DNA from: Moraxella nasicaprae
GTDB taxonomy: Bacteria; Pseudomonadota; Gammaproteobacteria; Pseudomonadales; Moraxellaceae
Assembly: GCF_025643275.1 (NCBI RefSeq)
Contig: NZ_CP089977.1
Coordinates: 30,001-62,000, forward strand
DNA: 32,000 nt
Direction: 5' to 3'
This document shows, piece by piece, positions 1 through 32,000 of this stretch; within the stretch, counting starts at the first letter, position 1, and every line of letters begins with the position of its first letter. The position numbers and the translations under genes are program-made. The notes beneath the pieces are model-generated. The model worked only from the letters and a program-made list of their open reading frames with translations, did not search any database and had not been told where the DNA came from.

Positions 1-149
1 CGCAAATCCACACTTGCCCAAGTCGGGGCTTTGTCGATGACCTTATCGCACCAAGTACGGTTTTCTAGCTTGGGAGCAAATTCAAACGGACGGTATTTGG
101 TATGGTCAAAAGCGGGGTTTTTGGGGGTGATTTTTGGGCTATTGCTCAT
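1..149 (-). CDS. leuA: 2-isopropylmalate synthase, long form, N-terminal part only (runs off the left edge)
   Basis: Minus-strand translation from the ATG (rc of cat at 147-149) gives MSNSPKITPKNPAFDHTKYRPFEFAPKLENRTWCDKVIDKAPTWASVDL. This matches the conserved N-terminus of long-form LeuA (Y.PF....L.DRTW..K.I..AP.W.SVDLRDGNQ). A purine-rich RBS (agagag) sits just upstream. It is absent from the ORF track because no stop lies in the window. Confidence 0.75.
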   Translation of the reverse strand, partial: MSNSPKITPKNPAFDHTKYRPFEFAPKLENRTWCDKVIDKAPTWASVDL

Positions 150-214
150 TTTTCTCTCTTTATTTCATTTGCTTAGGAACATAAAAACATCAATGGATAC
201 GGTCTTTTATACGG

Positions 215-982
215 CTACTTTTTAATGGCTTCATACGCCCCAACTCCAATCGCCTGAATTGGCAAGGTAACCACATCAATCGCCAATGCTGACAAAAATA
301 ACAATGGCGATACAGCAGATAAAGTTGCTTTGGCAGGACTGTATTTTTCTTCGGTATAATAAAATTCAAGCTCAATCGGCTGTCTAAAAGTATGTGTCAA
401 ATCGGCATTGGGCAAGGCAGGAATTGCTGTCATATTCAATGCCAAAGTTTTACCATATTCAAAACGCACATCACCTTTGCCATAATAGGCATTGTCATTT
501 GAGGTCAGTTTAAAGCCTGTATCTTCAAGCAGCTGCTTTTCTTTGGTGGTAGCAGGTAAATCAACATGGCGAGAGAACCGAATACTCACCAGTTGCTCTA
601 CTTGGTCAATGGTGTGATTTGGTGTTTTGACTGCAATGTCGGTAACATCACCTAAGCCCAAAAACAGATAACGCATATCAAATTCAGACAGTCTCTGAAA
701 AAATTTGGCATCATCGGCATTTTTGGGTGTCAAAATCAGCGTTGAATTTTTACCAATCAACAATAAGGCATTGGGATAACCTGCAATCGGCGTTTTGGGC
801 TTGGCAATGGCGATATAGCTGTCTTTGAGTAGTGTGTGCGAAATGGTCTTGGTGTTGCTATCACTGCAAGCGTCCGAAAGACAAATTGCCCCAGCACGGT
901 GTAATGCGTTGGTTGCCAAACACCCTGTCAGGCTTGTACCTACAATCATTGCCAAAGCAGTCGTCAATGCCCATTTTTTCAT
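215..982 (-). CDS. hypothetical lipoprotein with C-terminal hydrophobic segment
   Basis: 255-aa ORF with an ATG start. The signal peptide has a lipobox (MKKWALTTALAMIVGTSLTGC). I recognise no family. Confidence 0.7.
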   Translation of the reverse strand: MKKWALTTALAMIVGTSLTGCLATNALHRAGAICLSDACSDSNTKTISHTLLKDSYIAIAKPKTPIAGYPNALLLIGKNSTLILTPKNADDAKFFQRLSEFDMRYLFLGLGDVTDIAVKTPNHTIDQVEQLVSIRFSRHVDLPATTKEKQLLEDTGFKLTSNDNAYYGKGDVRFEYGKTLALNMTAIPALPNADLTHTFRQPIELEFYYTEEKYSPAKATLSAVSPLLFLSALAIDVVTLPIQAIGVGAYEAIKK

Positions 983-1153
983 AAAAATATCCCAATCAAT
1001 TTATCAAGCCAAATTTGGTAGTTCCTTATCTTATACATCATACCAAATTTTTTTGGTAAATTTCACTTAAAATTGAAAAATTTTCCCCATCAATGAGCTA
1101 AAATCACTAAAATTATGCTAAAATATAGTCAATTTCACTATTATTTTAAAAAT

Positions 1154-1624
1154 ATGTCAAACCAAGCCCCCAATTTAGACCCCATTGATAAAAAACTGCT
1201 CCGCCATCTTAGCCAAAATGCCCAAGCCAGCATTAGCGAACTTGCCGAAAGCGTCCACTTATCCGCCACGCCCACCGCACGGCGAGTTAAACGGCTAGAA
1301 GAACTTGGTATCATCACAGGCTATCACGCCCAAACAAGCCCTGCCAAATTGGGCTATACGCTGTCCGTCTTTGTTGCGGTGAGTATGGATAAACATACCG
1401 CCGAACGCTTCCACGAATTTGAAAGCCAAATCAAATCGTTTGATGAGGTGGTGTCGTGTAGTCTTGTAACAGGGCGAACGGAAGATTATTTATTAAAGGT
1501 AATGGTCAAAGATATGGCACATTATGAAGAATTTTTATTACACCGATTAAGCAAAATTGAAGGCGTAAGCCAGCTGCATACCAGTTTTGAATTAAGGGAA
1601 GTGTTTAGTCGGGGAGTGGTTTAA
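1154..1624 (+). CDS. Lrp/AsnC family transcriptional regulator
   Basis: LDPIDKKLLRHLSQNAQASISELAESVHLSATPTARRVKRLEELGIITGY is a typical AsnC-type HTH, followed by a RAM-like domain. I prefer the internal ATG at 1154 (MSNQAPN...) to the track start at 1115. Confidence 0.85.
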   Translation: MSNQAPNLDPIDKKLLRHLSQNAQASISELAESVHLSATPTARRVKRLEELGIITGYHAQTSPAKLGYTLSVFVAVSMDKHTAERFHEFESQIKSFDEVVSCSLVTGRTEDYLLKVMVKDMAHYEEFLLHRLSKIEGVSQLHTSFELREVFSRGVV

Positions 1625-1634
1625 AGGATAAAAA

Positions 1635-2147
1635 ATGAAAATTGCAATTATTGGATTTAGCGGTTCTGGCAAATCAACTTTGGCAAAATTTTTGGCAAAT
1701 ACTCATCAATTACCTGTTTTGCATTTGGATAGCGTGCATTGGTTACCCAATTGGCAAGAACGCCCATTGGAAAATGAAATGGATATTGTGAATGACTTTT
1801 TAAACAACAACAAAAATTGGGTGATAGAAGGCAATTATCACAGTGTTTGTTTTGATAAAAGAATGGAACAAGCCGATATAATTATTGTGATGATATTACC
1901 TGCTTGGCAATGTTATATTCGTGTTTTAAAACGCTATATTCGCTATCGTAATACAACTCGCCCTGATATGGGCGAAGGTTGCAATGAAAAAATAGATTGG
2001 GAATTTAGCAAATGGGTATTAAAAAATGGACGACAACCCAAACATCATAAACAACTCCAAACCATTCAAACCAGATATAAAGAAAAAGTCATTGTATTAA
2101 GAAACCAACAACAAATTGATGAGTTTATGATAAAGTCAATGAATTAA
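1635..2147 (+). CDS. P-loop NTPase, adenylate-kinase-like (topology modulation protein FlaR-like)
   Basis: N-terminal Walker A motif (MKIAIIGFSGSGKSTLAK). Size and layout fit small FlaR/AAA kinase-like proteins. RBS aaagga lies upstream. Confidence 0.7.
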   Translation: MKIAIIGFSGSGKSTLAKFLANTHQLPVLHLDSVHWLPNWQERPLENEMDIVNDFLNNNKNWVIEGNYHSVCFDKRMEQADIIIVMILPAWQCYIRVLKRYIRYRNTTRPDMGEGCNEKIDWEFSKWVLKNGRQPKHHKQLQTIQTRYKEKVIVLRNQQQIDEFMIKSMN

Positions 2148-2170
2148 AAAACAAAAGAGGTTGATGACTA

Positions 2171-2608
2171 ATGAAAAAATCCTTAATTTATATTTTGATA
2201 TTCTTTGTCATTTGTATGATTGTATTGATACTTTTTCTTTATTTTAAGCCCATTACCATTTTGGGCAATGTCAAAGTCTATCGGCATTTGGATAGATTGC
2301 ATTATATTTATTATAAAGATACAAAGATTGGTTATATGAGTGCATTGGATAGTTGGTATGTACAAGATGGAAAAGTTTATGGCTCTACCAGTAATATCAA
2401 TGCAAATTATGATAAAATAGATTATTTTTATATCAATATCTGCACCGATGAAATTTATATCACACCCTATTATAAAGACTTTGAAGATTTCTTAGACAAA
2501 AGAAAAATTGACACCAATAAACGAAATTATATGAGTGGCAATAATGTTGTTGCCCCTTATCAAGACAGACACCCTTATGATAAAAATTACCAATGCCCAA
2601 AAGACTAA
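2171..2608 (+). CDS. hypothetical membrane-anchored protein, Tyr/Asn/Lys-rich
   Basis: 145-aa ORF with one N-terminal TM helix (LIYILIFFVICMIVLILFLYF). RBS agagg lies upstream. No family recognised. AT-rich codon usage. Confidence 0.55.
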   Translation: MKKSLIYILIFFVICMIVLILFLYFKPITILGNVKVYRHLDRLHYIYYKDTKIGYMSALDSWYVQDGKVYGSTSNINANYDKIDYFYINICTDEIYITPYYKDFEDFLDKRKIDTNKRNYMSGNNVVAPYQDRHPYDKNYQCPKD

Positions 2609-2612
2609 AAAT

Positions 2613-3176
2613 CTAATGATTTAATAAATGCGTTACCAAAATAAACACCCCAATCGCTATTAACACCACACCGCCCATTATTTGAGCGATTTTACCCACC
2701 TTTTTGCCCAATGTTGCCCCAACAGATACGCCCAAAGTGGTCATCAAAAAGGTGGTCAGTCCAATCAACGCCCCTGCCAGCCAAATATTGACACTCAAAA
2801 ACGCCAAAGACACGCCCACAATCATTGCATCAATACTGGTGGCAAAGGCGGTCAAAAGCGTTTTGGTAAAGGAGGTGGGCTTGGGCATTTCATCGCCCCC
2901 ATCGCCAATGGTCTCATAAATCAGATGACCACCAATCCCTGCCAGCAAAATAAAACTTAGCCAATGATCAAAGGCTTGTACAAAAGCGTGGGCAAATCGC
3001 CCCACAAAATAGCCCATCATCGGCATTAGCATTTCGGTAATGCCAAAAGTTGCCCCCACTTTTAAAGCGGTAGCAACACTTACCGTGCGTTTGTGCGTGC
3101 CTTGCACAATGGCAGCAGCAAATGCGTCCATTGACATCGCAAAGGCAAGGGCAATTAAAGCAATGGCATTCATCAA
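2613..3176 (-). CDS. mntP: manganese efflux pump MntP
   Basis: MNAIALIALAFAMSMDAFAAAI... with a duplicated DUF204-type repeat (SMDAFA / SIDAMIVG) and about six TM segments. The start overlaps the gloB stop. Confidence 0.85.
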   Translation of the reverse strand: MMNAIALIALAFAMSMDAFAAAIVQGTHKRTVSVATALKVGATFGITEMLMPMMGYFVGRFAHAFVQAFDHWLSFILLAGIGGHLIYETIGDGGDEMPKPTSFTKTLLTAFATSIDAMIVGVSLAFLSVNIWLAGALIGLTTFLMTTLGVSVGATLGKKVGKIAQIMGGVVLIAIGVFILVTHLLNH

Positions 3177-3964
3177 AAACGATTCTTCAACTCTCTAAGA
3201 AAAGCAAACAATGCCAAATAATCATCAGCATGACCAAGAAAGCCGTTTTGTTTTGCCTGATGCAGAAGTTCATCGCTGGGATTGAAAGCGGCAAAAAAAG
3301 GATTGATTTTCTTTTCATTCGCCAAAGTGGTCGGCAAAGTGGGCAAATCATCGGCACGCAGCTGTGCATCATCAATCATCTGCTTGGCGATGTCGGTGTT
3401 GCTTGGTTCTAAAAATTGGGCAAATTTTAGATTTGATAGCGTGTATTCATGAGCAGGATAAAAAATCGTATCATCAGGCAATGTCTGATAACGAGCAAAA
3501 CTGTCATACATCTGTTCTATTGTGCCAGTAAATATTCGACCACAGCCTGCCTTAAATAGCGTATCACCACAAAATACCTGTGTACGCCCAGCCATTTGAC
3601 ACAGATAGCTTAGATGGGTATCGGTATGCCCTGCTGTTTGCCATACTTGAAAATCAAGATTGAGCAGATGAAAAATCGACCCCTCATCGACCAGTGTATC
3701 AGCATTGACATTATGATTATTATGTGCGTACACAGTAATGTCAGGATAGCGTTTACGCAACGCTGCCACACCACCAATATGGTCATCATGATGGTGCGTG
3801 ATGAGAATCGCCACAGGATTGATTTGTCTATCATCAAGATAGTCGCTCACAGCAGTATCTTGACCTGGATCAATGATGATTGCTTGTTGGTCTTTGATGA
3901 TAAGCCAGATGTAGTTATCATCAAAGGCTTTGATGGCGTGCAGTCGATGGGTAGGCGTGGTCAT
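3173..3964 (-). CDS. gloB: hydroxyacylglutathione hydrolase (glyoxalase II)
   Basis: Metallo-beta-lactamase motif ILITHHHDDHIGG, later TAGHTDTHLSY, and a C-terminal HAGH-like region (NPF..). Confidence 0.85.
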   Translation of the reverse strand: MTTPTHRLHAIKAFDDNYIWLIIKDQQAIIIDPGQDTAVSDYLDDRQINPVAILITHHHDDHIGGVAALRKRYPDITVYAHNNHNVNADTLVDEGSIFHLLNLDFQVWQTAGHTDTHLSYLCQMAGRTQVFCGDTLFKAGCGRIFTGTIEQMYDSFARYQTLPDDTIFYPAHEYTLSNLKFAQFLEPSNTDIAKQMIDDAQLRADDLPTLPTTLANEKKINPFFAAFNPSDELLHQAKQNGFLGHADDYLALFAFLRELKNRF

Positions 3965-3979
3965 TTGGCTATCCTTGTG

Positions 3980-5074
3980 TTATCCGTATTGGCGTTCAAA
4001 CTCTTTCATGAACGACACCAACTGCTCAACTTGTGCCAGTGTGACCGCATTGTAGATACTGGCACGCATACCGCCCACCACACGATGACCTTTTAGGTTT
4101 AACAATCCTGCCTCTTTGGATTTTTCCAAAAAGACTTTGTCAAGCTCGCTGTTTGCCAGTGTAAAAGGCACATTCATGATAGAGCGATATTGTGGATTGA
4201 CTTGATTATGATAAAAATCACTGTTGTCAATGGCTTGATATAAGGCATTGGCTTTGGCTTGATTGATTTTGGCAATCGCCTCTACACCGCCTTGCTCAAT
4301 GAGCCATTCAAACACCAGTCCCGATAGATACCATGCATAAGTCGATGGCGTGTTTAGCATTGAGTCGTTTTCAAATTGGTTTTTGTAATTCATGACCGCA
4401 GGACACCATGCACTGGCTTGTTCCATCAAATCTTTACGCACAATAACCAGCGTCAAACCAGCAGGTCCGATATTTTTTTGAGCCCCAGCATAAATCAGAC
4501 CAAATTGATTGACATCAATGGGTGCAGACAAGATGCACGATGACATATCTGCCACAATCGGTGCATTTACCTTTGGCACATCAAACATTTGCACCCCGTG
4601 AATGGTCTCATTAGGGCAATAGTGAAAATAGCTGGCATTATCCGACAGTTGCCATTGCTCCATCGATGGAATGTCGGTAAACCCAGACGCATCGCCTGAG
4701 GCAACCAAATTTACCTTGCCCAAACCCAAAGTTTCATAGCGTTTGGCTTCTTTGTAGGCTTTTTGAGACCAAGTGCCTGTTTCTAGATAGTCCGCCACGC
4801 CACCATTCATCAGATTCAGCGGAATGGCAGAAAACTGCAATGCCGCTCCACCTTGCAAAAATAGCACCGCATAATCATCGCTGATGTTCATCAGCTTTCT
4901 AAGATTACTTTCTGCCTGTTGGGCAAGCTCCATATAGTCTGCACTGCGATGGCTAATCTCCATCACCGACACGCCCAGATTATGCCAATCTAACATCTCT
5001 GCTTGTGCTTTTTGCAATACAGCGGTCGGCATTGTTGCAGGGCCTGCACAAAAATTTGCCAAACGATTTGTCAT
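3980..5074 (-). CDS. serC: 3-phosphoserine/phosphohydroxythreonine aminotransferase
   Basis: FCAGPATMPTAVLQKAQAEM...SHRS...GAQKNIGPAGLT (PLP lysine context) matches SerC. Of three tandem ATGs I favour the third (5074) for its spacing from RBS agagga. The track start at 5098 is TTG. Confidence 0.9.
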   Translation of the reverse strand: MTNRLANFCAGPATMPTAVLQKAQAEMLDWHNLGVSVMEISHRSADYMELAQQAESNLRKLMNISDDYAVLFLQGGAALQFSAIPLNLMNGGVADYLETGTWSQKAYKEAKRYETLGLGKVNLVASGDASGFTDIPSMEQWQLSDNASYFHYCPNETIHGVQMFDVPKVNAPIVADMSSCILSAPIDVNQFGLIYAGAQKNIGPAGLTLVIVRKDLMEQASAWCPAVMNYKNQFENDSMLNTPSTYAWYLSGLVFEWLIEQGGVEAIAKINQAKANALYQAIDNSDFYHNQVNPQYRSIMNVPFTLANSELDKVFLEKSKEAGLLNLKGHRVVGGMRASIYNAVTLAQVEQLVSFMKEFERQYG

Positions 5075-5133
5075 CATCATTCCTCTTTGATTGTCCAAAA
5101 AATTATCAATAGTTTATCATAAATTTGACACAG

Positions 5134-5850
5134 TCATTGGTGTAAAAATTGCCAAAATTGTTTTTTTTGTTCGCCAGCCGCTGACATATCTGCCAAACTA
5201 AATTGACTTAGCCATGCCGTATCTGTTTCGATGGCGTCATGCATTTGGGTTAGGGTCAATACTTGTATGCTGCTATCGCCTTTGGTCAGCCCAAAAACAA
5301 AACCATCAAGACTACGCTGAGCAAGTAATGGCTGTCCATAAATCTCATCAAATGGATAGGATAACTGACGAATTTGGTGGCGATATTGGTGCTGCTTGGC
5401 GTTTTTTTCTAGGGCTTGCATGAGTGATGACCAGACAGATTTGGTTGCCATTTCTAGCTGATGTTCATCAACCAACAATAGCCAGTTTCGATACAATACC
5501 GCAGACAACTGATATGAGATACTTGGCTGATTTTCTTGTAATGCACTCGATGATGAGTCGGTTTTTGTGTCTTGACTGGCAAGGTCGGATATCTTATCAG
5601 TATTGAGTGCAATCGGCTGATGAATGATGTCTGGCGTGGTCAAAGTCTCACTCTGCAAAACCGTGATGGGCGTGTCATTGGGTGTTGCCAGATGTGATGA
5701 CAGCTGTGAGATGGGCAAAGCATGCACCGTGGCGAAATCCACCGCCTGCACCTGTGTTGAACGCCCTGCCCATAACTGCATACCAATCTGGGAAAAGATA
5801 TAGCGATTTTGCACCAATGATGGTGTTTGCTGAGTCATCATCTTGACCAT
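5134..5850 (-). CDS. hypothetical protein, possible long-form DNA polymerase III psi subunit (HolD-like)
   Basis: The N-terminus (NRYIFSQIGMQLWAGR) resembles E. coli HolD RDWQLQQLGITQWSLRR. The C-terminus (LADMSAAGEQKKQFWQFL) resembles LTDLRANPTARAALWQQI. The middle is longer and Ser/Thr/Gln-rich. The start is uncertain (ATGs at 5850, 5841 and 5838). Confidence 0.6.
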   Translation of the reverse strand: MVKMMTQQTPSLVQNRYIFSQIGMQLWAGRSTQVQAVDFATVHALPISQLSSHLATPNDTPITVLQSETLTTPDIIHQPIALNTDKISDLASQDTKTDSSSSALQENQPSISYQLSAVLYRNWLLLVDEHQLEMATKSVWSSLMQALEKNAKQHQYRHQIRQLSYPFDEIYGQPLLAQRSLDGFVFGLTKGDSSIQVLTLTQMHDAIETDTAWLSQFSLADMSAAGEQKKQFWQFLHQ

Positions 5851-5980
5851 AACCAAAGAATTTTGCTCATTTTATCAACAAAACCAATAAAAGTATAATC
5901 GTAAAGCACGATAAATCATCTTTTTTACCCCAAAATGACCGCCATTTATCATTTTTTGTACAAAAAATCGAAAATCTGAC

Positions 5981-6009
5981 TTGCAATTTAGCACCAAGGT
6001 CGCTAATAT
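5981..6009 (+). promoter_or_regulatory. putative sigma70 promoter (TTGCAA-17 bp-TAATAT)
   Basis: ttgcaa at 5981-5986 and taatat at 6004-6009 with 17-bp spacing, about 265 nt upstream of rlpA. Sequence match only. Confidence 0.3.
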
Positions 6010-6274
6010 AGGGTTAATGAATTGGCGATATTTTGATAAATATTACAAAATATTACTAAAATTCATTAAAATTGCCTAGATTTTTTAGTTCATCTATGGC
6101 ATCATAAATCATCGTTTGAAATATCTTGATACAAACGAGATTCCACCCCTGACAAAGTGCCTTTGGCATTATGTTGGGATACATTCACTAATAACACTTG
6201 ATATTGATACTTATCGATTGGTATTGATGTGCAGAATCGGTGTTTTTGACATCAGACGGCACTAAGAGGTAACC

Positions 6275-6859
6275 ATGAACACAGTTAGCAAATCGCTGAT
6301 GCGTTTGGCAGGCATCACGCTTGGCGTGAGTTTGGGTCTGTCAGCACAAGCTAACAGCACGGCAAATACTGCCAACATCGATAGAGTGCTAAATCAACTC
6401 ACTGCTCAGCACAACAATACATCTAGCTTGGTGCGTAATGCTCGCCAATCGGCTTCTTTGTCTTTAAGCAGTCCTTTGGTTCAACAAACCGCCAGAAAAG
6501 AAAAAGCCACTAATGACAATAGCCCTGTTTTGGAAAAATTGACCGCTGTTGCATCTAGCACCGTCAATCGTTTCAAACAAACAGGCATTGCATCTTGGTA
6601 TGGTCGTCAATTTCACGGTCGCAAAACCGCCAATGGCGAAACTTTTGACATGAACGCAATGACCGCTGCACATAGCACACTCCCAATGAACTGCTATGTC
6701 AGAGTGACAAATCATGACAATGGCAAGTCTGTCATCGTCAAAATCAATGACCGACCAAAAACCGACAAGGTGCTTGATTTATCTTATGGTGCAGCTCGTG
6801 CCATTGGTATTTCTGGTAATCTGGGTAATGTTACCATCGAACGAGTCGATGGACCATAA
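6275..6859 (+). CDS. rlpA: septal ring lytic transglycosylase RlpA family protein (DPBB domain)
   Basis: Signal peptide followed by GIASWYGRQFHGRKTANGETFDMNAMTAAHSTLPMNCYVRVTNHDNGKSVIVKINDR, the RlpA double-psi beta-barrel signature. RBS agagg lies upstream. Confidence 0.85.
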   Translation: MNTVSKSLMRLAGITLGVSLGLSAQANSTANTANIDRVLNQLTAQHNNTSSLVRNARQSASLSLSSPLVQQTARKEKATNDNSPVLEKLTAVASSTVNRFKQTGIASWYGRQFHGRKTANGETFDMNAMTAAHSTLPMNCYVRVTNHDNGKSVIVKINDRPKTDKVLDLSYGAARAIGISGNLGNVTIERVDGP

Positions 6860-6880
6860 ACCCCAAAATAAGGCCAAAAA

Positions 6881-6916
6881 AAGACCGAAAAAATGGATTG
6901 TTTTTCGGTCTTTTTT
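6881..6916. terminator. bidirectional rho-independent terminator between rlpA and the ABC ATPase gene
   Basis: aaagaccgaaaaa / tttttcggtcttt stem flanked by an A-run and a T-run. Confidence 0.8.
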
Positions 6917-6933
6917 ATTGGGCGATATGCACC

Positions 6934-7689
6934 CTACTGAGCGATGGCATCTAAAATTTGCCGTTTTAGTTGTAGCGATGCTTGACTGTGCAAAAAATCC
7001 GCCTGCTTTGGTATGATAAAAGGTGTGGATAATGTGGCAGGGAATCCAGACAACACATAGATATAATCAGCCAAATACATCGCCTCATCAATATCATGCG
7101 TGATGATAAGACAAGTTAATCCTAATGACTGCTGAAAACGCCGAAACCAATCATACATTTGTGTTTTGGTGACATAATCCAATGCCGAGAAAGGCTCGTC
7201 CAGCAACATCAGATGGTCATTGCTAAGATAAGTGCGTAATAAAGCCGCCCGCTGCTTTTGTCCGCCCGACAATGTTTGGGGATATTTTGATAGCAAGCCG
7301 TCAAGCCCAAATTCTGCCTGATGACGATGGATTTGGGCATGGATTTGGGTTTTTGACACACCTTGTAGCACCAATGGTAAGGCAATGTTGTCATACACGC
7401 TCTTAAATGGCAGTAGCAAGTCTTTTTGGAGCATATATCCCACATGACCTGCCTGCCCCGTTCTGTCTTGTCCATCTATCAGCACTTTGCCTGCTTGCGG
7501 TGTAATCAGACCAGAAGCGATGTTAAACAAAGTTGTTTTGCCAACACCGCTTGCACCAACAATCGCCACCACATCAGCCGTCTTGACGGATAAGTTTAGT
7601 TTATCAAATAAAGGTTTTTGTTCGCCTGATGCGATGGTAAAACTATGGCAAATGCCATCAAGTCGCAATTTATCAAAGGTATGGGTCAT
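6934..7689 (-). CDS. ABC transporter ATP-binding protein (NitT/TauT-type, ThiZ-like)
   Basis: Walker A GASGVGKTT, signature LSGGQKQR, Walker B LMLLDEPFSALD. Confidence 0.9.
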   Translation of the reverse strand: MTHTFDKLRLDGICHSFTIASGEQKPLFDKLNLSVKTADVVAIVGASGVGKTTLFNIASGLITPQAGKVLIDGQDRTGQAGHVGYMLQKDLLLPFKSVYDNIALPLVLQGVSKTQIHAQIHRHQAEFGLDGLLSKYPQTLSGGQKQRAALLRTYLSNDHLMLLDEPFSALDYVTKTQMYDWFRRFQQSLGLTCLIITHDIDEAMYLADYIYVLSGFPATLSTPFIIPKQADFLHSQASLQLKRQILDAIAQ

Positions 7690-8675
7690 TGTGGCAAATA
7701 GTCATTGCTGACGCCTGCTTGTGGAGCAAAAGGCTTATCAATCAGCTTATGTTGATACACCCAATCAAAAAAAGAATCCCAGCGAGCATAGTCAAATCTA
7801 CCCCATTGACCATTTTTATCCAGATAGGTTGGCGAAATATAGGCTTGGCTGGCCATCGCCAATTCTGGATTGATTTCTGGGGCGTGTTTCATCAAAATCT
7901 TCGCACTTTCTTCTGGATTTTTGGCGGCATACAGATAACCTGCTTCGATGGCAGCCAAGGCTTTTTTGTAGCGTTCTGGATTGTCTGCCAATGCCTTACT
8001 GTTGGCAATCAAAACTGGTGAATAATAGTCAAAGACAGGATTGGTATCTTTTAAATAAAAGAAATTGGTATCGACACCCTTGATGCCAGCATGAATGCCG
8101 TCCCAGCTATAATATGCCAAAATATAGTCAAACTGATTCATACGCAATGCTGTTGTTGCATCGGTGCTTTCACCAGGAATTTTGACCAAATTATCGCCAA
8201 CCACACTAGCAACCGTAGCATCGTCCACAGGGTCTTCCCAAGTTGAATAGCGTTTGCCGTTCAAATCAGCTGGTGAAGTTGCTCCCAATGATTTTAGTGA
8301 TAACAAACCTGCACTGTTGCTTTGTGTGATGGCGGCAACTGCCGTGATTGGCTCGCCTTTGTTTAAGCGTTTGACCATGTTGGGCTGAAAATACACTCCA
8401 AAATCTGCCCGACCACTTGCCACCAATGTGGAGGTGCTGTCTTCGCTGGGCTGTACGATTTTGGCATCAAACCCTTGTTTAGCAAAATAACCCTGATCCA
8501 ACGCCACATACAAGCCTGTATGATTGGTGTTTGGCACCCAATCTAGGGCGATGATTAACTCTTGGAGTTGTTCTGGGTTTGCCACTTGCTTGTCTGCTTT
8601 GTCTTGGCAAGCACCCAAGCCCAATGCTGCCAGCAACGCTGTACCCATCATCAACGATTTTGGAAAAAATTTCAT
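7686..8675 (-). CDS. ABC transporter substrate-binding lipoprotein, NMT1/THI5-like (ThiY-like pyrimidine-precursor binding protein)
   Basis: Lipobox LGLGAC, then ALDWVPNTNHTGLYVALDQGYFAKQGFD, typical of NMT1/THI5-fold binding proteins. The ATG at 8675 has RBS aaggag 7 nt upstream. Confidence 0.8.
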   Translation of the reverse strand: MKFFPKSLMMGTALLAALGLGACQDKADKQVANPEQLQELIIALDWVPNTNHTGLYVALDQGYFAKQGFDAKIVQPSEDSTSTLVASGRADFGVYFQPNMVKRLNKGEPITAVAAITQSNSAGLLSLKSLGATSPADLNGKRYSTWEDPVDDATVASVVGDNLVKIPGESTDATTALRMNQFDYILAYYSWDGIHAGIKGVDTNFFYLKDTNPVFDYYSPVLIANSKALADNPERYKKALAAIEAGYLYAAKNPEESAKILMKHAPEINPELAMASQAYISPTYLDKNGQWGRFDYARWDSFFDWVYQHKLIDKPFAPQAGVSNDYLPQ

Positions 8676-8678
8676 CAA

Positions 8679-9440
8679 TCACTCCTTGTTTTTGTAGTGC
8701 ATGGCACGATTTTCAAGCCATTTCACTAATGCAATCAACAGCAAAGTTAAAAAACTGATTAAAAAAATGACCGCAAACATATTATCCAGTTCGTAGGATT
8801 TTCGCACTCGGGTCATATACACACCAAGCCCATGATAGCCACCAAGCCACTCTGCCACTACCGCAGAAATGAGTGCGTAGGATAATGCCACTTTTAATCC
8901 TGTAAAAAAATATCCCATTGCAGAGGGTATTTTTAGGTGTATGTAAGTCTGATAAGTGGTTGCTTTCATGGATTTAAATAGATTGAGCTGTTCGTTTTCA
9001 ACCGAACGATAACCGTCCAATAACGCAATGGTCATCGGAAAAAATACCGATAAAACCACCAGCACCACTTTGGGCAAAATCCCATAACCCAACCAAATGA
9101 CCAACAAAGGTGCGATGGCAATCGTGGGAATGGTCTGATTAAGCAATAAAATCGGATAAACTTTTTGGCGAAATCCTTTGGATAAATCCATCAAAATGGA
9201 CAAAATAAAGCTCAATAATAGCCCTATTGCAGTACCAAGAAACGCTGTGGCAAGCGTGTACTGAGCATGATGAGCCAGCAACAAGGCATCATCAAATAGT
9301 GCTTGCAAGATTTGGCTAGGACTGGGTAATAAATAATCAGGCAACACCCCTATCATCACCACGCCCTGCCATACCGCCAGCAATAAGATGACCAAGCTAT
9401 ATTGCCCAAATAATGCACCCAAGCGAACAAAGGCTTTCAT
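8679..9440 (-). CDS. ABC transporter permease (ThiX-like)
   Basis: 253-aa multi-TM protein of the BPD-transport type, first gene of the permease-SBP-ATPase operon. Confidence 0.85.
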   Translation of the reverse strand: MKAFVRLGALFGQYSLVILLLAVWQGVVMIGVLPDYLLPSPSQILQALFDDALLLAHHAQYTLATAFLGTAIGLLLSFILSILMDLSKGFRQKVYPILLLNQTIPTIAIAPLLVIWLGYGILPKVVLVVLSVFFPMTIALLDGYRSVENEQLNLFKSMKATTYQTYIHLKIPSAMGYFFTGLKVALSYALISAVVAEWLGGYHGLGVYMTRVRKSYELDNMFAVIFLISFLTLLLIALVKWLENRAMHYKNKE

Positions 9441-9469
9441 GGCTATTTTGGGTAAAATTTAATAGAAAT

Positions 9470-9478
9470 ATTATAACA
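9470..9478 (-). promoter_or_regulatory. putative extended -10 promoter (TGtTATAAT) for the ABC importer operon
   Basis: The reverse complement of attataaca reads tgttataat, about 30 nt upstream of the permease ATG and directly downstream of the yghU terminator. Confidence 0.45.
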
Positions 9479-9488
9479 AAAGATAAAC

Positions 9489-9525
9489 AAAAAGCCAAAA
9501 CAAAGATGAATCTGCTTGGCTTTTT
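9489..9525 (-). terminator. rho-independent terminator after the GST gene
   Basis: aaaaagccaa ... ttggcttttt hairpin 7 nt downstream of the stop at 9532. Confidence 0.7.
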
Positions 9526-9531
9526 AGTGAT

Positions 9532-10338
9532 TTATTCAATCGCTTGTAGTGCCAACTGCTCGGCTGACTGCACCGCAGGACGCTTGGCAATGGTTTTTGC
9601 CCAGCGAATCAGGTGTGTGTATTCATGAGCGGATAAAAATTCATAGGCATTATAATGCTCGCTCACATATAATTGACCCAAACACAGTCTGCCATACCAA
9701 GGATAAATCGCCATATCTGCCACAGTATAATCATCGCCAACCATATATTGATGGGTTGCCAAATGTTGATTAAGTACATCAAGTTGGCGTTTGGCTTCCA
9801 TGGCATAGCGGTTGATTGGGTATTCTTGGGCAAAAGGAGCATAGGCATAAAAATGCCCAAAGCCACCACCTAAAAATGGTGCAGACCCCATTTGCCACAT
9901 CAACCAAGATAAAGTCTGAGCATTTTTTATGGTGTCTGTTGGTAAAAATTCGCCATATTTTTGGGCAAGATACAACAAAATCGCCCCGCTTTCAAATAAT
10001 TTAACGGGGGTGTCGCCAGAATAATCCACCAAAGCAGGGATTTTTGAGTTTGGGTTAATATCCACAAAATCCGAGCCAAATTGCTGACCTGACATGATGT
10101 CAATCTTATAAGCATCGTAGCCAGAGATTTTGCCTAATTTTTTAATTTCTTCTAAAATAATATTAACTTTAATGCCGTTGGGAGTGTTGAGGCTGTACAA
10201 TTGATAATCAAATTCGCCTTTGGGTAAGGATTGTATGTGCGTTGCTCCTGAGGTTGGGCGATTTGTACCGCCAAATTTACCACCATTTTGGTTTTTGACG
10301 GTCTCATAATCCCAGATTTTAGGTACTGTATAGCTCAT
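9532..10338 (-). CDS. yghU: glutathione S-transferase, YghU (Nu-class) family
   Basis: YTVPKIWDYETVKNQNGGKFGGTNRPTSGATH...LYSLNTPNGIKV...PNSKIPAL matches YghU-type GSTs. ATG at 10338 with GGAG 7 nt upstream. The track start at 10350 is TTG. Confidence 0.8.
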   Translation of the reverse strand: MSYTVPKIWDYETVKNQNGGKFGGTNRPTSGATHIQSLPKGEFDYQLYSLNTPNGIKVNIILEEIKKLGKISGYDAYKIDIMSGQQFGSDFVDINPNSKIPALVDYSGDTPVKLFESGAILLYLAQKYGEFLPTDTIKNAQTLSWLMWQMGSAPFLGGGFGHFYAYAPFAQEYPINRYAMEAKRQLDVLNQHLATHQYMVGDDYTVADMAIYPWYGRLCLGQLYVSEHYNAYEFLSAHEYTHLIRWAKTIAKRPAVQSAEQLALQAIE

Positions 10339-10405
10339 TGATTGCTCCAAAAAATATTTTGGTTAAAGTAGCACATCATCATTTAAGTTACAAGTCTTGA
10401 CATAC

Positions 10406-10438
10406 AAAAAAATCCTGCTTTATTTGACAGGATTTTTT
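10406..10438 (-). terminator. rho-independent terminator after exbD
   Basis: aaaaaatcctg ... caggatttttt hairpin with a T-run on the minus strand, 10 nt after the exbD stop. Confidence 0.8.
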
Positions 10439-10447
10439 TGTATTGCA

Positions 10448-10849
10448 TCATTCGCTAACAAAGGCGATTTTATTTAGACCTACGCCACTGGCTGTGGCAA
10501 GCACTTGGGCAACCATGTCATATTTGCCCTCTTTGTCTGCTCGTAGATTGATTTGTGGATTTTTGCCAGCCAATACCTGATCGCCAAATCGTTTATTTAA
10601 TTCATCTAAACTGATGGCCTCTTTGTCCCAATAAATTTGACTTTGGGCATCGATGCTGATTTGTACCACTTCTGGCGGTGTATCATTGATGCTGGCAGAA
10701 GTTTTTGGCAAATCCAGTGGCACGCTTGGATTAAGCACCGTCGCTGTTACCAAAAAGATAATCATCAATACCAGCATAATATCAATCAATGGAATAAGAT
10801 TCATCTCATTCATGCCTTGATTGTCGCCATCACCTAATTCAAATGCCAT
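10448..10849 (-). CDS. exbD: biopolymer transport protein ExbD/TolR
   Basis: MAFELGDGDNQGMNEMNLIPLIDIMLVLMIIFLV is the ExbD/TolR TM signature. The internal ATG at 10849 is preferred, because the longer track ORF overlaps exbB. Confidence 0.85.
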   Translation of the reverse strand: MAFELGDGDNQGMNEMNLIPLIDIMLVLMIIFLVTATVLNPSVPLDLPKTSASINDTPPEVVQISIDAQSQIYWDKEAISLDELNKRFGDQVLAGKNPQINLRADKEGKYDMVAQVLATASGVGLNKIAFVSE

Positions 10850-10871
10850 AATCTTCTCTCTTATCCTGTGC

Positions 10872-11426
10872 TTATAGTGCTGTACGAGCCAAAATTTGAT
10901 GGGCGGTATCAGTCGCAATATGCAAGGCACGCTTATTGATGCGAGTGGAAATATTATAAAAAATGACCGCAGGAATTGCCACTGCCAGACCAAGACCTGT
11001 CATAATCAAGGCTTCACCCACAGGACCTGCAACCTGAGCCAAACCTGCCTGACCTGTTGCACCAATGCTATGCAAAGCATGAAAGATACCCCAAACCGTA
11101 CCAAATAGTCCAATAAATGGGGCAATGGACGCTGTTGTACCAAGGATTGGCAATCCTTTTTCAAGCTCAAAACGATGGCGGGCAATTTGTTGCAATAGTC
11201 GTTGCTCGGTTGCCATCTTTTTTTGATTAAATTCAAGCCCAGCCAGTTCAGGCTCAATGCTTTTCATCGCTTGATTTAGCTGCTCATCAATCGTGCCAGC
11301 CATTTGCTTGGATTGCACCAAACGCACAATACCAACCACCCATGACACCAATGACAATGCCAATAAGATAAAAAATAAGGTCTTACTCACCGCATCAGTA
11401 TGCGACCAATAAAATGCAAAATCCAT
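10872..11426 (-). CDS. exbB: MotA/TolQ/ExbB proton channel protein
   Basis: GTTASIAPFIGLFGTVWGIFHA...GPVGEALIMTGLGLAVAIPAVIFYN is the ExbB/TolQ signature. ATG at 11426 with GAGG 6 nt upstream. Confidence 0.85.
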   Translation of the reverse strand: MDFAFYWSHTDAVSKTLFFILLALSLVSWVVGIVRLVQSKQMAGTIDEQLNQAMKSIEPELAGLEFNQKKMATEQRLLQQIARHRFELEKGLPILGTTASIAPFIGLFGTVWGIFHALHSIGATGQAGLAQVAGPVGEALIMTGLGLAVAIPAVIFYNISTRINKRALHIATDTAHQILARTAL

Positions 11427-11450
11427 AATAACCTCTAATTTAATCAAATA

Positions 11451-12671
11451 CTATCTTAACTGAATATCAATAATATATGCACCCCTACCCCCTTTACTAT
11501 TGCCATTTAGGACATTTGGGTGTAGTTGTGCTTGTCGAATTCGTCTGCGAATCTCTCTTTCTAGGTCTTTATCCGAACGAATATGAACGCCTTTGATATC
11601 GGTGATTTTACCCTGTGCATCAAAGGTCAAATGAACATTTAGCTTAATGGCTTCTACGCTATCGGAGGTTAGCCCTGAGAAGTTTGGTGCTCGTTTCCAG
11701 CTGGCTGCTGATAATGTACCCAAATCAACAGATTTGCCTGATGATGAGCCATTTTCACTGCCATTATCCTTGCCCTTATCGCCAGCATCACCTTTGCCTT
11801 TACCGCCATCGCCCTTGCCACGACCTTGTGCTTGCTGTTGAGCGGCAGCTTCGGCAGCTTTACGAGCAGCTTCGGCTTTTTGGGCTTCGGCAGCTTTGCG
11901 GGCATTTTCGGCATCAAGACGCTCTTTTTCTTTACGAGCATTTTCCGCCTGTTCTCTTGCCAGACGCTCTTTTTCCTCTTGTTCTTGGCGAGCCTTTTCT
12001 TTGGCAAGGCGTTCTTGCTCTTGACGCTCTTTTTCAAGCTGTTCTTGCTGTTGGCGAGCCAGAGTTTCTTGTTGCAAACGCTCAGCATTCTCTCGGGCAA
12101 TACGCTCCTGTTCTTTGCGTTCTTGCTCTTCTCTTTCTTTAAGGATTTTTTGTTGATGCTCCCACAAAGCCTGCTGTCTTTGCTGTTCTAAAATCTCTTC
12201 ATGATTAATGATTGGCTCTGGATCTTGTGCTGGCGGCTCTTCAACAGGTTTTGCCTCTTCTGGCTCATTGATGGGCGTCGGTTCGGCAATGGGCGGTGGT
12301 TCGGCAACAGGCTCATTGACAGTTGTGGGTGTAGGCTCAGGCTCAGCCGTCTGCTCAATCACTTCTGGTTTAGCCTCTTGTTCTGATGCTTTCGCCCCCT
12401 CGCTTGGTGCAGGCATGACTGCCTTGGTTGGCTCAATATGGGGCTTGGGTGGCTCAGGAGATTCTAGATTATTTAAAATAACCTTTTCAGGCTTGGGTGG
12501 TTCAGGCTTAATGAACTCAATTTCCAAAGGTGGTATAAACTTGGTCGGTGTGATTGGCTTCATGCTCATATGAACCAAACCCACACCTGCCAATCCATGC
12601 AAAACCATCGCAATGGCAACCGCCAACCCTTTGACTTTCTTAGAAGAATCCAGCACGAAATTACCTACCAA
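11451..12671 (-). CDS. tonB: TonB-family energy transducer with an extended charged coiled-coil insert
   Basis: N-terminal TM segment with His (AVAIAMVLHGLAGVGLV), a Pro-rich EP/KP spacer, an E/K/R/Q/A-rich helical region of about 130 aa, a G/K-rich linker and a C-terminal beta-alpha-beta-like domain. It is the first gene of a tonB-exbB-exbD arrangement. The start is TTG. Confidence 0.7.
   Translation of the reverse strand: MVGNFVLDSSKKVKGLAVAIAMVLHGLAGVGLVHMSMKPITPTKFIPPLEIEFIKPEPPKPEKVILNNLESPEPPKPHIEPTKAVMPAPSEGAKASEQEAKPEVIEQTAEPEPTPTTVNEPVAEPPPIAEPTPINEPEEAKPVEEPPAQDPEPIINHEEILEQQRQQALWEHQQKILKEREEQERKEQERIARENAERLQQETLARQQQEQLEKERQEQERLAKEKARQEQEEKERLAREQAENARKEKERLDAENARKAAEAQKAEAARKAAEAAAQQQAQGRGKGDGGKGKGDAGDKGKDNGSENGSSSGKSVDLGTLSAASWKRAPNFSGLTSDSVEAIKLNVHLTFDAQGKITDIKGVHIRSDKDLEREIRRRIRQAQLHPNVLNGNSKGGRGAYIIDIQLR
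11918..12034 (-). repeat. imperfect in-frame internal repeats in tonB (gacgctcttttt x3)
   Basis: The 12-mer gacgctcttttt occurs at 11918, 11963 and 12023 (spacings 45 and 60 nt). It encodes reiterated (K)EKER(L/Q) units. Neighbouring cttcggcagctt repeats encode AAEA units. Confidence 0.7.
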
Positions 12672-12692
12672 TGACTGTCTGTCAAACCAAAC

Positions 12693-12732
12693 AATAATTT
12701 ATCAAATAAAAACGATAATAATTATCAATGGC
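12693..12732 (-). promoter_or_regulatory. tandem Fur-box-like operators upstream of tonB
   Basis: gataataattatcaatggc (12714-12732) matches 14 of 19 positions of the classical Fur box GATAATGATAATCATTATC. A second aataatttatcaa lies at 12693-12705. Both are 20-60 nt upstream of the tonB start. Confidence 0.55.
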
Positions 12733-12800
12733 ATATTATGCTGTATTTTTTACAAAATTACAATAGTATTACAATAAATTTTCGTTATTTTTAGCTAATG

Positions 12801-12833
12801 ACAAAAAATAAACCGCCATCGTACTGGCGGTTT
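12801..12833 (-). terminator. rho-independent terminator after leuB
   Basis: aaaccgcca ... tggcggttt hairpin followed on the minus strand by tattttttgt. Confidence 0.8.
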
Positions 12834-12849
12834 ACGGTAGATAAATCGA

Positions 12850-13917
12850 TTACAGTTTGGCGATGACCGCATCGCCCATCTGACTACAACTCACAAGCGT
12901 TGTGCCATCTTCATAAATGTCCGCTGTACGCAGTCCATCTGCCAGCACCTTTTGTACCGCCTGCTCCACCTGCACCGCACGGGTTTCGTCATTTAAGCTA
13001 TAACGAAGTAACATTGCCAAAGACAAAATGGTCGCCAAAGGATTTGCCTTGTCCTGCCCTGCAATGTCAGGAGCTGAGCCGTGCGAAGGTTCGTACAAGC
13101 CCTTGCCATTCTCATCTAGGCTTGCCGATGGGAGCATTCCGATAGAGCCTGTCAGCATTGAGGCTTGGTCGGAGAGAATATCGCCAAAGATATTGCCCGT
13201 TGCCACCACATCAAATTGCTTGGGGTTTTTAACCAGTTGCATTGCCGCATTATCCACATACATATGGGAGAGCTCAACCTCAGGATAGTCTTTACCCACT
13301 TCTGTAAAAATCTCTTTCCAAAGTTCGGTCGTTTCTAACACATTGGCTTTATCCACACTGCACAATTTTTTATTTCGTTTTTGTGCCGACTCAAAGGACA
13401 CTTTGGCAATACGGCGAATCTCACTCTCGCTATATCGCATTGTATTAAAGCCCTCACGCTCGCCTTTATCGTTGGTAATAATCCCACGAGGCTCGCCAAA
13501 ATAAATATCGCCTGTCAACTCTCGCACAATCAAAATATCAAGCCCTGATACCACTTCTGGTTTTAAAGTGGACGCATTGGCAAGTTCTTTATACAAAATC
13601 GCAGGGCGTAAATTAGCAAATAAATTTAAATCTTTACGAATTGCCAACAGTCCCCGTTCTGGGCGTAAGGGGCGGTCTAAATTGTCATATTGTGGCGAAC
13701 CCACCGCCCCAAGTAGCACCGCATCGGCTTTTCGTACAATCTCTTGGGTTTGGGCTGGATATGGCACGCCATAAGCGTCATAGGCTTCTCCGCCTAATTT
13801 GGCGTATTCATAAGAGACCTCTAAGCCTTGTTCAATGAGTTTATCCAAAACCTTAACTGCTTGGGCGACAATTTCAGGTCCGATACCATCGCCATTTAGA
13901 ATTGCAATGTGTTTCAT
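12850..13917 (-). CDS. leuB: 3-isopropylmalate dehydrogenase
   Basis: [16 protein letters not shown]...[18 protein letters not shown]...[10 protein letters not shown]...[12 protein letters not shown] are canonical LeuB motifs. Confidence 0.95.
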
Positions 13918-13941
13918 AAAGATTTCCTTTTTAAAATACCA

Positions 13942-14445
13942 TCAATAAACTGAATTTGGATTGTGTGATTTTTCCCATTTTATCATTTCTTGAATGAGTT
14001 GCATTGACTGTGTGTCATCGCTTTTTAATGGCGAAATTGTATTTGTCATCGTAATGGATTGATAATTCTTTTTATTTGTTTCAAAGTCAGAATAATAAAT
14101 AATATTATCCTTATCAATTTGTCTAAAATGACGAAACCAAATTCCTAATTCAGGAACAACTTGGCGAATATAATTATAATCGCTCGTTACCTTCACAACC
14201 GCAATTGGATTATGATGAGAAACAATTAAAACAATATCGCCAATTTTCATATCCCTTGCAAAAGGCAAATAGCTTTTTTGATAACCTAATTTATCATCAT
14301 CTTGCAATATTAACAAATCACCAGCATTACTCTCTTTTTTAAAATCCAAACCAATAAAACCTTTGGCAATACTAGTGTTGGCATAGAAACTTGAAAATGT
14401 ACTATCGTCTGGGTGTAATTGCATACGCCAATATTGAATACTCAT
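13942..14445 (-). CDS. hypothetical protein with PUA/EVE-like signature, inserted between leuD and leuB
   Basis: 167-aa ORF with an ATG start. The pattern YWRMQLHP...AKGFIGLDF...MKIGDIVLIVSHHNPIAVVKVTSDYNY resembles small beta-barrel reader domains found at the N-termini of McrB/Mrr-like proteins (W.i..G...G.iaiGw...GD.V......i.aiG.V...Y). K/N/I/Y-rich, AT-rich codons. Confidence 0.6.
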   Translation of the reverse strand: MSIQYWRMQLHPDDSTFSSFYANTSIAKGFIGLDFKKESNAGDLLILQDDDKLGYQKSYLPFARDMKIGDIVLIVSHHNPIAVVKVTSDYNYIRQVVPELGIWFRHFRQIDKDNIIYYSDFETNKKNYQSITMTNTISPLKSDDTQSMQLIQEMIKWEKSHNPNSVY

Positions 14446-14478
14446 AAAAAAATCCTTATAAAAAAACCAATTAAAAAA

Positions 14479-15129
14479 TTAAGCCGTTAATTCCTTAAAC
14501 ACCCACGGTCTCTCCGCACGGGCTTTTTCTTCAAAGGCTTTAATATCATCACTATTTTGTAAAGTCAAACCAATATCATCTAAACCATTTAATAGGCAAT
14601 GCTTACGAAATGCGTCCACTTCAAAATGATATTCTTTGCCAGATGGCGAAATCACTTTTTGATTTTGTAAATCAACGGTTAATTGATAGCCGACATTGTC
14701 AAAACATTCTTTAAAAAGCTCATCAACTTCACTCTCTGAAAGAATAACAGGGAGCATTCCGTTTTTAAAACAGTTATTATAAAAAATATCGGCAAAACTT
14801 GGGGCAATCACAGTGCGAAAGCCATATTCATTTAATGCCCAAGGAGCGTGTTCACGGCTAGAACCACAGCCAAAATTAGTACGAGCAAGGAGAATCGTTG
14901 CCCCTTGATAGCGGTCTTGATTTAACACAAAATCAGGGTTTTTTGGGCGTTTTGAAATGTCTTGCCCCAAATAGCCTTCGTCCAAATAACGCAGTTCATC
15001 AAACAAATTATCGCCAAAGCCTGTGCGTTTAATAGATTTTAAAAACTGCTTAGGGATAATCAAATCGGTATCCACATTGGCACGGTCTAGGGGGGCAACA
15101 ATGCCGATTTCGGTGGTGTATTGTTTCAT
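14479..15129 (-). CDS. leuD: 3-isopropylmalate dehydratase small subunit
   Basis: [31 protein letters not shown]...[15 protein letters not shown] is canonical LeuD. ATG at 15129. The track start at 15168 is an upstream extension overlapping the PIN gene. Confidence 0.95.
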
Positions 15130-15155
15130 AAAAGTACCTTTTAAGTTTAAATCAC

Positions 15156-15545
15156 TTACCAAACACAATTTTTATAATGCTCGGTTAATTTTTCATCTTT
15201 GCTAATTAAAACGCCATTATCTAGCATTGCGTGAGCAATAATCAAACGGTCAAATGCATCACGAGTAAAATCACAAGTTAATGCCATATTAACAACATCA
15301 AGCCAGTTCTTATGGCAAATCTTTAAATCAATTTCTTCTTGCAAAGCATTGATAATTTGTTCTGCTGTATCAGTTATCCTTTTCTTTTCATATAGATATT
15401 GTAATTCGAGCTTGACCATAGGAGAAATAAAAAGATTATTGTTTTCTAAAATATCTAAGGCATTTTTGGAAAACTTTTTTAATTGTCCTGTATATAGCCA
15501 AACGACCGTGTGAGTATCCAGATAAATATCAGCTTGAGAAATCAA
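15156..15545 (-). CDS. vapC: PIN-domain toxin (VapC family)
   Basis: [11 protein letters not shown] (first acidic residue), [12 protein letters not shown], and C-terminal [25 protein letters not shown], the DPFDR.iiAqA...T.D signature. Only a TTG start is available. It overlaps the upstream small ORF by 17 nt. Confidence 0.8.
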
Positions 15546-15753
15546 GATTTAACTCCTTTTCCCAGCTGATATTAACCAAGTCATCAGAATTGCCAATCAC
15601 CACATTTGGGCGAGATTTTAATCGTGATAACTTAGGGTATTTTGAATAGTCATCGGCAATTGATTGATTGATTTTTTCAACCAATGCCATTTTATCAGCA
15701 TTGTCCAAATGCTGTATCATTTGATAATATTGTTCCACCACTCCAATAGGCAT
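15529..15753 (-). CDS. putative antitoxin partner of the PIN toxin
   Basis: Small ORF immediately upstream of and overlapping the PIN gene. The ATG at 15753 is preceded by a perfect GGAGG 6 nt upstream (the track start at 15765 is less well placed). Family not recognised. Confidence 0.6.
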   Translation of the reverse strand: MPIGVVEQYYQMIQHLDNADKMALVEKINQSIADDYSKYPKLSRLKSRPNVVIGNSDDLVNISWEKELNLDFSS

Positions 15754-15766
15754 TATTACCTCCATT

Positions 15767-16300
15767 TTACCAGTTATAATAAGCCGTCAAACTTGCCGTT
15801 GCCAATACCTTACCATTTAAATTAAATCCCAAAACCGCAGGGCTAATGGTATTTGGTAAGTCCAGCATTTCATTTAGGGCGTATAGGGTAAAAATATAGC
15901 GGTGTGGTTTATCGCCTTTGGGCGGAAAGGCTCCAATAAAGCCGTCAAGGGAAGCGTCATTTTTTAATTCCAAAATGCCATTACCAAACTCATTAGATTT
16001 GCCCTTTGGCAAGCTTGTCCAATCTGCTGGAATATTAAAGACATTCCAATGCCAAAAGCCTGAGCCTGTTGGAGCGTCTGGGTCGTACATTGTCAGCACA
16101 AAACTTTTGGTGTCGCTTGGGGCGTTTTTCCATTGTAGCTCTGGACTGATATTATTGCCCGTATAGCCCCAAATATTGGCGACATAGTCATTGGATAGGG
16201 TGTCACCCTCGTGAATATCAGCACAAAACAATACCATATCGCCTTGGCTTTGAGCAGGGTTACGCACATCAAGATAAGTATTTAAAGATAAATCGTTCAT
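15767..16300 (-). CDS. YbhB/YbcL family Raf-kinase-inhibitor-like (PEBP) protein
   Basis: LTMYDPDAPTGSGFWHWNVFNIPA and GDKPHRYIFTLYAL are PEBP signatures. ATG at 16300 with RBS aagga. The track start at 16396 is TTG and extends into decayed sequence. Confidence 0.8.
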   Translation of the reverse strand: MNDLSLNTYLDVRNPAQSQGDMVLFCADIHEGDTLSNDYVANIWGYTGNNISPELQWKNAPSDTKSFVLTMYDPDAPTGSGFWHWNVFNIPADWTSLPKGKSNEFGNGILELKNDASLDGFIGAFPPKGDKPHRYIFTLYALNEMLDLPNTISPAVLGFNLNGKVLATASLTAYYNW

Positions 16301-16630
16301 ATCTATTTCCTTAATATTAAAAGTTTGATTTAAGCAGTTTAATACATAGGTTTGGCATTCATCAAGCGATTTAAAATAAATCCGCTCGCCAATCAATCCA
16401 AGCCCATCAAAGCGATAACTTTCATCAATAAAAAATGTTTCGCTGGCTATCCAATCTTTTTGACTGGCAAAAGTAGGATTGATATCACAAGTATCTAATC
16501 GCCAAACGCTTGCAAAATAGCCTTTTTATGAATGCTTAAAAATCTCAATTTTAAATAACCACATTTCGCCATTATCGGTTTCTATGGGGTCAGTAATCAA
16601 AGTTTTAATCAGCTCACAAAAGCCAATCAA
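16301..16630 (-). pseudogene. possible decayed ORF (no usable start, one in-frame stop)
   Basis: My hand translation of the minus strand gives LIGFCELIKTLITDPIETDNGEMWLFKIEIFKHS*KGYFASVWRLDTCDINPTFASQKDWIASETFFIDESYRFDGLGLIGERIYFKSLDECQTYVLNCLNQTF. It looks protein-like but is broken by TAA (rc of 16526-16528). It is in frame with the PEBP track ORF extension. Confidence 0.35.
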
Positions 16631-16945
16631 TTATTTGTACTCCGTACATTCAATGTCTTTTTCTTCACAAAACATTGCATTAAATTTACCCTGACATTGT
16701 TTTTGCACATCTAATTTGGCTTTACCACGGCTGACATTTTCACTGGTAAATGTTGTGGTAAAGGCTTTTAATTTGCATTGATGAATGGGAGCGGTTGGGT
16801 CAGCTTTATTCACTGTGCGATTATCAATAATGACCGCAGGGGCAGGATTGATGACCACAGGGACGGCTTTGCCAGTGCTGTCCACAGGGGCAACACAAGC
16901 ACTTAATAGAGCAAACATTGGTAAGGTTAAAAGTAGTCTTTGCAT
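16631..16945 (-). CDS. small Cys-rich lipoprotein, unknown function
   Basis: Signal peptide with lipobox (MQRLLLTLPMFALLSAC). The mature part has four further Cys (HQC, KQC, MFC, IEC). ATG start. Confidence 0.65.
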   Translation of the reverse strand: MQRLLLTLPMFALLSACVAPVDSTGKAVPVVINPAPAVIIDNRTVNKADPTAPIHQCKLKAFTTTFTSENVSRGKAKLDVQKQCQGKFNAMFCEEKDIECTEYK

Positions 16946-17073
16946 AAAAGCTCCACAATATCAAACAAAACCATATTATAACTATGGATTTCTACTTAAT
17001 TTTGGATAATACTTATTTTTTTGTAAAGTTATATTGCCTATCATTGAGCTAATTTCATAATCTATGCAAAATA

Positions 17074-17736
17074 TTAAGTATTTAAATCAGGATAATCCCA
17101 ATCTGCATCAACTCTAAACAACCAATCCAATCCTGCACGGCGTTCCATAACGACACTACCATCTAAATTAACTTCCTTGCCATTAATACGAGCGTCCACA
17201 CACGCCCAATGATAACGATAAATTAAATCAGCTTGGTCTAGAATTTCCTCCAAAGAACGCATTTTTACTTTTGACAAAAATTCATCAATATTTGCATTAT
17301 TAGAAACCAGCCCAATAGCAAAATCGCATTCATCGTGAGTCATTGGCTCATTTGGGAATTTTAACTCATCAATTAAACCCAATGCCCATAATAATGCCCA
17401 ACACGCTTCATATTTCCAAGTCATATTAAGCAAATCTTGTTCATCGCCTTTTTGCTCAAAGATAATCAACTCTTTTTCGGTTAAATTATCAATTTGAAAT
17501 TGCTTTAATAGTTTTTGATAAAAAATAACAACTTCTACATCATAGTCATCATTTCTTTGGTCAAAACTTGCTTGAATGCACAGCATGCAGGCGATTAAGC
17601 GTTTTGTGATTTCCAATGGTGTTTTTAATTCAGCTTCGCTTTCATCTTCTATGACTGGCAACCAATCAATATGGGCAATACCTTCATTTTTTAGTTTTTC
17701 AATAGAAAGCTGTTTGCGTTGCCCTGCGGTTTTCAT
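17074..17736 (-). CDS. hypothetical cytoplasmic protein (possibly DUF4272 family, from memory)
   Basis: 220-aa ORF with an ATG start, acidic, with CWALLWALGL and W/D-rich C-terminal motifs. The family assignment is unverified. Confidence 0.6.
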   Translation of the reverse strand: MKTAGQRKQLSIEKLKNEGIAHIDWLPVIEDESEAELKTPLEITKRLIACMLCIQASFDQRNDDYDVEVVIFYQKLLKQFQIDNLTEKELIIFEQKGDEQDLLNMTWKYEACWALLWALGLIDELKFPNEPMTHDECDFAIGLVSNNANIDEFLSKVKMRSLEEILDQADLIYRYHWACVDARINGKEVNLDGSVVMERRAGLDWLFRVDADWDYPDLNT

Positions 17737-17805
17737 AAAAACACCTTTGCTTTAATTTAAAATAAGACAACCCATCATACCACAGATTGCCTTATCTTTC
17801 ACGCC

Positions 17806-19227
17806 TTACGCCACCGTCCGCACATCCACAAAATGCCCGTGAATTGCCGCCGCCGCCGCCATTGCAGGACTGACAAGGTGCGTACGACCGCCATTACCTT
17901 GACGACCTTCAAAGTTACGGTTAGACGTACTGGCACAATGTTCACCTGCTTGCAGTTTATCGGCATTCATCGCAAGGCACATAGAACACCCTGGTTCACG
18001 CCATTCAAAACCTGCATCAATAAAGATTTTATCCAAACCTTCACTTTCAGCTTGTTTTTTGACCTGCCCTGAGCCTGCCACCACCATTGCTTGTTTAATG
18101 GTTGGGGCGACTTTTTTGCCCTCAACAATTTTGGCGACTTCTCGCAAATCTTCAATGCGAGAATTGGTACAAGAACCGATAAACACACGGTCAAGCGTAA
18201 TATCAGATAAAGATTGTCCAGCCGTTAACCCCATATATTGATAGGCACGCGTCCAGTCTTTTCGCTGAACATCATCTTTGGCATCATCAAGGGTAGGTAC
18301 ATTGGCAGAGACTGGAATCACCATCTCAGGTGAAGTTCCCCACGAAATTTGTGGTTCAATCTCATCACCATTTAACACGACCACCGCATCAAAATGAGCA
18401 TCATCGTCCGATTTTAAGGTATTCCAATAGGCAACGGCTTTGTCCCAATTTTCGCCAGTTGGGGCATAGGGGCGACCTTTGACATAAGAAATGGTTTTGT
18501 CGTCCACTGCCACAAGTCCAACCCTTGCACCGCCCTCAATCGCCATATTACACACCGTCATACGCCCTTCAATTGACATATCACGGAACACCTGTCCACC
18601 AAATTCAATCGCATAGCCCGTTCCGCCTGCTGTGCCAATTTTGCCAATGATTGCCAAAATGACATCTTTTGGGGTAACACCTTTGCCCAGTTTACCGTCC
18701 ACTCGTACCAGCATATTTTTCATTTTCTTTTGTACAAGGCACTGAGTAGCTAAAACATGCTCAACCTCACTAGTACCAATACCATGTGCCAAACAGCCCA
18801 AAGCACCGTGCGTTGCAGTATGACTGTCGCCACACACCACCGTCATTCCCGGTAAGGTTAAGCCTTGTTCAGGACCAACAACATGAACAATACCCTGACG
18901 GTCATCATTAATACCAAACTGCACCACATTAAAAGTTTTACAGTTATCATCAAGGGTTTTGACTTGAATACGAGAAGTATCATCTTCAATGCCAGAAATC
19001 CCTTGTGAGCGTTCAATGGGTGAAGTTGGCACATTATGGTCTGGGGTGGCAATGTTGGCGGACAAACGCCAAGGCGTACGCCCAGCCAATTGTAAACCTT
19101 CAAAGGCTTGTGGACTGGTTACTTCGTGCAACAATTGACGGTCAATATAAATCAAAGACGAACCATCATCTCGTTGTTTGACCAAATGGTCGTCCCAAAG
19201 TTTGTCATATAAAGTTTTACCTGTCAT
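17806..19227 (-). CDS. leuC: 3-isopropylmalate dehydratase large subunit
   Basis: [16 protein letters not shown]...[14 protein letters not shown]...[11 protein letters not shown]...[13 protein letters not shown] are aconitase-family Fe-S ligand motifs typical of LeuC. Confidence 0.95.
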
Positions 19228-19287
19228 TTTTATACTCCAAATTATTCAATGGCTGGGTTGTCGCCGTGCTATCAATGAATTTGGCAT

Positions 19288-19296
19288 ATTATAGCA
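19288..19296 (-). promoter_or_regulatory. putative extended -10 (TGcTATAAT) upstream of leuC
   Basis: The reverse complement of attatagca reads tgctataat, about 60 nt upstream of the leuC ATG. The -35 is weak. Confidence 0.35.
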
Positions 19297-19454
19297 AAAA
19301 TACATCCATAATCATATTTTATTATTGTTATTATTCGGTTTACTTTTTGGAATATTATAAAACTTGGTGCAACTTTAATGATAAAATTTATTGCGACAAT
19401 GCAACTTATATGTTACATTGAGTAAATCAATTCACGGCAAACAGGGTTTTAAGT

Positions 19455-19757
19455 ATGCTTATTTATCAAATATCGTTGGCAATTTTTGTTCTGATTGGTA
19501 TTTTGGGCTTTGTTGTGATTCGCAGTAACCCAACTTGGGTAGAGCGTGCAGTCACTCAAATCACATTGCTTGGTTTTTTGGCACAGATTGCGGTGAATTG
19601 GTTATTCTTGGGCAGCGGTATGGTTTATAATCCTTTTGCCGAAGCCGCACTGGGCAGAACCTCCATTACCTTTTTGGTGTTTTGTTTGGTCAGTATTTTT
19701 TGTTATGCCAGTTTGTTGATGATTTTTTATAAAGCACATGAATTTTATCACGAATAA
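19455..19757 (+). CDS. small integral membrane protein
   Basis: 100-aa ORF with three predicted TM helices, followed by a strong terminator. Confidence 0.6.
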   Translation: MLIYQISLAIFVLIGILGFVVIRSNPTWVERAVTQITLLGFLAQIAVNWLFLGSGMVYNPFAEAALGRTSITFLVFCLVSIFCYASLLMIFYKAHEFYHE

Positions 19758-19765
19758 TGATGATC

Positions 19766-19798
19766 TCCCCAAAGTCATACACTTTGGGGATTTTTTTT
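19766..19798 (+). terminator. rho-independent terminator
   Basis: tccccaaagt / actttgggga stem followed by an 8-nt T-run. Confidence 0.85.
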
Positions 19799-19898
19799 AT
19801 AAAAAATTTCTTATTACCAGCAATCTATCATTGAAAAACTTTTTGGAATATATTAAGCTATAAGCACCAAATGATTTTATGGATAAAAGATCACACTC

Positions 19899-20774
19899 AT
19901 GAACACGACCAACTTGGTAACTTTTGTTGCCGTGATGCAAACAGGCAGTATTTCAGGTGCTGCTGAAAAACTCTATATCACCCAACCTGCTGTCAGTAAA
20001 CGCATCAAAAATCTTGAAGATGAATTTGGGGCAACTTTATTTGATACCGTTGGTCGTAGCATCATTCCCACGGCTGCTGCTCATGAGCTTTTGCCTTTTG
20101 TGCGACGATGGCTCGATGATTATGAAACTTGCAAGGCAAATTTACAGCATTCCAAAGAAGTCGCATCAGGGCGATTGGTCATTGGCACCAGCCATCATAT
20201 CGGCTTGCACCATCTTGCTCCTGTATTAAAACGCTTTATCCAAATGCACCCTGCTGTATCATTGGAGGTGCGTTTTGTGGATTCCGAAGAGGCTCATAAG
20301 GCGGTGCTTGAAGGCGAAATTTCATTGGCGTTTTTAACTCTGCCACCAACCTACGACCGAAGATTAAACTATCATACACTATGGTCTGACCCGCTATATT
20401 TTGTGACAGGAACGCTGAGTCCGCTCGCCCAAAAAACCAATGTCAGCTTATTGCAGCTGGCTCATCACCCTGCGATTTTGCCAGCAGCAAATACCTTTAC
20501 CAGTCAGATTACTTTGGCAGAATTTGCCAAGCATAATCTACGCCCATACGCCACGATGAGCACCAATCCTTTGGAATCAATTCGCATGCTAGTATCAGTC
20601 GGCTTGGGCTGGTCGGTCTTGCCAGAAACACTCATCAATCAAGATTTGGTCAAAATCGATATGGCAGAACAAATCGAACTACAACGACATTTGGGCGTGG
20701 TTACCAATCCAAATTTGACCCATTCTGCCAGCATGAAAGCCTTGCTTGCCATTTTATCCATTGATGTGGATTAG
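19899..20774 (+). CDS. LysR family transcriptional regulator
   Basis: N-terminal HTH (LVTFVAVMQTGSISGAAEKLYITQPAVSKRIKNLEDEFGATLF) plus a LysR substrate-binding domain. Confidence 0.9.
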   Translation: MNTTNLVTFVAVMQTGSISGAAEKLYITQPAVSKRIKNLEDEFGATLFDTVGRSIIPTAAAHELLPFVRRWLDDYETCKANLQHSKEVASGRLVIGTSHHIGLHHLAPVLKRFIQMHPAVSLEVRFVDSEEAHKAVLEGEISLAFLTLPPTYDRRLNYHTLWSDPLYFVTGTLSPLAQKTNVSLLQLAHHPAILPAANTFTSQITLAEFAKHNLRPYATMSTNPLESIRMLVSVGLGWSVLPETLINQDLVKIDMAEQIELQRHLGVVTNPNLTHSASMKALLAILSIDVD

Positions 20775-20830
20775 GCAGGCTTGCCATCTTGAACAACAAC
20801 ATTGCCGTTTTCGTCAAGTTTTAATTTCAT
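20771..20830 (-). pseudogene. 19-codon fragment resembling the N-terminus of a phage scaffold (GP20-like) protein
   Basis: The minus strand reads ATG AAA TTA AAA CTT GAC GAA AAC GGC AAT GTT GTT GTT CAA GAT GGC AAG CCT GCC TAA = MKLKLDENGNVVVQDGKPA*. The stop overlaps the LysR stop codon. The similarity to scaffold N-termini is from memory only. Confidence 0.3.
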
Positions 20831-20894
20831 ACGATTTTCTCACTAATGAATGCTTTCCAGCATGGGTTACGCCTTTGTTTTCCAACAATTAGGC

Positions 20895-20926
20895 AATAAA
20901 AAACCCTTTCGAATTCGAAAGGGTTT
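20895..20926 (-). terminator. rho-independent terminator ending the four-gene cassette
   Basis: Perfect 26-bp palindrome aaaccctttcgaattcgaaagggttt (20901-20926), followed on the minus strand by a T-run. It lies 5 nt after the stop of the 137-aa ORF. Confidence 0.85.
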
Positions 20927-20930
20927 GGGG

Positions 20931-21344
20931 TTAAACTTTAAAGTTATCTAATAAATTGGGTATGCTTTCATAATATTTTTTAGCTATTTTAACATCATAA
21001 TCGCTTATATTTTTCTCTAATTCATAATCAGATTGACATCGCCTACTATGAAAGTCTTTAAACTGCAAAGCTAATTTTTGAAAATTTTTATTATTGGTTT
21101 GTTCTGCATAATCCACCAATACTAAATATAGCTGATTATGAACACCTGTCTTAAAAACGCCATCGCTATTTTTACCAATAGCGTACTGTGGCAAATTTTG
21201 CTCAATGTATTGTTTGACAATATGAAAAATCACATAATAACTTCTACTAATAAAAGCTCGTTTATCTGATTCACCAGAGCTACTATCAAGCAACGCAAAT
21301 AAGCCATCAAGGGACAACTTTAAATCCTGAATATCAACAGCCAT
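20931..21344 (-). CDS. HEPN-like four-helix protein
   Basis: The layout matches classical HEPN domains: helix 1 SRSYYVIFHIVKQYIEQ (compare sR.YYA.fHa..a.L), central GVHNQLYLVLVDY, and late FKDFHSRRCQSDYE (compare l...R..aDY). The start ATG overlaps the upstream stop (TAATG). Confidence 0.6.
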   Translation of the reverse strand: MAVDIQDLKLSLDGLFALLDSSSGESDKRAFISRSYYVIFHIVKQYIEQNLPQYAIGKNSDGVFKTGVHNQLYLVLVDYAEQTNNKNFQKLALQFKDFHSRRCQSDYELEKNISDYDVKIAKKYYESIPNLLDNFKV

Positions 21345-22129
21345 TATTGCAATCCCTTTGGCATAAATCTTATGACAATTTTTTGACAGTCATTGAAATC
21401 AAATTTATCCAACATCACATCTAAAAAATCATCATTTAACTGCAAACATTCATCAATGCTAACATTGTTTAGATAAAAGCAATATTCAAGCTGCTTGCCC
21501 ATCTCGGTTTCAATCATAGAAAGCCTATGACTAATATTACCACAATAGCGAGAATATATAAAGCAAAAGACCTCTTGATTGAATTTGATAAATAAGTCTA
21601 AATCAAAGTTTAGTTCATTTAACATTACATGATGATGATTGATACGAGTTACGCTCTTTGCAAATGATTGGCTTAAATCATTGAAATGATGCTCACTACC
21701 TTTAAATTTGGCGAGAATATCATTCAAACCATCTGCATCAAGCAAGCACATTTTATTTGTTTCAATCAAATCAAAAGCAGAAATATCTGCTGGATTATGG
21801 GCAATTAGCCCTTCTACAATCTTTAGGCTTTCGCTAAAATCGCCATTTTTATTTAACAAAAGTGCATAATTATATATTGCGATTTCATCTGATGATTGCG
21901 ATGCATATTTAGCATTTTTGACTGCATTTTTCAAATCGCCTTGCAAAATATTGACAAAGGCTCTTAATAGATAACCCTCTGTAACAATGCCTTGCTTAAT
22001 TAGGCTGTCTGCATCGTTAAGCCATCTTTTATATTTTAAGCCGTATGTAATATCATCCGTCAAGCCTTGATAGCTGGATAAAAATTTGTACGCATCTTGA
22101 GCGGTGGATTGTGGGATTTTTGCAACCAT
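21344..22129 (-). CDS. hypothetical protein, helical-repeat (TPR-like) N-terminal half and unknown C-terminal half
   Basis: 261-aa ORF with an ATG start. The N-terminal half shows repeated amphipathic helix pairs (LLRAFVNILQGDLKNAVKNAKYA / AIYNYALLLNKNGDFSESLKIVEGLIAHNP). The C-terminal half has a His cluster (RINHHHV) and several Cys. No NTase (GS..G/D.D) motif. Confidence 0.6.
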   Translation of the reverse strand: MVAKIPQSTAQDAYKFLSSYQGLTDDITYGLKYKRWLNDADSLIKQGIVTEGYLLRAFVNILQGDLKNAVKNAKYASQSSDEIAIYNYALLLNKNGDFSESLKIVEGLIAHNPADISAFDLIETNKMCLLDADGLNDILAKFKGSEHHFNDLSQSFAKSVTRINHHHVMLNELNFDLDLFIKFNQEVFCFIYSRYCGNISHRLSMIETEMGKQLEYCFYLNNVSIDECLQLNDDFLDVMLDKFDFNDCQKIVIRFMPKGLQ

Positions 22130-22149
22130 TTTCGTTACTCTGCATCATG

Positions 22150-22458
22150 TCAAATAAAGCGTCTATCTGTTTGCATTTTTTGCTTAACTTCATCTTGATA
22201 AGGCTGTAATAAATCATTGTCTGCCCGAAGTAAAACATAAACTTGCATAAAAACATCATCAGGCAAATCACTAAAATCTATCGTATTATGGTCATAATAC
22301 AATGTATGATAGTCATCAAGCCAAAATAATTCTGCCGCCATTGTTTTTTCAAACAAGATTTTCAAACGATTAAACAGCTCCTTACCAGCCTGATTATCAA
22401 GGCTGACAGTTAGGCTTTTGTCAAAATCTTTACTTTGATAAATTATCAGTAAAGTCAT
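22150..22458 (-). CDS. small acidic protein, candidate immunity/antitoxin for the upstream MuF-CT protein
   Basis: 102-aa ORF. Its ATG lies 29 nt inside the 3' end of the 322-aa ORF. D/E-rich. No family recognised. Confidence 0.55.
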
Positions 22459-23398
22459 CGTTTTTATCCGTAATTAACAGAATTTTTTGCTGTTTATGTT
22501 TGGGCAATAATAACACATAATCAATAATTTTTACAAACAACTCTTTATCCATTTTACGCAAATCCATTGGTACAATATCTGATTTTAGCAAATGCTCATC
22601 AATGGTTTTTGTTAGCTCGTCCCAAAAACCGTCAATTTTGGCTTGTTTTTTAGGATTTTTCATTGAAATGCGTTTTAATGCCATATCTGCCATATATTTT
22701 GCTTGAACTTCATCAATAGCAAACATTAAATCCATTGTTTGCCATTCTTTTACAGGCAAATCATTGTCTTTTTTAGCAAAGTCTGGCGGATTGCCTGTTG
22801 GATTTTGTTTATGGTAACGGTCATCATAACGCACCAAGTAAATGCCAAAATACTGCTGTAAAAGGTCGGCAAGTTCTGCCTCGGCAGGTCTTGGCTGCTT
22901 TGGCTTTTCGCCTTGCTTGGTTGGTTCAACTTGCAAGCGTTTGACTTCACTGACTCGTGGTTTTAAGTTGCCAACATTAATTGTTTGATAGCTCGGCTTT
23001 TTAAACACCTCCCCAAACACCACAGGCTCTAACTTTGCCATCTCATTTAGGGTTAGGGGTTCAAAGTTTTTATCCAGTTGTAGGGCTTTAAACTTTGCCT
23101 GTGTGATTTTGCCACTTCTAAACAGTTCAGCTCGTTTTACCCCCAACGCCATATTTTGTGTATGTTCATCTTGTAGGGCTAACCATTCATAGTAGGTCAT
23201 GTTCTCAACCTGACCGTGTTGGCTGGCTCGGTACTTAGGCGGTGTGTAGTCTTTGGTGATGATTTCTACCGTGCTACGACAATTGAAATGATATGGAGGG
23301 TAACTTGCCTTATCAATGGGCATAAATTGACCGTCTAGGTGTCTGATAAGCAGGCTTGTGCAACATTGACAGATGGCATAAACATGGTAAAATACCAA
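22430..23398 (-). CDS. 5'-truncated phage MuF/SPP1-gp7-type head morphogenesis protein fused to an unrecognised C-terminal domain (candidate orphan polymorphic toxin)
   Basis: [25 protein letters not shown] is the terminal signature of the MuF/gp7 domain (ldG..f.....PP.H.NCRC). It is followed by the usual [15 protein letters not shown]...PLTLNEM tail, a K/P/E-rich linker and about 170 aa of unknown fold. The rest of the MuF domain that normally precedes this signature is missing. The track start is TTG. The first ATG is at 23323 (MPIDK...). There is an in-frame stop at 23474-23476. Confidence 0.65.
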
Positions 23399-23561
23399 AA
23401 TCCAAGCAGTTTTGGTGGCATTGCTTGTTTTTGTGCCATGAAAGTCGCTTAAAACATCAATAAAAAAATATGCTCATCTCACATATGTTTTTCATTGAAA
23501 TGGCTTAACCATTAAGAAGCAATCAAAAAAACTTTAATATAATCAAAAGGATATAGACAAA

Positions 23562-24185
23562 ATGATTTTGGTTATCGACAATTATTGTAGTTTTACTTAT
23601 AACATTGTTCAGTATTTTGGAGAACTTAAACAAGACATCACGGTTTGGAGAAACAACGAAACCACCCTTGATGAGATTATCGCTCTCAATCCAAAAGCCA
23701 TTATATTAGGGCCTGGTCCATGTAGCCCAAGCGAGGCTGGTGTCACTTTGGAAATTTTACACAAACTTTCTGACCGCATTCCGATTTTGGGTGTTTGCTT
23801 AGGGCATCAAGCGATTGGGCAAGCATTTGGCGGTGATGTGGTGCGTGCTGGCGAAGTGATGCATGGCAGATTGTCCAAAATGCATCATACTGATGTGGGG
23901 ATTTTTCACGGATTACCACAGGGTTTTGAGGCGACTCGCTATCATTCGCTTGTGATTGATAAAAACACCCTGCCAGACTGCTTGGAAATGACCGCTTGGA
24001 CACAAAATCCTGATGGTAGCATTCAAGAAATCATGGGTGTACGCCACAAAACCTTGATGGTGGAAGGCGTTCAATTCCACCCAGAATCTATTTTAAGCGA
24101 ACATGGCTATCGTCTATTTAATAACTTTTTGGAGCGTGCAGGTCTGCTTGTCTTAGACCATCACAACCTACCGCAAGTTGCCTAA
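23562..24185 (+). CDS. trpG: anthranilate synthase component II / aminodeoxychorismate synthase glutamine amidotransferase
   Basis: [21 protein letters not shown]...GPGPCSP...GVCLGHQ...FHPES are class-I GATase motifs. Confidence 0.9.
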
Positions 24186-24208
24186 CGACCAATGCAAGGA
24201 TAAGCAAG

Positions 24209-25288
24209 ATGTACACAGCCGATGACATAATGAAGTTTAGTGATGACAAGATTGCATCAATTCTAACCAATGCTTTGCATAAACTGCTGTCAAACACTGA
24301 TTTAAATACTGATGAAATGACAGCGGTAATGCTGATTATCATGCAAGGTCGTTGTCCTGACGCATTGATGGGAGCAATATTGGTTGCTTTGCGTCAAAAA
24401 GGGGAATCCATTGATGAGATTGCCGCTTGTGCCAAGACCATGATTGAGCTTGCCGACACCATCAACATCAATGATGATAAAGCGGTCGATATTGTAGGAA
24501 CAGGCGGCGATGGGCAAAATTTGTTTAATATCTCAACGGCGGCGGCATTCGTGACAGCAGCAGCTGGCGTGACCATCGCCAAACATGGTAATCGTGGTGT
24601 CTCTACCAGCTCTGGCTCATCAGATGTACTATCGATGGCAGGCGTAAAACTTGATATTGACATCAATCACACCCGTGATGGCATCAATGAACTTGGTGTG
24701 GGATTTTTGTTCGCTCCCAACCACCACCCAGCGATGCGTCATGCTGTGGGCGTGCGTCGTCAGCTCAAAGTGCGTACCATTTTTAATGTCTTAGGTCCTT
24801 TGACCAATCCTGCTTTGGTTAAGCGAGCGGTGATTGGGGTATTTGATGCCTCGCTGTGTGAGCCATTGGCACAAGTGCTGGCAAATCTAGGCTACCAACA
24901 CGCTTTGGTGGTGCATTCATCAGATGGATTGGACGAATACAGCATTGCAGGCGGCACTCAGGTTGCTGAACTAAAAGATGGTCAAATCAGCACCTATCAT
25001 ACCACTCCTACCGATGTTGGCATACAGATACAGTCTTTGCAGGGCTTACAAGTACCATCATCTAAGGCAAGCCTTGACATCATTCAAGCCGCCCTTGCAG
25101 GCGATAGTGACGACCCAATCATCACAAAAGCCCAAGCCATCATTGCCATCAATGCAGGGGCTGCCATTTATGTTTCAGGTCAAGCAGACAGTCATCAGGC
25201 AGGTGTTGCAAAAGCATTTGAAGTCCTAGCAAGCGGTCAAGCCCTAGATAAATTACAAGCATTCGCCAAATTCACCCAACAATTTTAA
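24209..25288 (+). CDS. trpD: anthranilate phosphoribosyltransferase
   Basis: DIVGTGGDGQNLFNISTAAAFV...KHGNRGVSTSSGSSDVL...NPA are TrpD motifs. Confidence 0.92.
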   Translation: MYTADDIMKFSDDKIASILTNALHKLLSNTDLNTDEMTAVMLIIMQGRCPDALMGAILVALRQKGESIDEIAACAKTMIELADTININDDKAVDIVGTGGDGQNLFNISTAAAFVTAAAGVTIAKHGNRGVSTSSGSSDVLSMAGVKLDIDINHTRDGINELGVGFLFAPNHHPAMRHAVGVRRQLKVRTIFNVLGPLTNPALVKRAVIGVFDASLCEPLAQVLANLGYQHALVVHSSDGLDEYSIAGGTQVAELKDGQISTYHTTPTDVGIQIQSLQGLQVPSSKASLDIIQAALAGDSDDPIITKAQAIIAINAGAAIYVSGQADSHQAGVAKAFEVLASGQALDKLQAFAKFTQQF

Positions 25289-25302
25289 TTCATTGGTTCA
25301 TC

Positions 25303-26127
25303 ATGACAAATACCCCTAGTATCCTAAAAAAAATCGTTGCTACCAAACATGAAGAGGTTGCCATTGCCAAGCAACATCACACCATTGATGAGCTACTGGC
25401 TGTCGCCAAGACTCGCACCATGCGTGGATTTGCTAATGCTTTGCGTGCAGTCAAGGTGGCTGATGGCAAGATTGGCGTGATTGCTGAAATCAAACAAGCC
25501 TCTCCATCAAAAGGCGTGATTTGTCAAAATTTTGACCCCGTCGTTGCTGCCCAAGGTTATCAAAAAGCAGGAGCAAGTTGCCTATCCGTTTTAACCGATC
25601 AAATGTATTTTTTGGGGCATGATGATTATTTGATTGCAGCAAGACAAGCCTGCACCCTGCCCGTGCTACGCAAAGATTTTATGGTTGATGAATACCAGAT
25701 TGTCCAATCAGCCGCCATTGGTGCAGATTGCATTCTGCTCATCATGGCGTGTCTTGATGACGATACAGTTGCCAAGTTGCACCACACTGCCATCACGCTA
25801 GGGCTAGATGTATTGATTGAAATCCACACCCAAGAAGAGTTGGACAGAGCGTTGCAACTGCCTCGTTCATCGCACAATATTTATGGCATCAATAATCGCA
25901 ATCTTAATACCTTTGAGGTGGATTTGGCACACAGCATTCGCCTATCGCAACATCTTTTTGAAGTGCTAGGAGATGATGCGTTGGTGGTCAGCGAAAGCGG
26001 TCTTAATGACGCTAATGACATTCATTTGATGCAAAACAATGGCATTCATCATTTTTTGATTGGCGAACAATTCATGAAAACCGATGATGCTGGCAACGCC
26101 CTGCACACCCTATTGACAACGATTTAG
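25303..26127 (+). CDS. trpC: indole-3-glycerol phosphate synthase
   Basis: IAEIKQASPSKG...LSVLTD...LRKDF...INNRNL are TrpC motifs. Confidence 0.92.
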   Translation: MTNTPSILKKIVATKHEEVAIAKQHHTIDELLAVAKTRTMRGFANALRAVKVADGKIGVIAEIKQASPSKGVICQNFDPVVAAQGYQKAGASCLSVLTDQMYFLGHDDYLIAARQACTLPVLRKDFMVDEYQIVQSAAIGADCILLIMACLDDDTVAKLHHTAITLGLDVLIEIHTQEELDRALQLPRSSHNIYGINNRNLNTFEVDLAHSIRLSQHLFEVLGDDALVVSESGLNDANDIHLMQNNGIHHFLIGEQFMKTDDAGNALHTLLTTI

Positions 26128-26146
26128 AAATTATTAAGGAAATATC

Positions 26147-27202
26147 ATGACCGATAAACAAAGAATCTTGACAGGCATTACCACGACAGGCATTCCACAT
26201 TTGGGTAATTATGTTGGTTCCATTCGTCCTGCCATTGCCTCTGCCAAAGAGGCTTTTGCCAAGGGCGATGGTGATGCGTTTTTCTTTTTGGCAGATTATC
26301 ATGGCATCATCAAATGCTTTGACCCTGACGAAATCCATCGCTCCACTCGTGCCATTGCTGCCACTTGGATTGCTTGTGGTCTTGATCCAAACGAGGTCAC
26401 TTTTTATCGCCAATCGGACATTCCTGAGATTCCAGAACTTGCTTGGGTCTTAAACTGCTCTTGTGCCAAAGGCTTGATGAACCGAGCTCACGCTTATAAG
26501 GCGGCGGTCGATCAGAACCTTGCCAAAGAAGATACTGACCCTGATTTTGGCATCAGCATGGGATTGTTCGGTTATCCTGTCCTGATGGCTGCTGATATTT
26601 TGATGTTTAACGCCACGCATGTGCCTGTGGGCAAAGACCAAATCCAGCACATTGAGATGGCCAGAGACATTGCAGGGACTTTTAATTTTAAGTACAAACC
26701 ATTGTTTGTTGAACCCACTGCTGTTGTGGACGAAAACACTCCGCTATTAACAGGGCTAGACGGTCGTAAAATGAGCAAATCTTATGGGAATACCATTCCG
26801 CTATTTGGCGATGGCAATCCACAGATTGACCCAGAAAAAGCCCTCAAAAAAGCCATCATGCAAATCGTCACCAATTCTCAATTACCCGAAGAACCAAAAA
26901 ATCCTGACGACTGCAATATCTTTGAAATCTATAAAGCCTTCGCCACCCAAGATGAAATCAATGCACTTGCTGAACAATATCGTCAAGGCATTGGTTGGGG
27001 TGATGCCAAAGAGATTTTATTTGAAAAGATTAACAGCGAAATCGCTCCTTATCGTGCCAGATATTTGGAATTGATGAACAACCCCAAAGAGCTGGAAGAA
27101 ATCTTACAAATGGGTGCGGTTAAAGCTCGTCGCCACGCCCAAAAGCAACTAGACAAAACCCGTCGTGCCATCGGTATTAAGCCATTGGCAAAATTAAAAT
27201 GA
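26147..27202 (+). CDS. trpS: tryptophan--tRNA ligase
   Basis: [18 protein letters not shown] (HIGH-type motif), [13 protein letters not shown] and KMSKS (RKMSKSYGN), the class Ic signature. Confidence 0.88.
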
Positions 27203-27203
27203 T

Positions 27204-27238
27204 GTTGATTGGCTGATTTCTTAAATCAGCCAATCAAC
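27204..27238 (+). other. perfect 14-bp stem / 7-nt loop hairpin between trpS and tenA, no U-tract
   Basis: gttgattggctgat ttcttaa atcagccaatcaac. Every stem position pairs. It is followed by ctctatgg, not a T-run. Confidence 0.7.
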
Positions 27239-27242
27239 CTCT

Positions 27243-27944
27243 ATGGAACATGAAAAGGATAGCATGATGACATTTAGCCAAGAAGTATGGCAAAATAATT
27301 TAGCTCTTTATGAAGCTACTTTAAATTTGCCTTTTAATCAGCAATTAGCCAATGGCACATTGGACAAAGAGGCATTTTGTCATTATGTTATCCAAGATGC
27401 TCATTATTTATTAGCCTATGGCAAAGCATTAGCGATTTGTTCGGCAAAAGCCTATGATAGTGATGCAGTCATCTTTTTTGCCAAAGCTACCGAAACCGCC
27501 ATTGTGGTTGAGCGATTATTGCACAATGGCTTTATGCAAGAATTTGGCATTAGCAAGCAAGATTTTGAAAATACTCCATTAACTCTTGCTTGCCATCATT
27601 ATACCAGTTATCTACAAGCAACTGCTTGGAGCGAAAGTTATCCTGTGGTATTGGCAAGTTTATTGCCCTGCTATTGGATTTATGCTCAGGTTGGCAAAGA
27701 CATTTTTGACAAATCAGTTCCCAACAATCCTTATCAAGCGTGGATTGATACTTATGCAGGCGAAGAATTTCAGCAAGCCGTTGCCCAAGTATTAACCATC
27801 ATTGACAAAGTTGCTGATACTTGCGATGAATTGACTTTGCAAAAAATGCACGAAGCCTATACCACAAGTGCTAAATTAGAATGGCTATTTTGGGACAGTG
27901 CTTTTGAAAAAAGACAGTGGCTTGGATTGGATAAATTAACATGA
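27243..27944 (+). CDS. tenA: TenA family thiaminase II / aminopyrimidine aminohydrolase
   Basis: W......Y......PF...L..G.L....F..YVIQDAHYL..Y.KA layout, and a later CYWIY...Y..WIDTYAGEEF motif typical of TenA. The start could be 27243 or 27264. Confidence 0.8.
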   Translation: MEHEKDSMMTFSQEVWQNNLALYEATLNLPFNQQLANGTLDKEAFCHYVIQDAHYLLAYGKALAICSAKAYDSDAVIFFAKATETAIVVERLLHNGFMQEFGISKQDFENTPLTLACHHYTSYLQATAWSESYPVVLASLLPCYWIYAQVGKDIFDKSVPNNPYQAWIDTYAGEEFQQAVAQVLTIIDKVADTCDELTLQKMHEAYTTSAKLEWLFWDSAFEKRQWLGLDKLT

Positions 27945-28849
27945 TGATTTTGATGAAGTCGGTGTGCTTAATCACGCTCACTTCATCATCAATATTTGAA
28001 AAAGGTTCAATTTTGCAACAACTTTCTGTTCGTCTGTATGACACCCCCATTCAATCCTTGCCCGATGATTTGTATATCCCGCCACAAGCCTTTGCGATTT
28101 GGTTGGAGCAGTTTGCAGGACCTCTGGATTTTTTATTATATTTGGTCAAAAAGAATAATTTTGATTTGACCGAAACCGCCATTTTACCAATCACAGAACA
28201 ATACCTAAACTACATCAACGAGCTGGACGAAACTTATTTTGAGCTGGCTGGCGATTATTTGTTGATGGCAAGCACGCTCATCGCCATCAAAAGCGAATTA
28301 TTGCTACCAAAACCCATCTTGTCCGATGATGAAATGAGTCCAAAAGCAAGACTGATTCAGCGTCTTGAAGAATATGCCCAAATCAAATCGGCAGCACAGC
28401 GTATTGACCAACTTTTGCGACTAGAAAGAGATGTGTTTTTGGCATTCACCAGTCTGCCCAGCCCTGAGGCAATGCAGCGAGAGTTGCCCAATTATCCTGT
28501 GCAAATCCTCGTCAATAGCCTCGTCAATATGCACATCAGACCCCTCAATCCGACACACACTGTTAAGATTGACACCGTGCAATTACCAGAACGCATTGCC
28601 AGCATTACTCGCATTATCAGCGAAAAAGGTTTGGCAAATTTTAGTGAATTGATTGAACCTACTCAGGGCAGACTTGGTATCGTGGTTAGTTTTGTGGCGG
28701 TGCTAGAATTGATGAAGCGAGGTTTGATTGGTTTTGGCGATGAGCCTGAATTTGAAGAATTAGATGGTCAAGCTGGCAAACATCATGCCAAAGAGCTTAG
28801 CCATCTAGGACACCCCATCACACAACAGAGCCTACATTGGCTACACTAA
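27941..28849 (+). CDS. scpA: segregation and condensation protein A
   Basis: FAGPLDFLLYLVKKNNFDLTETAILPITEQYLNYI is the ScpA N-terminal signature. The ATG at 27941 overlaps the tenA stop (ATGA). The true start may be further downstream. Confidence 0.85.
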   Translation: MMILMKSVCLITLTSSSIFEKGSILQQLSVRLYDTPIQSLPDDLYIPPQAFAIWLEQFAGPLDFLLYLVKKNNFDLTETAILPITEQYLNYINELDETYFELAGDYLLMASTLIAIKSELLLPKPILSDDEMSPKARLIQRLEEYAQIKSAAQRIDQLLRLERDVFLAFTSLPSPEAMQRELPNYPVQILVNSLVNMHIRPLNPTHTVKIDTVQLPERIASITRIISEKGLANFSELIEPTQGRLGIVVSFVAVLELMKRGLIGFGDEPEFEELDGQAGKHHAKELSHLGHPITQQSLHWLH

Positions 28850-28858
28850 GGCTTGACG

Positions 28859-29428
28859 ATGAACAATCACGAACAATTTTTGGCAAATCATGGCAAAATT
28901 CAGACATTCAGTCGCTATATTGAGGTCTTATTGCATGCCAGCGAAAGTCCTTTGACCGACCATGACCTAAAAAAGCACCTGATGATGAATGATGCTGAGC
29001 TCAAAGAGGCTTTACTGGCTTTGGAAAGTAGGCTTAGTGATGGTGTTTTGGCATTAAATAAGACTGCCAGCGGTTATCGCTTGCAAATCAAAGACAGTTT
29101 TAGCGGCTTAATCCAGCAAGTCTTTCCAAATCGTCTGGAAAATCTTAGCCAAGCCCTGCTTGAAACCCTCAGCGTCATCGCCTATAAACAGCCCGTCACT
29201 CGTACCGACATTGAGCAAGTGCGTGGCGTGACGGTATCCAGTCATATTCTAAGACAACTGTTTGATAAAGGCTGGATTGTCGAAAAAGGTCATAAAGAGA
29301 CTTTGGGTCGCCCTGCCTTACTGCACACCACAGACGCATTTTTGGACGCATTTGGGCTAAGCAGTCTTGATGAGTTGCCACCATTGCCTGACCTTGAACG
29401 ACTTAGCACCACCCAAACCACCGCTTAG
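28859..29428 (+). CDS. scpB: segregation and condensation protein B
   Basis: IEVLLHASESPLT...LSQALLETLSVIAYKQPVTRTDIEQVRGV...GRPALLHTTDAFLDAFGL matches ScpB. ATG at 28859. The track start at 28853 is TTG. Confidence 0.88.
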   Translation: MNNHEQFLANHGKIQTFSRYIEVLLHASESPLTDHDLKKHLMMNDAELKEALLALESRLSDGVLALNKTASGYRLQIKDSFSGLIQQVFPNRLENLSQALLETLSVIAYKQPVTRTDIEQVRGVTVSSHILRQLFDKGWIVEKGHKETLGRPALLHTTDAFLDAFGLSSLDELPPLPDLERLSTTQTTA

Positions 29429-29524
29429 ATTAAAATTACCTTGTGTAAAATAGCTAAACTTGCTAAACTAAGCCATCTTAGCATACATTGAGAAATGTTA
29501 TTTTCCTAACAGCAGGATTTTTTT

Positions 29525-30466
29525 ATGAACGAACAACTCACCACACAGCAGGATAAACCTGTTGGCGAAAAGCTACAAAAACTACTGGCAAGACTCGGTC
29601 TTGGCTCCCGTCGTGGACTAGAAGAAATCATTAAAGCAGGTCGTGTCTCCATCAATGGACAAATCGCCACTTTGGGCGATAGAGCGGTTTTGACCGATGA
29701 AATTCGTATTGACGGTCGCCCTGTTCGCCTAAAAGCAGAACGAGAAAAACGCCGCCGTGTCATCGCTTACTATAAGCCTGAGGGCGAGATTTGTTCAACT
29801 TCTGACCCAGAGGGTCGCCCTACCGTCTTTGATCGCCTGCCAAAACTGACAGGAGACCGCTGGGTGATGGTTGGTCGTCTGGACATCAACTCATCAGGAC
29901 TACTGCTATTTACTAACGATGGCGAGCTGGCTCATCGCCTGATGCACCCATCAAGCGAAGTGGTGCGTGAATATGCGGTGCGTGTTTTGGGCGAAGTCAC
30001 CCCGCAGATTGCCAACAATCTGACCGCTGGGATAGAACTGGATGATGGTTTTGCCAAGTTTGACGACATCAAAGAAGGTGGCGGTGTGGGCGTGAACAAA
30101 TGGTATCATGTTACCATCAAAGAGGGTCGTAAGCGAGAAGTTCGCCGTATGTTTGACCATCAAGGATTGAAAGTTTCTCGCCTGATTCGCACTCGTTACA
30201 GCACAATGATTTTGCCAAAAGAGTTGCGTACAGGTCGTTTTTTGGAGCTTGATGCCAAAGAAATCGGCAAACTGGTGGAATCTGTGGGCTTGCGTCAGCG
30301 TCAAGGCACAGGGCTAAATACCGCCACCAAAGAAAAACAAGCAAGAATCCACAAAAAACCGCTCAAATCTCGTGAGGTAAAACGAACTCGCCAAGATAAG
30401 AGCAAACGCCCTGCTCAAAAAACAAGCACACCATCACTAAAAAACGCTAAATTTTATAAAATCTAG
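29525..30466 (+). CDS. rluB: 23S rRNA pseudouridine synthase B
   Basis: S4 domain (KLQKLLARLGLGSRRGLEEIIKAGRVSINGQ), the RsuA/RluB catalytic motif VGRLDINSSGLLLFTNDGELAHRLMHP, and a basic C-terminal tail. The conserved scpA-scpB-rluB order is present. Confidence 0.9.
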   Translation: MNEQLTTQQDKPVGEKLQKLLARLGLGSRRGLEEIIKAGRVSINGQIATLGDRAVLTDEIRIDGRPVRLKAEREKRRRVIAYYKPEGEICSTSDPEGRPTVFDRLPKLTGDRWVMVGRLDINSSGLLLFTNDGELAHRLMHPSSEVVREYAVRVLGEVTPQIANNLTAGIELDDGFAKFDDIKEGGGVGVNKWYHVTIKEGRKREVRRMFDHQGLKVSRLIRTRYSTMILPKELRTGRFLELDAKEIGKLVESVGLRQRQGTGLNTATKEKQARIHKKPLKSREVKRTRQDKSKRPAQKTSTPSLKNAKFYKI

Positions 30467-30483
30467 TAATTTTTCTTAATAAT

Positions 30484-30518
30484 AAAAATGGCAAAGTTCG
30501 CTGAGAATTTTGCCATTT
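30484..30518 (+). terminator. rho-independent terminator after rluB
   Basis: aaaatggcaaa / tttgccatttt stem followed by T-rich sequence. Confidence 0.8.
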
Positions 30519-30751
30519 TTATTATTATTTTTGCTCAAAAAATGTACATTAAAACTTTGTCAAGTTTAAAAAATCAATCACTTTTTTTGCAATTATATTA
30601 GGACTTAATCATCAAAAATATTTTTCTACTCTGTTACAAAAAAGATGGAAAATATTTGCATCGCTTAAAGCCTTGCAGTTGCTACACTTTGCATAAAATC
30701 AATGAACAAATCACATTTTTAAAAAAATAACAAGACTTTATTTTTCAAAAA

Positions 30752-30801
30752 AAATTGTCTATATTGTTGCACCGAATATGGCATTGCACTAGATGTAGTG
30801 A
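30752..30801 (+). promoter_or_regulatory. two NrdR-box-like palindromic sites upstream of nrdA
   Basis: gcactagatgtagtga (30786-30801) matches about 12 of 16 positions, and aaattgtctatattgt (30752-30767) about 11 of 16, of the NrdR consensus as I remember it (acacTATATATAgtgt). The centre-to-centre distance is 34 bp, slightly longer than the usual spacing of about 31-32 bp. Confidence 0.35.
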
Positions 30802-30925
30802 TTGACTTTTGAGCATGACACATCGATTGATTTTGCCAAAATATCGCCCAACCGATTGAAAAATCATCATTTTCTATACCAAAGAATTAAGTTGATTGAA
30901 TAAAAAACGAGGACGCAGCTTAGCC

Positions 30926-32000
30926 ATGACACACATTGATCACATCAAAGTAACCAAACGAGATGGTCGCCTAGAAGCCATTGATTATGACAAAATTCAT
31001 CGTGTCATTAATTGGGCGGCAGAAGGCTTGAACAATGTTTCAGTTTCTCAAGTAGAACTAAAATCACATATTCAGTTTTATGATGGGATTCGCAGCCGTG
31101 ATATTCACGAAACCATCATCAAAGCAGCAGCAGATTTGATTTCATCACAAACGCCAGATTATCAGTACTTGGCGGCTCGTTTGGCAATTTTTCACCTAAG
31201 AAAGATTGCTTATGGTGAATTTGAACCACCGCATTTATATGACCATGTCAAAAAACTGACCGAAGCTGGCAAATATGATAAGCATATTTTGCAAGATTAT
31301 ACGAAAGCAGAATTTGACGAACTTAATGATTATATCGATCATGGTCGTGATATGAATCTTGCCTATGCTGCTGTTGAGCAAATGATGGGCAAATATCTGG
31401 TGCAAGATCGTGTCACCAAGCAAGTGTTTGAAAGCCCACAATTTTTGTACATCTTGGTGGGTATGTGCCTATTTGCCAGCTACGACAAATCGGTACGATT
31501 AGACTTCGTCAAGCGTTTTTATGACGCCACTTCCAATTTTTATATTTCTTTGCCAACACCGATTATGGCAGGTGTTCGTACACCAACTCGCCAATTTAGC
31601 TCGTGCGTACTGATTGAGTGTGGCGACAGCTTGGACAGCATCAATGCCACAACATCAGCAATCGTCCGCTATGTCTCACAGCGTGCTGGTATCGGTGTGA
31701 ATGCTGGGGCAATTCGTGCTTTGGGCAGTCCTATTCGTGGCGGAGAAGCACAGCATACAGGGTGCATTCCATTTTTTAAAATGTTCCAAGCGGCGGTCAA
31801 ATCATGCAGCCAAGGCGGTGTGCGAGGAGGAGCGGCGACTTTATTTTATCCTTTGTGGCATTTGGAAATTGAGAGTCTGCTTGTTCTAAAAAACAACCGT
31901 GGCGTTGAAGATAACCGTGTTCGTCACATGGACTACGGGGTGCAGATTAACAGACTGATGTACACCAGACTGATTAAAGGCGAGCAAATCACCCTATTTT
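30926..32000 (+). CDS. nrdA: ribonucleoside-diphosphate reductase alpha subunit, N-terminal part (runs off the right edge)
   Basis: My translation from the ATG at 30926 gives MTHIDHIKVTKRDGRLEAIDYDKIHRVINWAAEGL (ATP-cone)...LAARLAIFHLRK...PTPIMAGVRTPTRQFSSCVLIE...GIGVNAG. These are class Ia NrdA motifs. It is absent from the ORF track because there is no stop in the window. Confidence 0.9.
   Translation, partial: MTHIDHIKVTKRDGRLEAIDYDKIHRVINWAAEGLNNVSVSQVELKSHIQFYDGIRSRDIHETIIKAAADLISSQTPDYQYLAARLAIFHLRKIAYGEFEPPHLYDHVKKLTEAGKYDKHILQDYTKAEFDELNDYIDHGRDMNLAYAAVEQMMGKYLVQDRVTKQVFESPQFLYILVGMCLFASYDKSVRLDFVKRFYDATSNFYISLPTPIMAGVRTPTRQFSSCVLIECGDSLDSINATTSAIVRYVSQRAGIGVNAGAIRALGSPIRGGEAQHTGCIPFFKMFQAAVKSCSQGGVRGGAATLFYPLWHLEIESLLVLKNNRGVEDNRVRHMDYGVQINRLMYTRLIKGEQITLF

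Follow-up and report, generated by a model that had tools for sequence, protein, structure and literature searches.

The gene pair and its surroundings

The window, a stretch of 32,000 nucleotides from Moraxella nasicaprae, contains on its minus strand two overlapping open reading frames that encode proteins of 261 and 137 amino acids. The coordinates and lengths given for both in the initial annotation are exact, and the overlap that it reported between the stop codon of the first gene and the start codon of the second is present and is one base long. In the order in which the genes are read, the pair and its neighbours are as follows.

22430..23398, minus strand: truncated MuF/SPP1-gp7 head-morphogenesis gene with a CdiA_C_tRNase toxin domain (phrog_241, PF18664)
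22150..22458, minus strand: 102-aa ORF, a neighbour outside the pair
21344..22129, minus strand: 261-aa partner ORF (TPR plus C-terminal domain), predicted antitoxin or sensor
21342..21346, minus strand: TAATG stop/start overlap of the 261-aa and 137-aa genes, read from the sequence
20931..21344, minus strand: 137-aa HEPN-superfamily ORF of the AF0298-like HEPN-T type, predicted RNase effector or toxin
20901..20926, minus strand: intrinsic terminator, an 11-bp stem and then a T run, 4 nt past the HEPN stop codon

Both ORFs are identical to annotated M. nasicaprae proteins, and they are not chance ORFs, since they are long in DNA of about 32% GC and have homologues elsewhere. At their junction (AAAGGGATTGCAATAATGGCT), the stop (TAA) and the start (ATG) have one base in common, and a Shine-Dalgarno-like AAGGGA lies 9 nt upstream, so that the sequence has the layout of a translationally coupled pair. 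The terminator on the 3' side of the HEPN gene is strong, and the promoter scan gave no clear promoter belonging to the pair itself, the promoter-like matches being no commoner than in shuffled sequence. The peptides by which the two proteins had been characterized (SRSYYVIFH, GVHNQLYLVLVDY and HSRRCQSDYE in the smaller, RINHHHV and CFIYSRYCGNISH in the larger) are all found in the translations.

The pair lies in a 2.6-kb island of low GC content (0.32-0.34 versus 0.44-0.49), which is bounded by trpG on one side and by a gene for a LysR-type regulator on the other. The island is a decayed piece of prophage, marked by the 3' remnant of a MuF gene (phrog_241 at 8e-36; Pfam PF18664 at 4.8e-9) that is about 50% identical to the MuF-like proteins of Moraxella phage Mcat5/6/8. 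A gap of 20 nt separates the pair from the 102-aa ORF upstream of it. To judge from its position alone, this ORF probably encodes the immunity protein that goes with the tRNase toxin remnant; it has no family match and is absent from the loci of homologous pairs. The location of the pair had been described as phage cargo, which is true of the homologous pairs described below, but the site in the window is a low-GC island and not an intact prophage.

The 137-aa protein and its putative active site

The smaller protein had been called HEPN-like from its helix pattern, and structure and profile searches both place it inside the HEPN superfamily. A profile of 34 family members matches PDB entries 9xbd (2e-11) and 9xbc (4e-10) and AF0298 (2hsb; 1e-5), and phrog_5176 matches the protein at 7e-19. 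The Pfam HEPN family (PF05168) is matched weakly by 13 of the 34 members, below threshold and with a best E-value of 2.5e-4, while the window protein by itself gives no Pfam match and falls under every Pfam HEPN threshold. Its AF2 model (pLDDT 93.6, pTM 0.87) is a HEPN-type, all-alpha, up-down bundle of five helices. The top matches of this model in a Foldseek search of the PDB (2hsb, 5yep, 6m6u, 7bxo, 1ylm, 8xdj, 3o10 and 6tug) are all HEPN structures, and include AF0298, the SO_3166/HepT toxins, YutE, an AMPylated HEPN toxin, sacsin HEPN and Csm6. The probabilities are about 0.9-1.0 and the TM scores 0.5-0.65, with weak E-values (0.03-0.5) of the kind usual for small helical bundles. Based on the profile and the model, we assign the 137-aa protein to the HEPN superfamily, as a predicted AF0298-type domain. 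A literature search on 9xbd, UPF0332 and the Vibrio phage that carries the pair found nothing relevant.

The conserved residues of the protein lie in three segments.

21222..21272, minus strand: helix-2 motif E25-x3-R29-x4-R34-x-Y36-Y37-x3-H41 (ESDKRAFISRSYYVIFH), conserved in the lineages
21138..21146, minus strand: G67-V-H69 at the start of helix 3, with a putative alternative catalytic His, from the conservation of H69 and the alignment
21024..21041, minus strand: R102-C-Q-S-D106-Y107 at the end of helix 4, a variant of R-x4-6-H, from conservation and its presence in 2hsb/9xbd

Across 56 HEPN lineages, whose mean identity is only 31%, nine polar residues (E25, R29, R34, Y36, Y37, H69, R102, D106 and Y107) are invariant (56/56), and H41 is kept in 55 of the 56. 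The nine constitute an enzyme-like set and point to catalysis. H69 comes from the connection between helices 2 and 3, and in the family profile it aligns with a conserved His of AF0298 and 9xbd; the R-x3-D-Y of the family is likewise found in 2hsb and 9xbd. The canonical R-x4-6-H, which in HEPN proteins ends the third core helix, is absent, with no His 5-7 residues past R102, as had been noted on the basis of the R102-C-Q-S-D106-Y107 segment. RNase activity had been called uncertain for this reason, but what replaces the motif is a documented AF0298-type variant and its absence is no argument against catalysis: in HEPN domains of this type, Asp replaces the His of the motif, the Arg is kept, and an alternative conserved His has been proposed as an active-site residue (PMC3710099). 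Catalysis by AF0298-type domains is itself a proposal, of which we found no demonstration in the literature.

The 261-aa partner

The larger protein appears to consist of two halves, with the following approximate limits.

21797..22024, minus strand: TPR-like helical repeats, residues about 36-111, from the family profile, Pfam matches in homologues and AF2 helix pairs
21359..21694, minus strand: C-terminal alpha-alpha-beta-beta-alpha-beta domain, residues 146-257, from AF2; putative HEPN-binding module

As a single sequence, the 261-aa protein gives weak Pfam TPR matches (E 0.02-0.08). The profile of the partner family matches consensus TPR proteins with per-chain E-values of 1e-18 to 1e-5, values that are summed over the repeats, each repeat stretch being weak alone, and it matches the TPRs of O-GlcNAc transferase at about 1e-7 to 1e-5. 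These matches, which cover profile positions 45-117, bear out the earlier description of the N-terminal half as TPR-like; in addition, homologues give Pfam TPR matches, and the AF2 model contains the helix pairs H49-62/H66-77 and H82-94/H98-111. The model was built on an alignment of three sequences, because a word-index search with the partner profile added just two relatives, and its confidence is low (pLDDT 66 overall, and about 57-84 over the C-terminal domain). The secondary-structure pattern of the C-terminal domain is kept in 13 partners, and one partner that is only 140 aa long (L006) retains mainly this domain. A fold search with the partner model gave only TPR proteins, plus insignificant partial matches such as YiiP/MamM C-terminal domains and Ohr, while the profile of the C-terminal domain alone matched designed helical repeats only, and no family in Pfam or among PDB sequences.

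The initial annotation had stated that the usual MNT (minimal nucleotidyltransferase) is missing upstream, and the searches agree: there is no nucleotidyltransferase motif of the form GS-x9-13-D-x-D and no nucleotidyltransferase Pfam match in the window partner nor in sets of 8 and 32 homologues, and no other MNT-like ORF near the window pair. We also considered the C-terminal half as a degenerate MNT and rejected this, based on its alpha-alpha-beta-beta-alpha-beta order, the lack of G[SG]...DxD and the lack of any conserved acidic residue. The family as a whole has diverged extensively (mean identity 18%), with no residue conserved above about 80% and no conserved polar residue, and in its sequences the partner carries no enzymatic signature and is predicted not to be an enzyme. 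The Cys and His residues to which attention had been drawn in the C-terminal half are present in the quoted peptides but are not conserved in the homologues, so that we regard them as lineage-specific noise rather than as a metal-binding motif. The partner family likewise has no match to a DNA-binding domain of the HTH, RHH or AbrB type, and autoregulation in the style of type II antitoxins is therefore not evident.

Distribution, possible function and alternatives

Word-index searches had returned two proteins for the 137-aa protein and only the query itself for the 261-aa protein, as would be expected of an orphan pair, a reading that was overturned by an exhaustive phmmer search, which gave 35 cluster representatives, and by IMG/VR pattern scans, which located the pair on at least 233 contigs. 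The pair occurs in several genera. In 79 of 80 IMG/VR loci, an upstream ORF of 223-298 aa on the same strand overlaps the start of the HEPN gene; the overlap is 1-20 nt long at most of these 79 loci and 1 nt long in the window. All but one of these viral partners (78/79) form one HMM family with the window 261-aa protein, and an HMM made from the viral partners alone matches the window partner at 2.6e-14. Apart from these, just three ORFs across the 80 loci match the partner HMM, all of them additional partner genes. The same arrangement is found in three other Moraxella genomes, in a Vibrio phage and on several metagenome contigs, in keeping with the expectation that the genes would co-occur elsewhere. 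The co-occurrence and the gene order are obligatory. In addition, the distance matrices of the HEPN proteins and their partners are correlated (Mantel r = 0.82, reached by 0 of 2000 permutations), a correlated divergence that shows co-inheritance and is not proof of physical interaction. We consider the pair to be a conserved, co-directional two-gene unit that is co-inherited and mobile on its own.

The sites of homologous pairs are varied. Most often, the pair lies in a tail/baseplate cluster, on the strand of the structural genes; in many prophages it separates the genes for the baseplate hub and wedge, or follows those for the tape measure (as surveyed in 49 viral, i.e., prophage, lineages). 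In Moraxella prophages it is flanked by tail genes L and K, and the next slot is occupied by a HigBA module (L017). In Moraxella sp. Pampa it is by itself, with dusA on one side and glmM on the other. Stand-alone insertions of this kind, between housekeeping genes and away from phage genes, are seen in L018 and L006. Two prophages hold two divergent copies, and among related prophages the pair is present in some only, at differing junctions. In the P2-like Vibrio phage PQ189350, it is located at 23691-24885, between the genes for portal protein gpQ and replication protein gpA; in P2, the gpA-gpQ interval is a defence hotspot whose tested cargo was defensive (Rousset et al. 2022). The pair is thus a phage moron that occupies variable accessory slots, including a known defence hotspot. 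Neither protein has a match in PADLOC-DB v2 at E <= 1.

The initial annotation regarded the pair as compatible with a new toxin-antitoxin or abortive-infection system, and the computational refutation tests were all favourable to this reading. In our view, the pair is probably a self-contained, horizontally mobile cassette of toxin-antitoxin-like or abortive-infection type, carried as a moron by temperate phages, in which a TPR protein replaces the MNT. From these data we infer RNase activity, toxicity, neutralisation by binding, a sensor role for the TPR half and an anti-phage role, which could be combined in the following way. The 137-aa HEPN would most likely be a dimeric, metal-independent RNase, with an active site composed of R102 and the alternative H69, aided by E25, D106 and Y107; R29 and R34, which are specific to the family, could bind RNA. 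The partner would fill the place of the MNT antitoxin in classical HEPN-MNT modules, and most likely keeps the HEPN inactive via direct binding, probably through its C-terminal alpha/beta domain. The fast-evolving TPR half may sense a trigger, e.g., a protein of an infecting phage, or may be lost by degradation, and the freed RNase would then stop translation, leading to abortive infection, superinfection exclusion or post-segregational killing. A more far-reaching version, which we put forward tentatively, is that the pair represents an undescribed, widespread and prophage-borne immune system, in which nucleotidyl transfer plays no part and a TPR sensor gates an AF0298-type HEPN RNase directly.

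The layout is basically that of the HEPN-MNT (HepT/MntA) type VII toxin-antitoxin systems, which likewise consist of two adjacent co-directional genes, closely spaced and antitoxin-first, with a stand-alone HEPN of about 130 aa in second position. The SO_3166/HepT structures match the HEPN fold described here, and both kinds of module are widely mobile. They differ in that the first gene of HEPN-MNT modules encodes an MNT, whereas here it encodes a TPR and alpha/beta domain protein with no nucleotidyltransferase motif, and in that R-x4-H is replaced here by R-x3-D-Y. Since the partner has neither an NTase motif nor an NTase Pfam match, neutralisation by AMPylation is not expected for this pair. 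The closest relatives by profile are the AF0298-like HEPN-T proteins (UPF0332; 2hsb) at 1e-5 and 9xbd/9xbc at 2e-11, which share with the 137-aa family the SR-x-YY-x3-[HY] helix, the upstream His and R-x3-D-Y; R29 and R34, invariant in the 137-aa family, are not conserved in AF0298. Members of the AF0298 clade are stand-alone or are fused to or associated with an MNT (PMC3710099), whereas the HEPN clade described here always occurs with the TPR partner.

HEPN proteins that are associated with helical repeats provide a second comparison. AbiU2 occurs with a Sel1-repeat gene, and LA2681 is fused to, or in an operon with, a TPR protein (Anantharaman et al. 2013). The logic is the same, i.e., a HEPN nuclease and an alpha-solenoid repeat protein in the context of a conflict system, but these are other HEPN families with the canonical R-x4-6-H, and we detected no sequence relation to either protein of the pair. 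The DefensePredictor system DS-28 of E. coli, a validated two-gene anti-phage system made up of a HEPN family nuclease and a hypothetical protein, resembles the pair in combining a small HEPN with a partner of about 250 aa and no known function. It differs in that the HEPN gene is first, the motif is the canonical RNSVAH, and the partner has no TPR-like pattern by eye; from reading both sequences by eye, we judged DS-28 to be unrelated, and none of the DefensePredictor HEPN systems that we inspected corresponds to the pair.

The concentration of the pair inside tail/baseplate clusters, on the structural-gene strand, might alternatively mean that it serves the biology of the phage itself, for example in the control of lysogeny or of the late (tail) genes, with the HEPN as a non-toxic RNA- or nucleotide-binding protein or narrow processing factor and the TPR protein as its adaptor. 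HEPN domains that are regulatory or non-catalytic, MtlR among them, are discussed in PMC3710099, and the absence of the canonical R-x4-6-H would be in keeping with such a role. We consider this unlikely, because some copies, as in L018 and L006, have no phage neighbours and others occupy non-tail slots such as P2 gpA-gpQ, because its patchy presence in related prophages at differing junctions is the behaviour of a moron, and because the invariance of nine polar residues speaks for catalysis.

Variable accessory prophage slots can hold anti-defence as well as defence genes, and the presence of the pair in such slots in hundreds of prophages would also fit a counter-defence module of temperate phages, in which, for example, the RNase acts by destroying an RNA or signal of the host's defence and the TPR protein is a targeting subunit. 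This seems quite improbable to us: stand-alone chromosomal copies are kept outside prophages, the tight overlap of a fast-evolving, non-enzymatic gene with a conserved nuclease gene behind it is the typical antitoxin-toxin layout, and one copy occupies the P2 hotspot, whose tested cargo proved defensive. Finally, the window genes lie directly downstream of the MuF-tRNase remnant and the 102-aa gene, on the same strand and with gaps of 20 nt or less, and polymorphic toxin loci often carry immunity-gene arrays, but it is very improbable that the two serve the adjacent MuF-CdiA-type locus as accessory or orphan immunity genes, and we rejected the pair as a part of it, since no MuF-toxin adjoins the homologous pairs whose genes were read individually (L001-L007, L010, L017 and L018), MuF/head-morphogenesis is not among the 25 commonest neighbour PHROG families in 49 viral lineages (counting the two nearest neighbours on each side of the pair), and the enzyme-like conserved residues of the HEPN are unlike an immunity protein.

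HEPN nucleases are among the commonest effectors of prokaryotic conflict systems, and to our knowledge the small stand-alone HEPN proteins are understood almost solely in the context of an MNT partner and AMPylation. The partnership described here, of a TPR and alpha/beta protein with an AF0298-type HEPN, is a different one and is strictly conserved; the pair is absent from Pfam, PADLOC and PHROG annotations. Should the pair prove neither toxic nor defensive, it would be a rare case of a HEPN pair that is conserved in phage tail modules and is not toxic. Should it be one or the other, the catalogue of prophage-encoded immunity would gain a new family, the sensor-gated activation of an RNase could be studied in a compact two-protein system (about 400 aa), and the pair would test whether a non-canonical HEPN active site is catalytic. 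As an immune system, in particular, it would open the R-x3-D-Y/alternative-His site of the AF0298-type clade to functional and mechanistic study for the first time. We consider the pair a good candidate to be a toxin-antitoxin or anti-phage module of a new kind.

The island between the LysR-type gene and trpG

Four closely packed minus-strand ORFs lie between a LysR-type regulator gene and trpG in the window:

19899..20774, plus strand: LysR-type regulator gene, island flank
20926..20901, minus strand: intrinsic terminator with an 11-bp stem, 4 nt past the stop of the 137-aa ORF
20931..21344, minus strand: 137-aa ORF, HEPN
21344..22129, minus strand: 261-aa ORF, partner
22150..22458, minus strand: 102-aa ORF
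22430..23398, minus strand: 322-aa ORF, MuF remnant and toxin domain
23562..24185, plus strand: trpG, island flank

The GC content of the island (0.32–0.34) is below that of the flanking leuC, LysR, trpG and trpD genes (0.44–0.49), and the island was therefore acquired horizontally. What survives in the 322-aa ORF is the 3′ part of a MuF/SPP1-gp7 head-morphogenesis gene (phrog_241, 8e-36), with an N-terminal part ∼50% identical to MuF-like proteins of Moraxella phages Mcat5/6/8 and a CdiA_C_tRNase toxin domain (PF18664, 4.8e-9) fused to the remnant. Since this MuF-toxin remnant lies beside the pair, the island is a decayed prophage fragment with two conflict modules kept. The end of the MuF domain (PPYHFNCRS) is still present in the 322-aa ORF, which is the orphaned C-terminus of a MuF polymorphic toxin, left between trpG and the pair. 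The 102-aa ORF, which shares 29 nt with the end of the toxin remnant, is probably, judged by its position, the cognate immunity gene of the tRNase toxin remnant; no family in Pfam, NCBIfam, PADLOC or PHROGs matches it.

The two genes of the pair meet at AAAGGGATTGCAATAATGGCT, where one base is common to the TAA stop and the ATG start, in agreement with the coupling described in the initial annotation, whose quoted peptides are all present. An AAGGGA ribosome-binding-like element lies upstream of the 137-aa ORF start. Both proteins are 100% matches to annotated Moraxella nasicaprae proteins, for which the NCBI names are “hypothetical protein” and “tetratricopeptide repeat protein”; UniRef names the 137-aa protein “HEPN domain-containing protein”.

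The HEPN protein and its proposed active-site residues

The 137-aa protein falls within the HEPN superfamily, as an AF0298-type domain. Taken alone it matches no Pfam, NCBIfam or PADLOC model, its sole family match being phrog_5176 (unknown function, 7e-19). When 1.84 billion cluster representatives were searched exhaustively with phmmer, 35 relatives emerged, and a 34-member profile matches the solved “HEPN domain-containing protein” 9xbd (2e-11), 9xbc (4e-10) and Archaeoglobus AF0298 (2hsb; 1e-5); weak matches to Pfam HEPN (PF05168) occur in 13 of the 34 members. The AlphaFold2 model based on the family alignment contains five helices (pLDDT 93.6, pTM 0.87), and its top Foldseek PDB matches are AF0298, SO_3166/HepT toxins, YutE, an AMPylated HEPN toxin, sacsin HEPN and Csm6 (probability ∼0.9–1.0, TM 0.5–0.65), with the weak E-values that are usual for small helical bundles. 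Profile and fold searches thus both bear out the original HEPN assignment. One phmmer relative, the 936-aa protein P0012, matches only the N-terminal 45 residues of the query, in seven stretches, which could mean that it is a repeat protein or that the hit is a spurious one to low-complexity sequence.

The canonical R-x4-6-H motif is missing, as had been noted, but the doubt about activity raised on this ground does not stand, the site being an AF0298-type variant (PMC3710099). In the AF0298-like HEPN-T family the Arg is kept, Asp replaces the His, and a second, strongly conserved His, contributed by the connection of helices 2 and 3, could form an alternative active site (Anantharaman et al. 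2013, PMC3710099). In the window protein, R102-x3-D106-Y107 aligns with LREESDY of AF0298 and LRNRSDY of 9xbd, and G67-x-H69 with KTH and SSH, respectively. Nine residues (E25, R29, R34, Y36, Y37, H69, R102, D106 and Y107) are invariant across 56 lineages with a mean identity of 31%, and H41 is kept in 55 of these; R29 and R34 are peculiar to the clade of the window protein. Invariance of this kind points to an enzyme, with RNase the most plausible activity. The closest solved relatives, 9xbd and 9xbc, differ solely by a Y to F change in the R-N-R-S-D-Y motif, and the tyrosine equivalent to Y107 has evidently been probed already by others; a literature search for a paper on these two structures found none.

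Pairing with a TPR partner

The two genes form one unit, in which both pairing and order are obligatory. The first clue came from Vibrio phage PQ189350, where a 262-aa ORF overlaps a 138-aa HEPN homologue (34% identity to the window protein). Among close relatives, IMG/VR and GTDB scans revealed the same arrangement in Moraxella prophages and genomes, and on metagenome contigs the upstream partner is 257, 285 or 298 aa long, or truncated. A scan with the more distant clade gave at least 233 IMG/VR contigs, a lower bound derived from one degenerate peptide pattern, and the best 80 of these (49 clusters at 80% identity) were analysed, with mechanical ORF calling and on contigs that may carry host flanks. 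The co-occurrence that the initial annotation proposed to check is found in 79 of the 80 loci, which have a same-strand upstream ORF of 223–298 aa (mostly 256–262 aa), overlapping the HEPN start by 1–20 nt in most cases. A single HMM family covers 78 of the 79 ORFs, an HMM from the viral partners alone matches the window 261-aa protein at 2.6e-14, and only three other ORFs in the 80 loci match the partner HMM, all of them additional partner genes. Pairwise divergences of the two proteins are correlated (r = 0.82; 0 of 2000 Mantel permutations as high); the two genes have descended as a pair, with no exchange of partners.

One distant homologue has different upstream genes. In this Acidobacteriota MAG locus (L020, 6706..8324), the HEPN gene (A2 profile, 7e-19) follows overlapping 241-aa and 163-aa ORFs for which neither the partner HMM nor Pfam gives a match; to the eye alone, the beta-beta-alpha-beta pattern at the end of the 163-aa protein recalls the partner C-terminal domain. 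A Moraxella-type prophage (L004, 5226..6400) is a case of module decay, with both genes frameshifted, the partner split into 121 and 146 aa and the HEPN start lost.

A word-index search with the 261-aa protein found no homologue, and the partner family emerged from genomic context instead. Its N-terminal half is TPR, as first proposed: a profile of eight partners matches, over positions 45–117, consensus TPR proteins (per-chain E-values of 1e-18 to 1e-5, summed over repeats, single stretches being weak individually) and O-GlcNAc transferase TPRs (∼1e-7 to 1e-5), and several homologues pass Pfam TPR models. The C-terminal half (residues 146–257) is predicted to be alpha-alpha-beta-beta-alpha-beta in a low-confidence model from a 3-sequence alignment (mean pLDDT 66; ∼57–84 in this half). 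Thirteen partners share the pattern, and an h-x-h-x-Y/F-L ... D-D-x-L-x-L-N-x-E-F-L-D region recurs among them; the domain has no Pfam or PDB-sequence match and no convincing match in a fold search. Across 56 lineages no partner residue exceeds ∼80% conservation (mean identity 18%), the Cys/His clusters singled out in the initial annotation are not conserved in homologues and were rejected as a motif, and G[SG]...DxD is absent, as that annotation had stated for the NTase motif. These features mark the partner as a rapidly evolving binding protein that is not an enzyme, rather than a minimal nucleotidyltransferase (MNT). On one metagenome contig (L006, 4193..5039), a 144-aa HEPN gene is preceded and overlapped by the gene of a natural short partner, 140 aa long and comprising chiefly the C-terminal alpha/beta domain; the context is chromosomal and non-phage, between peptidase M16 and RraA-like genes.

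Genomic settings and proposed function

The pair is mobile and occupies cargo slots; its distribution is that of a moron (mobile accessory cassette), not of a structural phage gene. In the P2-like Vibrio phage PQ189350 it is flanked by portal gpQ (with an ogr-like gene) on one side and replication gene A on the other, and in P2 the gpQ-gene A locus is a defence hotspot with old, tin and other anti-phage systems (Rousset et al. 2022, PMC9122126). Of 49 IMG/VR lineages, 16 have a baseplate hub protein (phrog_196) among the upstream neighbours and 12 a baseplate wedge subunit (phrog_120) among those downstream; in further lineages the pair comes after the tape-measure gene or ahead of distal/minor tail genes. 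In Moraxella prophages it lies between lambda-like tail genes L and K, and Moraxella sp. Pampa has it as a solitary insertion between dusA and glmM. The prophage slots of homologous pairs uphold the phage-cargo location first suggested. Two IMG/VR prophage contigs have a second, divergent, complete copy 4–5 kb downstream of the first:

L053, 9226..10409: second pair copy
L099, 10321..11468: second pair copy

An uncultured Moraxella sp. prophage (L017) has a HigB-like toxin (PF05015, 3.5e-18) and HTH_3 antitoxin at 9208..9833 (minus strand), after tail gene K, at the next junction downstream of the TPR-HEPN pair; toxin-antitoxin morons seem to accumulate in the tail module of these Moraxella prophages.

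We consider the pair to be probably a toxin-antitoxin-like or abortive-infection cassette, and infer for it RNase activity, toxicity, neutralisation, sensing and an anti-phage role. The HEPN protein, probably dimeric by likeness to other HEPN nucleases, would cleave RNA via R102 and H69, with E25, D106 and Y107. The partner, whose gene comes first and is translationally coupled, would hold it inactive through direct binding, probably by the C-terminal domain, and the variable TPR half would sense the trigger. A non-toxic role in phage biology is unlikely, and a counter-defence role somewhat less likely still. That the pair might be accessory genes of the MuF toxin locus is very improbable, as no MuF toxin adjoins it in any homologous locus read gene by gene, or figures among the neighbour families most often met in the viral lineages.

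The pair resembles HEPN-MNT modules in layout but is missing their defining nucleotidyltransferase antitoxin; its HEPN domain belongs to the AF0298-like HEPN-T clade. Other HEPN families pair with repeat proteins (AbiU2 with Sel1, LA2681 with TPR; PMC3710099), and no sequence relationship was detected between these and the pair. The validated E. coli system DS-28 also combines HEPN with a 252-aa protein, but its genes stand in the opposite order, its HEPN motif is a canonical RNSVAH and its partner is not TPR-like; it looks unrelated, from a reading of its sequences rather than an alignment. PADLOC has no model for either protein. The pair is an uncharacterised yet widespread HEPN module with a novel partner, plausible rather than shocking to a specialist: a clean, compact and testable candidate, which could serve as a test of the proposed alternative HEPN active site.

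Follow-up and report, generated by a model that had tools for sequence, protein, structure and literature searches.

How does a gene that resembles the polymorphic toxins of temperate phages come to lie among housekeeping genes, and what is it kept for? In the 32-kb stretch of Moraxella nasicaprae DNA analysed here (the window), such a gene and a small acidic partner sit between trpG and a LysR-type regulator gene ("lysR"), while the remainder of the window is housekeeping. The original prediction, made from the letters alone, described an orphan, N-terminally truncated MuF gene with a C-terminal toxin region and an overlapping cognate immunity gene outside any prophage, and several independent lines of evidence now bear out this core reading. 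As in the MuF polymorphic toxins of temperate phages (Jamet et al. 2017, PMC5576092), of which Apk2 and Bxa are characterised members (PMC11699363), the C-terminal region of MuF carries a variable toxin domain, and a small ORF comes next. In contrast to them, the window protein lacks some 200 N-terminal residues, among them most of the MuF domain, and its gene stands between trpG and the LysR-type regulator gene rather than in a prophage. The window protein is thus a truncated derivative of this class and not a full member. The parts of the toxin gene are as follows.

22430-23398, minus strand: 5'-truncated MuF::toxin ORF, 322 codons from TTG 23398; Pfam and PHROG match the C-terminal part of MuF only
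23335-23439, minus strand: upstream 34-codon ORF, starting at ATG 23439 and containing an A tract, with its TAG stop 11 nt before ATG 23323
22996-23385, minus strand: conserved MuF-tail stub, approximately residues 5-134 (blastn, alignments, identity per 15 nt)
22889-23002, minus strand: K/P/E-rich stretch ending ...PRPAE, the N-terminal extension of the toxin cassette (alignments)
22475-22888, minus strand: CdiA_C_tRNase (PF18664) toxin domain of the E479 type, residues 171-308 (Pfam, profile, Foldseek)

The MuF signature with its usual tail ...PLTLNEM, followed by a K/P/E-rich stretch and a C-terminal region, reads just as originally described. The claim that the C-terminal region holds no known catalytic motif does not stand, since PF18664 matches it above the cut-off (E 4.8e-9, 36.9 bits against 26.5, profile positions 1-115 of 116) and an E/D/D/H set is kept. 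The homology and structure comparisons proposed with the original prediction lead to one and the same place: a profile of the domain retrieves 5J4A_A from the PDB (E 3.5e-5) with E/D/D/H aligned, and the AF2 model (pLDDT 81.8) matches this chain in Foldseek with E 5.8e-6, probability 1.0 and TM 0.79 on the target, the next-best match being at E 0.017 and TM 0.26. In the HMM alignment E204/D229/D243/H275 of 5J4A_A correspond to E173/D206/D223/H269 in the window toxin. [quoted passage not shown] E173 is invariant among 15 homologues, with D223 and H269 at least 90% conserved. The C-terminal domain is a member of a known family, an E479-type PD-(D/E)XK tRNase in which His replaces Lys, so that the tentative PD...D/E.K nuclease reading was right, and it is a toxin domain and not a structural or assembly part of MuF proteins. 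Could the domain nevertheless have a toxin fold that is new and uncharacterised? In line with this idea, nothing relevant came up when PDB sequences were searched with the toxin ORF as a single sequence, but Pfam matches the whole profile with a score above gathering and 5J4A_A is recovered by both profile and fold searches, which refutes the idea. The UniRef name of the protein already says CdiA C-terminal tRNase domain-containing protein; we give the idea practically no chance.

The partner gene lies immediately downstream.

22150-22458, minus strand: 102-aa acidic immunity-like protein with a predicted CdiI-E479-like fold (AF2/Foldseek, homologue context)

As was noticed at the outset, this acidic ORF (pI 4.57) starts inside the 3' end of the toxin ORF, 29 nt before its end. 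No Pfam or NCBIfam family matched the protein, and 5J4A_B was missed by single-sequence and family-profile searches of the PDB; CdiI came up in the fold comparison only. With the AF2 model (pLDDT 86.2) the best Foldseek match is 5J4A_B, which is CdiI-E479 (E 6.5e-3, probability 1.0, TM 0.61/0.60), and it is the sole significant one, as the second-best match has E 2.9; the best match in a viral structure library has E 1.6. The fold match is modest. The models of the toxin domain and of the 102-aa protein, however, independently match one chain each of a single solved toxin/immunity complex, 5J4A, and homologues of the 102-aa protein are conserved next to homologous toxin domains, lying directly 3' of them in three other contexts (L008/L009, L002 and L016). 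This immunity type is paired with one and the same toxin subtype, as judged by the C-terminal half of the toxin, in the window, in L008/L009, in L016 and in a displaced copy in L002, while other toxin subtypes carry other small ORFs, which are distantly related to the 102-aa family (hhalign 91.5%). We take the 102-aa protein to be CdiI-E479-like, and it travels with the toxin subtype.

The pair resembles the B. pseudomallei E479 CdiA-CT/CdiI complex in that each protein has its own chain as the one significant structural match and Glu/Asp/Asp/His are conserved. It differs in sequence (23% identity for the toxin and, in the structural alignment, 12% for the immunity protein), in insertions of 8, 3 and ~13 residues in the window domain, and in the delivery domain, which is a phage head protein here and the CdiA filament in E479. 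Unlike a CdiB/CdiA/CdiI system, the locus has no CdiA filament, VENN motif or cdiB: CdiA and CdiB domains are absent from the scanned ORFs of the window, and the toxin domain is preceded by the MuF tail.

Full-length MuF proteins with the same C-terminal domain, which the original prediction had suggested looking for in phages, do exist. They are 441-520 aa long, and their genes belong to phage head modules that run terminase, portal, MuF::CT, small ORF, scaffold, capsid; P0002, P0003, P0015, P0024 and L019 lie between portal and scaffold genes of Moraxella prophages or viral contigs. The scan of genome contigs with the toxin ORF added one M. catarrhalis MuF locus (L015). The MuF tails of the relatives carry colicin D, PBECR3 and other domains. 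The K/P/E-rich extension is conserved alongside the tRNase domain in the full-length MuF toxins and belongs to the toxin cassette, not to MuF. At the window locus the head module with its portal and terminase neighbours is absent, and only a terminator and 18 scaffold codons are left of it.

What happened at the N-terminus? Only the end of the MuF domain is represented in the toxin ORF: PF04233 is matched at profile positions 82-111 of 112 (E 0.16), TIGR01641 at positions 62-105 of 109, under the cut-off, and PHROG 241 at positions 243-382 of 679. Because Pfam and PHROG both see the C-terminal part alone, the N-terminus is truly missing, as predicted. The cause is another matter. A frameshift upstream of the MuF tail had been proposed, with the 34-codon ORF at 23335-23439 (minus strand) as the second frame. 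This ORF is present as quoted, but tblastn with five full-length MuF proteins finds no homology in its frame; the toxin frame itself carries the homology. In nucleotide alignment identity to a phage MuF gene is strong from ~23345-23350 and at chance level upstream, and MuF homology ends at ~23350-23385. A frameshift in the MuF sequence is not supported by these two comparisons, and the defect is instead a deletion or truncation junction. The spacing from the toxin ORF to the divergent trpG, directly upstream, is only ~120 bp.

Where translation could begin is less clear-cut. The NCBI annotation has a protein of 297 aa starting at ATG 23323 (P0001, 100% identity). At 23428-23432 the window, L005 and L006 have an A5 tract, while L003 and L004 have A6. 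Only the A6 alleles bring ATG 23439 into frame with the toxin, giving in L003/L004 a single continuous ORF of 268 aa. None of the candidate toxin starts has a promoter or a clear ribosome-binding site in front of it; promoter-like sites were not above shuffled controls in the promoter scan, and none fell in the 23440-23561 spacer.

The toxin domain and its partner are part of a larger unit, bounded on the right by further phage sequence.

20935-22995, minus strand: whole strain-variable cassette, comprising toxin domain, immunity gene, 261-aa ORFan and HEPN gene (blastn boundaries against L003-L006)
21344-22129, minus strand: 261-aa ORFan whose N-terminal half shows weak TPR-like matches (Pfam TPR below cut-off)
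20931-21344, minus strand: 137-aa HEPN-domain protein, inside the cassette, its start overlapping the stop of the 261-aa ORF (TAATG)
20901-20926, minus strand: intrinsic-terminator-like hairpin, 11-bp stem and T run (promoter/terminator scan)
20777-20830, minus strand: first 18 codons (MKLKLDENGNVVVQDGKP) of a phage scaffold gene of the DUF6651 family (comparison with L005)

The cassette is 2.06 kb long and has a G+C content of 33%, against 44-45% in the flanks. Its left boundary falls at 22977-22995 (blastn), after the 10-residue pre-toxin junction motif in which the MuF-tail stub terminates. The stub itself has 96-98% nucleotide identity to sister strains with other toxin domains and ~80% to a phage MuF gene. 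On the right, the terminator hairpin is 98.8% identical to L005 and 92% identical to the phage contig L002; it is phage-derived and marks the right edge of the cassette. The scaffold-gene fragment beyond it breaks off where the LysR-type regulator gene has its stop codon, while in L005 the scaffold gene continues. L005 also retains phage capsid and tail genes after the cassette, in keeping with a phage origin. The scaffold fragment is the right-hand junction of a prophage remnant that spans from mid-MuF (~23350-23385) to scaffold codon 18 (20777).

Four sister contigs (L003-L006) have the same stub between trpG and "lysR", with cassettes of three other types, two colicin-D types and one PBECR3 type. 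Together with the window this makes four cassette types between matching flanks that are 96-98% identical. Both cassette boundaries are sharp, after the pre-toxin junction motif and before the phage terminator, and are common to the sister strains. The colicin D and PBECR3 domains of the sister cassettes are also found on full-length MuF proteins (P0018, P0020). A small ORF lies downstream of the cassette toxin in three of the four sister strains, whereas L006, with the PBECR3 allele, has no neighbouring small ORF.

Is all this simply inert debris, a functionless fragment of a decaying prophage, with the differences between strains reflecting separate decay of different ancestral prophages? 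The truncated MuF, the start-codon frame broken by the A5 allele, the absence of convincing expression signals and the ORFan nature of the 261-aa gene would fit. However, four intact ORFs are packed into 2.06 kb, and against a 97%-identical allele the toxin domain has a dN/dS of 0.26 and the immunity gene one of 0.13, values that rest on just 8-19 differences, possibly accumulated in phages rather than at this locus. Above all, several strains have these same two remnant junctions, with 96-98% identity, on either side of unrelated cassettes, and therefore the cassettes were replaced after the truncation and did not arise by independent decay. We regard debris as a very unlikely account.

Two further genes lie in the cassette. 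The 261-aa ORF finds only itself among 5.8 billion proteins and is without relatives in phage records, IMG/VR and JGI metagenomes, although the 5' end of the gene is present in L017 at 97% identity; we consider it a passenger gene of the cassette. The 137-aa ORF has no close relatives in phage records, IMG/VR or metagenomes and its product alone has no Pfam match, and its identity came only from an exhaustive HMMER search and a PDB profile search. The family profile matches 9XBD, a 'HEPN domain-containing protein' (E 2.2e-11), and 2HSB (E 2.4e-5), the protein matches phrog_5176 (E 7e-19), and PF05168 is matched by 9 of the 32 family members. R29, Y36, Y37, R102 and Y107 are invariant in the family, and H41, H69 and D106 nearly so. 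For the four cassette ORFs NCBIfam offered nothing useful.

What is the role of the module then? We propose, with a probability of about three in four, that the locus is a minimal prophage remnant with an orphan MuF toxin/immunity module that is kept mainly for immunity and whose cassettes are exchanged by recombination. The ORF retains only the ~130 last residues of MuF, fused to a tRNase domain with an intact catalytic set, which by analogy with E479 is expected to cut tRNA in the T-loop, and the 102-aa protein would neutralise the toxin by binding over its active site. The MuF domain has been proposed to target the protein to the capsid, and since most of this domain is missing, the truncated toxin is presumably undeliverable; it is probably also poorly translated or untranslated. 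The module would then persist mainly because the immunity gene protects from related MuF::tRNase toxins of phages and lysogens in the community. There is a precedent in E. coli EC93, where an orphan CdiA-CT is not made while the orphan CdiI is made and protective (PMC3150448). In other orphan copies (L008, L009 and L007) the toxin is frameshifted or stopped and the immunity ORF is intact. Several points temper this proposal, among them the outcome of the promoter scan and the modest fold match of the immunity protein. With an intact ORF and a dN/dS below 1, the toxin may be made after all, starting at TTG 23398 or, behind the upstream ORF, at ATG 23323, and may serve a function itself. Also, as the PBECR3 allele of L006 comes without a small ORF, retention for immunity cannot explain every allele.

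The intact toxin ORF leads to the possibility that the locus is an intracellular toxin-antitoxin or abortive-infection system, in which the truncated toxin is made from ATG 23323 or TTG 23398, restrained by the 102-aa protein and released on phage infection or loss of the locus, with the HEPN and 261-aa genes as a second module. All catalytic residues are kept in the intact toxin ORF and its dN/dS is 0.26 (from the same few differences), the stop of the upstream ORF 11 nt before ATG 23323 would permit reinitiation, and the A6 allele of L003/L004 forms the continuous 268-aa ORF from ATG 23439. Cassettes elsewhere also include toxin-antitoxin-like pairs, such as SocA_Panacea with a 127-aa ORF. 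Yet PADLOC models match none of the four cassette proteins, the candidate toxin starts have neither a promoter nor a clear ribosome-binding site, the toxin is disrupted while the immunity gene survives in the other orphan copies, and the partnerless toxin-like domain of L006 would be hard to tolerate were the stub expressed. Such a system is in our opinion unlikely, if less so than debris.

Under the preferred reading of a module kept for immunity, cassette replacement would proceed by homologous recombination over the ~390 bp of the MuF tail on one side and the ~160 bp of the terminator and scaffold 5' end on the other, with phage MuF genes or DNA of other strains as donors. The window itself has no full-length MuF gene that could serve as a recombination partner, which counts against exchange. 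The arrangement has much in common with the orphan cdiA-CT/cdiI and rhs-CT/rhsI modules (Poole et al. 2011, PMC3150448): a 5'-truncated toxin fragment is followed by an immunity gene, a conserved pre-toxin sequence is kept (VENN or DPxGL in their case), homology breaks sharply at the junction motif, the same cassettes occur on full-length genes elsewhere, and they are interchanged from strain to strain at that motif. However, CDI and Rhs orphans normally stand in arrays downstream of a full-length locus, while the module in the window is alone in a prophage remnant, and its right recombination flank is a phage terminator with the start of a scaffold gene instead of the next orphan. Another parallel is found in the maf islands of Neisseria, where alternative mafB-CT/mafI cassettes occupy chromosomal sites and vary between strains, as at this locus, and Neisseria and Moraxella are alike in being naturally competent colonisers of the respiratory tract. 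Unlike the window toxin, MafB is secreted, has its own N-terminal domain and lacks phage structural-gene ancestry.

A bolder idea, which we entertain tentatively and would rather bet against, is that the stub is a maintained chromosomal landing pad at which the host captures toxin-immunity cassettes from phages with MuF toxins by double crossover. If so, passenger genes such as the HEPN pair would be captured too, strain-specific immunity to phage-borne toxins would build up, and phages could in turn reload with a toxin from the chromosome or use a single crossover to integrate at the site. L005, with phage capsid and tail genes behind the stub, may be a case of this. It would also mean that MuF toxins act between cells in Moraxella communities, which would address the purpose of these toxins.

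The biological role and delivery route of phage MuF toxins are still unknown, and the characterised ones are only (p)ppApp synthetase and ADP-ribosyltransferase members (PMC11699363). The 2017 survey found MuF toxins mainly in Firmicutes, and the words 'orphan', 'truncated', 'Moraxella' and 'recombination' do not occur in its text (PMC5576092). The locus described here is a Gram-negative case in which the nuclease domain is well understood and the immunity partner can be recognised by its structure. It shows that chromosomal sites outside prophages keep MuF toxin modules and swap them between strains, in a pattern of exchange resembling that of toxins of inter-strain competition, and it makes the question tractable whether immunity genes left behind on the chromosome protect against toxins carried by phages. 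For annotation, an island of 'hypothetical proteins' is explained, and trpG–lysR emerges as a variable site in M. nasicaprae-like genomes. One related stub, in L007, lies beside an ORF combining MerR and Resolvase domains; we considered an invertase switch similar to that of the Mu G segment, but on this 2-kb contig the domain pair fits an IS607-type serine transposase better.

The interval between the LysR-type regulator gene ("lysR") and trpG is filled by four minus-strand ORFs in close succession, and the coordinates and translations given in the original prediction are correct:

19899-20774, plus strand, LysR-type regulator gene ("lysR"), flank
20931-21344, minus strand, 137-aa ORF, fourth of the cluster
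21344-22129, minus strand, 261-aa ORF, third of the cluster
22150-22458, minus strand, 102-aa ORF, acidic (pI 4.57)
22430-23398, minus strand, toxin ORF, 322 codons from TTG
23562-24185, plus strand, trpG, flank, with trpD and trpC next

The 102-aa ORF starts 29 nt inside the 3' end of the toxin ORF, in the overlapping arrangement noticed originally. The toxin ORF is 100% identical to Moraxella nasicaprae protein P0001 (297 aa in its annotation, which starts at ATG 23323) and the 261-aa ORF to P0062 of the same species, while the remaining window is housekeeping chromosome (leuCDB, trpGDC, trpS, scpA, ABC transporters and others). The locus most probably represents a minimal prophage remnant with an orphan MuF toxin/immunity cassette.

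The C-terminal domain, in which no known catalytic motif had been seen, does contain one. Residues 171-308 (numbered from the TTG) match the whole PF18664 CdiA_C_tRNase profile with 36.9 bits against a gathering score of 26.5 (E 4.8e-9), and a profile from 15 homologues has one match among PDB sequences, 5J4A chain A ('tRNA nuclease CdiA', E 3.5e-5), the CdiA-CT of Burkholderia pseudomallei E479. The AlphaFold2 model of the domain alone (residues 133-322; pLDDT 81.8, pTM 0.79), a prediction proposed at the outset, has the same chain as its sole significant PDB match (E 5.8e-6, probability 1.0, TM 0.79 on target). E479 CdiA-CT is a PD-(D/E)XK tRNase cutting tRNA in the T-loop, with an active site of Glu204/Asp229/Asp243/His275 in which the usual Lys is replaced by His (reviewed in PMC9086364). 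In the HMM alignment these residues correspond to E173, D206, D223 and H269 of the toxin ORF, and the register is confirmed by their spacing in 5J4A (25, 14, 32), which equals that of the published numbering. E173 is invariant among the homologues and D223 and H269 are conserved in at least 90%. The hesitant PD-(D/E)XK nuclease reading was therefore right.

The 102-aa ORF is predicted, from its modelled fold, to be the matching immunity protein. It matched no sequence family in family and PDB sequence/profile searches; its model (pLDDT 86.2) has a single outstanding PDB match, 5J4A chain B (E 6.5e-3, probability 1.0, TM 0.61), with the runner-up fold at E 2.9, and a search of predicted viral structures returned noise only (best E 1.6). 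Chain B is the CdiI immunity protein from the same complex as the toxin chain. Homologues of the 102-aa protein (48-60% identity) are found directly 3' of toxin domains that share its partner's C-terminal-half subtype: after the full-length MuF toxin P0024 in L016 (C-terminal half 65% identical) and after another chromosomal orphan (L008/L009), where the toxin is frameshifted (C-terminal part 85% identical) and the immunity ORF intact. MuF toxins of the other PF18664 subtype (L001, L007, L011, L019) are followed by different small ORFs, distantly related to the 102-aa family (hhalign probability 91.5%, C-terminal 42 columns). Such co-variation of small ORF and toxin subtype is expected of cognate pairs, and together with the fold it bears out the toxin-immunity pairing proposed originally. 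In phage contig L002 (4725-5430) a newer MuF toxin domain with its own small ORF is followed by what is left of a displaced toxin, its last 32 codons, which are of the window's subtype (69% identity), and then by another homologue of the 102-aa protein from the 48-60% identity range; this is the footprint of a toxin-domain replacement within a phage genome.

Only the C-terminal end of the MuF domain is left in the toxin ORF, covering positions 82-111 of 112 in Pfam PF04233, 62-105 of 109 in TIGR01641 and 243-382 of 679 in PHROG 241 'head morphogenesis'; full-length MuF relatives are 441-520 aa, with about 200 extra N-terminal residues. The N-terminus is thus truncated, as had been proposed. 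The truncation had also been ascribed to a frameshift within MuF, and this part did not hold. A tblastn comparison of five full-length MuF proteins with the window gave alignments in the toxin frame only and none in the proposed upstream frame, and nucleotide identity to the MuF gene of L002, 11-13 of 15 nt per block downstream of ~23345, is at chance level upstream of it. The MuF N-terminus was thus removed at a deletion junction at ~23350-23385, some 180 bp away from where trpG begins, and a frameshift inside the MuF sequence plays no part.

An A tract at 23428-23432 (minus strand) is A5 in the window and A6 in some of the four sister contigs (L003-L006) that carry the same stub between trpG and "lysR" (A5 in L005 and L006, A6 in L003 and L004). 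Only under A6 is ATG 23439 in frame with the toxin, the product being the 268-aa protein P0012, and under A5 the stop of the 34-codon upstream ORF lies 11 nt ahead of ATG 23323. A tract this short does not merit the label phase-variable, yet its length affects which protein the locus can make.

Independent MuF stubs from three unrelated genomic settings (L008 ~2480-3430; L007 ~730-1640; window ~23350-23385) all have their 5' ends within ~40 nt of one position in the gene, near GIKV-ATLD-RTS-ICRHLDG. A second, shorter stub class (P0033, P0050, P0051, P0053) has a common start at another 10-residue sequence. Adjoining the L007 stub is a divergent 150-aa ORF with MerR and Resolvase domains (223-675), resembling an IS607-type serine recombinase. 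Further short stubs (P0051, P0052, P0053; L010 6535-7173) carry other C-terminal domains, namely a phosphoribosyltransferase-like domain (PF00156) and one with HELAGH, which fits the zinc-peptidase motif HExxH; the L010 stub, adjoining a fatty-acid desaturase gene, is a further chromosomal orphan.

Full-length MuF proteins with this C-terminal domain, which the original prediction suggested looking for in phage genomes, were found in head modules. An M. bovis prophage (L001), the metagenomic phage contig L002 and an IMG/VR genome (L019) all show the order small terminase, large terminase, portal, MuF::CT, small ORF(s), scaffold and major capsid. The four sister contigs have the trpG-stub junction in common at 96-98% nucleotide identity, and their cassettes differ:

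L003 and L004, colicin D domain and 92-aa ORF
L005, second colicin-D-like domain and 121-aa ORF
L006, PBECR3 domain, small ORF absent

Identity to these contigs is lost at 22977-22995, right after the junction motif (the 10-residue end of the MuF tail), and is back at 20935, right before a terminator hairpin (20901-20926). The right flank, 20776-20935, is phage sequence, consisting of the terminator and the first 18 scaffold codons (MKLKLDENGNVVVQDGKP, 20830-20777); the scaffold gene is cut short at the lysR stop codon in the window, and in L005 scaffold, capsid and tail genes carry on past the cassette. The window's cassette spans 2.06 kb and has a G+C content of 33%, the flanks 44-45%. Full-length MuF proteins (P0018 and P0020) bear the same colicin D and PBECR3 domains, again behind this junction motif. 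Since both remnant junctions are common to strains with unrelated cassettes, the exchange followed prophage decay; cassettes were likely swapped by homologous recombination via the ~390-bp MuF tail and the ~160-bp right flank.

In L005 (5248-10764), intact scaffold, capsid, tail-terminator and tail-tube genes of a phage come after the truncated stub by trpG. The contig, which ends too early to decide, shows either the half-deleted prophage in its ancestral state or a phage that integrated into the stub by a single crossover. At the same trpG-lysR site in L006 (6337-6945), no ORF of at least 30 aa lies downstream of the toxin-like PBECR3 domain; either this domain can do without an immunity gene next to it, or the stub is silent.

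The other two genes of the window's cassette (20931-22129) overlap at TAATG. The 137-aa protein has a small family, with 35 representatives among 1.84 billion proteins; the family profile matches the solved HEPN proteins 9XBD (E 2.2e-11) and 2HSB (E 2.4e-5) as well as phrog_5176. The 261-aa protein has weak TPR-like matches, and protein, phage, viral and metagenome searches returned only itself and a fragment in L017, a 1049-bp contig from another sample. This ORFan is translationally coupled to the HEPN protein, and the two may form a toxin-antitoxin or defence pair; no partner family or informative context was found for them. The orphan cassette L011-L014 has a SocA_Panacea gene and a 127-aa ORF at the equivalent position, and so a second two-gene module follows the immunity gene in at least two cassettes.

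L017 aligns with 23008-21960 without gaps at 96.9% identity. Against it, the toxin domain has a dN/dS of 0.26 (9 synonymous, 10 non-synonymous differences) and the immunity gene one of 0.13 (5 and 3); over the initial 56 codons of the 261-aa gene the value is 0.18. These counts are small, and the differences may have built up in a phage.

What is the role of such a module? If the pair works as in E479, tRNA would be cut by the toxin domain, whose active site the 102-aa protein would block. Capsid targeting has been proposed as the role of the MuF domain (PMC11699363); most of that domain is missing, and the truncated toxin would therefore not be deliverable. The chief alternative is that an internally initiated toxin acts inside the cell, in a TA-like or abortive-infection role, consistent with the intact, constrained toxin ORF and the in-frame A6 allele. 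However, no convincing promoter or ribosome-binding site was found upstream of any candidate toxin start, and the closest precedent is the orphan cdiA-CT/cdiI of E. coli EC93, which produces a protective immunity protein and no toxin fragment (PMC3150448). We therefore favour the view that the module is kept for immunity and also serves as a recombination substrate.

All parts come from known families (MuF toxins, PF18664/E479 tRNase, a CdiI-E479-like fold). In its behaviour the module agrees with CDI and Rhs orphan modules, although it is not a CDI system, because no CdiA or CdiB domain was found in the window ORFs scanned, and it differs from a full MuF toxin in lacking both the N-terminal domain and a location in a prophage head module. 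Less familiar are a MuF-family orphan alone in the chromosome and the allelic exchange of its cassette; the text of the main MuF survey (PMC5576092) is silent on orphans, on truncation and recombination, and on Moraxella.

A second strain-variable island (15156-17736) lies between leuD (14479-15168) and leuC (17806-19227), and in the window it encodes:

15156-15545, PIN-domain protein
15767-16396, PBP-family protein
16631-16945, 104-aa ORF
17074-17736, DUF4272 protein

In sister contig L003, leuC is directly followed by an Ntox21 toxin fragment and an Imm41 immunity gene.
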